The notes below the pieces were generated by a model, which was given only the letters and a program-made list of their open reading frames with translations, did not search any database and was not told the DNA's origin. The position numbers and the translations under genes were made by a program. From an uncultured Acidobacteriota bacterium (GTDB taxonomy: Bacteria > Acidobacteriota > Blastocatellia > RBC074), in the NCBI GenBank assembly GCA_963796275.1, contig CAWCKY010000004.1:192001-256000 (forward strand): DNA of 64,000 nt, written 5' to 3'. This document shows positions 1 to 64,000 of this stretch, one piece after another (position 1 is the stretch's first letter; each line of letters opens with the position of its first letter).

Positions 1-133
1 AAGCTGAGATACTTGTCTTTCTTAAAGACAAATGGTGTTCTCTTTTTGATTGACGGGTTAAAGTTTTACCTCCCGAAGAAACAATCCCAGCTGTCATATT
101 TTATTTTGCCTGATTCGCCTGATTTATTATTCA

Positions 134-1060
134 TCACTTTTTTCCGATTAACACACCCTTCTTAAAAGTCAGCGTTCCGGCCGTATATATCCAATTTTCG
201 CCAGTAGCGGTGGGCGTCGTCTTCTCCGGCTCACCCCAGCTCATTTTCACTTGAACGGCAGTCATACCGGTGATGATCTGGCTGTTTTCGATCAAATTCC
301 AGATATGCGCCGGCCACTTATACGACTTATGCGGGTCTTCACCGAGGAAGAAGTATTCCATCCTATTCAGATGGCGGACATCCTTAAAAACGTTGGTGCC
401 GCTCAAGTTCAGATCGAGAAAACCGCGTTTGCCATCGGAAGTCTCCAGCAGAAAACGCACCGGCTTCTCTTCATCCCATCCCGAAACGACATCAAGAACT
501 TTCAAAGGGGAATAACGCTTGACGGTAATGCTGCCCGTCAAATCACTCTGCTCATCATAAGTCGACAGTCTCGAAAACACGCACCAGAACGTCTTCCCAG
601 CCCATTGGTTGCGCGCATTGCTGACATCATCGATCAAGGCGATCCCCCTGATGCTCTCTTTGTAGGGCAGAGTTCGCGCCCGCAGATGCTCCTGAGTATC
701 TTCCATCACGAATTCGAGATGGACTCTTCCGCTGAAATCGCTGACCGAGACCACTTTGGCAACTCGACCCTGATACCGCCCGCGAGCGAGTTTGCCTGAA
801 AATTCATCATAGATGCCGTTTTCAGAGCCTTTCGGCCCCTGCAGGAAGACGAACCGCTGACCGACCCAGGAATCGATCGGAACAAAAGGAAAAAGCACCG
901 CAATATTGAGCGCCGCCTCGGGGGGATCGCCGGAGTTTTTTCCAGACACGATATTTCGGGAGGTTGATGGCTGAGCCAAGATATCCGTCTGGGCGATCGC
1001 ACACGTGATGACGATGAGGCAGAGGACGATCGTTGGACGCGGGATATTTTTCATAGGCAT
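134..1060 (-). CDS. Hypothetical exported protein with a C-terminal SmpA/OmlA-like repeat
   Basis: Long ORF; GAGGAG RBS before ATG at 1060/1054; hydrophobic signal-like N-terminus; C-terminal GMTAVQVKMSWGEP...W.Y motif. Confidence 0.6.
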   Translation of the reverse strand: MPMKNIPRPTIVLCLIVITCAIAQTDILAQPSTSRNIVSGKNSGDPPEAALNIAVLFPFVPIDSWVGQRFVFLQGPKGSENGIYDEFSGKLARGRYQGRVAKVVSVSDFSGRVHLEFVMEDTQEHLRARTLPYKESIRGIALIDDVSNARNQWAGKTFWCVFSRLSTYDEQSDLTGSITVKRYSPLKVLDVVSGWDEEKPVRFLLETSDGKRGFLDLNLSGTNVFKDVRHLNRMEYFFLGEDPHKSYKWPAHIWNLIENSQIITGMTAVQVKMSWGEPEKTTPTATGENWIYTAGTLTFKKGVLIGKK

Positions 1061-1296
1061 AGTACTCCTCTGGTTTGAAGTGAGAGCCAATCAATGGCTC
1101 CTGGTTAGGCCGTGAGTTGGTTTACGGCTGATTTGTATGTCATTTTCCGCTCGTAAGGTGCATGAATTAAACGCTGCCCTTCATGCCTATAGGACGTGGA
1201 AAATTACGGCTGATACATATCTTACGGAATTATAATTTATTAGAATTAATGGCAAATATGGCTGATCGGGAGGGATGGGGGTGATCCATAATCCTC

Positions 1297-1851
1297 TTAT
1301 TTGAGACCGCCATTTTGTCGTTCTTCGAAAAAGTCTTTGATAAAGTCGCGCTTCCGAAACTGGATGAACCCCAGCCCGTGATTATTGGCCTCATCGATAG
1401 CGCGTTCTGCGGTCCAGCCGTCTCGCTTGATGCGATAGACGGCGACGATCGCGCCGGTGCGATCGGAACCGCGTCTGCAGTGAATGAATACTGGACCTTT
1501 TTCCTTCTCTTCAATAATGGCAAGCACGCGCATGACCTGCTCGTCAGTCGGTCGACCCGCGGCAGACATGGGAATACTGAAGTACGCCATCCCCATACTC
1601 TTCGCTTCTATACCTTCAGCGCGCGTCTCATCGCTCTCGCCGCGCAGATTGATGATGGTCTTGATACCGAGTTCCGCGAGTTTCTTGAGTCCGCCCGTCT
1701 TCGGTTGACCGCCACGATACAGCTGCTCGTCGACACGGTGAAAGTTAGGAAGCTCCTTGTGGCTTGATTCAGGCTGCTGAGCAATGGATAAGGATGAAAC
1801 GAGCGCCAGAATGAGGACAAGCGTCAATGACTTTCCGTAAACTTTCATCAT
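1297..1851 (-). CDS. Secreted dual-specificity/tyrosine phosphatase family protein (Siw14/DSP-like)
   Basis: P-loop HCRRGSDRTG (HCxxGxxR); LPNFHRV...LYRGGQP; IINLR; N-terminal signal peptide. Confidence 0.85.
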   Translation of the reverse strand: MMKVYGKSLTLVLILALVSSLSIAQQPESSHKELPNFHRVDEQLYRGGQPKTGGLKKLAELGIKTIINLRGESDETRAEGIEAKSMGMAYFSIPMSAAGRPTDEQVMRVLAIIEEKEKGPVFIHCRRGSDRTGAIVAVYRIKRDGWTAERAIDEANNHGLGFIQFRKRDFIKDFFEERQNGGLK

Positions 1852-2184
1852 AATTTATATATATCTCTTTATATCTCTCTGATATCTCGTATCGCTGGCT
1901 TACGGCCTCACCGAGGTTTCCGTAATTAGCATTGTATGGGGGGCGAGGATGAGGGCGCATATTACCATAAAATTCGCAAATCCGCTTATCGCTATTCTGC
2001 AACCCGAAAATCTTCTTTCAATGACTCGGAACATTGGAATCATTTACCTCTCGCCCTGTAAAAGATTGATTGTTAGTAGATGACTGTTCTATGCTGCGAC
2101 CCATATTTGCTCCACCACCGCGGATACGCGATTTGGTTTTTAACCCTGAATCAGAAAAAACCCGTAGATCAAATTTGCAACGCT

Positions 2185-4951
2185 ATGAGATTCAATTCAA
2201 TCGTGAAACCATCCTTGACCTTTTTCTCCCCGCTTATGGTGATTTTTTCCCTTTTTTTCCCGATAAATGTCGCAGAAGCACATCGACTTACTTATCTGGT
2301 AAAAGATTCGGGAGACATCAAGGGAATCGTCAAAGACTCTTCCGGCGCATCGGTCAGCCAGGCGACAGTCGAGTTGACCAACTCACAGCAGGTATCGATT
2401 CGCAGGACTGAAACGGATATGTCCGGGCAGTTCCGACTCGAGGGGGTTAAATCAGGCTCCTATGTCATCCACATACTGCGTTCCGGGTTCGTGACATTGC
2501 GCGAGGTCGTGCATGTTACAGCCGACGGGACCGTTGAACTGGATATGGTCCTGGGCGCGGGTCAACTGAGCGAGCAGGTGACTGTGACTGCCGAGACAGG
2601 TTCAGCTCAGGAAAAAGAGAGGGTGCCGCAGCAGGTCAATGTAATCCCGGAAGGAGCGGTCACCCAGCGCACGACCGCGGTCCTGGCGCAGGTGGCCGAC
2701 GAAGAGGTGGGAATATCTCTCCAGCGCACCAGCCCGACCATCGGGGCCGTTTTGGTACGTGGATTGACGGAGGTCGGCGTCTATGTAGATGGGGTGCGTT
2801 ATACCAACTCTACGCAACGCGGCGGCATCAATACATTCTTCAATCTCAACGAACCGACTGCCCTTAGCAGTGTAGAAGTGCTGCGCGGCCCCAATACGGC
2901 GCAATATGGTTCCGATTCTTTGGGCGGTACGGTACAACTGATCACTCGCCAGCCTAACTTCGGTCATAAGCAGTCGAAGCTCCACGGGGAGTCAAATACA
3001 TCCTTCAATAGCGCCGATCGCTCTTTCGGCGGCAATATGTTGCTGAACTACGGCGCTGAGCGGTTTGGAGTCCTGGCCAACCTCAACGGCCGCCGGATCA
3101 ATAACCTGCGTCCGGGCGGCGGAATCGACTCTCACTCGGCGATCACTCGTTTTCTCGGGCTTCCCTCTGACATCGCCGGCGTATCGAGGCCGAGCGATAC
3201 AGCGTTCACACAATACGGTGGCACGATGAAGATGACATTTGCGCCGGCGGCCGATCAGAGCATCGGTCTTCATTATCAGCGAGCTCAACAGGACGGCGGT
3301 AAACGCTACGATCAATTGCTGGGGGGCGATGGGAATCTGGTGGCCGACCTGCGTAACCTGATGCTCGATTTCATCTATGCCCGATATTTCAATCATGGTG
3401 TGGGATTTTTCGACAATTTCTCGGCGACCTTCTCGTATAACAGCCAGCGCGAGGAGCGGGTCAACCAGGGCGGCAATGGTAATCCGCTGGCCGCGATTAC
3501 GCACGACCGAGAGCGCACAAGCAGTTATGGATTCAATTTCTATTTCGATAAACGGCTGGCGAACAGAAACAACCTCCTCATCGGCGGCGATTATTACCAC
3601 GATCGCGTAGATGCTCCCTCGTATTCGCTGGATCCGGCCAGCGGAATTTTCACCACGACAAGGCCTCGTGTTCCGGACGGTGCGCGATACATCCTGGCGG
3701 GCCTCTATGCGCAGGACGCCTTTGACGCGATCCCGAATCGGCTCAGATTGAGCGGCGCCTTACGCTACAACGTCGGTTCCTACCAGTCGCGCGCGGCCAA
3801 TAGCCCGCTTATCGATGGACAGCCGCTTTTCCCTGACGACTCGTTGCGCGTCGGCGATTTTTCGGGACGAATAGGCGCATCCGTGACGCTAACCCAAGGA
3901 TTCAATCTGGCTTTCAACTTCAGTCGCGGATTTCGCGCCCCGAACATCACGAGCCTGGGTTCGGTCGGATTAGTCGGGGTCGGATACCAGGTCGCGGCCA
4001 GCGATCTTCAAGGTCTGGGCGCACTCATCGGATCAACGGCTGACGAAAGCGCGGTCTCGAGTGGAGTGAGTGTGCAGCCGCTGAAATCGGAGACGAGTAA
4101 TAACTACGATGTCAGCTTGCGTTATAACAGCCGGCGTGTTCAGACGGAGATCACCGGATTCATCATCAACTACGATAATACGATAGTCAGACAAACCCTG
4201 ATCCTGCCTCCCGGGGCAGTAGGCCGGCAACTTGGCAGTCAGGTCATCGAGAGCCAGAATGAGAATGGCGCCGTTTTCGTACCATTATCTTCAGCGCCGG
4301 TCCTGGTCCAGGCTAACTTCAGCGCGACCCGGCTCTCCGGCATAGAATATTCGCTCAATTACCGCCTGACTAACTCCTGGTCCTTCAGCGGCAATTACAC
4401 ATTCATCCGCGCGGAAGAGAGGGAGACCGGTCTTCCTCCCAATCTGGGTGGAGGCGGAATCCCGCCACAGTTGGGGTTCGTCAGCGTACGCTATCAGCCC
4501 GACGGGCGAAAATACTGGATTGAAACCTATTCCACCCTGGCAGGCAAACAGGATCGCCTCTCCTCCTTGGATATATCGGACCGTCGCACCGGAGCGGTGC
4601 GATCGCGAGCCAACATTCAGAATTTCTTCAGGCGAGGCGCCTGCGTATACGGATTGACCACGCCCGGGATCTAATGGCCAGTGCGGCTCCGGCGGCGGGA
4701 GGTTGATAGCCACGGGCGAAACGCTGGAACAGGTTCAAAATAGGGTTTTGGGGGGTGCGGATTCCGCACCGCTATTTTCGGCCATTCCCGGATATGGGCT
4801 GATAAATCTGCGCGGCGGCATGAGGGTAGGGGAGAATCAGGATGTGATGATAGATTTTGAGAATATCGCCGATAAAAGTTATCGGGCGCCCGGCTGGGGG
4901 ATCGATGGCCCCGGACGCAGCGTCACGGTGAGGTACCGATACCGGTTTTAA
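2185..4951 (+). CDS. TonB-dependent receptor; +1 frameshift near 4667 joins ORFs 2080-4674 and 4703-4951
   Basis: N-terminal carboxypeptidase-regulatory-like domain, plug motif VEVLRGPNTAQYGSDSLGGTV, barrel C-terminus ENIADKSY...GRSVTVRYRYRF. Removing one G from ccc ggg atc taa restores the frame (PGSNGQCGSGGGRLIATGE). Confidence 0.85.
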
Positions 4952-4983
4952 AGTTAAATCTCATTGGGTATATTACATCCATT

Positions 4984-5544
4984 ATGCGATGTTTTATTGC
5001 TATCGAAGTTCCATCAGAGATCAAGGCAGCACTCATAGAGCTGCAGACTGATCTGAGTAGCGCCGGCGCTGATGTGGCCTGGACAAATCCGGACAATGTT
5101 CATCTCACCCTTAAATTTTTGGGTGAGATCAACAAGAAATTGATCAGCGAGGTCGAGAAGGTCTGTCACGATACAATAGCTGAAGTGCCGCCATTTGAGC
5201 TGAGCATCAATGGCATCGGCCTCTTCCCTAATGCACGACACCCGCGTGTCCTGTGGATCGGGCTCGGTGGTGAAATCGAAAAACTCGAGCGATTACAGGA
5301 GCGGCTCGACGAGCGACTGGCCGAAATCGGATTTGATAACGAGGAGAAAGATTTCCAAGCGCACCTGACTGTCGGCCGCATCAGATCGAATAAAAACCTG
5401 CGCGAGTTGCTCGCCAGATCGGTCGGCTACTCGCTGCCGGAGCTCTCATTCGTGGTGAAAGAGATCGTTCTTATGAAGAGCGATCTCCTGCCGACGGGAG
5501 CGTGCTACTCGGAATTGGCGAAAGCCCAATTCAGGGAAAAATAG
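4984..5544 (+). CDS. thpR: RNA 2',3'-cyclic phosphodiesterase (2'-5' RNA ligase family)
   Basis: MRCFIAI start, two 2H motifs HLTL and HLTV, PRVLWIG. Confidence 0.9.
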   Translation: MRCFIAIEVPSEIKAALIELQTDLSSAGADVAWTNPDNVHLTLKFLGEINKKLISEVEKVCHDTIAEVPPFELSINGIGLFPNARHPRVLWIGLGGEIEKLERLQERLDERLAEIGFDNEEKDFQAHLTVGRIRSNKNLRELLARSVGYSLPELSFVVKEIVLMKSDLLPTGACYSELAKAQFREK

Positions 5545-5664
5545 TTGGAGCGAGATGGCTCCATCACAAGACGCGCAAAAGGGAACATAAAATCACAAAT
5601 TGTCATTGCTGTGATTTTTGTGTTCCCTTTTGTGTTTTCCGGATGCCCTTGAATCCCTTCCGCC

Positions 5665-8488
5665 TCAGAGCGTGATCCCTTCATCGCTTCGGCCCAGGAT
5701 GCGCGCGACGACCTTGGCAAGCTGCACCGGTTCGACCGGTTTCGACAGGTGTTGCTGAAAGCCGGCTGAAAGGGCGCTTTCCTTGTCCGATACACCAGCG
5801 AATGCGGTCAATGCGATAGCCGGCACCTCACCTCCCTCTTCCTCCGGAAGCGCCCGGACCTTTTTGATCAGCGCATACCCATCCTCGACCGGCATCCCGA
5901 TATCGGAGACGAGTACGTCCGGCTTCCATTGGGAGAGGACATCCATCGCTTCGGCAGCGGAGGCGGCAGCGCGCACCTCGGTACCGTACCGAGAGAGCAT
6001 GACGCTGAGGATACTCGCGAGTGTCGTGATCATCATCGACAACCAGCACCTTGGCTCCTCGTAGAGATGAGGTCCGCGTATCTGGCTGTTTTTCCGGACG
6101 AATGGGCCATAAACCGCCGGCTTCCACATCGCCCTGCTGCGCCCCCAGCGGCAAGGTGATCATAAAGTCTGATCCCTGCCCGATCCCGCGGCTGTACGCG
6201 TATATTGCGCCACCGTGCAGCTCAACCAGATGCTTGATAATAGCCAGCCCGAGACCTAAGCCCCCCTGCTGGCGGCGCGACGAGCTATCGCCCTGACGGA
6301 ACCGATCGAATATGCGCGGGAGAAACTCGGGATCGATTCCCTGCCCCGTATCGCTGACAATAAGCAGGGCTTTGTTCTCCAACCGCTCGAGACGGACTTC
6401 GATCAATCCGCCAGGCGGCGTGAATTTGATCGCGTTAGAGAGCAGGTTCCAAACGATCTGTTTCAATCGTTCGACATCGCCATTGAAAGGACCGACCCAC
6501 GGCTCGAGAACGATCTGCATCCGCAATTCTTTGCCCTCGACCATGGGGCGCACCGCGTCGACGGCTGCTTCGACGATGGACATCAACTCGACCGGACGAA
6601 TCTCCAGGTTGAGTTTCCCCGTAGCAATGCGCGATGCGTCGAGCAGATCGCCGACCAGATGGGCCTGCGTCTTCGCGTTGCGCTCGATGGTCAACAACGC
6701 CCTATCGAACGAAGCGCGATCGAGCGTGCCGGATCGCAGCATCTGCGCCCAGCCCAGGATGGCGGTGAGCGGCGCCCTCAACTCGTGCGAGATCATCGCC
6801 AAAAAGTCATCCTTCAGGCGGTTCGCATCTTCCGCAACCTGCCGAGCCTCCTGCTCGCGGCTGAGCAGATCTGCGCGCTCCTCCTCGATGCGTACCCGCT
6901 CGACTTCCGACTTCTTGCGCTCCGTGATATCGCGCACGATGCCCGTAAAGGTTTGCCTGCCGTCTTTGACAAACTCGCTGAAACTGACTTCGACCGGGAC
7001 GTCCCGGCCATCCTTATGCCATCCCATCAATTCTATTCCCGCATATCCCCAGAAATTGCTCCGGTGTTGGCAGTGCATAAGCGTCGTCAATTTCTGTCCG
7101 ATGATCTCCGATGGTATATAGCCGAATATCTTCTCAACCGCCGAATTGACGTATTGGATCGTGATCTCTTCGTCCACCGTGAGGATGACATCAGATGCGG
7201 TCTCGGCCACGATGCGATAGCGCTCTTCGCTCTCGTGCAGGGCGGCGGCCATCCGTTCGCGTTCCGTGATGTCACGTATCTGGCTCATGACGATCGTCCC
7301 GTCCTCCGTAACAATCTGGCGCCGCGTGATCTCCGCCAGGAATTCGCGACCGTTACGGCGGATGACCGAGAATCCGACCTGATCGCTCACCCCCGCATCT
7401 CTTCCTATGGGAACCTCATCATCCAGCTCGAAATCATCCAGCTCGAGCAGCATATCCTCATCGGGGTCATCAGACTCTAGAGCCAGTCCAAGGCGACCCG
7501 ACTGTATTGTTTGTGCAGATTGGCCCGTTTGCCCATTCTGCCCCGTAGGTCCCGTTTGGCCCGTCTGCCCCGTCTGGCCGGTCTGCCCCGTCTGCCCCGT
7601 CTGCCCCGTCTGTCCTATTTGTCCAGATTGCCTCGTTTGCCCTGTTTGTCCGATTTGTCCAGATTGTCCCGTATGCCCCGTTTGGGCTATATTTCCAGAC
7701 TTTCCCAACTGTCCGGTTTTCCCCAGTTGACCCGTCTGCCCGATTTGCCCCGTATGCCCCGTTTGTGCATTTGAGGAATCGGGCAAAAGCATAGAGACTG
7801 GTTGGCCGAGCAGTTCCTGGCGATCCACTCCGAAGAGCTTCTCGGTTTGCGAATTGACGAGCACGATCTGACCGTCCTGATTCGCCAGCACAATTGCATC
7901 GGGAGCGAATTCGAGCAACTCCTGGAATCGCGTTCGCGCGGCAACCAGGCTATTGATGAGGCTGCGGTTCTCACGCATATCGCGCGCGACGGCGAGCACG
8001 CCCGTGATCTTGTTCTGTTTGTCCTGCATCAGACTCAGCGAAAAACTGACCGGGATCGTCAGGCCACTCATCGTTCGGATATCGACTTCGAGATTGGGCA
8101 ACCTTCCCGTGGGAGCCAACTCCATCAACTTCCACGGTGTGGCTGGAATTTTCTCGGTGCCACAAACCGCCCTCAACGGGCGTCCGATGATGGAGGACTC
8201 CGGATATTCGAGCAGGTTGGCCGCCGCGGGATTGACCCGGATGACGCGGCCCGACCGGTCCGTCAGAAAGAGCGCCTCCGACATAGACGAGACCACGTGT
8301 TGAAAGAGATCACGCGTTTCGGCGATCTCCGCAGTACGCCGCTCTAGCTCGAATTGCGCATTGGTCAGCTCGGTGTAAGCGCTCTGTAGATTTGCGAACA
8401 TATCAAGCCGGGCAGCCTCGTTCAATTTGCGCGTATTCTCCTGTCGATCGTCATCATCTTCTCTGAATTTCCAGCCCAGTAATTTCAT
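5665..8488 (-). CDS. Cytoplasmic hybrid sensor histidine kinase (3 PAS + HisKA + HATPase + receiver); +1 frameshift near 6013 in the receiver
   Basis: H-box [14 protein letters not shown]-box [21 protein letters not shown]; receiver VLVVDDD continues in the other frame as ILSVML...[10 protein letters not shown]...KP (ORF 5665-6129); GGAGG RBS. Confidence 0.9.
7495..7770 (-). repeat. Intragenic 9-bp repeat tract encoding about 30 Gly-X-Y (mostly GQT) triplets
   Basis: ccccgtctg-type units; translation [16 protein letters not shown]...[21 protein letters not shown]. Confidence 0.9.
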
Positions 8489-8849
8489 TATTCCTCCAGG
8501 TAGGTTCCTCTATCCGTTCGCGCGATTCTGAGTTTTGCTATATCAGTGAAGCACCTCAGCTCTATATTTGGTACTCCGGATCAGGTTGAATCATGTATAC
8601 CGGTTGGTTTCCAGCGGGGCGAATAATGCTCTATGATTCAAGTTTCAACAAGATTCCAGGGGGGCGAAACTAATGCATCGCTCTCGCTTCTAACGAATCT
8701 CAAAATAATTCTAAAATTAGTACTATAAATATTCCGCCTCGCCGAGGCTGTCAATGAAAATCAGGATGACCGGCATCCTCTCTCCATTTTTCCAGTGCCA
8801 AACCAGCGTCAAATTAGTTAGCGCCGGCTCTCAATGACAATTGGAACTG

Positions 8850-10682
8850 TTATGGATCAAAACTGCGAATTGTTCGCAATATATCGATCCCCGTAAAATC
8901 GTCGGGCTTACTGAACGCTTCGAGCAGCGGCGTATTGATGATCGCCTGTTCATATGGGCCCGGCTTGCCGAATGGGTCCTGCGGCGATCCCATCCACTCG
9001 GAAGGAGCGACGATCCGGTAATTTGCGATGCGGCCGCGTCCAATCACTACATGGTGAATCAAGGCGCCCTGCGCGTCTTCCCAAAAACCCACGCCGACAG
9101 CCTCCTCCCGCACTCTATAGGGTTTTGACATCGCCACGTCTCGGCGCTTAAGGCAATCGAAAGCCTTCAAGAGGTATGTCAACGCGATAATGCCGCAGTA
9201 GCCGATATGATAGGCGCGCGCGCGAATGCGATCGAGCGCGTTCGGTCTTTCCGGTATCTGCCAGCGCAACCTTCTGGCCGGTAGTTGAAAACGTGGGAGA
9301 TCGATCTCCAGTCCCATGCCAGCAGCACCGCCGCTGACCGCCTGGATAAACTCGCTCTTCAATTGACCGCCCGCCGCCGTGATCCACTGCCTCGCGAGCG
9401 GACCGGATTCAACCGCCTCACGATCCCAACGTGGCGCCATGTTCCAGCTATACCGGTCCATCCAGTGACTGCGCCCGGGCGCTGGAACCGTATGATTATT
9501 CCATGGATGCAGAGGCGAAAGCGGGATACCCAGCGGATCGACGATCACCGCACCATCATCCCCCTTTTGATAAAAAGAACGGTTGGTAAATTCTTCAATC
9601 CCCGCGTTTATCTCCGATAAACGAACGGTCCTTAATTTACCATTAATTATCACTCCTGGCGTCACAAGCCTACGCACACCCCAGTTATTGGAGTTTTCAA
9701 ACTTCGCATTGTAGCGGGAAGGATCATCCCACATACCCGCCGAGATCAGATTCGCGGGCAAGTAACCGGCGTGATGATAGCGCGCATCGATCTTATAGAA
9801 GAAATTGGCCAGGTCATCCCATATAGCCGCGGTCTTCTTGGCGTAGTCAATCAAGTGATTCAGGCGGCCCAGGACTTGATTGAATATTTCTTTGTCGGGA
9901 AGGATGCCGACTCCGCCGGGAAAGATCGCGGATGGGTGCGGATACTTACCGAAGACGAGCGTAGCGATCTCGCAAGCGATGCGAATCATACCCAATGCTT
10001 CGCGGTAAAGCGCGCCGCTCATCGGGTTCATCTCCCGCATAATGTCGGCGATCGTTTGGTAGCCGTGTAATGCGGAAAATTCGGCCTTCGACTCCTGAGC
10101 TTTAGCCCAGATCGTCATGCTCGTGCGGCTGATCGTCGCCTCCGAATAATCAGGTCCGGATTGCACAAAGAGATGGCGAGTGAGCGATGCCATCAACTCG
10201 GCCGCCGCTCCCAATCCGCGCGTGATAATCGCGAGAGGTGGCGGGGCAATATCCAGCGCCATCTCCAATGCCATGGCCGAGGCAATAGCGTTTGCCCCGG
10301 CGCCCCACCCGCAAATACGGCTGGCGATCGGCACGGCATCAGCCGGCAACCGGCCTTTGAGGATCTGCTCGAGATCCCAAAAATTGGTTTTCTCAACTCG
10401 CGCATCGAGTACCCGGCGGTTTTTGAAGTCTATGATGGCTCGTAGCGATAAGGGATTCTTCGCGCGCGCCAGCGGGTCGACTTCGAAATAACGAGCATCG
10501 GGATTGTTCGCCGCCTCCTCTAACCGCCGTTCGTGGTCCGAGTTCGCTTCAGTCTTAACCGTCCGACCAATTGCCTGCGGTCCGGCAGCCCCTGTCACCG
10601 CAAAGGGATCGGCGGGTCCTCGCAAACGCAACTTCCCCTGACCGCGGGAGTCGAGATCGATTGGCAGATTTTTGAAGACCAT
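8850..10682 (-). CDS. [NiFe]-hydrogenase large-subunit homologue B (group 1h/1l-like) lacking 3 of 4 metal-binding Cys
   Basis: Start MVFKNLPID; DPLAR; L1 motif RICGWG (second Cys lost); GPDYSE, KYPHPSAIFPGG, YSWNMAPRW, ESGPLAR; ends [14 protein letters not shown] without CxxCxxH. Confidence 0.85.
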   Translation of the reverse strand: MVFKNLPIDLDSRGQGKLRLRGPADPFAVTGAAGPQAIGRTVKTEANSDHERRLEEAANNPDARYFEVDPLARAKNPLSLRAIIDFKNRRVLDARVEKTNFWDLEQILKGRLPADAVPIASRICGWGAGANAIASAMALEMALDIAPPPLAIITRGLGAAAELMASLTRHLFVQSGPDYSEATISRTSMTIWAKAQESKAEFSALHGYQTIADIMREMNPMSGALYREALGMIRIACEIATLVFGKYPHPSAIFPGGVGILPDKEIFNQVLGRLNHLIDYAKKTAAIWDDLANFFYKIDARYHHAGYLPANLISAGMWDDPSRYNAKFENSNNWGVRRLVTPGVIINGKLRTVRLSEINAGIEEFTNRSFYQKGDDGAVIVDPLGIPLSPLHPWNNHTVPAPGRSHWMDRYSWNMAPRWDREAVESGPLARQWITAAGGQLKSEFIQAVSGGAAGMGLEIDLPRFQLPARRLRWQIPERPNALDRIRARAYHIGYCGIIALTYLLKAFDCLKRRDVAMSKPYRVREEAVGVGFWEDAQGALIHHVVIGRGRIANYRIVAPSEWMGSPQDPFGKPGPYEQAIINTPLLEAFSKPDDFTGIDILRTIRSFDP

Positions 10683-10834
10683 AGATTGGTGATTGCTGAT
10701 TATTGATTGCAGGGGGATTCTCCACAAAAACCGCATAAATACAAAAGACACAAAAGAGATCTTTTCTTTCTTGTGCCCTTTGTCTTTTCGTATTTTTTTG
10801 GGTGAATCTCTCTCCGCGATCCGCCATCAAGATG

Positions 10835-12625
10835 TTACGGATCGAAGCTGCGAATCGTTCGTAAAAGATCAATGCCTGTGAAATCTTCCGATCGCGTACA
10901 TTCTTCGAAGAGTGGCGTGTTGATCACCGCCGCCTCGTAGATGCCGGGCAATCCCGATGAATCGCGTGGTGATCCCATCCACCCGGTTGGAGTGGTGATC
11001 TGGTAGTTTGAAATGCAAAGATTCCGGTTGACGATGTGATGGGTGATGGCGCCGCTGCTGCTCTCCCAAAATCCGGCGCCGATCGTTTTTTGCGGGATGA
11101 ACTGACCGGCCGACATCCCGGTCTGTCCAGTCCGCACCAGATCGAAGGCTTTGAGCAGGCTGGCATATGCGGTCAGGCCGGCATATGCCATTTGATATGC
11201 GCGGGCGCGGTTGCGCTCGAGTGTGTTCGGCTTTGCCGGTATCTGCCAGCGTAATGTGATGGCCGGCCGCGTGCCCATCGGCATATCAAACTCCAAACCA
11301 TAGCGGTCCTGCCTGATAAATTCACAATCAAGACTTCTGCTCAATGCGTTTACCCAAAGAAGCGCGATCGGCCCCGTCTCCATCGACTGGCGATCCCACC
11401 TCGTCGAGGTGCTCCAGCTGTAGCGATTCTTCAATTGACGTTCAGCCGGATCGGGAATCGTCTCCTTGTTCCACGGATGCAGGTGAGACAGCGGCATGCT
11501 CAAGGGATCAGTCGGAAACGAACAATGATTCCATTGCCGATAGAATGAGTGATCGATAAATTCTTCGATCCCTATGTTGATATCGCTCAGCCTCGCCGTG
11601 CGCCATTCCCGGTTAGTGATGATACCCGGGCTCGCCATTCGGCGCCTCGCCCATTCATTACAGTTCGCGTAACTCGCGTCGTAACTTGCGGGATCGTCCC
11701 AACACCCCACGCTCAGAAAATTTCCCGGCAATTCGCCGGCGAGGCGATAGAGCGGGTCTGCTTCATAAAAGAACTCTACCAGGTCGTCCCAGATCGCCGT
11801 AACTTTCTTCGAGTAATCGAGCAGCGTGCTGACGCGACCGAGAATCTGATTAAAAAGATCCTTGTCCGCTTCGATCCCCAATCCGCCAGGATAAATCGTG
11901 GTCGGATGCGGATACTTGCCGAAAATCATGGTGGCGATTTCGCATCCCAACCTCGACATCTGGAGAGCCTCGAGATAAAGCGGGCCGTACATCGTGTTCA
12001 TCTCGCGCATGATATCGGCGATGGACATCAGACCGTGAATCTCGACGCCAGGAGCCCTCGTCACTTGCGCTTTGGCCCATATCGAGAGGCTGGTGCGACT
12101 GACTGCGGCCTCGGAATAGTCCGGCCCGGTGAGCAGGAATAGATGGCGGGCGCATTCGCTCAGCATCTCGCCACACGATCCCAGATTCCGCGCGATGATC
12201 GCCAGCGGGGGCGGCGTGAGATTCCCGGTCATCTCCAATGCCATCGTTGCGGCGATCGCGTGGGCGCCGCTCGCTCGCCCACTGGTGCGGCAGGCGATCT
12301 GAGTTGCATCGAAAGGATTCCTCTCCTTCAACATCAGTTCAAAGCCGCAGAATTGCGTGTTTTCGACGTAGGCATCGAGCACTCGCCGTTGCTCGAAATC
12401 GATTATAGAATTCAAGACCAACCCGCCCGATGCGCGCGTCAACGGATCGATCGTGAAATTCCATACGTCCGGACTTTCGGCACCGCTTTCCATCGTTTGC
12501 TCTATCCCCGGCGCGCGATCCACACGGGGTTCTTCAACGATGTCGAAAGACGCTACCGGTCTATTGTCGTTCAAACGCGCTCGCCCGTAGGCATCATATT
12601 TGATTGGCAAACTCTTGAATACCAC
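10835..12625 (-). CDS. [NiFe]-hydrogenase large-subunit homologue A (group 1h/1l-like) lacking all 4 metal-binding Cys
   Basis: DPLTRASG; L1 motif RTSGRA in place of RxCGxC; [24 protein letters not shown]; ends [14 protein letters not shown]. Confidence 0.85.
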
Positions 12626-12716
12626 TGATTCCAGTTTCCAGTGTTCTGTTTTCAGTTATCAGTTTTCAGACAATCAAGATCGGCAACCACTAAAAACTGA
12701 ATTGAAAACTATTTTT

Positions 12717-13562
12717 TCAACCCGGGTCCGGACGGGCGAGATGAAGGAGGCGATCGGCGAAACCACGCTCGGTACAACCGATGCAACTCCCACCCACGCG
12801 GACACAACCGCCGAAATTCCTCAACCACCCATTGACCGGCACCGAGCAATTGACCGTCGGGCGGTTCGTCAGATCAATTCCGCCAGCCGGAGAATATTCG
12901 ACACGCGGTGGCAATGGATGTGTTTGGTGACTGAAAAGCCAGCGAGGACGGCGTTCCTCATCCAAATCGATGGGTACCAGTTGAGCTAAATGCAGAAAAA
13001 CGTAAATCAAGGTCTCAATAAAACCTTCACCTGTCGGAGCACAACCTGGAAGATTGATGACGGGCAATTTGGCCTGGCTTCTGAAATCCTGGCCTAGATA
13101 TTCATCGAGGCCGTTGGCAGCGATCGGGCTGCCGGCCGAAGCCGGAATACCTCCCCAGGTCGCACAGCTACCAATCGCTATAACCGCCTCGGCCCTGCGC
13201 GCCAGCCGGTCAACCCACGCGGCGGTCGTGATCGGCTTGCCATTCTGTGTCATTCCCAAACGTGAAAAGCTTCCATCTCCGGCGCGCGACTCGTCCGGGA
13301 TTGCACCTTCAAGCACCAGAACAAAGGGAGAGTAGGCGCCCTCGGCAGCGCGTTCGAGATGGGCGCGATACGAATCGCCGCTCTCCAGTGAAAATTCGGG
13401 GTGAATCATTACTACGCGAGGCACGTCGGGCACATTGCCCATAATTAAATCTTCTATCCCGGGTTCAGAGGCGCAGAGCATCGCCATCGTGCATCCGTTG
13501 CAACCAGCCCCGGTTAACCAGATCAGATGTACAGCCTCGAGCGATGTCCCTTCGCTCTGCAT
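12717..13562 (-). CDS. [NiFe]-hydrogenase small-subunit homologue (no Tat signal; distal-cluster motif missing)
   Basis: [42 protein letters not shown]...[14 protein letters not shown]...GF; GAGGAG RBS. Confidence 0.88.
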
Positions 13563-13971
13563 GGATAACTCCTCAAAAGATTATTTCATCAGCTCTCTAA
13601 ATGGGGGGGATGTGAGCTGAAACTACAGAAACGATCCACTCATACGACCAGTGACAATGATCAACCTAAGTTTAATATGATCAAATGATTTCCGCTACTG
13701 GCTGTCGCTCAGTCATGAGTGAGCGGATTATAAACATACTAATCAGGTTGCGCAACTGGTCTGACGCTACCCGTGAATTTGCGTGTAATCGCGGTAGAGA
13801 ATAGAATCACCGTTCTTCATTCGTCTCGTATCTTCGTGTTCTATTTTCAGACCACCCGTTCAACGAACGTTGCGCGAAAACCACTGAAAATAGACAGGAT
13901 TTATCGGATTTTCAGGATTTACCGGGTCGCAGCGATTCTTGAAAATACCGTCTATTGCCAGAGGAGTTTTT

Positions 13972-14718
13972 ATGAACCCTGAGCAACTTCAGAAGTTGCA
14001 TTACGACCGTATCGCTCAAGAATATGAGGCCCATTATGACGATTCAAACAGCCAGCGATACCGCGACAAATTCTATCATCGGACGATGTTCGAGGGGATG
14101 AATCTGACCGGCATGAATGTGCTCGAGGCGATGTGCGGGAGCGGGCAAACGACCCAATTCCTGCTCTCCGAGGGCGCGCAGGTCACCGGTTTGGATATCT
14201 CGAATGAGACCATATCTTCCTTCAGCAGACGCTGGCCAAATTGCAATGCGATCTGCGCTTCGCTGCTCGATTCAGGGTTGGAGAGCGACTCATTCGATGC
14301 CGTCTCGATAGTGGGCGGGCTGCATCATCTGCCTCCCTATGTCGAGAACGCGATCAGCGAAATTCATCGTATTCTCAAGCCGGGCGGATATCTGTGTTTC
14401 GCCGAACCTCATAAAGGATCACTCCCCGACCTGATTCGGCAACTGTGGTACAAACACGATTCGCTCTTCGCCAGCAATGAAGAGGCTATCGATATGACCG
14501 AGCTAAAACGGGCGTTCGCATCGCAGTTCAGCTTCAGAAGAGAGCGATACCTAGGCAACGTCGCGTACCTGCTCGTGCTGAATTCGATGGTCTTCCGTAT
14601 TCCGCTGAGATTGAAACCCGTCTACTCCCCCGCTCTTATACATCTGGAATCTGTGCTCAACCTACTTCAAAGCAAAATGACGGCGTGTCTTGTCGTCTGC
14701 CAATGGCAAAAAAGATGA
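13972..14718 (+). CDS. Class I SAM-dependent methyltransferase
   Basis: [20 protein letters not shown]...[14 protein letters not shown]; GAGGAG RBS before ATG 13972. Confidence 0.85.
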
Positions 14719-15441
14719 ATAGTGCTCATCCACCGGACTCGATACCTTTGCGTGGACGCGTTTCATCAGCTCATCGACATCTTCTTTTTTCAGCCCTTTC
14801 GTCTCGATCGTGTCGTGCAAGTGCACCGTGATCTTCGAAGGATAGAGCATCCAATCGCCCTTCCGGCTGAATTCATATGCACCGACGATGCTCATCGGAA
14901 CGATGGGATAACCGAACTGAATCGCCATGCGAAATACGCCCGGGTTGAATGGGCCGACCCGGCCATCGGTAGTGCGGGTCCCTTCGGCGAAGACAATCAG
15001 GCTGATTCCTCGATCGAGCGCTCCCCGCGCCATCTTCAACATCTTTTTATAGGCGGATAAATTCCCTTCCGGAGGCACCGGTATATTCCCGAATTGCTTC
15101 ATCATCCAGCCATAGGCCGGAACGCTGAAATGAGATTCATTCTCCAGCCCGCGGACGAACTGAGGGATGGCGGAATAGATGATAAATGCATCCCAGATGT
15201 CGATGTGGTTGCAGACGAAGAAACTCGTGCGCCGCCGGTCCAATCCCGGAGAATACTTGACTGCCAAATCAACGCCGGCGACCCGCAGGATGTTGCGGAA
15301 AAGCCACCGCTGCGGCCGGTCGTTTTTACGCGGATCGATGAAAATCCCGAGCAGGACTAATACAGTGCAGATCGGAAAGAAGTGGATGATGCTGACGGTC
15401 CATATAAAAATGCTGCGAGCAATGTAGTAGAGTTTCTTCAT
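14662..15441 (-). CDS. plsC: 1-acyl-sn-glycerol-3-phosphate acyltransferase family protein
   Basis: NHxxxxD (NHIDIWD) and FAEGTRT motifs; N-terminal TM segment. Confidence 0.85.
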
Positions 15442-15610
15442 GATCGGTTGTCGGTTTTCGGTTGCTGGTTGCCGGTTGTTGGTTGTTGGTTGGTTGTTGG
15501 TTGTTGGTTCGCAATTGTTTCGAGGGAAATAAAATCGATGTAAACCGGCTACCGACTACCGATAAAATGTCGCTTGTTGATGTAAACCGACAACCGACAA
15601 CCGATTACCG

Positions 15611-16507
15611 TCACACCATTACATTTAATGCGGAGGGAAGCACTTCCAAACTTTCGCACTGGACCTTCATCACTTCGCCATCAATCATAATATCGACCGG
15701 TTCCTGAAAATCCAGATCGATGCGCTGAGCCCTTCCCACCCAAACGAGCGGATGTGAAATGTGGGTACCGTCGTAGCATTTCGGAAAATTCCGGATGAAA
15801 TCGAATCGATCGGCCGACCAGCGAACGATATCGATCAACCCATCGCGCGTATCGGCATTCGGCGCGAGCATCATTCGACCTCCGGTATACTTGCTGTTAT
15901 TGAATATCAGAAGCGCGGACAGCGGTGGATCGGCTTCAGCCACTCCATCGATTTTCATTCTGAAGATGCGCTTCTTGAAGTTCGCTAAGCAGAGGAGTAC
16001 CGACAACGGGTAACTGGCCGCGCCCAGCGATTTAAACCGATCATTGGCGAGTGTGCAAACATCGGCTACGAAACCGAGGCTCAAGATGTTGATATAAAAA
16101 ATCTCACCATCTTTATGTTTCAGGCGGACCACATCGCAACCGCGCCAGCGCTTTTCCATGATAGCCCGAAACGCATATTCGACTCCTTTATCAGTGAAGT
16201 CGCGCAGGAATGAGTTGCCCGTGCCGAGCGGCAAGAATCCCAGCCACGGTTTAACGCCATCGTTCGCGGCTTCGGGAAACAGGCCGTTGACGATTTCAAA
16301 TGAAGTGCCATCCCCGCCGACTGCGATGAATTTAAGATATCCGTCGCGGTAGGCCGCGCGCGCTATCAGGGTCGCATGCCCCGCGCGCTCGGTTTCAACA
16401 ACGTCAAACTGCAGCCCTGCTGCGCGCAGGCGATCGAGTGAGGGACCGAGAAGCTTGGCGCATTTTCCGAAACCCGCCGCCGGATTGACGATGGCAAGAG
16501 TCTTCAT
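15611..16507 (-). CDS. Diacylglycerol/lipid kinase family protein (YegS/DgkB-like)
   Basis: [31 protein letters not shown]. Confidence 0.9.
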
Positions 16508-18228
16508 AGCTCTATGACCGCCGTGTGGCGCTCATATCTGTTTCGTAATTCCTCGGCCAGTACAAATCGTTTGATCTTCATCGAAGCGGTGCGCGGGAAA
16601 TCGGTATCACACAGGATGTAGCCGCTTATACGTTTGAAGTTGAGCAGCGTGTTATTACACCTGGAGATTTCCTGGATGACATCATCCGTCAATGCCTGCC
16701 CTTCATTGAGCCTCAGAGCGATCACCAGTTTTTCTCCGAGCATCGTGCGTTCAGGCCACACGTAGTTGGCCGCGAAGATGCAGAACTCCTTGACCGGCAG
16801 CCCATCAAAAGCCTTTTCGATGTCTTCCGGGTAAACGTTCTTCCCTTCTTCGGTGACGATCATATTCTTGACCCGCCCGAAGAGCTGAAGATGCCCCTCC
16901 TCGTCAAATCGTCCGAGGTCCCCGGTCAATAGCCAGCCATCGACGATTGTCTCAGCTGTCAGCTCCGGTTCATCCAGATAATGCGACATCACGGTATCGC
17001 TCCGGACGATGACCTGACCGATCCCGTCATCGTCCGGGTTGACCACCCGGACATCCATCCCGGGAAGCGGTTTGCCGACGGTATCGGCGCGGAACGGTCT
17101 GAAGTCATTGAGGGTGATGGCCGTCCCCGCTTCAGTCAAGCCGTAGCCATTTCCCACCGGAATCCCTACATCATAGAAGAACTGAAGCATCGAAGGATCG
17201 CTGAATGCCCCGCCCGTGAAGACGGCGCGCAGCTTCCCGCCGAACGCCTGGTGTATCTGTCTGAACATACCACGGCTCAGCCTGGGACGCGGCTGATTCT
17301 TCGTCAGAGCGCGATTGATCCTGACCAGTCGATTGAAGAAAAAACGGTTGAAAGGCGACAATTCATCGAGGCGTTTCATCAATGCGATCTGCAGGTTCTT
17401 CAAAATCAGCGGCACCAGGGCGACATACGTGATCTTGTACCGCACAAAGGCCTCGCGCACGAATTCCGGTCGCAATGTGCGCAGATGAATGACAGTCGCG
17501 CCGCAAACGAACGGCCCGATGAATCCAACCATAAAATCTATCGCGTGGTTCGTCGGCAAAATGCTGAGGTATCTCACGCCCGGCCAGAAAGGGAAAAGCG
17601 ATGTAAGCGAGGCGCACTGCTCGAGATAGTTATGGTGCGTCAACACGCACCCTTTTGGAGTTCCGCCGGTGCCCGAAGAGTAAACTATGCACGCCCAATC
17701 TTCACGCTTGCGCTTTACGAATAAAGGCTTCCCCTCGACATCGGGGTCTTCCCAGCGGATCGCGCCATATAGATCCGCATTATCCGGTGCATCGGTCACG
17801 ATCACTGTGCCGACGCTGAATTCCGAAAATCCCTCGCAGCGAGCCATCGCGCGCCACAGGTGATATTCGGTGATCAGCACTTCAGCCTTGGAGTGAGTGA
17901 GCAGAGCCAGATGTTCGGGAGCCGAAAGCTTATAATCGAGTGGGACAACCACGCCTCCTGAGTAAAAGATGGCGTATGCCGAAATCGGCCAGCGCGACTG
18001 GTTGGACAGAATGATCGCCGCACGCGAATCGGCCTCGAACCCGCGGTCCTGGAGAAACCTCGCCAGTGGCATAGCGGCTTCTTTGAATGTACGGTAGGTC
18101 AACCGGTGATTTTCCTTATCGCGATCGGCTTCGATAAGGCAGACTTCTTTGGAGAATCGGTCGATTGCTTCGCGCAGAGCGGATCCTATCGATTGGTGCT
18201 GGCTCAGATTGATCATCCCATTTTTCAT
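16504..18228 (-). CDS. AMP-binding long-chain acyl-CoA/acyl-ACP synthetase
   Basis: [40 protein letters not shown]. Confidence 0.9.
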
Positions 18229-18277
18229 GTGTTCGCTGTAGCACGCCTTTTTTCGATTTATCCATCCGCAAGCAGCA

Positions 18278-18520
18278 TCACAGTCGCGCTTGAATTCGTT
18301 CAGCCAGTGTGCGGAAATCGCTTACACCCTGCACTTCGTAATCAGGCAATTCGACATTGAAATGGTTCTCCAGACGAGTCAGCAGTTCGAGCGCCTGCAA
18401 ACTGTCAATACCCAGTTTTTTGAAATAGTCGTCGTCCGGTGAAAGCTCTTCGCGCGATGCCTTAAAATGCGTCGCGGCAAGCGTGAGTATTTCGTCAACG
18501 ATGTTTTCTGTAGTTTTCAT
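18278..18520 (-). CDS. Acyl carrier protein
   Basis: LGIDSL phosphopantetheine motif; 80 aa from MKTTEN. Confidence 0.88.
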
Positions 18521-18606
18521 AAACCCAAGAATAGTTGATAGTTCGTAAACATTGTGGCAACAATCTATACGAACTATCAACTATCAACTGTCAACTATCA
18601 ACTAAT

Positions 18607-19602
18607 TTAGTATGCCCACCGCACCAGTACCGTTCCGGCCGTGAATCCAGCTCCGACAGCGGCGAACAAGACCAGGTCCCCTCTCTTCAATTTACCATCG
18701 TCGATCGCGTCGCCTATGGCCAGCGGAATCGTCCCGGCCGTCGTATTTCCGTACTTGTGAATATTCCGGATAACCTTCTCCTGGGCCAATCCGAGTTTTT
18801 CGGCAGTAGCATCGATGATTCGGATATTCGCCTGGTGTGCGATGAAGGCTCCCAAATCATCGCCGGTCAGGTGATGTTTTTCGAGCATTCTATGACTTAA
18901 CTCTTCCATCTTCCGCACCGCGAATTTGAAGACCGAAGAGCCGTTCTGGTGAACGAAGTGCATATTCTTTTCGACGGTCTCCCGGGTGGACGGATGCAGA
19001 CTTCCGCCGGCGGGCATGCAGAGATTGTCGCCGCCGGAACCATCGATTTCGTGATAATAATCGAGTATCCCAAATTCTTCGTTTTCAGCCGGCTCGAGCA
19101 ACACGGCGCCGGCGCCATCGCCGAAGAGGATGATGGTTGATCGGTCACTCGGATTGACGATGCTCGTCATGACGTCGGTGCCGACGACAAGAACATTTTT
19201 GTGTTGCCCGCTCTCAATGAATTGCGCTCCGGTGGTCAGGGCGTAGAGGAAGGACGAGCAGGCGGCGGAGATGTCAAAACCCCACGCGCGCGTTGCGCGG
19301 ATTTTGTTCTGGATTACGCAGGCCGTCGAGGGGAAGAACATGTCGGGAGTGACCGTCGCAACGATAATCAACTCGATCTCTCCGGCCTCGATGCCGCGAC
19401 GCTTTAGGAGATCGTCGATGGCTTTGACGGCGAGTTCGGAGGCAGGCGTCCCTTTTTCGACCCATCGCCGTTCGTGGATACCGGTACGTTCAACAATCCA
19501 TTCGTGACTGGTCTCAACCAACTTTGCCAGATCGTGATTGGTTACGACGCGCGGCGGCACGTAACGCCCCAACGCTGTGATCTTGGCTCTTCGTTTAGTC
19601 AT
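18607..19602 (-). CDS. fabH: 3-oxoacyl-ACP synthase III
   Basis: [13 protein letters not shown] (Cys), FGDGAGA, HQAN, YGNT. Confidence 0.95.
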
Positions 19603-19690
19603 TCGTTATTCTCCGGAGATACGGGAAAATGCAAAAATGCTAATAGCTGAATATTCCTGGCATTACCTGCTTTTCAATTCCCGCTACATT

Positions 19691-20494
19691 TCAGGGCAAA
19701 TAAGGAAATGGATCGCTGCTCTCCACAAATCTACGCAAGCCGGCTTCGACCGCTGGTCGAGTAAATAGCTCGCAGAAAATTTCGATCTCTTGTCGAAGTT
19801 CGGCGGAGGGGACCGGCTTGATGAACCCTTTCGCTCTGATACTCGTCGCTCGATCAAACTTCCTTACCTGTGCGGCCGCCGCGCGCGCTACTTTGAGCGC
19901 ATCGCCTTCAGCAACCAGCTGGCTGACCAGCCCGATAGTTTGCGCCTTATTAGCATTTATACTCCTACCGGTCAGCAACAAGTCACGAACAATAGCATTA
20001 CCCAGATCACGCTTCAAACGCGGAATGCCGCCGAATCCAGGGATCAGACCCAACCGAAGTTCGGGAAAACAGAACCGGGCCATCTTGTCCGCAATGATCA
20101 GGTCGCAAACGAGCGCGAGTTCGAATCCGCCTCCGAATGCCATGCCGTGGACAGCTGCGATCGTCACGAGCGGCGAAGCGTCGAGCGTGTTCATCACGCC
20201 ATGAATACGGTTGAGAAACTCGCGAACGCGCGGCGCGGCGTTTTCAAATCCCAATTCTTTGGCGCGGAGATAGAGTTCGCGCAGATCGGCCCCGGCGCAG
20301 AAACCCGATTTCATGCGGCTGTAAATGATGAGCGCGTGTGCTTCATCCTTTAATATTTCGTGCGCCTCAACGAATCGTTCGAGCTCTTCGAGGGTCTTCG
20401 AGCCGATTTCATTGCAGGGCTCACGATGCAGGGCCAGTTCGATACAACCATCGCGCATTTCCCACGAAATCGTCTCACCGGTGAAGCTTTTCAT
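19691..20494 (-). CDS. Enoyl-CoA hydratase/isomerase family protein
   Basis: [33 protein letters not shown]. Confidence 0.9.
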
Positions 20495-22149
20495 ACTTTT
20501 TTGGAATGATACAGATCCTCGATCTGAGACTGAAATTGTGCGGCAATGGCATCGCGCCGCAGCTTGCCATTCGCCGTCAGCAATCCGCTCTCGATCGTCA
20601 AAGGCTCTTTGTTGAGATGAAATGCGTGTATACGCTTGTAATGCGGCAACTGCAGATTGACCGTCTCCAGAGCCTGTTCAACCTGCTCGTGCGACACCTC
20701 CCCAGTGATCAATGCAGTCAGGAAACCGCGGCCATTACCCATTACCACGCATTGCTGCGCGTCCGGCAGTTTAAAAAGAACCTTCTCCTCGATAGGCTCG
20801 GGCGCAATGTTATGGCCGGAATTCAGGATGATCAGGTTCTTGATTCTACCGACGATCGCCCATTTGCCTTGCTCATCGACTTCGCCTTGATCTCCGGTGC
20901 GCAGCCAACCGTCGTTCATCGTTTTCGCCGTAGCCTCAGGCTTCCCCCAGTAACCGGCGAAGATATTAGGCCCTCGTACCAGTATCTCATCGCCTTCGCC
21001 GAGTTCCATCTCTACCCCGGGAACCGCCGGTCCCACACGACCGGGTACGAAATCGCGCGGGTCATCCAACGTGCAGATAGCCGTGGTTTCGGTCAAGCCA
21101 TAAACCTGTAAGACGCGAATCCCGAGCATGAGGAAGAAAAGTTGCGTATCTTTCGCCAGAGGCGCAGAGCCGCAGATCAGCGCCCGCAGGCTCGACCCGA
21201 TCTTTTTTTTGATGGAAGAAAAGATCAGCGAATTTGCCAATGAGAACCAAAACCCGTCAAAACCCGACGCTTTTCCCTCGTACTTTCGCAGCCAGGCCGC
21301 TTTGCCATTGTGATAAACCTTGCGGATGATACCCGGCTTCCGCGCTATCTGGCTCTCAACACCCGTGCGAATACGCTCGAGCAATACCGGGACGTTGAGG
21401 AAATATTGCGGTTGGGCTAGTGTCAGCTCCTCTCCGAGTTTATTGAGATCGGTCGATAGAGTCAGCAGACTGTGGCGCGACAAACACCCAAGAAGCAGGA
21501 TCCACGAGCCGGCGAAGCAGAAGGGCAGATAATGAAAAACGTGATCCGGATAACTCTCGCTTTCGCCTTCCATCAACTGATCGAGCCGCATCCCCACACA
21601 GCTCAGCATAAATGTGACGTTGCCGGCATTTAGCATAACTCCCTTCGGCTCGCCCGAAGTACCGGATGTATAGATGAGAGTGACGACTTCCCCATCATCG
21701 AGCGTCAGCGGTCCATCAGCCAGCTCATCTGCCGGCTTGGCCGAAAAGATTTCCTCGAAGAGCTTCAACCTCAGCGTTCCAGCATGTTGGTTCTTCGCTA
21801 TCCCATCGAGGAGCTCTTCACTGCTGCAGCAAACCATCGCCGCGCCGCAATCTTTGAGCATACGGGCGAGCTCATCCGGCGCCTGTCTCGGATAGAGGGG
21901 GACCACGATGATGCCTTCGGCGATGAGCGCCAGATCCAGCGCCGCCCATCGAATACTGTTAGGCGCGAGCAATCCGCAGCGGTCGCCTTTCTGTAAGCCC
22001 GATTGGCGAATGAAGCTGCGCGCCGTCCGGATCGATGTAAGCAGTTCGCCCGCAGTCGCGCCAACGAACTGGCCGTCACGAACCTCACGCAAGATAGGAA
22101 GGTCGGGTCTTTGTTTCAGTCGATGAAAGATGTTTTCGATAAAGTTCAT
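20491..22149 (-). CDS. Long-chain acyl-CoA synthetase (AMP-binding)
   Basis: [30 protein letters not shown]...IAPEPIE. Confidence 0.9.
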
Positions 22150-22291
22150 TCGGTGAAGCCCCTTGTCATTGTTAATTGTTCATTGTTGATTTTCATTTGT
22201 CATTTGTCATTTAAGAATTAAGCTACCGTTTTTTTCTTCAATGACAAATGTCAAATCAACAATGAGCAATGAAAAATGACGGGTGGGCCAG

Positions 22292-23704
22292 CTAGCTATA
22301 TGTTTCAAGCAATTTATGCAAATTCCCGCTCAGCGGCGGCAAATAATCCTCCCAATTCTGCAATCCCTTGCGGATCGGGAAATCGGGATATCGCCGCTGC
22401 AGGTGCTCTTCGAAATAGATGCCCATCCGCGCCATCACTTTCAAATTTCTGGCTACTGTAGCACCGATACCGTCGCGAACCGATTCTTGTTCTTTGAGCA
22501 ATCTTCCCATGACTTCGAACAACCTTTCCTCCAGGTCCGGATCGTCAACGGTCAGGAGCAGATCCTGGTGGCCGCGTTCGTGCATCAGGTTTCTGATTCG
22601 TTCATCCATTGTCAGTCCGGCCGAAGCGACGAGCGACGGCATCGTAGTCACAATTCCGTGGTATCGTGAAGAGACCATCAGATTGCAGTGTCGCAGAATG
22701 CTGACGAGTTGATACATATCGTAATCCGCGGATGAAAATACCGGCAACCCGCCCAGCTTCTCCGCTATCTTTTCGCAGGCCTCCGTATCGAGCATCTCCG
22801 TAGCCGCCAGTACGACGAAAACGCGGTGTTGCTTGCGGAAGCGGTCGACCGCATTTGCTATAGCCCTCAGATAACGCGCGAATGCCTCGTCCACCTCCGG
22901 CCCAGCTCTGTGGAAGTAGACTGTACGATACTGGCTATCTCGATAGGCACCGGTCAATGTCAAAGCGATGAACTTCGATACCGAAGCATTGACCGGCCAC
23001 CAGTAAGGATTGACGGGACAGACGACGAGCACCGGCGTTCGCTCATCCCAGCCCGATTTGCGTAAAGCATCCCGCCCAAAATCGGGGCGGGGCGGTTCGA
23101 ATGTCCAGGCGGTGTCCGTTCCGAGCGCGGTCGATACGCCGAGTTTGCCCAGCACGGTTTGCGATTCCGGATTACGAGTGATGACGAATGAATCCTTGCA
23201 ATAACGCCCGACCATCCGCGCCAGTACCGGCTCCATATATCCCGCTTCCGCTCCATAACCCAGGCTCAGTTTGTTCTGCGCCGCTGCGATGCCGAGCGAA
23301 CCGACCATCATTGCAGTCACCGCATTGGTGAATTTGCTCTTGAACATTGAGCCCTCGCACGCAACGACGCCGTCGAATTTTGGTACTTCGCGCGCCAGCA
23401 TCGGCGGGAAGATGTCGGGAAGTTTTACCTGCTTGACGCTTTTGAAATAGCCTTCTGTGAACCCGAAATTCTGACTCAGGACGCTCAACTCGCACCTGTC
23501 TTCACCAAGAATATGCCTGACCTGGCGCAACATCTCCTCGACGCGCACATCGGAGCCCGTATTGCGGGTTCCGTTATAACCGGTGAAGAGCAATTTCAGT
23601 TTTTCGCCCGGTTGCCAGCGGCGTCCCGCGCCCAGCATCCATTTGAGCTTTGAAATTTCGATCAAACCCCCGACCCAGGCTTCGAGCGCCAGATCCATAC
23701 TCAT
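22292..23704 (-). CDS. Polysaccharide pyruvyl transferase (CsaB/WcaK-like) family protein
   Basis: GYNGTRNTGSD N-terminal motif; ITRNPES; SSRYHG. Confidence 0.7.
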   Translation of the reverse strand: MSMDLALEAWVGGLIEISKLKWMLGAGRRWQPGEKLKLLFTGYNGTRNTGSDVRVEEMLRQVRHILGEDRCELSVLSQNFGFTEGYFKSVKQVKLPDIFPPMLAREVPKFDGVVACEGSMFKSKFTNAVTAMMVGSLGIAAAQNKLSLGYGAEAGYMEPVLARMVGRYCKDSFVITRNPESQTVLGKLGVSTALGTDTAWTFEPPRPDFGRDALRKSGWDERTPVLVVCPVNPYWWPVNASVSKFIALTLTGAYRDSQYRTVYFHRAGPEVDEAFARYLRAIANAVDRFRKQHRVFVVLAATEMLDTEACEKIAEKLGGLPVFSSADYDMYQLVSILRHCNLMVSSRYHGIVTTMPSLVASAGLTMDERIRNLMHERGHQDLLLTVDDPDLEERLFEVMGRLLKEQESVRDGIGATVARNLKVMARMGIYFEEHLQRRYPDFPIRKGLQNWEDYLPPLSGNLHKLLETYS

Positions 23705-23767
23705 GCGGTATCTCCTAGGTAAGACAATAAAATAAACGGTATTGCGAGGGGTTAGCGAGTTCTTTCA

Positions 23768-24940
23768 TCAAGTGGCCATCGATCTAGTGTCACTCGCTAC
23801 GGCTCGCGGTGCCGATTCTTCCGTATTCGGCCAATCCTTATACGGATATGAGAAATTGTGCGCCTTACAAAATCGCAGCAGAGGATAGCAGTATTGGGAG
23901 AACGGGACAGGTTTCTTCCCGGTCTCCTGCGTGATGCGCGTATTATCGAAGACTGTGTTCCATACCAGGTAAGGGATGAAGACTTTCAGTAATGTAGCCC
24001 CGTAGCTGACTGCACTGCCCCGGAAACTGTCGGCCAACCAGTTATTGATCGTCGTAAAGGGTTTCTCGAGCGAAGGCAGATATAGAGGGCCGCTCCTGTT
24101 CTGCGCTTCGGCCAATGCGTTTGTCAGTTCCTTGAAGGTCTGCGATTCAACACCCGATGAGAGATGATAAGTATCATGAGCAGGCCTCTCTTTCTGGTGA
24201 ATGGCGACGATCGATTCGGCGACGAAATCGACATTGACTATATCGATCCGATCGCCCGGCTGGAATGGAAGTATGGGCAATCCCGAGAGAAAGACAAAGG
24301 AGCGTACCATGTCGAATTGAGTCGTCTCCGGATAACGACTGTCTCCTAAAATGATGCTCGGCCGAAAAACTGTGTGCGGCACATCCGCCAGCAGTTCGTT
24401 GATCATATGTTCGCAGAATTTCTTGGTGCGCGCATAGGGATCGTAATCGGAACGATTCCAGTCGAGAGCCTTGTCTTCTTGGACTACCTCATCCAATCGA
24501 TGGCCGGCGATGGCGACGGTGCTAACCTCGCTGAAGCGGCGCAGACCGTGGATGTCCCGGGCGGCTTGGGCGGCCTTGAGGACCTCCAGGGTCCCACGCA
24601 GATTGACGTTCAAACAGGTCTTTTCGCTCTTCCGGTTGAGCGACGCTGCGCAATGTATGATCGAATCGGATGATTTGATCAGGCGGCGATAATCTTCTTC
24701 CGACAGCCCGAATTTTTTATCGGTGAGATCGCCGCGAAAAATGTTGATGCGGCTTTTGAGATGATCGTAAAAACGCGGGAAATCCAGGTGCAGCTGCAGC
24801 GCGCGCCAAAGCCGTACTTCGGCTTCGCGCGCGTCTTTGGCGCGAACCAGCAGATTGAGATTGTCTCGATAATTCTCCAGCAGGAGTGCGGCAACGTGGG
24901 CTCCCACGTAACCGGTCGCGCCGGTAAGGAAAATCGTCAT
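23768..24940 (-). CDS. Extended SDR, thioester/fatty acyl reductase (male-sterility NAD-binding) family
   Basis: [30 protein letters not shown] (YxxxK), FRPSII. Confidence 0.85.
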
Positions 24941-25293
24941 AACCGGGTCAAGTTATCTAGTTGAGGCCTGTGCAAATTATAGCCAGTTGCCATCAGTGTT
25001 TTCTGATTGGCTCCGGAGGAGCCCGATATTTATAGCTCAGGGTCTAATTTCAATCTCCAGCTCCGAAGGAGCGGCATCCGAATGCGGGGATGTCGATTCA
25101 TCGCAGCCGGCGAAATGTGGATGATCGAATGCTATAACATTTCGCGCCTCCGGCACCTGCCTGCTTAGCCACTAATTACTCGGGCAATTTATTTTTTGAT
25201 ATCGCTCTGGCCCGCTTCACGGGTTAGAACAATATTCAAACAACCTTGTTTCCACAGTACTAACACTATTAACTAAGTTTCTTAATGATCGAC

Positions 25294-25380
25294 GAATCAG
25301 TACCGCGAGCGGTAGCGAGCGTTGTACCCGAGCCAGTCGATTGATTGAGCCACGCTCGCTACCGCTCGCGGTACTGATTC
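25294..25380. repeat. REP-like palindrome (AGTACCGCGAGCGGTAGCGAGC family)
   Basis: gaatcagtaccgcgagcggtagcgagcgt ... acgctcgctaccgctcgcggtactgattc; related copies near 23790-23820 and 44605-44685. Confidence 0.8.
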
Positions 25381-25416
25381 GAACTTGAATCGCCATTTAA
25401 ACATCAAATAACTTAG

Positions 25417-25896
25417 TTAGCTTAGCTTGCCTTTCCTGTCTCGCATTATCGAGGCGAGAATCAATGAAGTGAGCACACCGGCAACAATCGCGCCCATCGA
25501 TGCCTGGAGCATGTAGCTTTTCAGATTGAAGTAATTGTTCGCTTGCTCAAGCGTCGCCCTGCCCGCCCCGATAGCGTTGTCGATCATATTCCCGAAGAAA
25601 TCGGGATTTATAAAACGATAAAAAATGAATTGAAACAATGGCGCTAACAAAGAGACGACAACGCTCACACCGAGACCGCATAAGAATGCCTGGTTAAAAT
25701 TGATACGCCCTCCGAGCGCCCTGCGTTTTTCCGCGATCGCCAGGATCATCATGACGAAGGCGGGGAAGATGAAGAGAAGCGTGAGGTACGGATGCATCGA
25801 GATATACTTGTCGTGCAAGCCGACGGCGTACTCGAGCGCGAGCCACAACAACTGGACGACCGAGAAAATCAACCCCCATTTAATTTCAATCTTCAT
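25417..25896 (-). CDS. DUF4199-family membrane protein
   Basis: IEIKWGLIF...[18 protein letters not shown], four TM segments. Confidence 0.75.
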
Positions 25897-26009
25897 TTCC
25901 CTTCCTCCATGGATCTAACCGATACGGCGGACGAACGCGGATTCCTCAACGCATTCGTCGCCTGTGCCGACTCATAATCCACCTGAGCCCTTCTCGTCGC
26001 CGGCGCATG

Positions 26010-28349
26010 TCAACTTGCCGCTATACTCTGTTCCGGCGTTCCCATTTCGACGTCTCTGCGCGACTTGTTCTGGACGGGGCGCCCCTCGATAATCGGATAT
26101 GACCACTTGCGCAGCGCCGGTATGTGAATATTGATCCAGTAATCCCACCAGTCGATATAGTTCGCGTCGTATCCGAAAGCCTGATATTCCTCGGGCGGGA
26201 GCGCAGCGGAAAGCAGTTCTACATGCTTCGCCTCAAAAACGTATTCGTTGTGCAGGATGAATGGCTCATAGAGCTGTATCAACTTCTCGACTTTATCCAG
26301 ATCGCGTTCGCGCCTGACCAGCGGCGAGCGCATCATCGGCAGCGGCGCCATGATCCTCAACAAAGCCTGCACGACCTGTTTCTGTCGCGGCGCTGAGAGA
26401 TTCCGGTACCGGTCAATCGAGACCGGTATCGAATCGAATAACGCGCGCAAACGCTGATTGAAATCATCCTGCGCGCGATAATACTTCCGGTGCGCGAGCC
26501 CGGTCAGTTCGATCGTGCGGCGCATATCACACGGATTGGTCGCCGAAGTCGCCAGTTGATATAAACGTTCATGCCGCCGCTCGATCAATGCCGCCGAGAT
26601 GAGGACCATCCCGCGGCATACGAGATCGACGGGAATGATGTCGAGGCATTTCTTGCCGTTGGACGGTAACTGGCGGAAGAAAGTGCCGAGCAGATAAGAG
26701 ATGGGCGCCGATGTGTTGACGCCTTCATTCCACCCCTCGAAAGGGTCGTGCGTCGACGTCTCGACGATCGACGGGCGCACGATGGCGACCGGTAAATCTC
26801 GCCCGAGCGTTGCGATGAGCGATTCCGCCAGACTTTTGGTGAGGGTATAGGTGTTCGGCCAGCCGTACGACCGCGCCCGCGCCATTCCGGCTTCGGTCAA
26901 TTCGTTCCTCACCCACCGCTGCCGCTGTTTGCGAACCTGGGCATCTATTTCGGCTTCACCGGGCTTTTTCTTCTGATTGCTTGCCTTGCTGAGCACCTGA
27001 CGACGAAGCTGATCCGTGACCTCTTCGCTCTCCGCTCTCTCTTCGATCCGGGCAGCCAGTTCCCGCAGCGCATCGTATTCGCTGGCGGCGTCGAATCCTG
27101 CCACGTCGTTGGGAGTGTAATGAGGCACGAGCGTTTCATTGATGCGCCCATCGCGGAATCCCACGACATAACAGGTAGAAAGATGAAGCAATGACGCGTG
27201 ATCGCACCGGCGTAAAAAGTCCAGCAGGTGAAGGGTCCCGTCAATATTGATCGAGAGAGCCTCGCGCAGGTCCGGATTGAAATCCGTGAGCCCGGAGCTA
27301 TTGATGATCAGATCGAGTTTCGCCAGCAGTCGCCCCTCATCTTCTAATCCCAGACCCGGCCGGCAGATGTCGCCCTCGATGACCTCGACCTTTTCCGCGA
27401 TAAACTGCGCGAGCCCGTCACCGTACTTCTCGTGCAAAGGTTCGAAGATCGGAGACTCATCGATTATCTTGGCGAAGCGCCGTTCCGCAGTCGTGGAACG
27501 CTGGCGGCGAATGAGCAGATAGATTTTTCCGACATCGGGCAATTCTTGAAGCACTTTGGCCAGCCAGACCTTGCCGATGAACCCGGTGAATCCGATGAGC
27601 AAAATATGTTTAGATGCGAATGATCTTCGGATCGAGAGATAGGGGATTATCTGATGCGGCTCAAAAACCACGGTCGGGCTGCAAATCTGCGGCACTATGC
27701 GTCTGGCCGGGATGATCGCCCTTTTCAATGTCACTAAGCCGGGGAATCCCAGCTTGCGCGCTAACTTTCCCGGATAGATGGAGCCGTCGGGATTGGTGCC
27801 GACGATGCGCGCCAATACCTGCCTCGGCCTGATGACCGGTGAGAGCAATCTTCCGGTCGCCAATCCGTCGCGAAACTCCAGACGGTTGGCCACCAGCCAC
27901 TGGACCCCCAACTCTTGCGCGAGCGGCCGCATGACGTGTTCGAGTCCCTGACTGACCAACACGATATTCTCGCCGCGCGCTATGGCTTCCCTTAAATTTG
28001 CGAGCCCACGCGGCTTGAGTTTAGGCTTGAGAACATATTTGAAGTACTCTTCACCGAGTAGATCGAGGCGGTCCCGGCTGATGCCGCGCAACAGCGTGTG
28101 CAGCACTCGCGTCGCGAATATTCGGTCGAGGGCGAAAAGAAAAGGGCGGAATAAGGCCGATAGCGCGAGCAGCCCGCGCCTCTGCCAGCGTTCGGAAAAC
28201 CTCTGGGCGTGCCATGTGAAATAGGCGACCGGGCGCACGGCGCTTAAATTGAGTAGACTTCCCTCTACACGCCAGAAGGTCCTTTCAGGCACACGCGGAT
28301 CCTTGTAGGTCCGCAAACCAGTCAGATTATTTCTATCGACTGCGCTCAC
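26010..28349 (-). CDS. Fusion of a HAD-like domain and a fatty acyl-CoA reductase (NAD_binding_4 + Sterile)
   Basis: HAD-IB-like IVLVSQG...[12 protein letters not shown]; FAR motifs [52 protein letters not shown]. Confidence 0.85.
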
Positions 28350-28680
28350 AATCCAATTTTTATTGACAAACTACTTTCTCATTATTTGGCAAGATGACTA
28401 TTTTCTTCAATCCTGTGTCAGAGCCCTCGCTCTTCTATCCTGGACTGCGCATGAAACCTCAAATCCCACTACTAGTCAAATACTTTGGGCATCGCTTCAT
28501 CTGCGGATTATTACCGTACCGATCCGCCACTATCTGACCAAGACCTAGCTTTTCACATGCATAATGTAATTACAGGCAACTACAGTATTACCAATACTGC
28601 ATTATTTTTATTAGTTGAAAGTAGTTTATTGACAACTGATCAAAATATCCGTAATTTGGCGAAGCTTTCGCGGTGAAAGC

Positions 28681-28717
28681 AAAAACCCGGTCACAACTGG
28701 TTAGCTGTGACCGGGTT
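28681..28717 (-). terminator. Hairpin, probable intrinsic terminator on the minus strand
   Basis: aacccggtcaca-loop-tgtgaccgggtt with an A-run on the left (U-tract on the minus strand). Confidence 0.45.
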
Positions 28718-28848
28718 CATTTGGTCAGCATTGAGCTGATACCAATTTAGCAAATGCATGTTAGCTCATCGCTGACCTTCTGAAAAGCTCGAGGAGCGTC
28801 GCTGACTACCATAGCGGCAGCTTTCTCATAGATCGAAAAGGAGCAAAG

Positions 28849-29367
28849 ATGATGAGCCTCTCATTGAAGGTATTTCAAGCAAAACCCAATCCTCGCGGCA
28901 AGGAAGGAAAAGACAGAACGCTGAATCAAGCGATTCAACCGGAACTATTGCTGGGCGAGTGGGTAGATATCGAAAACAATGGAATCGAATTAATCACATT
29001 CTCCAAAATTCAGCTTCACCATACGCTCTTCAACGACCTCTGCCAGACTAAAGGTCAAACGGAGAAGTACTGGAGCGCCGAAGGGACCGGTTTGCTCAAA
29101 CCCGGGCAAATTCTTCGAATTCATAGCGGAAGGCATCACGACCGGAATCTGATGTCCGAGGTAGATGAAGGGGATGTGGACTGGCATGCCTATGCTGAGC
29201 GGGAAGCTTTCGTTCTGAACAACCGTTGCGGTGAGATCATCGTCCTCACCTGGCAGGACGAAGAAGGACGAGAGTATAAGGATGTGGCGTCCTACGCGCC
29301 TAATCCTCCGGAAGGCGAAATACTTTCCCGTTCGGAGAATCAACTCGTTTATCAAACCGAATCCTAG
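28849..29367 (+). CDS. Lamin-tail-domain-like hypothetical protein
   Basis: KPNPRGK...EWVDIEN, LKPGQILRIHSG, VLNNRCGE.I.L pattern; AGGAG RBS. Confidence 0.55.
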   Translation: MMSLSLKVFQAKPNPRGKEGKDRTLNQAIQPELLLGEWVDIENNGIELITFSKIQLHHTLFNDLCQTKGQTEKYWSAEGTGLLKPGQILRIHSGRHHDRNLMSEVDEGDVDWHAYAEREAFVLNNRCGEIIVLTWQDEEGREYKDVASYAPNPPEGEILSRSENQLVYQTES

Positions 29368-29441
29368 TTTCTTCATCAGCGCAGGACAATAGCCGACGGC
29401 CACCCAAATGTCCTGCCCCCAAAAATCCTACAAAGGGTGCG

Positions 29442-30011
29442 ATGATGCATAGCTTACTAAGAGATATAGCGAAGATACGCTCCGGCCGTCTGTTTCGCGG
29501 GAAGATCGAGCCTGATCCGACCGGTCATTATCTGGTCATCCAGATCGGCGACATCGATCTAGGTAAAAAACTGGAAGTCAGCAATCTGACCAGAATCAGA
29601 TTGCCTGACATCAAACCGTCCCAATTCGTCCGAAAAGGAGATGTGCTCTTCATCTCGCGTGGGATGCGCAAGCAGGCTCTGACGATCACGGAAGAGTTGA
29701 ACAATGTCATTACCACTTCACAAATTTTCATTCTTCGACCTCACGAGGAGCTCTTGCCGGAATATCTGGCCTGGTTTCTCAATCAACTTCCGGCGCAGCG
29801 TTACCTGGAAGAACATTCATCGGGAACCAATGTCAGCCTGATCAATATGGAGGCATTCGGCAAGCTACCCGTTCGAACGCCGAAGCTTGAGATACAGCAG
29901 AAGATTGTTCAGATCTACGAGCTGGGTGTTCGGGAGAGAGAGTTGACGGAATTGATTCGACAGAAACGCAGCGTTTTAATCGAGATGAGATTACTCGCCG
30001 CGATCGAATAA
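29442..30011 (+). CDS. Short, single-TRD type I restriction specificity-subunit-like protein
   Basis: LRDIAKIRSG, KGDVLF..RG, LPEYLAWFLN, P.LEIQQKIV; directly upstream of hsdM. Confidence 0.8.
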   Translation: MMHSLLRDIAKIRSGRLFRGKIEPDPTGHYLVIQIGDIDLGKKLEVSNLTRIRLPDIKPSQFVRKGDVLFISRGMRKQALTITEELNNVITTSQIFILRPHEELLPEYLAWFLNQLPAQRYLEEHSSGTNVSLINMEAFGKLPVRTPKLEIQQKIVQIYELGVRERELTELIRQKRSVLIEMRLLAAIE

Positions 30012-30123
30012 AGAGGTTTAGAAGTTTGACTATAACTATTAAACGATAGCTACGGAGTAACGGAGAAAAATAGTGAAACCCGGTAATTCTCTCTGAGTCC
30101 GCGGCTATGAAAGAAAGGCTGCA

Positions 30124-31641
30124 ATGAGCGAGCGATCGATTTTTCAAGAGGACAAAATACAAGCCGATATCAATGCCATAGCCTGGAAGGCCTGCGATAC
30201 ATTTCGCGGTACCGCTGATGCGTCAGTCTATAAGAATTACATCCTGGTTTTTCTTTTCATCAAATATCTAAGCGACATCTGGAAAGACGGGCTAGAACAT
30301 TATCGCCAGGAGTACAAAGGAGACGAGGAGCGCGTGCGGCGCCGGATGAGCCGCGAGCGTTTCATTCTCCCTGAGGGCTGCGACTTCGATACTATCTATG
30401 CCAAGCGCAACGAAACCACGATCGGCGAGATCATCAACATTTCTCTGGAGAAGCTCGCGGAGGCCAACCGAGCCAAGCTGGATGGCATATTTCGCGACAT
30501 AGATTTCAATTCCGAAATGAATCTGGGGAAGACAAAAGACCGCAACGCACGCCTGAAAAAATTGATCGAAGATTTTGCCGATCCGCGCCTCGATCTGCGG
30601 CCTTCGCGTCTCGGTGCGCGCGATGTGATCGGAGGCACTTTTCAATTTCTGATAGAGCGTATCGCCAGCGATGCGGGGAAGAAGGGCGGCGAGTTCTTCA
30701 CGCCTCCGCAAGTATCATCGCTGCTTGCCAGATTGTTAAATCCGAAAAAAGGGGACCGCATCTGCGATCCGGCATGCGGTTCCGGGTCGTTACTGATCCG
30801 CCTGGCAGACGAGATTCAGGATCGCGACTATGCGATTTACGGCCAGGAGTCTGACCCCAGCACCTGGGCGATGTGCCGGATGAATATGTTTCTGCACAGC
30901 AAGGACAGCGCGCGAATCGAGTGGGGCGATACGCTCCGTAGCCCCAAGTTGATCGAGGAGGGTGCCCTCATGAAATTCGATATAATCGTCACCATTCCCC
31001 CCTTCTCGCTCGACAAGTGGGGCGCGGAGGATGTAGTTCCCGATAAGTTCAACCGGTTTCATCGCGGTATTCCACCCAGGAGCAAATCTGATTACGCGTT
31101 CATCACGCATATGATCGAGACGACTGTCCAAGATACCGGAAAAACCGGCGTGGTCGTGCCGCACGGCGTGTTGTTTCGCGGCGGCGCAGAAGTCAAAATC
31201 CGTAAACAATTGATCGAAGAGAATCTGCTTGAGGCTGTGATCGGGTTACCCGTAAATCTGTTCTACGGTACTTCCATCCCGGCAGCGATCCTGATCTTCA
31301 ATCGCGGAAAAAAGACGAGCGATGTTCTATTTATCGACGCAAGCCGTGAATATGAAGGCGCGAAGAACCAGAACAGGCTGCGTGGCCGAGATATCGATAA
31401 GATCGTAGACGCATATAAGCAGTTCGAGACAATTGAGAAGTATGCGTATAGGGCGACAGTTGAGGAGATAACTGGTAACAATTTTAATTTGAATATTCCG
31501 AGATATGTCGATATTTTTGATGCGGAAGAGCAGATGGATTTCAAGGCATTAGGGAAAGAGATCGAGCAGTTGGAAACGGAGTTAGCCGATGTAAGGAGGG
31601 AGATGCAGACATATTTAGCCGGGTTGGGATTGATTGAATAG
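30124..31641 (+). CDS. hsdM: Type I RM methyltransferase subunit; motif IV reads IPPF instead of NPPF
   Basis: GGEFFTP, DPACGSGSLL, YGQE, PHGVLFRGG, FYGTSIP, LFIDAS, NLNIPRY. Confidence 0.92.
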   Translation: MSERSIFQEDKIQADINAIAWKACDTFRGTADASVYKNYILVFLFIKYLSDIWKDGLEHYRQEYKGDEERVRRRMSRERFILPEGCDFDTIYAKRNETTIGEIINISLEKLAEANRAKLDGIFRDIDFNSEMNLGKTKDRNARLKKLIEDFADPRLDLRPSRLGARDVIGGTFQFLIERIASDAGKKGGEFFTPPQVSSLLARLLNPKKGDRICDPACGSGSLLIRLADEIQDRDYAIYGQESDPSTWAMCRMNMFLHSKDSARIEWGDTLRSPKLIEEGALMKFDIIVTIPPFSLDKWGAEDVVPDKFNRFHRGIPPRSKSDYAFITHMIETTVQDTGKTGVVVPHGVLFRGGAEVKIRKQLIEENLLEAVIGLPVNLFYGTSIPAAILIFNRGKKTSDVLFIDASREYEGAKNQNRLRGRDIDKIVDAYKQFETIEKYAYRATVEEITGNNFNLNIPRYVDIFDAEEQMDFKALGKEIEQLETELADVRREMQTYLAGLGLIE

Positions 31642-31827
31642 CCTGGCTGTAATAACTATTATTCAGAATTACAGGATTCGGGGACATCGCATTCCAGGTA
31701 ACATCGTTCCCTTCTCTATGGCTGGTTTATGGTCTTTGAAAAATAGATGCAACCACGTCATCCAGCGTAGGGGCAGACTTATGTGTCATGCGCGTCAAGA
31801 TAAGCCGTCAACTTCGTAACCTGGCCA

Positions 31828-32040
31828 CTGAGCGCCAACGGCGCGCAATAAAACAACCAGGGGTGGAGCGCCTGGCGCGTAGCCCCTGGTAAATCGCAAG
31901 TGAGACGTCAAGCCCTGTAAGGGTGGGATATTCGGTCGCTCTTACCCCCCTACAACAGGGCTTGCCGATTCTTGATGATCTTCCAGGGGCTACGCTTCGC
32001 TCCACCCCTGGCTGTTTTATTGGCGCCCCTTTGGGGCTTA
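31828..32040. repeat. REP/REPIN-like composite palindrome between hsdM and hsdR
   Basis: aataaaacaaccaggggtggagcg ... cgctccacccctggctgttttatt inverted arms with internal gccctg...cagggc hairpins. Confidence 0.7.
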
Positions 32041-32404
32041 GGAGCCAGCCTGATCCTTTATCTTGATGCGTATGACCTATGTATCTGCCCCGGAGAGGGG
32101 CCACCGTGGACCCGGGGCATACACACTGGTGACATATAGGTCTGCCCCTACGTGGTTGCTTTATTTTTTTCAAAGAACATCGACGCCAGGTAGATATAGC
32201 AAGAGCGTTGCGTCTCATAGCGACGGTGAATTGTGGCCAATGTGTGATAGATGCCGGTGCCGGTATTGAAACGCAGTGTTGAAACGCCGGCCTAACTTAT
32301 CCTGGGGCTACGCGGCAATTCGGCATGGGAGTTAAACGACCATGCTGAATGTCAATAAATTCTATTGTTTTTTGTTTTTACCTCGTTCCATCGAGTAACG
32401 TGCA

Positions 32405-35400
32405 ATGTTAGTGACGAATAACCCGGCTCCCGCCGAAGATCATATCTCCCAGATAACAGCATTGCAGTTGCTGCAAAATCTCGGATACGTGTATCTGCGC
32501 TCGCATGAGGTATATCAGGAAAGGAAATGGGACCGGTCAAATGTCCTGCTCGAAGGTATACTCGAACAGCAATTGCGGCGACTCAACCGTATTAAGTATA
32601 GAGGTGAAATACACGAATTCTCGGAGAGAAACATTCAGGCCGCAATTGATACCATCAGGGATGTTCCATTCGATGGACTCATACACACTAACGAGAAGAT
32701 ATATGACCTGATCAACCTCGGCAAAAGTTTTGAACAAACAATCGGCGGAGCCGCGAGGAGCTTCACGCTGAATTACATCGACTGGGATAATCCTGCAAAT
32801 AATGCTTTTCACGTCGCCGAAGAGTTCGAGATCGAGCGCGCTGGCAGCCGCCAGATATGCCGAGCAGGCATCGTAATTTTCGTGAACGGCATACCGTTTG
32901 TTGTGATCGAATGCAAACATCCTGATGAGAAAGATTCGCTGAATGCGGCCATCTCCCGCCACCTGCGCAATCAGGATAACGAAAATATCCCACGGCTTTT
33001 TCTCTACTCTCAGCTTCTGCTGGCAGTAAGCAACGACGAGGCGAAATACGGGACGACCGGGACTCTGAAAGAGAGCTGGTCGCATTGGCATGAGAAGGCA
33101 GACGATATCTATAAAATCGATAAAGTCGATCATCTTATCAACAGATCGCTCACCAGAGAGCAGAAGGATAAACTCTTTTCGGACCGTTACGCCTATGCCA
33201 GGCGATATTTCGATAATCTCGATCTGGAAGAGAGAGGAGTGAACGAGCAGGACAGAGCGATTTACAATCTCTGCCGCCCCGAACGCCTGATTGAATTGAC
33301 ACGTCAGTTCGTAGTATTCGATGCTGGGGAAAAGAAGCTGGCCCGCTACCAGCAATATTTTGCGGTCAAGAACACATTGATGAGAATCAAGCGGGTAGGC
33401 GCTGAGGGGAAGAGGACGGGCGGTGTAATCTGGCATACTCAGGGTTCGGGCAAAACTCTTACTATGGCGATGCTGGCGAAGGCGATTGTCAGCGAGCGCG
33501 CGATCGCCGATCCGCGCATAGTGCTGGTGACTGACAGCATTGCCCTCGACGATCAAATCCGGGGAACGTTTCAAAACATCGGAGTGGAACCCGTTCACGC
33601 TAAGACTGGCAGGCAGCTGCTCGAACTGCTCGCCAGCGACAACGCGGCCGTTATCATGACCGTGATCGACAAATTCGAGTCGGCGATCAGGGCGCAAGGC
33701 TATCAAAATCCGGCGAACAACATTTTCGTGCTGATCGATGAAAGCAATCGTATCCAATACGGAGATACGTATGCGAAAATGCAAAAGCTGTTACCCAATG
33801 CCTGCTTCATTGGATTCACAGGGACTCCTCTAACAAAACGGGACAAGGATACAGCCGCGAAGTTCGGCGGCATCATCGACGTCTATTCGATCGATCAGGC
33901 AGTAAAAGATAGAACTATTGTTCCGTTACTTTACGAATGGCGAAACATACAGCACGGGAATGAACCGAGTATTTACAGGACCGCCTGGGACATCAGCGAA
34001 CACTTCAGTAAAAACTGGCTGGGAACTCCGTTCAAGGCCCAACTGCTCGCGGATTCAAAGCTCTCCGCCTTGAAATTCAAAAAGTATCTGGACGAGTTCG
34101 GAAAGGTAAGCTCTGAGGTTTTGATCTCAAGCCCCACCACGCGCGAAGGTGATGAGTCTCTCGAGCACGAGGGCGAAGAAATTCAGGCCTTCTGGCAACG
34201 AATGATGGAGAAGTACGGCAGCGAGAAGGAATATAACCGTTCTCTGATCAATGCCTTCAAGCACGGGGAGAAGCCTGAAATAATGATAGTGGTCGATAAG
34301 CTGCTCACTGAATTCGACGAACCTCGTAATACTGTGCTTTACATAGCGCGCAGCCTGAAAGAAAACGCATTGCTACAGGCTCTGGCGCGCGTGAACCGGA
34401 TTCCATGAAGGCAAGGACTTCGGTTATATCATCGATTACTATGGCGATCTGGGCGAATTGAAGGCAGCGGCGGGCACCTCGGAATACGAGCAGGAAGACT
34501 TGATTGGCGTGTTGGTAGACATCAGTGATGAAGCGGCGCGACTATCTGAACGGCATGCAGAATTGTGGGATATTTTCAACAAGATCGATAACCCGCGAGA
34601 CGATGAATCGGTCGAACAATTTCTGGCTGATGAAGTCATGCGCGCAAGCTTTTATACGAAGTACTCGGCATTCAACCGCACGATGGGCGTGGCCGTCTCG
34701 AGCGTGAAATTTATGAGCGAGACCCCGCCGGAATTGCTCGATCGATATCAGCGAGATTTGGTCAATTTTCAGAGTCTTCGCGTAAAGGTGAAGCGGCGTT
34801 ACGCCGACCAGATCGATTGCGGCGAATTTGAGTCCAGGGTGCAGAAGCTCATCGGGACATCTGCAGATTCGAGCGAAGGGCTGCAAATTCTCCCTCTGAT
34901 AAATATCTTCGAGATAGAAAAATTCAATTCAGAGCTTGAAAACCTGGCGGCGGAAGCTGCCAAAGCCGACACAATCGCCTACCGTACGAAAAAGACGATT
35001 GTCGAGAAGATTGGTGAAGACGAGAATTTCTATCGCCGCTGCTCGAAGAGCCTCGATGAGTTGATTGAGGGATGGCGTGATAAGCGCATCTCGGACGCCG
35101 ATTATTTAAATACGGCGATTGGTATAATGAATTCGGTGAGAGACCGCACAGGTCATAATATTCCGGATGAATTGCAAAATAGCGGTCAAGCCAGTGCGTT
35201 CTTCGGCATAATCAACGATGCGCTCGCCCGGTACTCGCTCCCGGAGAATGTTTCGGTTAGGGCCGCTCTAAAGATAGACAAAATCATTCAGGAAAACATA
35301 GTCGTTAATTGGACTGCGAACCAGGACGTGCAGAATCAGATGAAAAATCAGATAGAGGATTATCTCTATGCGATGAAAGAATTTCACGGCATCGGTCTCA

Positions 35401-35468
35401 GGCCTGACGAGATGGATATTATTTTAGATAGGGCAATAGAGATAGCAAAAACCAGATACTCACAATAA
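32405..35468 (+). pseudogene. hsdR: Type I restriction subunit R, frameshifted near 34403 and with degenerate motifs
   Basis: VNGIPFVVIECK, WHTQGSGKT, DESNR, GFTGTP, QALARVNR; removing one base gives HEGKDFGYIIDYYG and joins ORF 34458-35468 (DUF3387-like tail). Confidence 0.85.
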
Positions 35469-35750
35469 AAAGGATGAGACAGAGAGTTCTTTGTTATCTC
35501 AACTCCGGGCGAAATCAGCCTTACCATCCCGCTTTAATTTGGCAGGCAAAATCGAAACAATGAAGATTGGTGCGGTACAGGGCCCTAAGCAGCGTAAGCG
35601 ACAATGAGCCTTGTTATTTTCACGCCCGAAGTCGCAGGACGCCGGCGCGTCTCTGAAATCTCGAGGAAAAATCCGCAAAAAAAGAGGGAAGCTGGTAGGA
35701 AACTAAAAAGGCGTCTCAAAGTGACGCCTGCAGATCAATCAATGATTTGA

Positions 35751-35829
<79 letters not shown>

Positions 35830-35906
35830 ATGCACTTAATGCAATATTTATGCGACACAACGCTGTGTCAAACAACTTACTTTGTATGACAGTAGTGTGG
35901 CAGTGT

Positions 35907-36104
35907 TCAAAAATCAGGCGAAAGAATGCTTTCGAATCTAATCGCAGTCTGAGTCTGCATATTAGGCAACACGTGAGAATAAATTTCAAGAGTCAAAGTG
36001 ACTGTTGAATGTCTTAAACGCTCGTTGACTACTTTAGGATTCTCGTCAGCGAGCAAGAGCAAGGTTGCGTGCGTATGTCGCAGATCGTAAAGAGAGAGTG
36101 TCAT
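35907..36104 (-). pseudogene. C-terminal remnant of a tyrosine integrase
   Basis: YDLRHTHATLLL...KVVNERLRHS...TLEIYSHVLP (boxes II/III with catalytic Tyr); only 65 aa. Confidence 0.8.
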
Positions 36105-36470
36105 AAAGATTGTGTGTAGAAATATCTGACACCCTTAGCGCAAGTGCACCAATCAACGAGAATGAAGCTGAGCATCGAAGTGTTGCCTTAGCTGTACATT
36201 CAACAAGATAATCCACACGCCATATTCTTTGATATTCTGTCTTCTCTATCGATTAACCAGCTACAGTTAAAATACCTCTCGGCAGCAGAGCGACCGCCGT
36301 GGATATATGATTAGGTAGCTGGTTAATGCTTATTAGATTCTGAATAGGTTCTCACATCTTGATTTGAATCTGACTGAAGATTAAAATGATTGCCTGTCTT
36401 CACCCCGCAATCCAGCATTTTGCTTTAGTGAATGCTTACAACCTCAACAATAGCAGTATTTGACAATTAA

Positions 36471-37049
36471 ATGGAGGCTTGTATGACAATGTTTAGCCGT
36501 GCACTGTTTCTACTTTGTCTATCAATCTTCACGCTAGCTCCAGTTTCACAAACTCCAAGAACCTATAAGATTCACGATCTTGAAAATATTCAGACAGTTT
36601 TAAAGGAAGTAATAGAAATCCAGAATATCGAGAAGCTTCAATCTGATAAGTTTCCTGAAGATTTTGAAATAGAAGTCAAAAACATATCGAAGAAGCCAAT
36701 CTACTTTGTTGACATAGTGGTTATCTTTCGCGGGCCAGCTTTAATAGGATCAATCCCTATTGGATTCAGAGTAGGTTTTGGTGACGGGAAGCTTATAGAC
36801 ATCGATAATCGTCCAGGTCCAACAGATATTCCAATCAACCCTGGTGAGACAGGTATACTGAAGCCTTATCCTGCGAACGTGAATAGCGTTCGCAAGTTTT
36901 TAGAAAACAGACTAGGCAGCGATAATGTCGAGAATGCGTTGAGTAGTGTCGCTCTATCATTCCAAGTAATCAGTTTTGGAGATGGAACTGGATACATTGC
37001 AGGACAGGCATATCCATCGAAAAAGGGATCACAAGGCTTCACCAGATAG
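36471..37049 (+). CDS. Hypothetical exported protein (AT-rich)
   Basis: 192-aa ORF with a signal peptide; EIEVKNIS.KPI and VISFGDGTGY motifs. Confidence 0.6.
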   Translation: MEACMTMFSRALFLLCLSIFTLAPVSQTPRTYKIHDLENIQTVLKEVIEIQNIEKLQSDKFPEDFEIEVKNISKKPIYFVDIVVIFRGPALIGSIPIGFRVGFGDGKLIDIDNRPGPTDIPINPGETGILKPYPANVNSVRKFLENRLGSDNVENALSSVALSFQVISFGDGTGYIAGQAYPSKKGSQGFTR

Positions 37050-37166
37050 TGAAATTTCATGAAATTAGCCTGTTGATGACGTTTTAAGTGTCGAACCCTG
37101 AAGTCAATAATATTTATAAAAAAGCGTCGCATCATCGCGATTGCGTGTATCTTGCTGCCGACTGAT

Positions 37167-40044
37167 TTATTTATTGCTCTTGTATCTACGCAATTTCGGA
37201 TAGCAGGCGCCGAATACCAGAATCGCCATACCAATACCCGAATAAATTGCCCCTCTGCGAAAACTGGGCGCTTCATATACAAATGATATTGAATGTTCTC
37301 CCGGAGGTACCATGAGTCCACGCAGAGTGTGATCTACACGGTATAATGGCCTCTTAACACCGTCCACCTGCGCAATCCAGCCGGGGTAATAGACTTCGCT
37401 CAAAACAAGGAATCCGGGTTTTTGATTGCGCGTTCTCACCTCAATTCTCTGAGATTCGTATCTTGTGACCGCCACATCTGAATCGATCCTGCCGATGGAA
37501 GAAAAAAGATCGGTCTCCTCCGGACTGAAGCCCTCCTTCTCTATCAGTGCGGTCTCTGCTGGATCGAATTGTTGTCCATCGCGCGTTTTTCCTTGCCTGA
37601 TTGTTTGCAGTATTTCGTCACCAGGTATCGCCAACATCTTATTAACGAACCATGCCCTCGGCATCGCTTTTATATTCTGATAAATATCTACCTCGCCGAA
37701 ATTCATAAGCTTTTGCCATCGCTCCGGCGGTAGGTTTACTGTATCCAAGGAAATGGACAACCCGATTTTGGCATCAAATAAGGATGCTCCCCTTATTTGA
37801 ATCATCGCATCCGGTCTGAGATAGTCCATCTCGACCCGAACTATCTCCGTTCTATCAAATGGAAGCCTCGCCAGATAGTTATGGCCTTGAAATCCGCCCA
37901 TCTCGTCACTTACGAACCAGCTCTCGGCCAAACGCGCGCGCGCGTGCTTGATCCGGGCATTCACATCCGGACGATCAAATGCCCATTCAGACGAATCGCG
38001 CCCGGCCTGCAACTCGCGCTCAAATACTTTCCCATCTTTCGTGTGAAGCTTAAATTTTACGATAGGTGTGCCATCGTCAATGTGAACCGAGTCAATCAAA
38101 CCTGAAACTATTGCCAATTCCGTGGCAGTAGTTTCTTTCACACCCATCTCGTGATGATCGCCCGGCTTCAGAAACAGATCGATCGGTATTAGGCGGAACC
38201 GCACTCCATCATAGACCCTGCCCTTCCCTGCTTCCAGAGGCACCCCACGATCCGTAAATAGATATTTAATATTGAACAGATTGAGACCTTGATCTGTCAT
38301 ATTAAAAACGCCGGTCTGTTGTATTACGCCAAGCTGGCTGATTTCACCCATCACCTCCGCGGGACGCCTCAGCTGCAACATCTCACAGCCAGCTGCGCTC
38401 TGTAACCCTCGGGCGATCGAGTTATTCGGGTGATTTAGCAAATCATAATTCCCAGCGAAGGGCTCCGCGGTGTAGGTCAGGACTCGAAATGAATTCAGGT
38501 CCGCCTCGCGAGTTTTGATATATTTCACAGTCGGGGGGTCCCCGAGTCGGTCAGCCACGCTGAAGGTGTAACTGCGCCAGTCCAGAAAATGTCCATAAGA
38601 CGCGAGATCGGCCAGTAGAACCGATACGAGAAGTGCGGCGGAACTCAATGTGCGGCGCCGCGCATAATTCCACAATACGACAACACTCAAGGAGAAGAAT
38701 ATAAGCGGAACTAAAATCTCCGGATTTGTTATTGAATAGCCTTGCGCGGGCCGGGGAGTAGCGGTTTCAAAATACCGCAAGCCGAAAATATAGATTGATG
38801 ATGTTATAACCACGAAGATTATCATCGCCGCCACGCCAGCCCTGAATGCCCTGCTTGCCTGTTTTAAATCACTCTGTCCCAAGTAATTCACTCCCATACC
38901 GGCAAGGACGGCCAAGGCAAAGGTGAATTCAACCATATGGCGAAATGATGCCCGAAACAGATTATAAACAGGTATCTGATATAACAATTTGTTCAGTCCG
39001 AATGGCAGGAAAGATCCGATGGAGAGCGTAAACGAGAGGATGACAACACCTACCCAAAACCATAGTAACGATTGCTTACGTAACCCGGCCACTGCCACAA
39101 TTGCGAGCAATAAAGCCAGCATCCCGACATAACCACAGGTAACATAGATACCCACATCCCCCCAGTATGAAATATGATAAGGAGATACTTGACCCACCCC
39201 CATAAAAGTATGGGAATACCAGGGCCGGAAGCTGAGGCAGCGGAAAGGAGTACTCCGCAAAATGCTCGTAATCGAGTTTCGCTCGCCCCCCCAACAGTTG
39301 CAATTCCCGCAGCGGTAGCAACTGGACAGCTGAGAGCAGGGCGCCGCATATGGCCATAACAGATACACCAAGTACAAACCTACTCCGTGGTTGCTGTCTA
39401 TCTCGCATCAGTGCTGAGAAGAGGAAATAGGCACCGCCCACCAACACCGTATACCACGTTATCTGCGGCACTCCGGCGAAAAATTGCAATGCTATGAAGA
39501 TAGCTCCCAATACTACCCAGCGCCACGAAAACCTTTTGTACAACTTTTCAGTCGCTAACAAGATCCACGGCATCCACGCGGCTGCAGCGATGGTGGATGC
39601 CTGCCCCATCGCCGACACAATGAACCCGCCGAAGGTAAACGCCACGCCGGTAACAATCGCGCCGGCTCGATTTATCCCGATAGCCCGGGCATAGCGATAA
39701 GCGCCGGCGAGCGCTATTTGATAGGTCGTGATTACTACGATGTTTACTGCGACGCCGGGCGGGAGTAACCCGAACAACCAGTTGGGCGGGTAGAGTGCGC
39801 CGGTATAGATTTCAGCCAACAACGGCATACCGCCGAATATATGGGGGTTCCATAACGGAAATACTCCTTGCGCAATTGACTGACCCAACGCGATGTGTAG
39901 GCCGAGGAGGTCCGTCCATCCATCGCCCTGCACCAATGTCACAGTGCCCAGGACCGCAGGATACAGATAGATCAACGGCAGAAGAATAATAATCAGTGTG
40001 GAAAGATTACGCCCGGAAAGAAGGCGAGGTATCGTTGGCGCCAT
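37167..40044 (-). CDS. YfhO-family membrane glycosyltransferase-like protein; frameshift near 39190
   Basis: PLWNPHIFGGMPLLAE...YPPNW N-terminus (ORF 39076-40044); AMPRAWFV and LVLSEVYYPGWIAQVDG...VPPGEH C-terminus (ORF 37167-39377). Confidence 0.85.
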
Positions 40045-40165
40045 AATTTTACGAATTAAATCCAGTCAAGTAAGTTTTAGGATTGCTCAGGGCCGCCACA
40101 TTACTTCCCGATGAGGGGTAGAAGAAATATATTTCGAAATGACAAATGCGGGAGTATTGCCCAAT

Positions 40166-42004
40166 TCAGTCGGCTATCGTCCTGCTCAATTCACGCGCCT
40201 GTTCTTTGTACTGCAGCATATAGAGTTTGTAATATATTCCGCGATTCGCAAGCAGCTCCTGATGGTTTCCCATCTCGCGGATCTTCCCCTTATGAAGGAC
40301 GATAATATTGTCTACCCTTTGAATTGTCGATAGACGGTGCGCGATTATGATTGATGTTCTCCCCGCCATCACCCTTTCGATCGCCCCTTGAATCAGCTGC
40401 TCGGTCTCCGTATCGATACTCGATGTCGCCTCGTCCAGGACCAGGATGCGCGGATCGAAGGCCAGAGCGCGGGCGAACGAAATCAACTGTTTCTGTCCCA
40501 CCGAAAATCCGGCTCCGCGTTCTCTCACCTTCGTCCGATATCCCTCCGGCAACTGCTCGATGAAGTTACTCGCATGGACTTCGCCCGCTCCCCATTCAAT
40601 CCGATCGTCGGCTATCGTCCTGTTCCCCAAACGAATATTGCTCGCTATATCGCCCGAGAACAAGAATACATCCTGCAGAACGACGGCGAAGTTCTCGCGC
40701 AGTTTTCGCAGATCCCACAGGCGAATATCGAGACCGTCGAGCAATATTTGACCGCGTTGAATCTCGTAAAAACGCATCAGCAGGCTCGTGATCGTGGTTT
40801 TCCCCGAGCCCGTATGACCGACCAGTGCGACCGATTCACCCGGTTCAACAGTAAACGAAACATCTTTCAGTACCCAGTCTTCATCCTGATAAGCAAACCA
40901 GACGTTGCGGAATTCGATTCTACCAAGCGCGCGCGCTCCGGTGACGGGAAGTTGCGGGACCGCCGGCGACTCGATCTTATCCGGTGTGTCGAGCAATCTG
41001 AAAATACGCTCGCTCGCGACCACGGCGGCCTGGAAGATATTGAACTTGTCGCTGATGTCCTGAATCGGTTGCCATAACCTCTGCGTGTACTGAAGGAAAG
41101 CCACGAGCGTGCCCACGGTGATGGCGTTTTGAATCACCTGCCCGCCCCCGTACCAGACGATCGCCGCGATCCCGATGGCCGATATCAGGTTCACTAACGG
41201 ATAGAAGACCGCGTAATAAAAGATCGTATCGATATTGGCCTGTCGATATGAGGCATTGATCTCCGAGAATTGATTGAACGCTTTCTCTTCGCGATTGAAG
41301 AGCTGCACCGTCTGAGCGCCGGAGATGTGTTCCTGTGTGAAGGCGTTCAATCGGGCGATCTTAGTCCGCACCTGTCTGAATCCTTCGCGCGCGCCTCGCC
41401 GAAACCATGCGGTCGCCGCAATCAGCAACGGCACGACCAACAGCGAAACGATGGCGAGTCTCCAGTTGAAGTAGAACATCATTCCCAGAGCACCCGCGAT
41501 CAGCACTATGTCGCCGAGCACTTCGACCATGCCCGAGGTGAATAGCTCGTTGAGCGAGTCGACATCGGTGGTCAGCCTGGTAACCAAACGCCCGACGGGA
41601 TTCTTATCATAGAATGCCAGTTCTACAGTCTGCAGTTTGTCGAATATCTGATCTCTGAGGTCGAACATCACGCGCTGACCGATCGTGTTGAGCAGCACAT
41701 CCTGAAAATATCCGATGCAGAGCGTGACGAGCAATGAAATGAAGTAAACGGCAGCAAGCAGCGTGATTCCATGGAACGCGTCATCGAATCGCATCGCGCC
41801 GTCAGTCGCCGGAGTCACATAATCGTCGATCGCCCACTTGGTCAGCAACGGGCCGACCTGCCGCACGAGGTTCACTACGATGGTCAAGCCCAAAGCTATG
41901 AGGACCAGGTGCTTGTAAGGCGCGAGGTAGCGGGTGAGCCGCCGCGCGGTTCTCGTATCGTAGGGTTTACCCAGTTGTTCTTCTTCGTGGTGATCGGATG
42001 CCAT
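40166..42004 (-). CDS. ABC exporter permease/ATPase (MdlB-like half)
   Basis: TMD plus [29 protein letters not shown]; start MASDHH. Confidence 0.92.
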
Positions 42005-42092
42005 AGAGATAATTGAGAATTGAGAATTGATAATTGATAATTCAGGTAAAGCCTGACAGCAATCTATCCTAACTATCAAATATCAATTCCCA

Positions 42093-43907
42093 TTAACTAG
42101 CCGCCAATTCCTCCTCCAACAATTGCCGCTCATATAAATCGGCATATGCTCCCTCCAGTAACATCAACTCATCGTGTGTCCCGCGTTCCACTATTCGGCC
42201 GTGGTCGAGGACACATATCAGATCTGCGTCTTTGACGGTTGAAATCCGATGCGCGACGATGAGCGTGGTGCGCGATCGCATAACCTCGCGCAGTCGCGCG
42301 AGAATCTTCTCTTCTGTGTAAGTGTCCACCGCGGACAGCGAATCATCGAGAATCAAAATTCTCGGGTCGCGCATGACCGCGCGCGCAATCGCCGTTCGCT
42401 GTTTCTGCCCGCCCGAGAGCGTTATCCCGCGCTCACCCAGAATCGTTTGATATTTTTTCGGAAAGTCTTTCACATCATCGGCGAGACCGGCGACCTCGGC
42501 GGCCCGTTCGATTTTCCATTCCCGCTCAACCCCATCGTGCGAATTATTGTTGACTCCGAAAGCGATGTTCTCAGCCAGCGTTTCACTAAAGAGAAATGTC
42601 TCCTGCGGCACATAGCCTATCTCCTCACGCAGTTGCTTCAGTGGAATATCGCGAATCGGTCTGTCATCGATAAATATCATGCCCGGGGCGGCATCGAGCA
42701 GCCGCGGTATCAGGTTCATCAACGTCGATTTGCCGGATCCGGTTCGGCCGATGAATGCGACCGCCTGTCCGGGCTCGATGACGAGGTCAATATCGCTCAA
42801 TACCGGCGCAGAGTCGGGAGCGAAAGCGAACGTCATATTGCGGAATTCGATCTTGCCTCTGATCCCCTCGACGAGGTCTCCCGATCGGTCGCGGTATTGC
42901 GCCGGCTTGACGATTGGCGAGTCGGCAATGGCCGGTTCAATCTCCAGAATCTGAAACATTCTTTTCAGACTCGCCGTGCCGCGCTGCACCATATTGGTGA
43001 CGTAACCCATCGCGATCAGCGGCCAGATCAATTGTTCGAGGTAAAGGTTGAATGCCGTAAATTGGCCGAGAGTGATCCGTCCCTGCGCTGTTTCCCTTCC
43101 GCCTATCAGCAGTATCGCGACGAAACCGAGGCCTATAAAAAACTGCAGGAGCGGGCGAAAGACTGCAGACAGCTTCACCAGACTGATGTTGCGGTCGACG
43201 TACTGCTGATTCAAACGAGCGAATTCCTCCCGTTCGGCATGCTCCTGCGCGTATGCGCGCACTACTCTAACTCCCGTCAGGTTCTCTTGTGCCCGCGCCG
43301 TGATATCTGCAAAGAACTCTTGAATTCTCTCGAAACGCACATGAATTTGATGGCCGAAGTATTTCACGGTCAGAGAGACGAACGGCATCGTCAGCAACAG
43401 AATCCAGGTGAGTTTGACGCTGATCTGGAACATGATCGGCAGAATGATCAACACCCGGAAAAGGGTCTGTTCGCTGTACATTATCGCCGGGCCGGCAATC
43501 TGACGCACCGCACCTAGATCGTTGGTCGCGCGCGCCATGAGGTCGCCCGTGCGGTGCCCCTGGAAGAACGCGAGTGGAAGTTTTTGCAGATGACCGTAAA
43601 AATCCTCGCGCAGATCGTATTCGATGTAGCGCGACATATTTATCAAGGTGCGCCGCTGAAGATAGAGGAATATGCCGCTGATAATGCTTGTGCCGAGAAT
43701 GATCAGGACCGATCGCAGAAGCTTCTCATAAGTCACACCGCTGGCCATCAGGTCGTCAATCGCGTGCCCCACGTAACGCGGGACGAAAACTCCGAAGACT
43801 ACTGAAATGAGCACAAAAAGTGTGCCAAAGATCAATCGCCAACGATACTTTTTGAAATAGTAGACCAGCCAGGCCAGGCTACTCTCGAATTTAATGTTCC
43901 TGCTCAA
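42093..43907 (-). CDS. ABC exporter permease/ATPase (MdlA-like half, degenerate Walker B)
   Basis: [27 protein letters not shown]. Confidence 0.92.
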
Positions 43908-44022
43908 TGTTCAAACTCTATGAAGACATCAATGATCCCACCACCCGAATACGATTCTACTGATGATTCGCCGTCACCTCAACCTTGTGATCTGCTCGTG
44001 GCGCTTGTAGCCTGTTAATCTG

Positions 44023-44658
44023 ATGAATAAACTGACAATTTTTAATCACATCGTCGAAGAGGCCGCTACTTGTATCATTTGCGAACGACTACGCGAACGC
44101 AAGGCAGTGCTCAGCCACCTCAACGGCTCCATCAGTCCGCGAGTAATGTTCATCGCGGAAGCCCCGGGGCGAAATGGGGCCGACCGCACGCGCATCCCAT
44201 TCCACGGAGACACTTCGGGCGAAAACTTCGAAATATTACTCAAATCAGCCCAGCTCACACGCGATGAGATTTTTATCACCAACAGTGTTATGTGTAGCCC
44301 GCGAAAGGCCAGCGGGGCAAATGACAAGCCGAAGCGCACCGAGATTCGCAACTGTTCGGGCTTTCTGCGTCGGCTGATCGAGACCATCGACCCGCCGGTA
44401 ATCGCCACCCTTGGGGCCGTCGCGTTGGATTCGCTGAGGTTGATCGAGCCACACGATTATCGATTGCGCGAGCACGCGGCACAGGTATTGAAATGGTATG
44501 GTCGCGTGCTCGTTCCGCTCTATCACCCCAGCCCCCAGGTAATTATCACCGTTCGGCCATTGGAGCAGCAGAAGCGCGATTTTGGTGCGTTATTGGGAGC
44601 AATTGAATCAGTACCGCGAGCGGTAGCGAGCGACTCTCAACCAAAGATCGATCGATAG
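44023..44658 (+). CDS. udg: Uracil-DNA glycosylase (family 4/5-like)
   Basis: CxxC, FIAEAPG, ITNSVMC.P, EIRNC, LYHPSP. Confidence 0.85.
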
Positions 44659-44775
44659 AGACTCGATCGCTACCGCTCGCGGCTCTACTGTAATCTTTTG
44701 CCACTAAAAATTCTTTTCAACGTTTAACGAACCAGCCGAGTAGTTATAGGTGAGCACGCGAGGAGGATTAAAACT

Positions 44776-45435
44776 GTGTCGGGCGATGTTATGAAGATCG
44801 CACTGATGGCTGATAAATTTGGATCGGTTGGCGAACCAGCGGATGAAGCCATATTGTCATTAATGGCACGCGCCCGGGCCGGCGATGCGGCGGCATTCGA
44901 TCAGATCATCGTCAGCCAGCAGCACAGGGTGATTGCGCTCGCGTGGCGGCTGCTGGGCAACCAGGACGACGCGCGCGATGCGGCGCAGGAAAGTTTCCTG
45001 CGAATTTATAAAAACCTCAACAAGTTCGACCCGACCAGGGATTTCTCCGGCTGGCTCTACCGTATCGTCGTCAACGTCTGCCATGACATCGCGCGCAAGC
45101 GCAACCGAATCGATAATGCCTCTCTCGAAGCCGAATTCGAGGCAGGTAAGCTCAGAGAACCCGCGAGCGCTCACGATACAGAAACCGCTGCGATGCTCTC
45201 GCAGGAGCAGGCGCTCATCGCTCGCGCCCTCGCGAGTTTGACCGAGAGAGAACGCGCGGCCATCGTGCTACGCGATTTCGAAGGTTTGTCGACCGAGGAA
45301 GTTGCGCGGATTTTAGGAACGAGGCCGGCGACTGTCAGATCGCAAATCTGTTCGGCGAGATCGAAGATCAAGGCATTCAGAGATCGCTGGCTGAAAAATA
45401 AGACGCGCAAAAGCGCGCAGCAAGACCCCATATGA
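44776..45435 (+). CDS. ECF RNA polymerase sigma factor
   Basis: DARDAAQESFLR, FSGWLYRIVVN, region 4 LTERERAAIVLRDFEGLSTEEVA; GAGGAGG RBS. Confidence 0.92.
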   Translation: MSGDVMKIALMADKFGSVGEPADEAILSLMARARAGDAAAFDQIIVSQQHRVIALAWRLLGNQDDARDAAQESFLRIYKNLNKFDPTRDFSGWLYRIVVNVCHDIARKRNRIDNASLEAEFEAGKLREPASAHDTETAAMLSQEQALIARALASLTERERAAIVLRDFEGLSTEEVARILGTRPATVRSQICSARSKIKAFRDRWLKNKTRKSAQQDPI

Positions 45436-46187
45436 ACTGCACACACATCAATAGACTGATCCCGCTTTACGTTAGCGGAGATTTAAATCCGCAAGAGATT
45501 AACGGCGTGCGAAAGCACATCGAAACGTGCGAGCTATGCCGCGACCTGGTAGCTGAGTTCGAAGAGAGTCAGAGCTGGCTGCGCGATTTTTCTTCGCCAC
45601 TGTTCGATGATGCGGTTTTTGACAATCTGCGTAATGCGATCCGAGAAGAGATCGCCCGGGCAGGGTCCAGGCCGTCGTTATTCGAGCTGCTGCCGCCCAT
45701 CTGGAATTGGCGGTCTGTGATCGCGGCTTCATCGGCAGTGGTGCTATTGACTGCGGGTTTATTGCTTTATACCGGCCAGCCAAAATCGCCGGAAAAGCCA
45801 CTCATAGTGAATGAGGAAACAGTTCCCGTTCCAAAAGTTGTGACTGAACAGAACCATCGAGATGTCATCGACATAGGCGAGCAACGGCATTCCGACCGGC
45901 AGAAGTCGGCCGCATCTCATCGCACGCATCACTACCCGGCTCCTTTGGTAGTCAATACGAAATATGAGACACAACTGCCGGTTCTTGGAGTTATCGCTTT
46001 AAATAACCACTTCATAGGGCGTCATTTGGGTATCGAAGAGCGCGCGCTTCCGTCTCAATCCGATATTACATTGGACCGGAATGAGGATCGAGAGATGCTG
46101 AGGATTGAGATGCAAACTGCCGATCCGAATATTCGGATAATCTGGTTCGTTCCGAAGGATGATACGACACCAACATTTAGTCATTGA
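45432..46187 (+). CDS. Zinc-finger (zf-HC2) anti-sigma factor
   Basis: MNC...HIETCELC (HxxxCxxC), one TM; 4-bp overlap with the sigma gene. Confidence 0.85.
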   Translation: MNCTHINRLIPLYVSGDLNPQEINGVRKHIETCELCRDLVAEFEESQSWLRDFSSPLFDDAVFDNLRNAIREEIARAGSRPSLFELLPPIWNWRSVIAASSAVVLLTAGLLLYTGQPKSPEKPLIVNEETVPVPKVVTEQNHRDVIDIGEQRHSDRQKSAASHRTHHYPAPLVVNTKYETQLPVLGVIALNNHFIGRHLGIEERALPSQSDITLDRNEDREMLRIEMQTADPNIRIIWFVPKDDTTPTFSH

Positions 46188-46207
46188 TCGAGACCAAGGG
46201 AGAAGCT

Positions 46208-47038
46208 ATGTTTTACAGAACCGCCAAAAACATCAACACCTTCCTTCTGCTTCTTTTACTTAGCACATCTGTTCTAAGTCAGCAGAAACCGGAAACAGAA
46301 AAATCCCCTGACTATGTCGATTTCAACGGATTCAAAGGGAAGATATTTGAGATAAGACATGGCGACCCGCGCCGTATCGCATCAATAATCAGCCCGCTCG
46401 GGAGCGGGTTTAAGGGAGCCACGATACAAGCCAGTCGCGATCCCAATTTTATTACGGTCCGTGATTTCCCCGAAAATATCGCAGTCATCGAAGAAGCCAT
46501 CAAACGACTGGATGTGGCAACACCCCCGCCACCCCCGCCACCCCCGCCATCTAATAATCGCCCTCCCAACCTTGAGATGCGGCTCTTTTTGTTGTTAGCC
46601 TCAAACAAAGAGGGCGCCAGTACTCAGTATCCCGATGAACTTAAGGACGTGCTCAAACAACTCCAGAGCACACTCAATTACAAAAACTATTATCTTCTGA
46701 CGCCAATCGTACAGCGGGTCTATGCACCAGCTGGCGCCCGCGGAGAGGGGGTTACGACTGTAGGCGGACCTCTCTTTATAAAAAACATCAATGCCAAATA
46801 TACCTATACAATTCAGAGATTTCGGACGGAACCTCCACATATAGAGAAGGGGAACTTTTTGCTCGATAGTTTTGAATTCAAGATTGATGGCGTGACCCCC
46901 GAAGACCATTATTTGTTCGGTAGCGCTGGAATAAGCAACCAATTGATGATTCGAGATGGCGAGAAAGTAGTCCTTGGCACTGCCAGTTTGATGGATAAAG
47001 CGCTGGTTCTGGTGCTTTCGGTAAGAATCGTTCCATAA
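46208..47038 (+). CDS. Exported protein with a secretin N-domain-like segment
   Basis: Signal peptide; NFITVRDFPENIAVIEEAIKRLDV; poly-Pro linker; IRDGEKVVLG. Confidence 0.6.
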   Translation: MFYRTAKNINTFLLLLLLSTSVLSQQKPETEKSPDYVDFNGFKGKIFEIRHGDPRRIASIISPLGSGFKGATIQASRDPNFITVRDFPENIAVIEEAIKRLDVATPPPPPPPPPSNNRPPNLEMRLFLLLASNKEGASTQYPDELKDVLKQLQSTLNYKNYYLLTPIVQRVYAPAGARGEGVTTVGGPLFIKNINAKYTYTIQRFRTEPPHIEKGNFLLDSFEFKIDGVTPEDHYLFGSAGISNQLMIRDGEKVVLGTASLMDKALVLVLSVRIVP

Positions 47039-47223
47039 ATATATTGTAACAACCATGGATCGGCTCGGATGCGGCGGATCGACGCGGATAAAATCCGTGA
47101 GAATCCGTCGCATCCGTGTCAACCTGTGGTTTAACGACAATATCTCACCCTTTCAACATCCCACCTCTTGCTGTATAACAGCACCGACCATCACACAAGC
47201 TCACTACAACAATGAGGTAAAAA

Positions 47224-48138
47224 ATGATGAGACTCACCCTAGCGACCTGCGCTTCCCTGCTGCTGACGTTCTACGCTTTTGCTACTGCGTTAGCGCAAAA
47301 CTCAAATCAAACTTCGAATCAACCGCCCGCACAGCCCCTCTGGTCCGAAGGCGCGCCCGGAGCGAAAGGAACTCAACCCGAAGACATTCCGAGCATCCAG
47401 CTCTACCAGGCTTCCGCAGACAAGGCTACGGGATCGGCGGTCGTCGTCTGCCCCGGCGGCGGTTATCGCCATTTAGCACCGCACGAGGGCCACGATATCG
47501 CCGTCTGGCTCAACAGCATCGGCGTGACGGCGGTCGTTTTGAAATATCGCCTTGCGCCCAATTACGGCCATCCCGCGCCGATGCAGGATGCGCTGCGCGC
47601 CATCCGCACCGTGCGCGCAAAAGCGGCCGATTGGAAGATCGATCCGATTCGAATAGGGATCATGGGTTTCTCAGCTGGCGGCCATCTCGCTTCGACTGCG
47701 GCGACCCATTTCGATTCAGGCAATCCGAATGCAACCGACTCCATCGAAAAACAGAGCAGCCGGCCGGATCTGCTGATCCTGGGCTATCCGGTCGTCACGA
47801 TGACGCAAACTACCACGCATTCCGGCTCGCGCCAGAACCTGCTCGGCAAAGAGCCATCGCAGGAGTTGGCCGATTTGATGTCGAATGAAAAACAGGTCAC
47901 CGATAAGACCCCGCCGACATTCTTCTTCCATACGGAAGACGATAAGGCGGTTCCGGTCGAGAACAGCCTTCTGTTTGCTGCGGCACTGAGAAAAGCGAAA
48001 GTGCCGTATGAACTGCACGTCTATCAAACCGGCAGACACGGCGTGGGATTGGCGCAAGACAATCCGGCGCTGAATACATGGCCGAAGCTGCTGGAAAACT
48101 GGCTGCGTGCTCAAGGCTTCCTTAATCAACCTCGGTGA
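47224..48138 (+). CDS. Secreted alpha/beta hydrolase (carbohydrate esterase, BD-FAE-like)
   Basis: CPGGGY, GFSAGG nucleophile, D..V and HG triad. Confidence 0.88.
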
Positions 48139-48236
48139 TAATTAGGGACTCGCCAGAAATTCGCAAAAATTACAAATAATATAAACGAATCGGTTAAATT
48201 GCCTCGTTACCAATGCTCGCGTAAAATCTCACCGCT

Positions 48237-49703
48237 ATGAGCAATACCCGAATCCGTTCGTTCGCGATTTTCTTCATTTCTTGTTCAATTCTCGCATTCT
48301 CGACCGGCGCGCAACGTCGCGACCAAACGCCGAGCTACGGCTATAGTTCACAACTTCTGAACGAATTGAAACAATTACAACAAGCTGCGCTGGCTAGCGA
48401 TTACGCGCTCAGGCAGACCGCTTATCTGTGCAACAACATCGGACCACGATTGAGCGGCTCACCCCAGGCGCAACGTGCGGTCGAATATGTAGCCGAGGAG
48501 ATGCGCAAGCTCGGTCTCGAAGTGAAGCTTGAGAAGATGATGGTCCCGCACTGGGTGCGCGGCATCGAGACCGGCGAATTGACGCAATTTCCCGGCATGG
48601 CTCGGGGCACGACACAGAAGATCGTTCTGACAGCGCTCGGCGGGAGCGTCGCGACGCCTGCCGATGGCCTGCTCGCCCCAGTCGTCGTCGTCAATAACTT
48701 CGGTGAACTGAATGCGCTCGGCGAAGGCGGCGTAAAAAACAAGATCGTTCTCTTCAATGTGAAGTTCGATGAGCAGTTGCAGGCACAAGGATTCGGCGGC
48801 GATGCCTATGGCCAATCGGTGATCTATCGCGGTGGTGGCGCGAGCGCAGCGGCGCGGTTGGGCGCGGTTGCCGCTTTAAACCGTTCAGCGGGCGGCGGCG
48901 CCTTTCGGCTGCCTCATACAGGCAGCACGCGCTACGTCGATGGCGTGCGGCGGATACCTGCCGCAGCGGTCACGGCTGAAGACGCTGAACTCATCGAACA
49001 GCTTGCGGCGCAGGGTGAAGTAAAAATGCGGCTCGTGCTCACACCTCAGACTTTGCCCGATGTCGAAAGCCACAATGTCATCGCGGATATTAAAGGCAGC
49101 GAATCGCCCGATCAGATCGTCATCGTCTCCGGCCACCTCGATTCCTGGGACCTTGGCACAGGGGCGCTCGATGATGCAGCCGGCGTGGCCGTCTCTATGC
49201 AGGTCGCGAACCTGTGCAAACAGCTGAAGCTCAAACCCAAACGCTCGATTCGCATGATCGCGTGGATGAATGAGGAGAACGGCCTGGCAGGCGGCAGGAC
49301 CTACTTTCAAAATCAGGCGAACAATATCGCCAACCACATTGCGGCGATTGAAAGCGATCTGGGCGCGGGGCATCCGATAGGTTTTTTTGCTCGCGTCATG
49401 CCGGACGCATTACCTATGCTGCAACCCGTGGCCAATATTTTACGAAGTTCGGGTGCCGGGGTAATTCGAGTAGTGACCGATTCCGTCGGCGCCGATATCT
49501 CTCCGCTCGAACGGGCGGGCGTGCCCGGATTCGCGCCAATCCAGGATGAGCGGACTTATTTCAATTATCATCACACACCCGCTGATACGTTCGATAAGAT
49601 CAATCCCCGTGAATTGGCGGAGAACGCGGCGGTGATGGCCGTTCTGGCTTATGCGATTGCAAATCTGCCGGAGCCGTTGCCCAAGCAAACCGGTAATAAT
49701 TAA
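48237..49703 (+). CDS. M28 metallopeptidase (carboxypeptidase Q-like)
   Basis: GPRLSGS, GHLDSWD, GALDD, EENGL, YHHTPADT; signal peptide. Confidence 0.9.
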   Translation: MSNTRIRSFAIFFISCSILAFSTGAQRRDQTPSYGYSSQLLNELKQLQQAALASDYALRQTAYLCNNIGPRLSGSPQAQRAVEYVAEEMRKLGLEVKLEKMMVPHWVRGIETGELTQFPGMARGTTQKIVLTALGGSVATPADGLLAPVVVVNNFGELNALGEGGVKNKIVLFNVKFDEQLQAQGFGGDAYGQSVIYRGGGASAAARLGAVAALNRSAGGGAFRLPHTGSTRYVDGVRRIPAAAVTAEDAELIEQLAAQGEVKMRLVLTPQTLPDVESHNVIADIKGSESPDQIVIVSGHLDSWDLGTGALDDAAGVAVSMQVANLCKQLKLKPKRSIRMIAWMNEENGLAGGRTYFQNQANNIANHIAAIESDLGAGHPIGFFARVMPDALPMLQPVANILRSSGAGVIRVVTDSVGADISPLERAGVPGFAPIQDERTYFNYHHTPADTFDKINPRELAENAAVMAVLAYAIANLPEPLPKQTGNN

Positions 49704-49781
49704 ACGATGAATGTTTTCGGTTTTCAGTTTTCAGATGACCTTCAAACTTAAAACTGAGACCCGAAAGTAACGGCTCAGACG

Positions 49782-50335
49782 CTTCCCCGCGTTAGCGGCG
49801 TTTGATTGTAGCCGTGGGGGACTTCGCCCGTTAGCGGCGGTTGATTGTAGCCGTGGGCCACTTCGCCGCGTTAGCGGCGGTTGATTGTAGCCGTGGGCCA
49901 CTTCGCCCGTTAGCGGCGTTTGATTGTAGCCGTGGGGCACTTCGCCCGTTAGCCGCGGTTGATTGTAGCCGTGGGGCACTTCGCCGCGTTAGCGGCGGTT
50001 GATTGTAGCCGTGGGCCACTTCGCCGCGTTAGCGGCGGTTGATTGTAGCCGTGGGCCACTTCGCCGCGTTAGCGGCGGTTGATTGTAGCCGTGGGCCACT
50101 TCGCCGCGTTAGCGGCGGTTGATTGTAGCCGTGGGCCACTTCGCCGCGTTAGCGGCGGTTGATTGTAGCCGTGGGCCACTTCGCCGCGTTAGCGGCGGTT
50201 GATTGTAGCCGTGGGCCACTTCGCCGCGTTAGCGGCGGTTGATTGTAGCCGTGGGCCACTTCGCCGCGTTAGCGGCGGTTGATTGTAGCCGTGGGCCACT
50301 TCGCCGCGTTAGCGGCGGTTGATTGTAGCCGTGGG
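49782..50335 (+). repeat. Tandem array of 14 copies of a 39-40-bp unit (REP left end)
   Basis: Unit cttcgccgcgttagcggcggttgattgtagccgtgggcca; no spacers; four of the first five copies carry variants. Confidence 0.92.
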
Positions 50336-50343
50336 TTTTAACC

Positions 50344-51738
50344 CACTGGTATCTACACATTTCCGACGGTTAGGAATAGCCTGGCACAATGAGCCGGGCC
50401 ATCTGTTTAAGGTCATTGAGGTCATAATGTTCGAGCAATTCAAGTGTCGACAAGAAACTCCAAAACCCAGCCAACAATGCTGGTGCAGTGGGTTGCCCAC
50501 GCCGAACTTGTCGACCGCTCAATCGCACCAAGAGATTGCGCAGGGTGACCGTCTGCGGATCCGTTGCGCGTTGGATGTGCCAGACTACGACACAAGCCAT
50601 GGCCACCACCAACAAACGTTTGGCAATCGCCTCAGCAGTTTCCTGCTGCCACTGGTCGACTTGGAAACCATGGCTTTTAAGCAACTTGAAGTAAGATTCA
50701 ATTCTCCAGCGCCAGTAGTACCATTCGGCCAGTTGCTCAGCGCTGATGCCAGCCGGCACGTTACTGAGCAAGTACCATTCAGCCGCAATCGTTTCATCGG
50801 GCAAGCGCAGTTGACAGACAATCAAGCGCAGTTCGAGCGGCTCACCTTTGATCCATTGACGCTTGCCCCCGTCGCGCGCGCGGGGAAAGGCCGGACGATC
50901 AATGACGATGCTGGTTTCGCCCACAAACAGTTGCCCAATGAGATTGGCCGAAATCTCTACCGCTTGGCTAGCGCGCAAGGCGACCTGTGCTGCGACCTGG
51001 CTCAACGGTTGTGTCCGCTCCTGCCAAACAACTCTCTGTTCCCCGTTGGCACGTACTTCAAACAGATGGCCTTCACTATTCCATTGACGATAGTGAAAGA
51101 TCGAGTCGCCTTCCCGATCAATGATGTGGACCAGCGGCAACGACAGTTTTTGCTTCTGCGAAGCCCGCATTGTCTGGCTCACCAATCCCAGGGGCGACCA
51201 ATCTCTGTGCCTCTCTTCATCAAGCGTTGTGTGCCATCCATCATTGGCCCACAGCCCAAGGCTGATCGGCGCTATCGGCGCCCCGCTCTGGTCGCTCAGC
51301 AGCAACGTGGTCGCCAGTTTGTAGCCCAAGTCGCTGCCGATTTTTTTCCGATCCTTCTTGCTCGTGTGCGTTCCGTAGCGCAGATCAGACCAGTCGTGGA
51401 TCGCCAGTCCATACCGTCGACAGACAAGCGGCATCTCCCGCCGAGCTTGTTCTACCAACGGTTCGACCAGCCCCGTCAGCTTCACATTGGGGTTGGCATA
51501 AAATCGCCAGGCCGCTTGCGTGCTGGCAAACGCTTCATTAACGCTCGGCAGCGCACGCGATCCAGCAGCTTGATTCTCGCTTGTATGGAGATGTTCATTC
51601 ACCAGCCTCTCATACCGTCTTTGCAAACGGGGGTCAAATGGAGGTTTGAGGAGAAACATTCAAAGAGCATATTCTTCGGTAGGTTTGATTGCGATAACTC
51701 TTTGCAACCAAACGCAAAAACTTGTGTAGATACCAGTG
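50344..51738 (-). mobile_element. IS4-family (IS50/Tn5-like) insertion sequence, copy 1, 1395 bp
   Basis: TIRs CACTGGTATCTACACA; direct repeat GGTTTTAACC at 50334-50343 and 51739-51748. Confidence 0.92.
50370..51659 (-). CDS. IS4-family Tn5-like DDE transposase
   Basis: DPRLQRR, AAWRFYANPNV, HDWS, IIDREGD, YYWRWRIESYFKLLK (YREK). Confidence 0.93.
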   Translation of the reverse strand: MFLLKPPFDPRLQRRYERLVNEHLHTSENQAAGSRALPSVNEAFASTQAAWRFYANPNVKLTGLVEPLVEQARREMPLVCRRYGLAIHDWSDLRYGTHTSKKDRKKIGSDLGYKLATTLLLSDQSGAPIAPISLGLWANDGWHTTLDEERHRDWSPLGLVSQTMRASQKQKLSLPLVHIIDREGDSIFHYRQWNSEGHLFEVRANGEQRVVWQERTQPLSQVAAQVALRASQAVEISANLIGQLFVGETSIVIDRPAFPRARDGGKRQWIKGEPLELRLIVCQLRLPDETIAAEWYLLSNVPAGISAEQLAEWYYWRWRIESYFKLLKSHGFQVDQWQQETAEAIAKRLLVVAMACVVVWHIQRATDPQTVTLRNLLVRLSGRQVRRGQPTAPALLAGFWSFLSTLELLEHYDLNDLKQMARLIVPGYS

Positions 51739-51854
51739 GGTTTTAACCCACGGTAGTAGTACGAAATTCTACCGCGTCGCGTCAGCGACGGTTGAATTCA
51801 AGCGTCGCTGACGCGACGCGGGAATATACTTCAAGCCTTCCGTGGGTTAAAACC

Positions 51855-53249
51855 CACTGGTATCTACACATTTCCGACGGTTAGGAATAGCCTGGCACAA
51901 TGAGCCGGGCCATCTGTTTAAGGTCATTGAGGTCATAATGTTCGAGCAATTCAAGTGTCGACAAGAAACTCCAAAACCCAGCCAACAATGCTGGTGCAGT
52001 GGGTTGCCCACGCCGAACTTGTCGACCGCTCAATCGCACCAAGAGATTGCGCAGGGTGACCGTCTGCGGATCCGTTGCGCGTTGGATGTGCCAGACTACG
52101 ACACAAGCCATGGCCACCACCAACAAACGTTTGGCAATCGCCTCAGCAGTTTCCTGCTGCCACTGGTCGACTTGGAAACCATGGCTTTTAAGCAACTTGA
52201 AGTAAGATTCAATTCTCCAGCGCCAGTAGTACCATTCGGCCAGTTGCTCAGCGCTGATGCCAGCCGGCACGTTACTGAGCAAGTACCATTCAGCCGCAAT
52301 CGTTTCATCGGGCAAGCGCAGTTGACAGACAATCAAGCGCAGTTCGAGCGGCTCACCTTTGATCCATTGACGCTTGCCCCCGTCGCGCGCGCGGGGAAAG
52401 GCCGGACGATCAATGACGATGCTGGTTTCGCCCACAAACAGTTGCCCAATGAGATTGGCCGAAATCTCTACCGCTTGGCTAGCGCGCAAGGCGACCTGTG
52501 CTGCGACCTGGCTCAACGGTTGTGTCCGCTCCTGCCAAACAACTCTCTGTTCCCCGTTGGCACGTACTTCAAACAGATGGCCTTCACTATTCCATTGACG
52601 ATAGTGAAAGATCGAGTCGCCTTCCCGATCAATGATGTGGACCAGCGGCAACGACAGTTTTTGCTTCTGCGAAGCCCGCATTGTCTGGCTCACCAATCCC
52701 AGGGGCGACCAATCTCTGTGCCTCTCTTCATCAAGCGTTGTGTGCCATCCATCATTGGCCCACAGCCCAAGGCTGATCGGCGCTATCGGCGCCCCGCTCT
52801 GGTCGCTCAGCAGCAACGTGGTCGCCAGTTTGTAGCCCAAGTCGCTGCCGATTTTTTTCCGATCCTTCTTGCTCGTGTGCGTTCCGTAGCGCAGATCAGA
52901 CCAGTCGTGGATCGCCAGTCCATACCGTCGACAGACAAGCGGCATCTCCCGCCGAGCTTGTTCTACCAACGGTTCGACCAGCCCCGTCAGCTTCACATTG
53001 GGGTTGGCATAAAATCGCCAGGCCGCTTGCGTGCTGGCAAACGCTTCATTAACGCTCGGCAGCGCACGCGATCCAGCAGCTTGATTCTCGCTTGTATGGA
53101 GATGTTCATTCACCAGCCTCTCATACCGTCTTTGCAAACGGGGGTCAAATGGAGGTTTGAGGAGAAACATTCAAAGAGCATATTCTTCGGTAGGTTTGAT
53201 TGCGATAACTCTTTGCAACCAAACGCAAAAACTTGTGTAGATACCAGTG
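51855..53249 (-). mobile_element. IS4-family insertion sequence, copy 2, 1395 bp
   Basis: Same TIRs; direct repeat GGTTAAAACC at 51845-51854 and 53250-53259. Confidence 0.92.
51881..53170 (-). CDS. IS4-family Tn5-like DDE transposase (protein identical to copy 1)
   Basis: Identical 429-aa translation. Confidence 0.93.
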   Translation of the reverse strand: MFLLKPPFDPRLQRRYERLVNEHLHTSENQAAGSRALPSVNEAFASTQAAWRFYANPNVKLTGLVEPLVEQARREMPLVCRRYGLAIHDWSDLRYGTHTSKKDRKKIGSDLGYKLATTLLLSDQSGAPIAPISLGLWANDGWHTTLDEERHRDWSPLGLVSQTMRASQKQKLSLPLVHIIDREGDSIFHYRQWNSEGHLFEVRANGEQRVVWQERTQPLSQVAAQVALRASQAVEISANLIGQLFVGETSIVIDRPAFPRARDGGKRQWIKGEPLELRLIVCQLRLPDETIAAEWYLLSNVPAGISAEQLAEWYYWRWRIESYFKLLKSHGFQVDQWQQETAEAIAKRLLVVAMACVVVWHIQRATDPQTVTLRNLLVRLSGRQVRRGQPTAPALLAGFWSFLSTLELLEHYDLNDLKQMARLIVPGYS

Positions 53250-53414
53250 GGTTAAAACCCACGGCTACAATCAACCGCCGCTAACGCGGCGAAGCGTATG
53301 AGCGATGAGATCGGAAAAGTTGACAGACTGACTGGTGAATCGTCCGCGCCGCGACGCATTCGCCTTTCTGTCACAACTGAAACCCATTTTTTGAGGAGCA
53401 CACGAGGAGCACAC

Positions 53415-54290
53415 ATGGAAATGCATGATGAATTAAAAGGCCTGTTCCCACCGGCGCCGGAGGTAACACGCCGCACATTTGTAGTCACGTCTTTATCGGC
53501 AGGTTTCGCGCTCGCCGTCCAGCCGATTCAAGCGCAGAGCATCATTACGACTGATAACAACGGTCTGACAGAAGGTGAAGTGAAAATACCAGTTAAGGGA
53601 GGCGAGGTTCCGGCTTATAGGGCCGCGCCAACAAGAGGCAGAAACTTCCCGACCGTTCTGGTGGTACAAGAGATATTCGGCGTCCACGAACACATTAAGG
53701 ATATCTGCCGACGGTTTGCCAAGCTCGGCTATCTGGCCATCGCTCCGGAGATGTATGCGCGGCAGGGCGATGTATCGAAAATGACCAACATCAATGAAAT
53801 CATCCAGAAGGTCGTCTCAAAAGTACCGGATGATCAAGTTATAGCGGATATTGATGCGACGGTGGCCTGGGCCAAGAAGAACAACGGTGATACCGATAAG
53901 CTCGCCATCACCGGCTTCTGCTGGGGCGGCCGCACCGTCTGGCTCTATGCCGCACACAATCCCAAACTGAAAGCAGGCGTCGCCTGGTACGGTCGGATCG
54001 TCGGCACCACAGATGAGCTGCATCCGAAGAACCCGATAGATGTAGTCAAGGACCTGAAAGCTCCGGTACTCGGACTTTATGGTGGAGCTGATCAAGGTAT
54101 CCCCAATGAAACCGTCGAACAAATGCAGAAGGCGCTGAAAGACGCGGGCAAACCATCTGAGATCAAGCTCTATCCCGATACGCCTCATGGGTTCCACGCC
54201 GATTACCGCCCGAGCTATAGAAAGGAACAAGCGCAGGATGGCTGGAAGCTTTTGCTCGAATGGTTCAATAAGAATGGAGTCGCCGTTTAG
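53415..54290 (+). CDS. Dienelactone hydrolase family protein with a Tat-like signal
   Basis: TRRTF, QEIFGV, GFCWGG, HGF; GAGGAG RBS before ATG 53415. Confidence 0.9.
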
Positions 54291-54400
54291 GTGACTTTTG
54301 ATTTTAGATTGCGAATTGCGGATTGCAGATTTAAGGTTAATTTAGCAATATTTGGTTTTTGCAAACCACCAATCGGCATTCCGCAATTCGCAATCAAATT

Positions 54401-55222
54401 ATGGCCTACGCACACAAAATCACCGGCGCGCATCCGATAAAACTCAATGACTTCGATCCGGAAGATGACGGAGGACTCGATCGCGTAGTAGGCGAGGAGA
54501 AACTCAAAACTCTGGGTAAGGAGCTGACGCGCCTGCAGGAACTGCTCTACGCCGCTAGCGATAATTCGGTCCTTATAGTGCTGCAGGGGCGCGATACGAG
54601 CGGGAAAGACGGGACTATCAGAGCGGTGATGGGGCCGCTCAACTCGCTCGGCTGCACGGTGGCGTCTTTCAAGGTTCCTACGGAAAAAGAGCTCGCACAT
54701 GATTTCCTCTGGCGCATTCATCAACACACGCCGGCGCGCGGAGAGATCGCGATCTTCAACCGCTCGCATTACGAAGATGTGCTCGCCGTGCGCGTTCAAA
54801 AAATAGTGCCCGACAAAATCTGGCGAGCGCGTTTCGATCACATCAACAACTTTGAAAGACTTTTAACCGACAGCAACACGATCCTTCTCAAGTTCTATCT
54901 TCATATCAGCAAGAAAGAACAGGAGGAACGTCTGCTCGCGCGGGAACAGGAACCCGAGAAATACTGGAAGCTATCGGTCGGCGATTGGAAGGAACGCGAG
55001 AATTGGAACGATTATACGCGCGCCTACGAAGACGCGATCAACCGCTGCAGTACGCCATCTGCCCCGTGGCATATCGTGCCTGCCAACAAAAAGTGGTTCC
55101 GCAACCTGGCCGTAGCTGAAGCCATAGTGAACGCCCTCAGATCGTTACAGAATGGTTGGCGGCGAAAACTCGAGGCAATCGGTAAAAAAGAAAAAGCGGC
55201 AATCGAAGCGTACAGAAGTCAG

Positions 55223-55243
<21 letters not shown>
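54401..55243 (+). CDS. ppk2: Polyphosphate kinase 2 family (class III-like)
   Basis: [37 protein letters not shown]. Confidence 0.92.
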
Positions 55244-56017
<774 letters not shown>

Positions 56018-56296
56018 CGTTCAGGGGAAATACAGAGGGAAAAGAATAAGGTAAAAAGTCGCAATCAAAACCTTTATCAGTTATGCGGCTCTGCCCCACC
56101 CAAGGAGCAAATCTAGTACCATGGGTAGAGCGGAGCGCAAACTCAAAGACGCATCATCAACCAAGCATCAAGCTCCCCAAAGAGCGTAACCGTAAAACGC
56201 CCGATTTATTGCGCCTTACATGATCGACGCTCTTTCGACACTCGGCTCGCGCGCAATTCGCCCCGACCAATCCACGCGGGCCGATTTAGGCATGAC

Positions 56297-57843
56297 TTAT
56301 AAGACCGGCCCAATCCGCCACGGGACGAATTCCTGGTGACCAAGCATTTCGCTTTTAGTTCTTTCACCAGATGCGGTGCGGCGGATCAATTCAAAAATCT
56401 TTCTTCCGACTTCCGGTATCGTCGATTTGCCATCGACGATAGTGCCGGCGTTGACGTCGATATTGTCATCCATCATTCGGGCGATGCGAGAATTCGATGA
56501 TATCTTTATCACCGGTACGACCGGAAAGCCGATGCCCGAGCCTCTGCCAGTCGTAAAGCAGATAATATTCGCTCCGCCTGCCGCGATTCCCGTCAGCGAG
56601 ACCGGATCATACCCCGGCGTATTCATCAGCACGAATCCGCTGCGATTAATGCGTTCGGCATAGGTGAAGACGCCGGTCAGCGCGGTTGTTCCGCCTTTCG
56701 CTACAGCGCCCAGCGATTTTTCCGTGATATTCGAAATACCCCCGGCCTTGTTTCCCGGGGATGGATTGTCATCCCATCCGCCACCGAAGCGCTCGAGATA
56801 TTTCCGGTACCATTCGACAATGTCGATCACTTTTCGACCCGTCGCCACGTCAGCCGCGCGGCGCGTGAGCAGGTGCTCCGCTCCCACGCATTCGGGTATT
56901 TCGGCAAGCACCGATGTTCCCCGGACCGCACCAACAGATCACTGGCGTAGCCAAGCGATGGATTGGCTGAGATTCCGGAGAACGCATCCGAGCCGCCGCA
57001 GTTCGTTCCGAGCAGAACCTTGCTCAACGGTTGCGCCGTGCGTTTCAGCTGCTGGCAATGTTTGATCAACTCTTCAACCTGTGCGACTCCATTGGCGACT
57101 GTCTGGCGCGTCCCCCCGCTCGATTGCATTTCGAGTCCGACGATCAATTTGCCTTTGCGAAACGATTGCTGCCCTAACTGCGTCGTGCCGATATATTTGG
57201 AAATCTGGTTGACCTCGCATCCCAAACTCACCATGAGGACGGCCCCCACGTTCGGATGAAAGATCATCCCGGCAATGGTTCTTTCAAGCTGCCAGGTGTC
57301 TTCGCCCTGTGAATGTCCACAACCTTCCTGGTGCGGGATGGCAACCACACCATCGATGCCGTGCGTATCGGGCCCCACGTCCCGCAGTTGATAAGCGATC
57401 TGACTTGCAACGTGGCTCGAACAGTTGGATGTCGCAATCACCGCAATGTAATTGCGCGTACCGACATCGCCATTCTCGCGCAAATAACCCATAAATGTAC
57501 CCGCATCTTCGGGAGCGAAGAATTCGGTCGCCGGCGTATCCGTCGCATATTCGTACTCCTTGCCGGAGAAATCCGGCTGCAAATTGTGTGTGTGAACCCA
57601 TTCGCCGGGGGCGATATCTTTGGTGGCCGTTCCGATGGTTTCGCCATACTTGACGATCTTTCCCCCTCCGGCTATCGGGCGCAACGCTATTTTGTGTCCG
57701 GGAGTGATTGTTTCGCGCAAACCTATCTTCGATCCGAAGGCAAGGATTTCGGTTCCGCCTGAAACCGGCGCGCGCGCGACGCCTACATTATCCTTTTCAT
57801 TCAGAATAATTATGGGGCTAACATCCTCATTGACGGGATTCAT
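56297..57843 (-). CDS. uxaA: Altronate/galactarate dehydratase (UxaA family, SAF domain); -1 frameshift near 56920
   Basis: [46 protein letters not shown]; adding one G to tcc ggg gaa restores SGGTSVLAE. Confidence 0.8.
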
Positions 57844-58034
57844 TTATGCTCCTCTACAAAGTAGACAGGTTTGTCAGGATTTAGTGATCGAGGTTAATCT
57901 TGAATATCCTGGGAATCCTGCCCGAATTTTAATCGTATTCAGTGGTCCGTCCGTGACCGCTTGTCCGATATATCCAAATTCTACTGAATGGAAGGAGACT
58001 AAGTAAAATGCGCGTGCGGATTCTGATCGAAAAG

Positions 58035-58080
58035 AAAAAACGCCTCCGAATTGCTTATTCGCTTTCCGGAGGCGTTTTTT
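58035..58080. terminator. Bidirectional intrinsic terminator
   Basis: aaaaaacgcctccg...cggaggcgtttttt. Confidence 0.75.
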
Positions 58081-58554
58081 CGCTGAGGACGCTTTACTCT
58101 GGTCGATTTATTTTTATTTCATAAATGCAGCACCAGAGGTGATGAAACCCTATCTAATGTCTGCTGGCCGAGTAATCCCCTAATGGCTTTTTCCGTCATT
58201 CACTGGCTGTTACCCTAATGGCTGAGCACTTGCTTGCTAGTCCTCATCACCTCTGATCTGCAACTGTTTGAATCGATCTCAATAACTCATTTTTTGAATT
58301 TCTTCTCCCTATATCGATACTAAATATCAATCTTCGTGCCGGAGAGTATATGTTTTGAGGCGCCGTGCGGTTGAGGTGAGAGAACAAGTTGACTAATATG
58401 GGGTTAGCGCTAAGGGAATCATTGTCAAAACCTGAATCGGGATACATTTGAAGGGCGTGAATTGTCGCAATCAAATTTGATTGCAGCTATCAATATTGAT
58501 TATCTACTATCAATTTTGATATCGGCCAAATATCCGGGAGGGGGAAATCATCCG

Positions 58555-60543
58555 ATGAACTCAGAGAAGAATCCTTCTTTACCAAAGCTCATCTCCATCT
58601 CCGGCCCATCAGAAGGCTCCATCTTTGTGCTAATCGGGGATCAGACCCCGATCGGACGGGACCCGTCCAACTCGATCTGTATCGCCGATCCCCTGCTCTC
58701 ACGACGGCACTGCAGCCTTTTGAAGAAAGGCGAGGATGTGAGCATCGCCGACACCGGCAGCGCGAACGGGACATTTGTCAACGGAGTGCCTATTACGGAA
58801 CGCGCGCTGGTGCACCGCGACGTGATTAAAGCCGGAGATTCATTATTGCTCTTCATCAGCTACGAAGAAGAAGAAGACTCATCACATACCGATAACACCG
58901 TTCAACTCAATGACGATCCGCTGATCACGAAAGCGACGATCATCCTGCGTCAGGAAGAAGGCTTCTATCTGAATGAGCAGGGAGCGCTGCCCTTGACCGA
59001 ACGGACGACCCAAAACTTCCAGGCGCTTTTACGGATCGGCATCGAGATCAACACGATTCGCGACCTGCAGACTCTGCAGAAGAGACTGCTCGAGTTGATC
59101 TTCTCAGTGGTGCCCGCGGAACACGGCGCAATACTCTTATCCGATGATCAGGAAGGAGAGGTAAGATCGAGCTTCGGTTGGTCGCGAACGGAGCAAGATC
59201 AACAGACGGTGATCGCCAGCCGCACCATTCTGCAGACAGTTTTGCGCGACGGGGTTGCGATACTTCGCAATGATGTAGCGGAAGATGCCGCTCTCCAGAT
59301 ATCGAAAACCCTGGTCCGCTCGGGAGTCCGGTCGATTCTCGCGGTGCCGCTCTCTTATTTCCGGGATACTTTTGGAGTGATCTATCTGGACACAACAAAC
59401 CCGGCCGACAGTTTTGACGAGGAGCACCTGCAACTAGTCACAGCGGTTGCCAATCTGGCCGCGGTCGCATTGCAGAATGCGCAGCATCTGGAACAGTTGA
59501 ATAACGAAACGAAGCGGCTGCAGGCCGAGCTCAATTTCGACCGGGAAATGGTCGGCGAGAGCCCGCGGATGCAGGAGGTCCGTCAGTTGATCGCTAAAAT
59601 CGCGCCGACCGCCTCGACCGTCCTCATCTGCGGGGAGAGCGGTACCGGCAAGGAGCTCGTCGCGCGAGCGATTCACCTCAACAGCCCGCGGGCCAACAAA
59701 CCATTCATTGCCATCAACTGTGCAGTCTTGAATGATACCCTGCTCGAGAGCGAGCTTTTCGGCCACGAAAAAGGCTCCTTTACCGGCGCCATAGCGCAAA
59801 AGAAGGGAAAGCTCGAGATGGCCCAGGGCGGCACCGTATTTTTGGATGAAGTCGGTGAAATGTCTCCTGCGCTCCAGGCCAAGCTTTTGCGCGTTCTGCA
59901 GGAGCGGGAGATCGAACGCGTCGGCGGCACCCGTCCGATCAAACTCGACATCCGACTCATTGCAGCCACCAACAAGGACGTAGAGGTCGCTATCAGGAAC
60001 GGAGAATTTCGCACCGACCTTTACTTCAGGCTCAAAGTCTTCGAAATACCGATGCCACCCCTGCGCGAACGTCGCACTGACATCTCGCTTCTCGCCAGTT
60101 ACTTCGCCAACAAGTTCGGAGCCAAATGCGGTCGACAATTCAAAGGGATTTCCCACGCGGCGCGCACCTGTCTGAAGCATTACGATTGGCCGGGCAATGT
60201 GCGAGAACTCGAGAATGCTATAGAACGAGCCGTAGTTATGAGTACGACCGAATTCATCCTGCCCGATGATCTGCCCGACGAGGTGATCGAAGCCGATTCC
60301 TCATCATCGGCTCATATAAGATCGGCTCAACCCGATGTGGGGGCTCAGACGCTGCCCGTCACCATCGGATCTGTAATGAACTATCACGAGGGGATGATCG
60401 AGGCGAAGCGGCAGCTCATCGTCAAGGCATTCGACCAGGCCAAGGGCAATCACTTCGAGGCGGCAAAATTGTTGGGGCTACATCCGAACAATCTTCATCG
60501 TACGATCCGCAACCTCAACCTCAAATCACAGTTGAAGAAATGA
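58555..60543 (+). CDS. Sigma-54-dependent activator with FHA and GAF domains
   Basis: FHA ([17 protein letters not shown]), [42 protein letters not shown], Fis HTH. Confidence 0.93.
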
Positions 60544-60881
60544 AAATTAGTTTTCAGTTTTCAGTTTGATAGCTAAAAACTAAAACCTAAAACTGATAAC
60601 TGATAATTAAAAACTAAAAACGGCTTTGTTGCATAAATCGTAAATGAATATTTTCAGTTGACAGTTGATAGTTTTCAGTCGCTGATCGAAATAGCTCAGC
60701 AAAAACTAAAAACTGAAATTAACTACTCACCCTCTTCGCCGCGTTAGCGGCGGTTGATTGTAGCCGTGGGTTTTAACCCAAGGTGGCGGTAGATTTTTTC
60801 TCGTCGCGTCAGCGACGATTGAATTCAGGCGTCGCTAACGCGACGCGGGAATATCCTTCAAGCCTTCCGTGGGTTAAAACC

Positions 60882-62276
60882 CACTGGTATCTACACAAGT
60901 TTTTGCGTTTGGTTGCAAAGAGTTATCGCAATCAAACCTACCGAAGAATATGCTCTTTGAATGTTTCTCCTCAAACCTCCATTTGACCCCCGTTTGCAAA
61001 GACGGTATGAGAGGCTGGTGAATGAACATCTCCATACAAGCGAGAATCAAGCTGCTGGATCGCGTGCGCTGCCGAGCGTTAATGAAGCGTTTGCCAGCAC
61101 GCAAGCGGCCTGGCGATTTTATGCCAACCCCAATGTGAAGCTGACGGGGCTGGTCGAACCGTTGGTAGAACAAGCTCGGCGGGAGATGCCGCTTGTCTGT
61201 CGACGGTATGGACTGGCGATCCACGACTGGTCTGATCTGCGCTACGGAACGCACACGAGCAAGAAGGATCGGAAAAAAATCGGCAGCGACTTGGGCTACA
61301 AACTGGCGACCACGTTGCTGCTGAGCGACCAGAGCGGGGCGCCGATAGCGCCGATCAGCCTTGGGCTGTGGGCCAATGATGGATGGCACACAACGCTTGA
61401 TGAAGAGAGGCACAGAGATTGGTCGCCCCTGGGATTGGTGAGCCAGACAATGCGGGCTTCGCAGAAGCAAAAACTGTCGTTGCCGCTGGTCCACATCATT
61501 GATCGGGAAGGCGACTCGATCTTTCACTATCGTCAATGGAATAGTGAAGGCCATCTGTTTGAAGTACGTGCCAACGGGGAACAGAGAGTTGTTTGGCAGG
61601 AGCGGACACAACCGTTGAGCCAGGTCGCAGCACAGGTCGCCTTGCGCGCTAGCCAAGCGGTAGAGATTTCGGCCAATCTCATTGGGCAACTGTTTGTGGG
61701 CGAAACCAGCGTCGTCATTGATCGTCCGGCCTTTCCCCGCGCGCGCGATGGGGGCAAGCGTCAATGGATCAAAGGTGAGCCGCTCGAACTGCGCTTGATT
61801 GTCTGTCAACTGCGCTTGCCCGATGAAACGATTGCGGCTGAATGGTACTTGCTCAGTAACGTGCCGGCTGGCATCAGCGCTGAGCAACTGGCCGAATGGT
61901 ACTACTGGCGCTGGAGAATTGAATCTTACTTCAAGTTGCTTAAAAGGCATGGTTTCCAAGTCGACCAGTGGCAGCAGGAAACTGCTGAGGCGATTGCCAA
62001 ACGTTTGTTGGTGGCGGCCATGGCTTGTGTCGTAGTCTGGCACATCCAACGCGCAACGAATCCGCAGACGGTCACCCTGCGCAATCTCTTGGTGCGATTG
62101 AGCGGTCGACAAGTTCGGCGTGGGCAACCCACTGCACCAGCATTGTTGGCTGGGTTTTGGAGTTTCTTGTCGACACTTGAATTGCTCGAACATTATGACC
62201 TCAATGACCTTAAACAGATGGCCCGGCTCATTGTGCCAGGCTATTCCTGACCGTCGGAAATGTGTAGATACCAGTG
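60882..62276 (+). mobile_element. IS4-family insertion sequence, copy 3, 1395 bp, opposite orientation
   Basis: TIRs CACTGGTATCTACACA; direct repeat GGTTAAAACC at 60872-60881 and 62277-62286. Confidence 0.92.
60961..62250 (+). CDS. IS4-family Tn5-like DDE transposase (4 aa differences from copies 1/2)
   Basis: Same motifs; I>V, S>R, V>A and D>N relative to copies 1/2. Confidence 0.93.
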   Translation: MFLLKPPFDPRLQRRYERLVNEHLHTSENQAAGSRALPSVNEAFASTQAAWRFYANPNVKLTGLVEPLVEQARREMPLVCRRYGLAIHDWSDLRYGTHTSKKDRKKIGSDLGYKLATTLLLSDQSGAPIAPISLGLWANDGWHTTLDEERHRDWSPLGLVSQTMRASQKQKLSLPLVHIIDREGDSIFHYRQWNSEGHLFEVRANGEQRVVWQERTQPLSQVAAQVALRASQAVEISANLIGQLFVGETSVVIDRPAFPRARDGGKRQWIKGEPLELRLIVCQLRLPDETIAAEWYLLSNVPAGISAEQLAEWYYWRWRIESYFKLLKRHGFQVDQWQQETAEAIAKRLLVAAMACVVVWHIQRATNPQTVTLRNLLVRLSGRQVRRGQPTAPALLAGFWSFLSTLELLEHYDLNDLKQMARLIVPGYS

Positions 62277-62437
62277 GGTTAAAACCCACGGCTACAATCA
62301 ACCGCCGCTAACGCGGCGAAGAGCATATATAGAGTTTTCAGTTTTCAGATGCCGATTTAGACTATCCAACAGAAACTTGAAACTGAAAACTGAAAACTGA
62401 TAACTGATAACTGAAAACCATTTCCCCAGGAGGACTA

Positions 62438-64000
62438 ATGAGCGCCAGCGATATTAAATTACATTTTGGATCGCCCTATGCGGAGAAACCCTGGCTCAAA
62501 CATTACGATATTTGGGTTCCGGCCGAGATCAATCCGCCCCGCCAGCAGCTCTATCAGATACTACAATTTGCCTCCACCAGTTATCGCGAGAAACCCGCAA
62601 CTTCGTTTCTGGGGGCGAATCTGACTTTTGGCGAAGTGAAAGACCAGGTCGATCGTCTCGCAACCTCCCTCTCTCAACGGGGAATCGGCAAAGGCGATCG
62701 CGTCGGTATTATGCTTCCCAATTGCCCGCAATACATGATCGCTTTTTTCGCGATCGTGCGGCTCGGCGCGATAGTTACGAATATCAATCCCATCTATACG
62801 CCTCGTGAAGTCGAGATGGTCGCGCGCGATTCGGGCTTGCGCGCAATCATTTCGCTCGACCTCATGGCTCCTGTTGTGCTGGGCGTCCAATCGAATACAT
62901 CGATCGAACACATCATTACGACCAGTCTCCAGGAATACTCAGCCGAATCGAGCACAGCACCGGCAGTTCCGCAAGGTACGATCTCATTCAAATCGCTGAT
63001 CGACGGCGTGGCTGAAATCGACTTGCCGCGTGTAGAGATCGATGCAGAGGAAGACGTAGCAGTATTGCAATATACTGGCGGGACGACGGGCGTTCCGAAA
63101 GCGGCGATGTTGACCCATACGAATCTTTACACCAACACACTGCAGTCTTTCATCTGGAGCGGCCCGCTGACGCAGCGAGGCGATGAGCGCTATCTGATAG
63201 TCATCCCGTATTTCCACATCTATGGCCAGACAATCGGCCTGCTGCTGGGCGCTTGGAATGGCGCGATGCAGATACTGATTCCGAAATTCGACGCGAATCT
63301 GCTGATCCAGGCTATCAGGCAACACAAGCCAACGTACTTTCCGAGCGTTCCCACGCTCTACATCTCGATGCTGGCTCATCCCGAGTTCAAGAAGTGCGGC
63401 CTCGGATCGATCAAACGATTCAACAGCGGTTCGGCCCCGATGCCCATCGAAGTGCTGGAACAGTTCGAAAAGCAGAGCGGCGCCATGCTCTATGAGGGCT
63501 ACGGATTGACCGAGGCTTCGCCGACGACCCACTCGACCCCGACGCTTGCGAAGCGCAAGGTCGGAAGCATCGGGCTTCCATATCCGTCGACCGAATGCAA
63601 GATCGTAGATCTGGAGACCGGCACGCGCGAAGTCCCGCTCGGAGAAGACGGCGAGCTCTGCGTTCGCGGGCCGCAGGTGATGAAAGGCTACTGGAACCGC
63701 CCGGACGAGACGGCAATTGCGCTGCGCGACGGATGGCTCTACACTGGCGACGTTGCGCGGATGGATGAAGATGGATTTTTCTACATCGTACAACGTAAGA
63801 AGGATATGATTATCGTCAGCGGCTTCAATGTCTATCCGAACGAAGTCGAGGACGTCCTCTTCGCTCATCCGGCAGTCGCCGAAGCCGCAGTCATCGGAGT
63901 TCCCGACGGATATCGTGGAGAGGCGGTCAAAGCCTTCGTAGTTGCGAAGGACAATGCCGGCGTGACGACAGATGAATTGATCGAACACTGCCGGGCGAAC
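62438..64000 (+). CDS. fadD: Long-chain-fatty-acid--CoA ligase, running off the window end (absent from the ORF track)
   Basis: AGGAGG RBS, ATG 62438, MSASDIK...KPWLKHY; in-frame [39 protein letters not shown]. Confidence 0.88.

Follow-up and report, generated by a model that had tools for sequence, protein, structure and literature searches.

According to the HydDB table (PMC5037454), signalling based on [NiFe] hydrogenases has so far been filed only under groups 2b and 2c. In group 2b, which includes HoxBC-HoxJ of Cupriavidus necator and HupUV-HupT, the hydrogenase and the kinase are described as one sensing complex (PMC10073562; PMC5037454). Here, we report an analysis of a hydrogenase-kinase locus from soil DNA of an uncultured Acidobacteriota bacterium (Blastocatellia; RBC074). 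The whole stretch that was analysed, hereafter the window, comprises 64,000 nt (GCA_963796275.1, contig CAWCKY010000004.1, 192,001-256,000). Its minus strand encodes a small subunit (S), two paralogous large subunits (A and B, approximately 600 aa each) and a PAS histidine kinase, co-oriented as an initial annotation of the sequence had described. With a probability of about 60%, we propose that S, A and B together make up a nickel-free receptor of hydrogenase shape in the cytoplasm, which serves the downstream kinase and derives from an H2 sensor of the group 1h/1l lineage.

S (12717..13562, minus strand, as are all features below) is a cytoplasmic protein of 281 aa containing PF01058 (Oxidored_q6) and PF14720 (NiFe_hyd_SSU_C), with a match to 5AA5_A at E 5.6e-67. 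It is separated by 91 bp from A (10835..12625, 596 aa; PF00374, E 2e-49; 5AA5_C, E 2.1e-109). B (8850..10679, 609 aa; PF00374, E 4e-56) likely starts with MVFKNLP at 10679, judging by A and all relatives, within an ORF that extends up to 10751. The spacer between B and the kinase measures 361 bp (8489..8849), matching the gap of about 360 bp given previously, and is longer than in relatives, in which approximately 100-125 bp is typical and the genes overlap by 11 nt in two loci (L039 and L064). Promoter-like and terminator-like sites over positions 5400-14000, including this spacer, showed no excess compared to shuffled sequence. The initial annotation had also pointed to the absence of hyp genes, a maturation protease, cytochrome b and a Tat signal from the window. 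Consistent with this, the only matches of the genome to HypD, a HycI-type protease and Ni_hydr_CYTB were located on other contigs, and direct reading of the S start revealed no twin-arginine motif.

Both large subunits belong to the PF00374 family by sequence and fold homology across their whole length, and the AlphaFold model of A (pLDDT 78.7) superimposed on 5AA5_C with TM-scores of 0.85/0.90. The RxCGxCxxxH motif with both cysteines, characteristic of the enzymes, was present in neither A nor B: the L1 motif of A has none of the two cysteines and that of B (RICGWGAGAN) has one. In addition, both proteins stop right after RSFDP, followed by TAA, so that the C-terminal CxxCxxH is missing; DPCxxCxxH was absent and no remnant was detected downstream. 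Overall, A retains 0/4 and B 1/4 of the Ni-Fe cysteines, which bears out the earlier claim that these subunits cannot build a [NiFe] site. The "canopy" Arg of the EAxRG motif, an active-site residue in [NiFe]-hydrogenase, is replaced by Ser in A and by Gln in B; across the ligand-deficient (pseudo) clades, Arg occurs in 26 of 41 A-clade sequences and Gln is the commonest residue in the B clade (23/30).

The same truncation, an RSF(D)P end without CxxC, was observed in 84 of the 120 best database clusters listed, and none of these 84, window sequences included, had both L1 cysteines. Among 71 pseudo sequences from genomes, the first L1 cysteine was kept in 11, and the second cysteine and the C-terminal pair in none. 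The second L1 position is occupied by Ser in 28/41 A sequences and by Gly in 24/30 B sequences, and the position after it by Ser in 39/41 and 29/30, respectively; the first L1 position in A is highly variable (R, C, S, K, P, E, Q). An alignment of 31 pseudo subunits contained more than 100 invariant columns, and neither an invariant Cys nor conserved metal-binding residues were found in it.

In S, all four proximal and all four medial Cys ligands are present, one of four distal ligands (the His) remains (pattern CCCC / HP-- / CCCC), and the C-terminus is short. Two of the three Fe-S clusters, the proximal and medial [4Fe-4S] clusters, are possible with this ligand set. In 47 short kinase-linked S proteins, three of which lack part of the N-terminus because the contig stops there, the four medial Cys and every covered proximal position were kept and distal ligands 2-4 were absent. 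Distal HCCC was kept in 17 of 17 long catalytic S proteins.

The kinase ORF (5828-8488, 886 aa) has a PAS-PAS-PAS-HisKA-HATPase organisation. Its N-terminal helix and PAS1 (residues 1-190, 7919..8488) form a module that is unique within the genome and is the only kinase part conserved throughout the hydrogenase-linked kinases. Residues 1-237 share 71-82% identity among loci with pseudo large subunits, above the 47-64% of the large subunits, and the same module heads the kinases beside intact-ligand relatives (29-56% identity). No invariant Cys or His suggesting a cofactor was found in PAS1 in the kinase alignment. The linked kinases range from 754 to 1746 aa and each have two or more additional PAS or GAF domains, many in some cases.

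The initial annotation had called this protein a HoxJ/HupT-like hybrid kinase. The likeness holds for architecture only, and HisKA, HATPase_c and receiver domains are all present, but not in one open frame as assembled. The in-frame body (6014..8488) includes three PAS domains, HisKA, HATPase_c and the receiver start. At 6013, the window has one base more than its orthologues (T on the coding strand), which puts the receiver out of frame from the junction of ...DDDHDTRE and ILSVML...; the orthologous sequence is uninterrupted there (CGCGAG-T-ATC in the window versus CG[CG]GA[GA]-ATC in orthologues L058, L064 and L083). The 886-aa ORF ends in out-of-frame residues, and the remaining receiver (5665..6012; 70-82% identity to orthologous hybrid-kinase C-termini) lies in a second frame, in which the domain was detected over 5665-6129 (PF00072, E 2e-18). 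In orthologues, HisKA, HATPase_c and receiver are intact in one polypeptide. The inserted base may be a real mutation or an assembly error. Elsewhere in this assembly, a large subunit (C6) carries one extra G in a homopolymer.

Other peculiarities of the window kinase include substitutions at two almost invariant positions of the AAWPDMF motif (W27R and P28L), deviations at 8 of 118 highly conserved columns of the N-terminal module (KN), and a 9-nt/36-nt tandem repeat (7510..7699) that encodes (GQT)n within PAS2, is scored as "Collagen" by Pfam and is absent from the orthologues aligned. The conserved-column deviations of S, A and B (5/132, 5/158 and 4/133, respectively) are within the range of other members.

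Gene order was assessed in 43 loci with a complete pseudo large subunit. A KN kinase was directly downstream in 38, the other five loci stop or are interrupted at that point, and in no locus is it missing; that is, the kinase was found in 38/38 assessable loci, in keeping with the predicted S-L-L-kinase synteny. Median dN/dS was 0.10 in both the A clade (maximum 0.20, 128 pairs) and the B clade (maximum 0.26, 72 pairs), the pairs, like the related loci, being non-independent. The S, A, B and kinase genes are all under purifying selection in a fixed order. The initial annotation had stated that dN/dS near 1 beside kin with intact CxxC motifs, or a lack of synteny, would refute its reading; neither was found.

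Structure prediction of S with kinase residues 1-190 gave a score of 0.42 compared to 0.00 for the best control, graded as "weak support"; in calibration, at scores of at most 0.60, only 7 of 80 solved complexes earned this mark, as did both of the passing mismatched pairs. The partner pLDDT was at least 81, and runs agreed in at least 93% of contacts. Neither A nor B was included in this prediction, which leaves the L-binding face of S exposed as a surface that could draw in the partner. We propose residues 1-190 as a putative docking module.

The closest solved relative of A is 5AA5 of group 1h (E 2e-109, compared to 4e-19 for the group 2a Huc), which supports the 1h/1l-like scaffold assigned at the outset; placement of the locus in group 2, represented in this indirect comparison by 2a Huc, is not supported. 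In the tree, SH-like support was 0.948 for the pseudo clade (71/71 sequences), 0.942 for this clade plus intact B' subunits and 0.834 for all kinase-linked sequences; the window's B was placed in the B clade with support of 1.0. The relatives form a series: catalytic enzymes with group 1l-like organisation; S-L-kinase loci whose ligands are intact and which carry the labels of four other phyla (and in one case Acidobacterium); loci with a Blastocatellia label that combine a pseudo with an intact large subunit, A being paired there with a fully liganded B'; and loci with two or one pseudo subunits. Comparison along this series shows that the distal cluster of S was apparently lost first and a kinase with the dedicated helix-PAS1 module gained. 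It further suggests that the large subunit was then duplicated in Blastocatellia-labelled genomes, with one copy, and later both, losing the Ni-Fe cysteines and CxxCxxH. However, intact B' falls outside A+B in the tree even though it takes the place of B in the gene order, which leaves the sequence of these losses tentative. Intact-ligand relatives with the same kinase exist and make the system a probable derivative of a true H2 sensor; we read it as the putative descendant, now free of nickel, of a group-1 H2 sensor not described before, with the enzyme seemingly turned into a component that only senses.

In the proposed mechanism, A and B would act as scaffolds holding S, which would carry the proximal and medial [4Fe-4S] clusters, and the helix-PAS1 module of the kinase would dock on S-A-B, probably on S at the former distal-cluster region. 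The two clusters, through their oxidation state or integrity, would report cellular redox poise, O2 or NO, not H2, and set autokinase activity. Phosphate would then move from His to the Asp of the receiver and from there to some Hpt or response regulator. In this genome the output end may be damaged, given the frameshift in the receiver domain. Fe-S redox state is our best guess for the signal, as suggested by retention of the eight cluster cysteines in S.

Several other explanations were considered. The family could be functional while the window copy is being lost, its kinase truncated before the receiver and otherwise damaged. Such local decay is suggested by the insertion at 6013, W27R, P28L and the other changed KN columns, the (GQT)n repeat inside PAS2 and a B-kinase gap exceeding that of relatives, but S, A and B are intact with unexceptional deviations, a kinase without a receiver can still signal, and the C6 homopolymer indicates that assembly errors occur; we consider this explanation unlikely, yet the most serious of the alternatives. 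Somewhat less probable is that S-A-B senses nothing and is an obligatory structural partner or stabiliser, the signal being taken by the further PAS domains of the kinase. The number of these additional PAS/GAF domains, and the lack of invariant Cys or His in PAS1 and of any invariant Cys in the pseudo subunits, fit such a role. However, no kinase-linked S has lost any of the eight cluster cysteines at positions within its sequence, which is hard to square with a mere brace, and strong selection acts on approximately 1,500 scaffold residues.

It is improbable that the signal is not Fe-S redox state but a small molecule, bound in A and/or B by the gas channels and the vacated pocket of the active site: although the fold is kept, the L1 replacements are non-random and two distinct paralogues are maintained, there is no known ligand, conserved metal-binding residues are lacking and the first L1 position in A varies widely. 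H2 sensing through a non-canonical metal site is highly improbable. Descent from an H2 sensor and the pairing of A with a fully liganded B' in some genomes would favour it, but at most one of four cysteines is left, the C-terminal His is gone and the canopy Arg is lost in both window subunits. In addition, of 15 other pseudo-only genomes tested, six yielded no HypD match, and one of these six (G402) also had no other PF00374 match; this absence says little, because HypD likewise went undetected in 2 of 5 genomes with a fully liganded B' and the MAGs are of uncertain completeness. Finally, the idea that a working hydrogenase is decaying in A and B, for which nothing beyond the ligand loss itself speaks, is the least probable of all and is refuted by dN/dS of approximately 0.1, full-length ORFs in dozens of genomes and the identical truncation point in 84 of the 120 best clusters, with the invariant columns adding to the case; the claim that A and B are not products of recent decay thus stands.

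To our knowledge, the only known cases of a lost Ni-Fe site are membrane complexes derived from group 4. No description of a system like the present one was found in the literature searched, in agreement with the initial annotation, which knew of no such case in a group 1h/1l-like scaffold beside a kinase. At slightly below even odds, these loci represent an unrecognised group-1 (1h/1l-derived) class of H2-sensing hydrogenase-kinase systems, spread over at least five phyla by label and convergent with group 2b, whose Blastocatellia series would run from intact through mixed to a nickel-free, Fe-S-reading pseudoenzyme receptor (for redox, O2 or NO, not H2). A soluble group-1 scaffold that kept its kinase and lost nickel, with living intermediates, offers a natural experiment on conversion of a metalloenzyme into a pseudoenzyme receptor. 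The intact relatives likely constitute a new H2-sensor family in phyla that are abundant in soil and consume atmospheric H2. The database genes are annotated as "nickel-dependent hydrogenase large subunit", and metagenome surveys relying on annotation may miscount them as H2 oxidisers. The compact Fe-S/kinase module is also a possible redox or gas biosensor.

Among known systems, group 2b is similar in that a cytoplasmic small and large subunit are encoded beside a PAS histidine kinase, and the B' relatives end at the C-terminal His without an extension, presumably like HoxC. In contrast to group 2b, there are two large subunits, the Ni-Fe ligands and the distal S cluster are gone, and the kinase is of the receiver-bearing hybrid type, with the receiver out of frame in the window; with the ligands of A and B lost, the functional, H2-binding Ni-Fe site of group 2b is absent. 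The closest sequences belong to groups 1h (Hhy/AH, PDB 5AA5, also the closest fold) and 1l (Hyl). These enzymes have four Ni-Fe cysteines, three Fe-S clusters, an S of 407-588 aa and no kinase, whereas the window S has 281 aa and two predicted clusters. The nearest catalytic relatives have in common an M(C/V)FKNLP N-terminus and a C-terminal CxC tail; S and L are 0.8-2 kb apart in most of their loci and adjacent in three. In group 1l, S and L are reported to be set apart by short transmembrane genes, with five genes interposed (10.1101/2020.08.06.239558), and gene organisation suggests that these catalytic relatives are group 1l. The window itself is not, given its short S-A distance and lack of a catalytic site; the spaced layout occurs only in the kinase-less catalytic relatives.

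NuoD is a group 4-derived large subunit that lacks Ni-Fe cysteines. Ehr complexes likewise illustrate selection on the [NiFe] large-subunit fold after loss of the metal-binding cysteines (PMC7304191), and eukaryotic Nar1/NARF, an [FeFe]-hydrogenase-like protein, is described as having lost the catalytic cluster and kept accessory Fe-S clusters (PMC12621388). Nar1/NARF belongs to an unrelated family with a role in Fe-S protein assembly and no kinase. Ehr and NuoD represent the membrane-bound, energy-converting group 4 lineage, with no two-component link and no tandem pseudo paralogues, whereas the window system is soluble and group 1-type.

Four genes on the minus strand, at window positions 5665-13562, make up the system analyzed here. 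S (12717-13562; 281 aa), a short hydrogenase-type small subunit with an Oxidored_q6 domain and a hydrogenase small-subunit C-terminal domain, precedes two tandem large subunits, A (10835-12625; 596 aa; PF00374, E 2e-49) and B (ORF 8850-10751; PF00374, E 4e-56), both of which score far under all NCBIfam cut-offs despite their PF00374 matches. The likely start of B is MVFKNLP (coordinate 10679), which mirrors the MVFKSLP of A and the N-terminus seen in nearly all relatives. The kinase ORF (5828-8488; 886 aa) encodes three PAS domains, HisKA and HATPase_c, and a receiver domain was matched in a second frame (5665-6129). Between B and the kinase, the gap initially estimated at about 360 bp measured 361 bp. 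Promoter and terminator scans of positions 5400-14000 found sites no commoner than in shuffled sequence and are therefore uninformative on a separate kinase transcript.

S, A and B constitute a hydrogenase-shaped module that has no Ni-Fe site, keeps Cys residues for two clusters, is maintained by selection and is fixed beside a kinase whose N-terminus forms a dedicated module. Ligands were checked by aligning A and B to the group 1h-type large subunit of the same genome (RICGICGDNH and RSFDPCLPCGVH). The N-terminal motif of B is RICGWGAGAN where the reference has RICGICGDNH, that of A retains neither Cys, both A and B terminate at RSFDP-TAA, and the arginine of the EAxRG motif is replaced by Ser in A and Gln in B. 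A recoded stop codon, or a CxxCxxH remnant downstream, was ruled out: both genes end in TAA and the next bases encode no such thing. Among 71 ligand-less (pseudo) sequences from genomes, the first Cys of the N-terminal motif was kept in 11, and the second Cys and the C-terminal pair in none.

Large-subunit homologs ending like A and B, for which the initial annotation proposed a search, do exist. Of the 120 top-ranking clusters (90% identity) retrieved with A, 84 (the window's own counted) had no C-terminal CxxC, 34 were intact with a C-terminal extension ending in a CxC motif, and two were intact and ended exactly at His. A search of 50%-identity representatives added divergent ligand-less forms (P0121, ending RSFDS; P0122, ending RSFDV; and P0139, of 802 aa) and no new gene context. 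Three large subunits distantly related to A (P0125, P0126 and P0131) end exactly at the C-terminal His (DPCxNCAxH-stop) and may be other extension-less, possibly sensory, forms.

Recent decay of A and B was rejected in view of the dN/dS values, the size of the family and its synteny. Nei-Gojobori estimates for pairs pre-filtered to tree distances of 0.03-0.45, which are not independent of each other, gave a median dN/dS of 0.10 in both the A clade (maximum 0.20; 128 usable of 129 pairs) and the B clade (maximum 0.26; 72 of 75 pairs), so that the proposed check on both paralogs came out contrary to recent decay. An alignment of 31 family members contained more than 100 invariant columns, none of them Cys. 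The AlphaFold model of A (pLDDT 78.7, pTM 0.85) superposes on 5AA5_C, from a solved group 1h hydrogenase, with TM-scores of 0.85/0.90.

Synteny was assessed in 77 loci from a scan of 185,579 species genomes, sorted by an in-house script based on ORFs and BLAST; 43 of these contained one or more complete pseudo large subunits. L015 lies in G024, a genome marked unpublished, and contributes to none of the claims made here. Two pseudo subunits followed by a kinase were found in 28 of the 43 (three cut at the S end, two with a broken A), a single pseudo subunit and kinase in seven, and a pseudo A, an intact-ligand subunit ending at His in the B position (B') and a kinase in three. The kinase end was not assessable in five: L061, L072, L073 and L087 stop or are cut there, and in L062 the reading frame of B stays open, so that no separate kinase ORF was scored. 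L061 has a B'-type N-terminal motif, and L077 is a B'-kinase pair at a contig start. In all 38 assessable loci a kinase carrying the window's N-terminal module lay directly downstream, and the order of small subunit, large subunits and kinase noted at first is thus conserved. Across loci, kinase residues 1-237 are 71-82% identical, compared to 47-64% for the large subunits. No second copy of the kinase N-terminal module was found elsewhere in the genome.

Several individual loci deserve mention. The B-type frame at L062:11644-21534, in a long-read assembly, runs on as a single 3296-aa ORF, which could reflect either a fusion of B with the kinase or an artefact of sequencing. L046 (5889-8234) and L061 (6237-8585), both with an intact B', have a second, PAS-GAF hybrid kinase of 781-782 aa immediately upstream of S and in the same orientation, with a kinase core 73-76% identical to that of the window kinase. 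L045, L049, L051, L054, L058, L060, L068 and others come from metagenome-assembled genomes whose titles read 'uncultured Heliomicrobium sp.' or 'Heliobacteriaceae'; their identity to A is 57-64%, and their synteny is that of the Blastocatellia-titled loci. The Heliomicrobium and Heliobacteriaceae titles look like mislabels. Record titles of the closest loci elsewhere name Blastocatellia or Acidobacteriota. Conserved families in the flanks (fatty-acyl reductase-like, pyruvyl-transferase-like, LigT and HYR-domain proteins) include no hyp or hydrogenase genes; a functional link of the four genes to their neighbors was sought and none was found, and we read these families as lineage synteny.

The window's own kinase copy differs from its orthologs. 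It had been annotated as a hybrid kinase, and PAS, HisKA, HATPase_c and receiver domains are all present; the receiver, however, is split between two frames by one extra T (coding strand, window position 6013), where three orthologs read through. An assembly error at this position is possible because another gene of the assembly has a surplus base in a run of Gs. Two genomes from the family to which the source genome belongs share the gene order and have intact hybrid kinases (1005 and 874 aa); in one of the two, kinase and B overlap by 11 nt. The window kinase also departs from the almost invariant motif AAWPDMF by W27R and P28L, and a tandem repeat at 7510-7699, with a period of 9 or 36 nt and about 18 copies, codes for (GQT)n within PAS2. 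This repeat is scored by Pfam as a collagen repeat and is absent from the orthologs compared. At highly conserved columns, the window sequence deviates in the kinase module (8 of 118), A (5 of 158), B (4 of 133) and S (5 of 132).

Eleven further loci combine a large subunit with all its ligands (RACGVCGGVH ... DPCxPCxxH, followed by an extension), a short S and a kinase whose first ~170 residues are 29-56% identical to the window's helix-PAS1 module; their record titles name Rokubacteriota, Chloroflexota, Gemmatimonadota, Actinomycetota and one 'Acidobacterium sp.'. Another 22 loci are of catalytic type without a kinase. Where S was on the contig (14 loci), it was long (407-588 aa) and separated from the large subunit by 0.8-2 kb in 11 loci and adjacent in three. 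This spaced layout matches the organisation published for group 1l (10.1101/2020.08.06.239558), and on gene layout the kinase-less catalytic relatives match that group. In three genomes (L074, L078 and L085), a single stretch of 13-18 kb holds both the intact sensor with its kinase and a 1l-like hydrogenase of catalytic type, a pairing that would be expected if the sensor regulates that hydrogenase.

All 47 short kinase-linked S (the window's, 37 beside pseudo and nine beside intact subunits; three of them truncated N-terminally at a contig end) keep the four medial Cys and every proximal Cys position covered, and lack distal ligands 2-4. Long S keep the distal H-C-C-C ligands in 17 of 17 cases. 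A FastTree phylogeny (LG+gamma) built from 112 large subunits places the catalytic subunits that lack a kinase in one clade (25 sequences, support 0.976) and all kinase-linked subunits in another (86 sequences, 0.834). Within the latter, the pseudo clade (71 sequences, 0.948) divides into A (41) and B (30) clades, each with support 1.0, and its sister is the B' clade (four sequences, 0.993; joint support 0.942). Single-subunit forms group with A of A-B' loci (1.0). We infer, tentatively as to the exact order, that distal cluster loss and kinase gain came before large-subunit duplication, followed by Ni-Fe loss in one copy and later in both; B' falls outside A+B in the tree despite its B position.

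The source genome (9.46 Mb in 7 contigs, 94.7% complete, 5.2% contamination) also encodes a complete 1h-type hydrogenase and hyp genes on contig C6. As first noted, the window itself contains no hyp gene, maturation protease or cytochrome b: HypD, a HycI-type protease and hydrogenase cytochrome b match other contigs only. S likewise shows no twin-arginine motif on direct reading, in agreement with the reported lack of a Tat signal. Of 15 further genomes with pseudo subunits only that were tested, six gave no HypD match (G402, G406, G408, G414, G416 and G417), and G402 also has no other PF00374 match; HypD was likewise missed in two of five genomes with intact B'. Completeness is not given for these eight genomes, which makes the argument from HypD absence weak, and the joint occurrence of the loci with the Ni-Fe maturation machinery does not decide the matter. 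A second 1h-type hydrogenase is located at C6:2226863-2232288 and is arranged unusually: the large subunit comes first, then the small subunit and a hybrid kinase. Further hybrid kinases flank it on both sides (C6:2224622-2226769 and 2233069-2235180). A single surplus base in a run of Gs near C6:2231440 splits the large subunit of this locus, and the kinase there is without the window kinase's N-terminal module.

We propose that the S-A-B module would bind the N-terminal helix-PAS1 of the kinase and that the state of its Fe-S clusters could gate kinase activity. Complex prediction of S (39-row alignment) with kinase residues 1-190 (38-row alignment), A and B not being part of it, gave a median score of 0.42 (runs 0.33, 0.43 and 0.42) against 0.00 for the best control, with partner pLDDT of at least 81 and contacts agreeing by at least 93% between runs. 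The score mark was passed by 58 of 80 solved complexes and two of 110 mismatched pairs, and at scores up to 0.60 only seven of the 80 solved complexes pass, together with both passing mismatches; the prediction weakly suggests docking of S on the N-terminal part of the kinase. PAS1 has no invariant Cys or His, and therefore no cofactor site was seen in it.

A full-text search of literature outside subscription journals and supplements found no description of ligand-less group 1 large subunits, nor of a group 1 hydrogenase-kinase sensor. Cysteine loss is reported in group 4-related Ehr proteins (PMC7304191), and HydDB (PMC5037454) places sensory [NiFe] enzymes only under groups 2b and 2c. The known analog of the proposed module-kinase complex is HoxBC-HoxJ of C. 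necator (PMC10073562). We class S-A-B-kinase with such hydrogenase-kinase sensors, but as one of another lineage and nickel-free.
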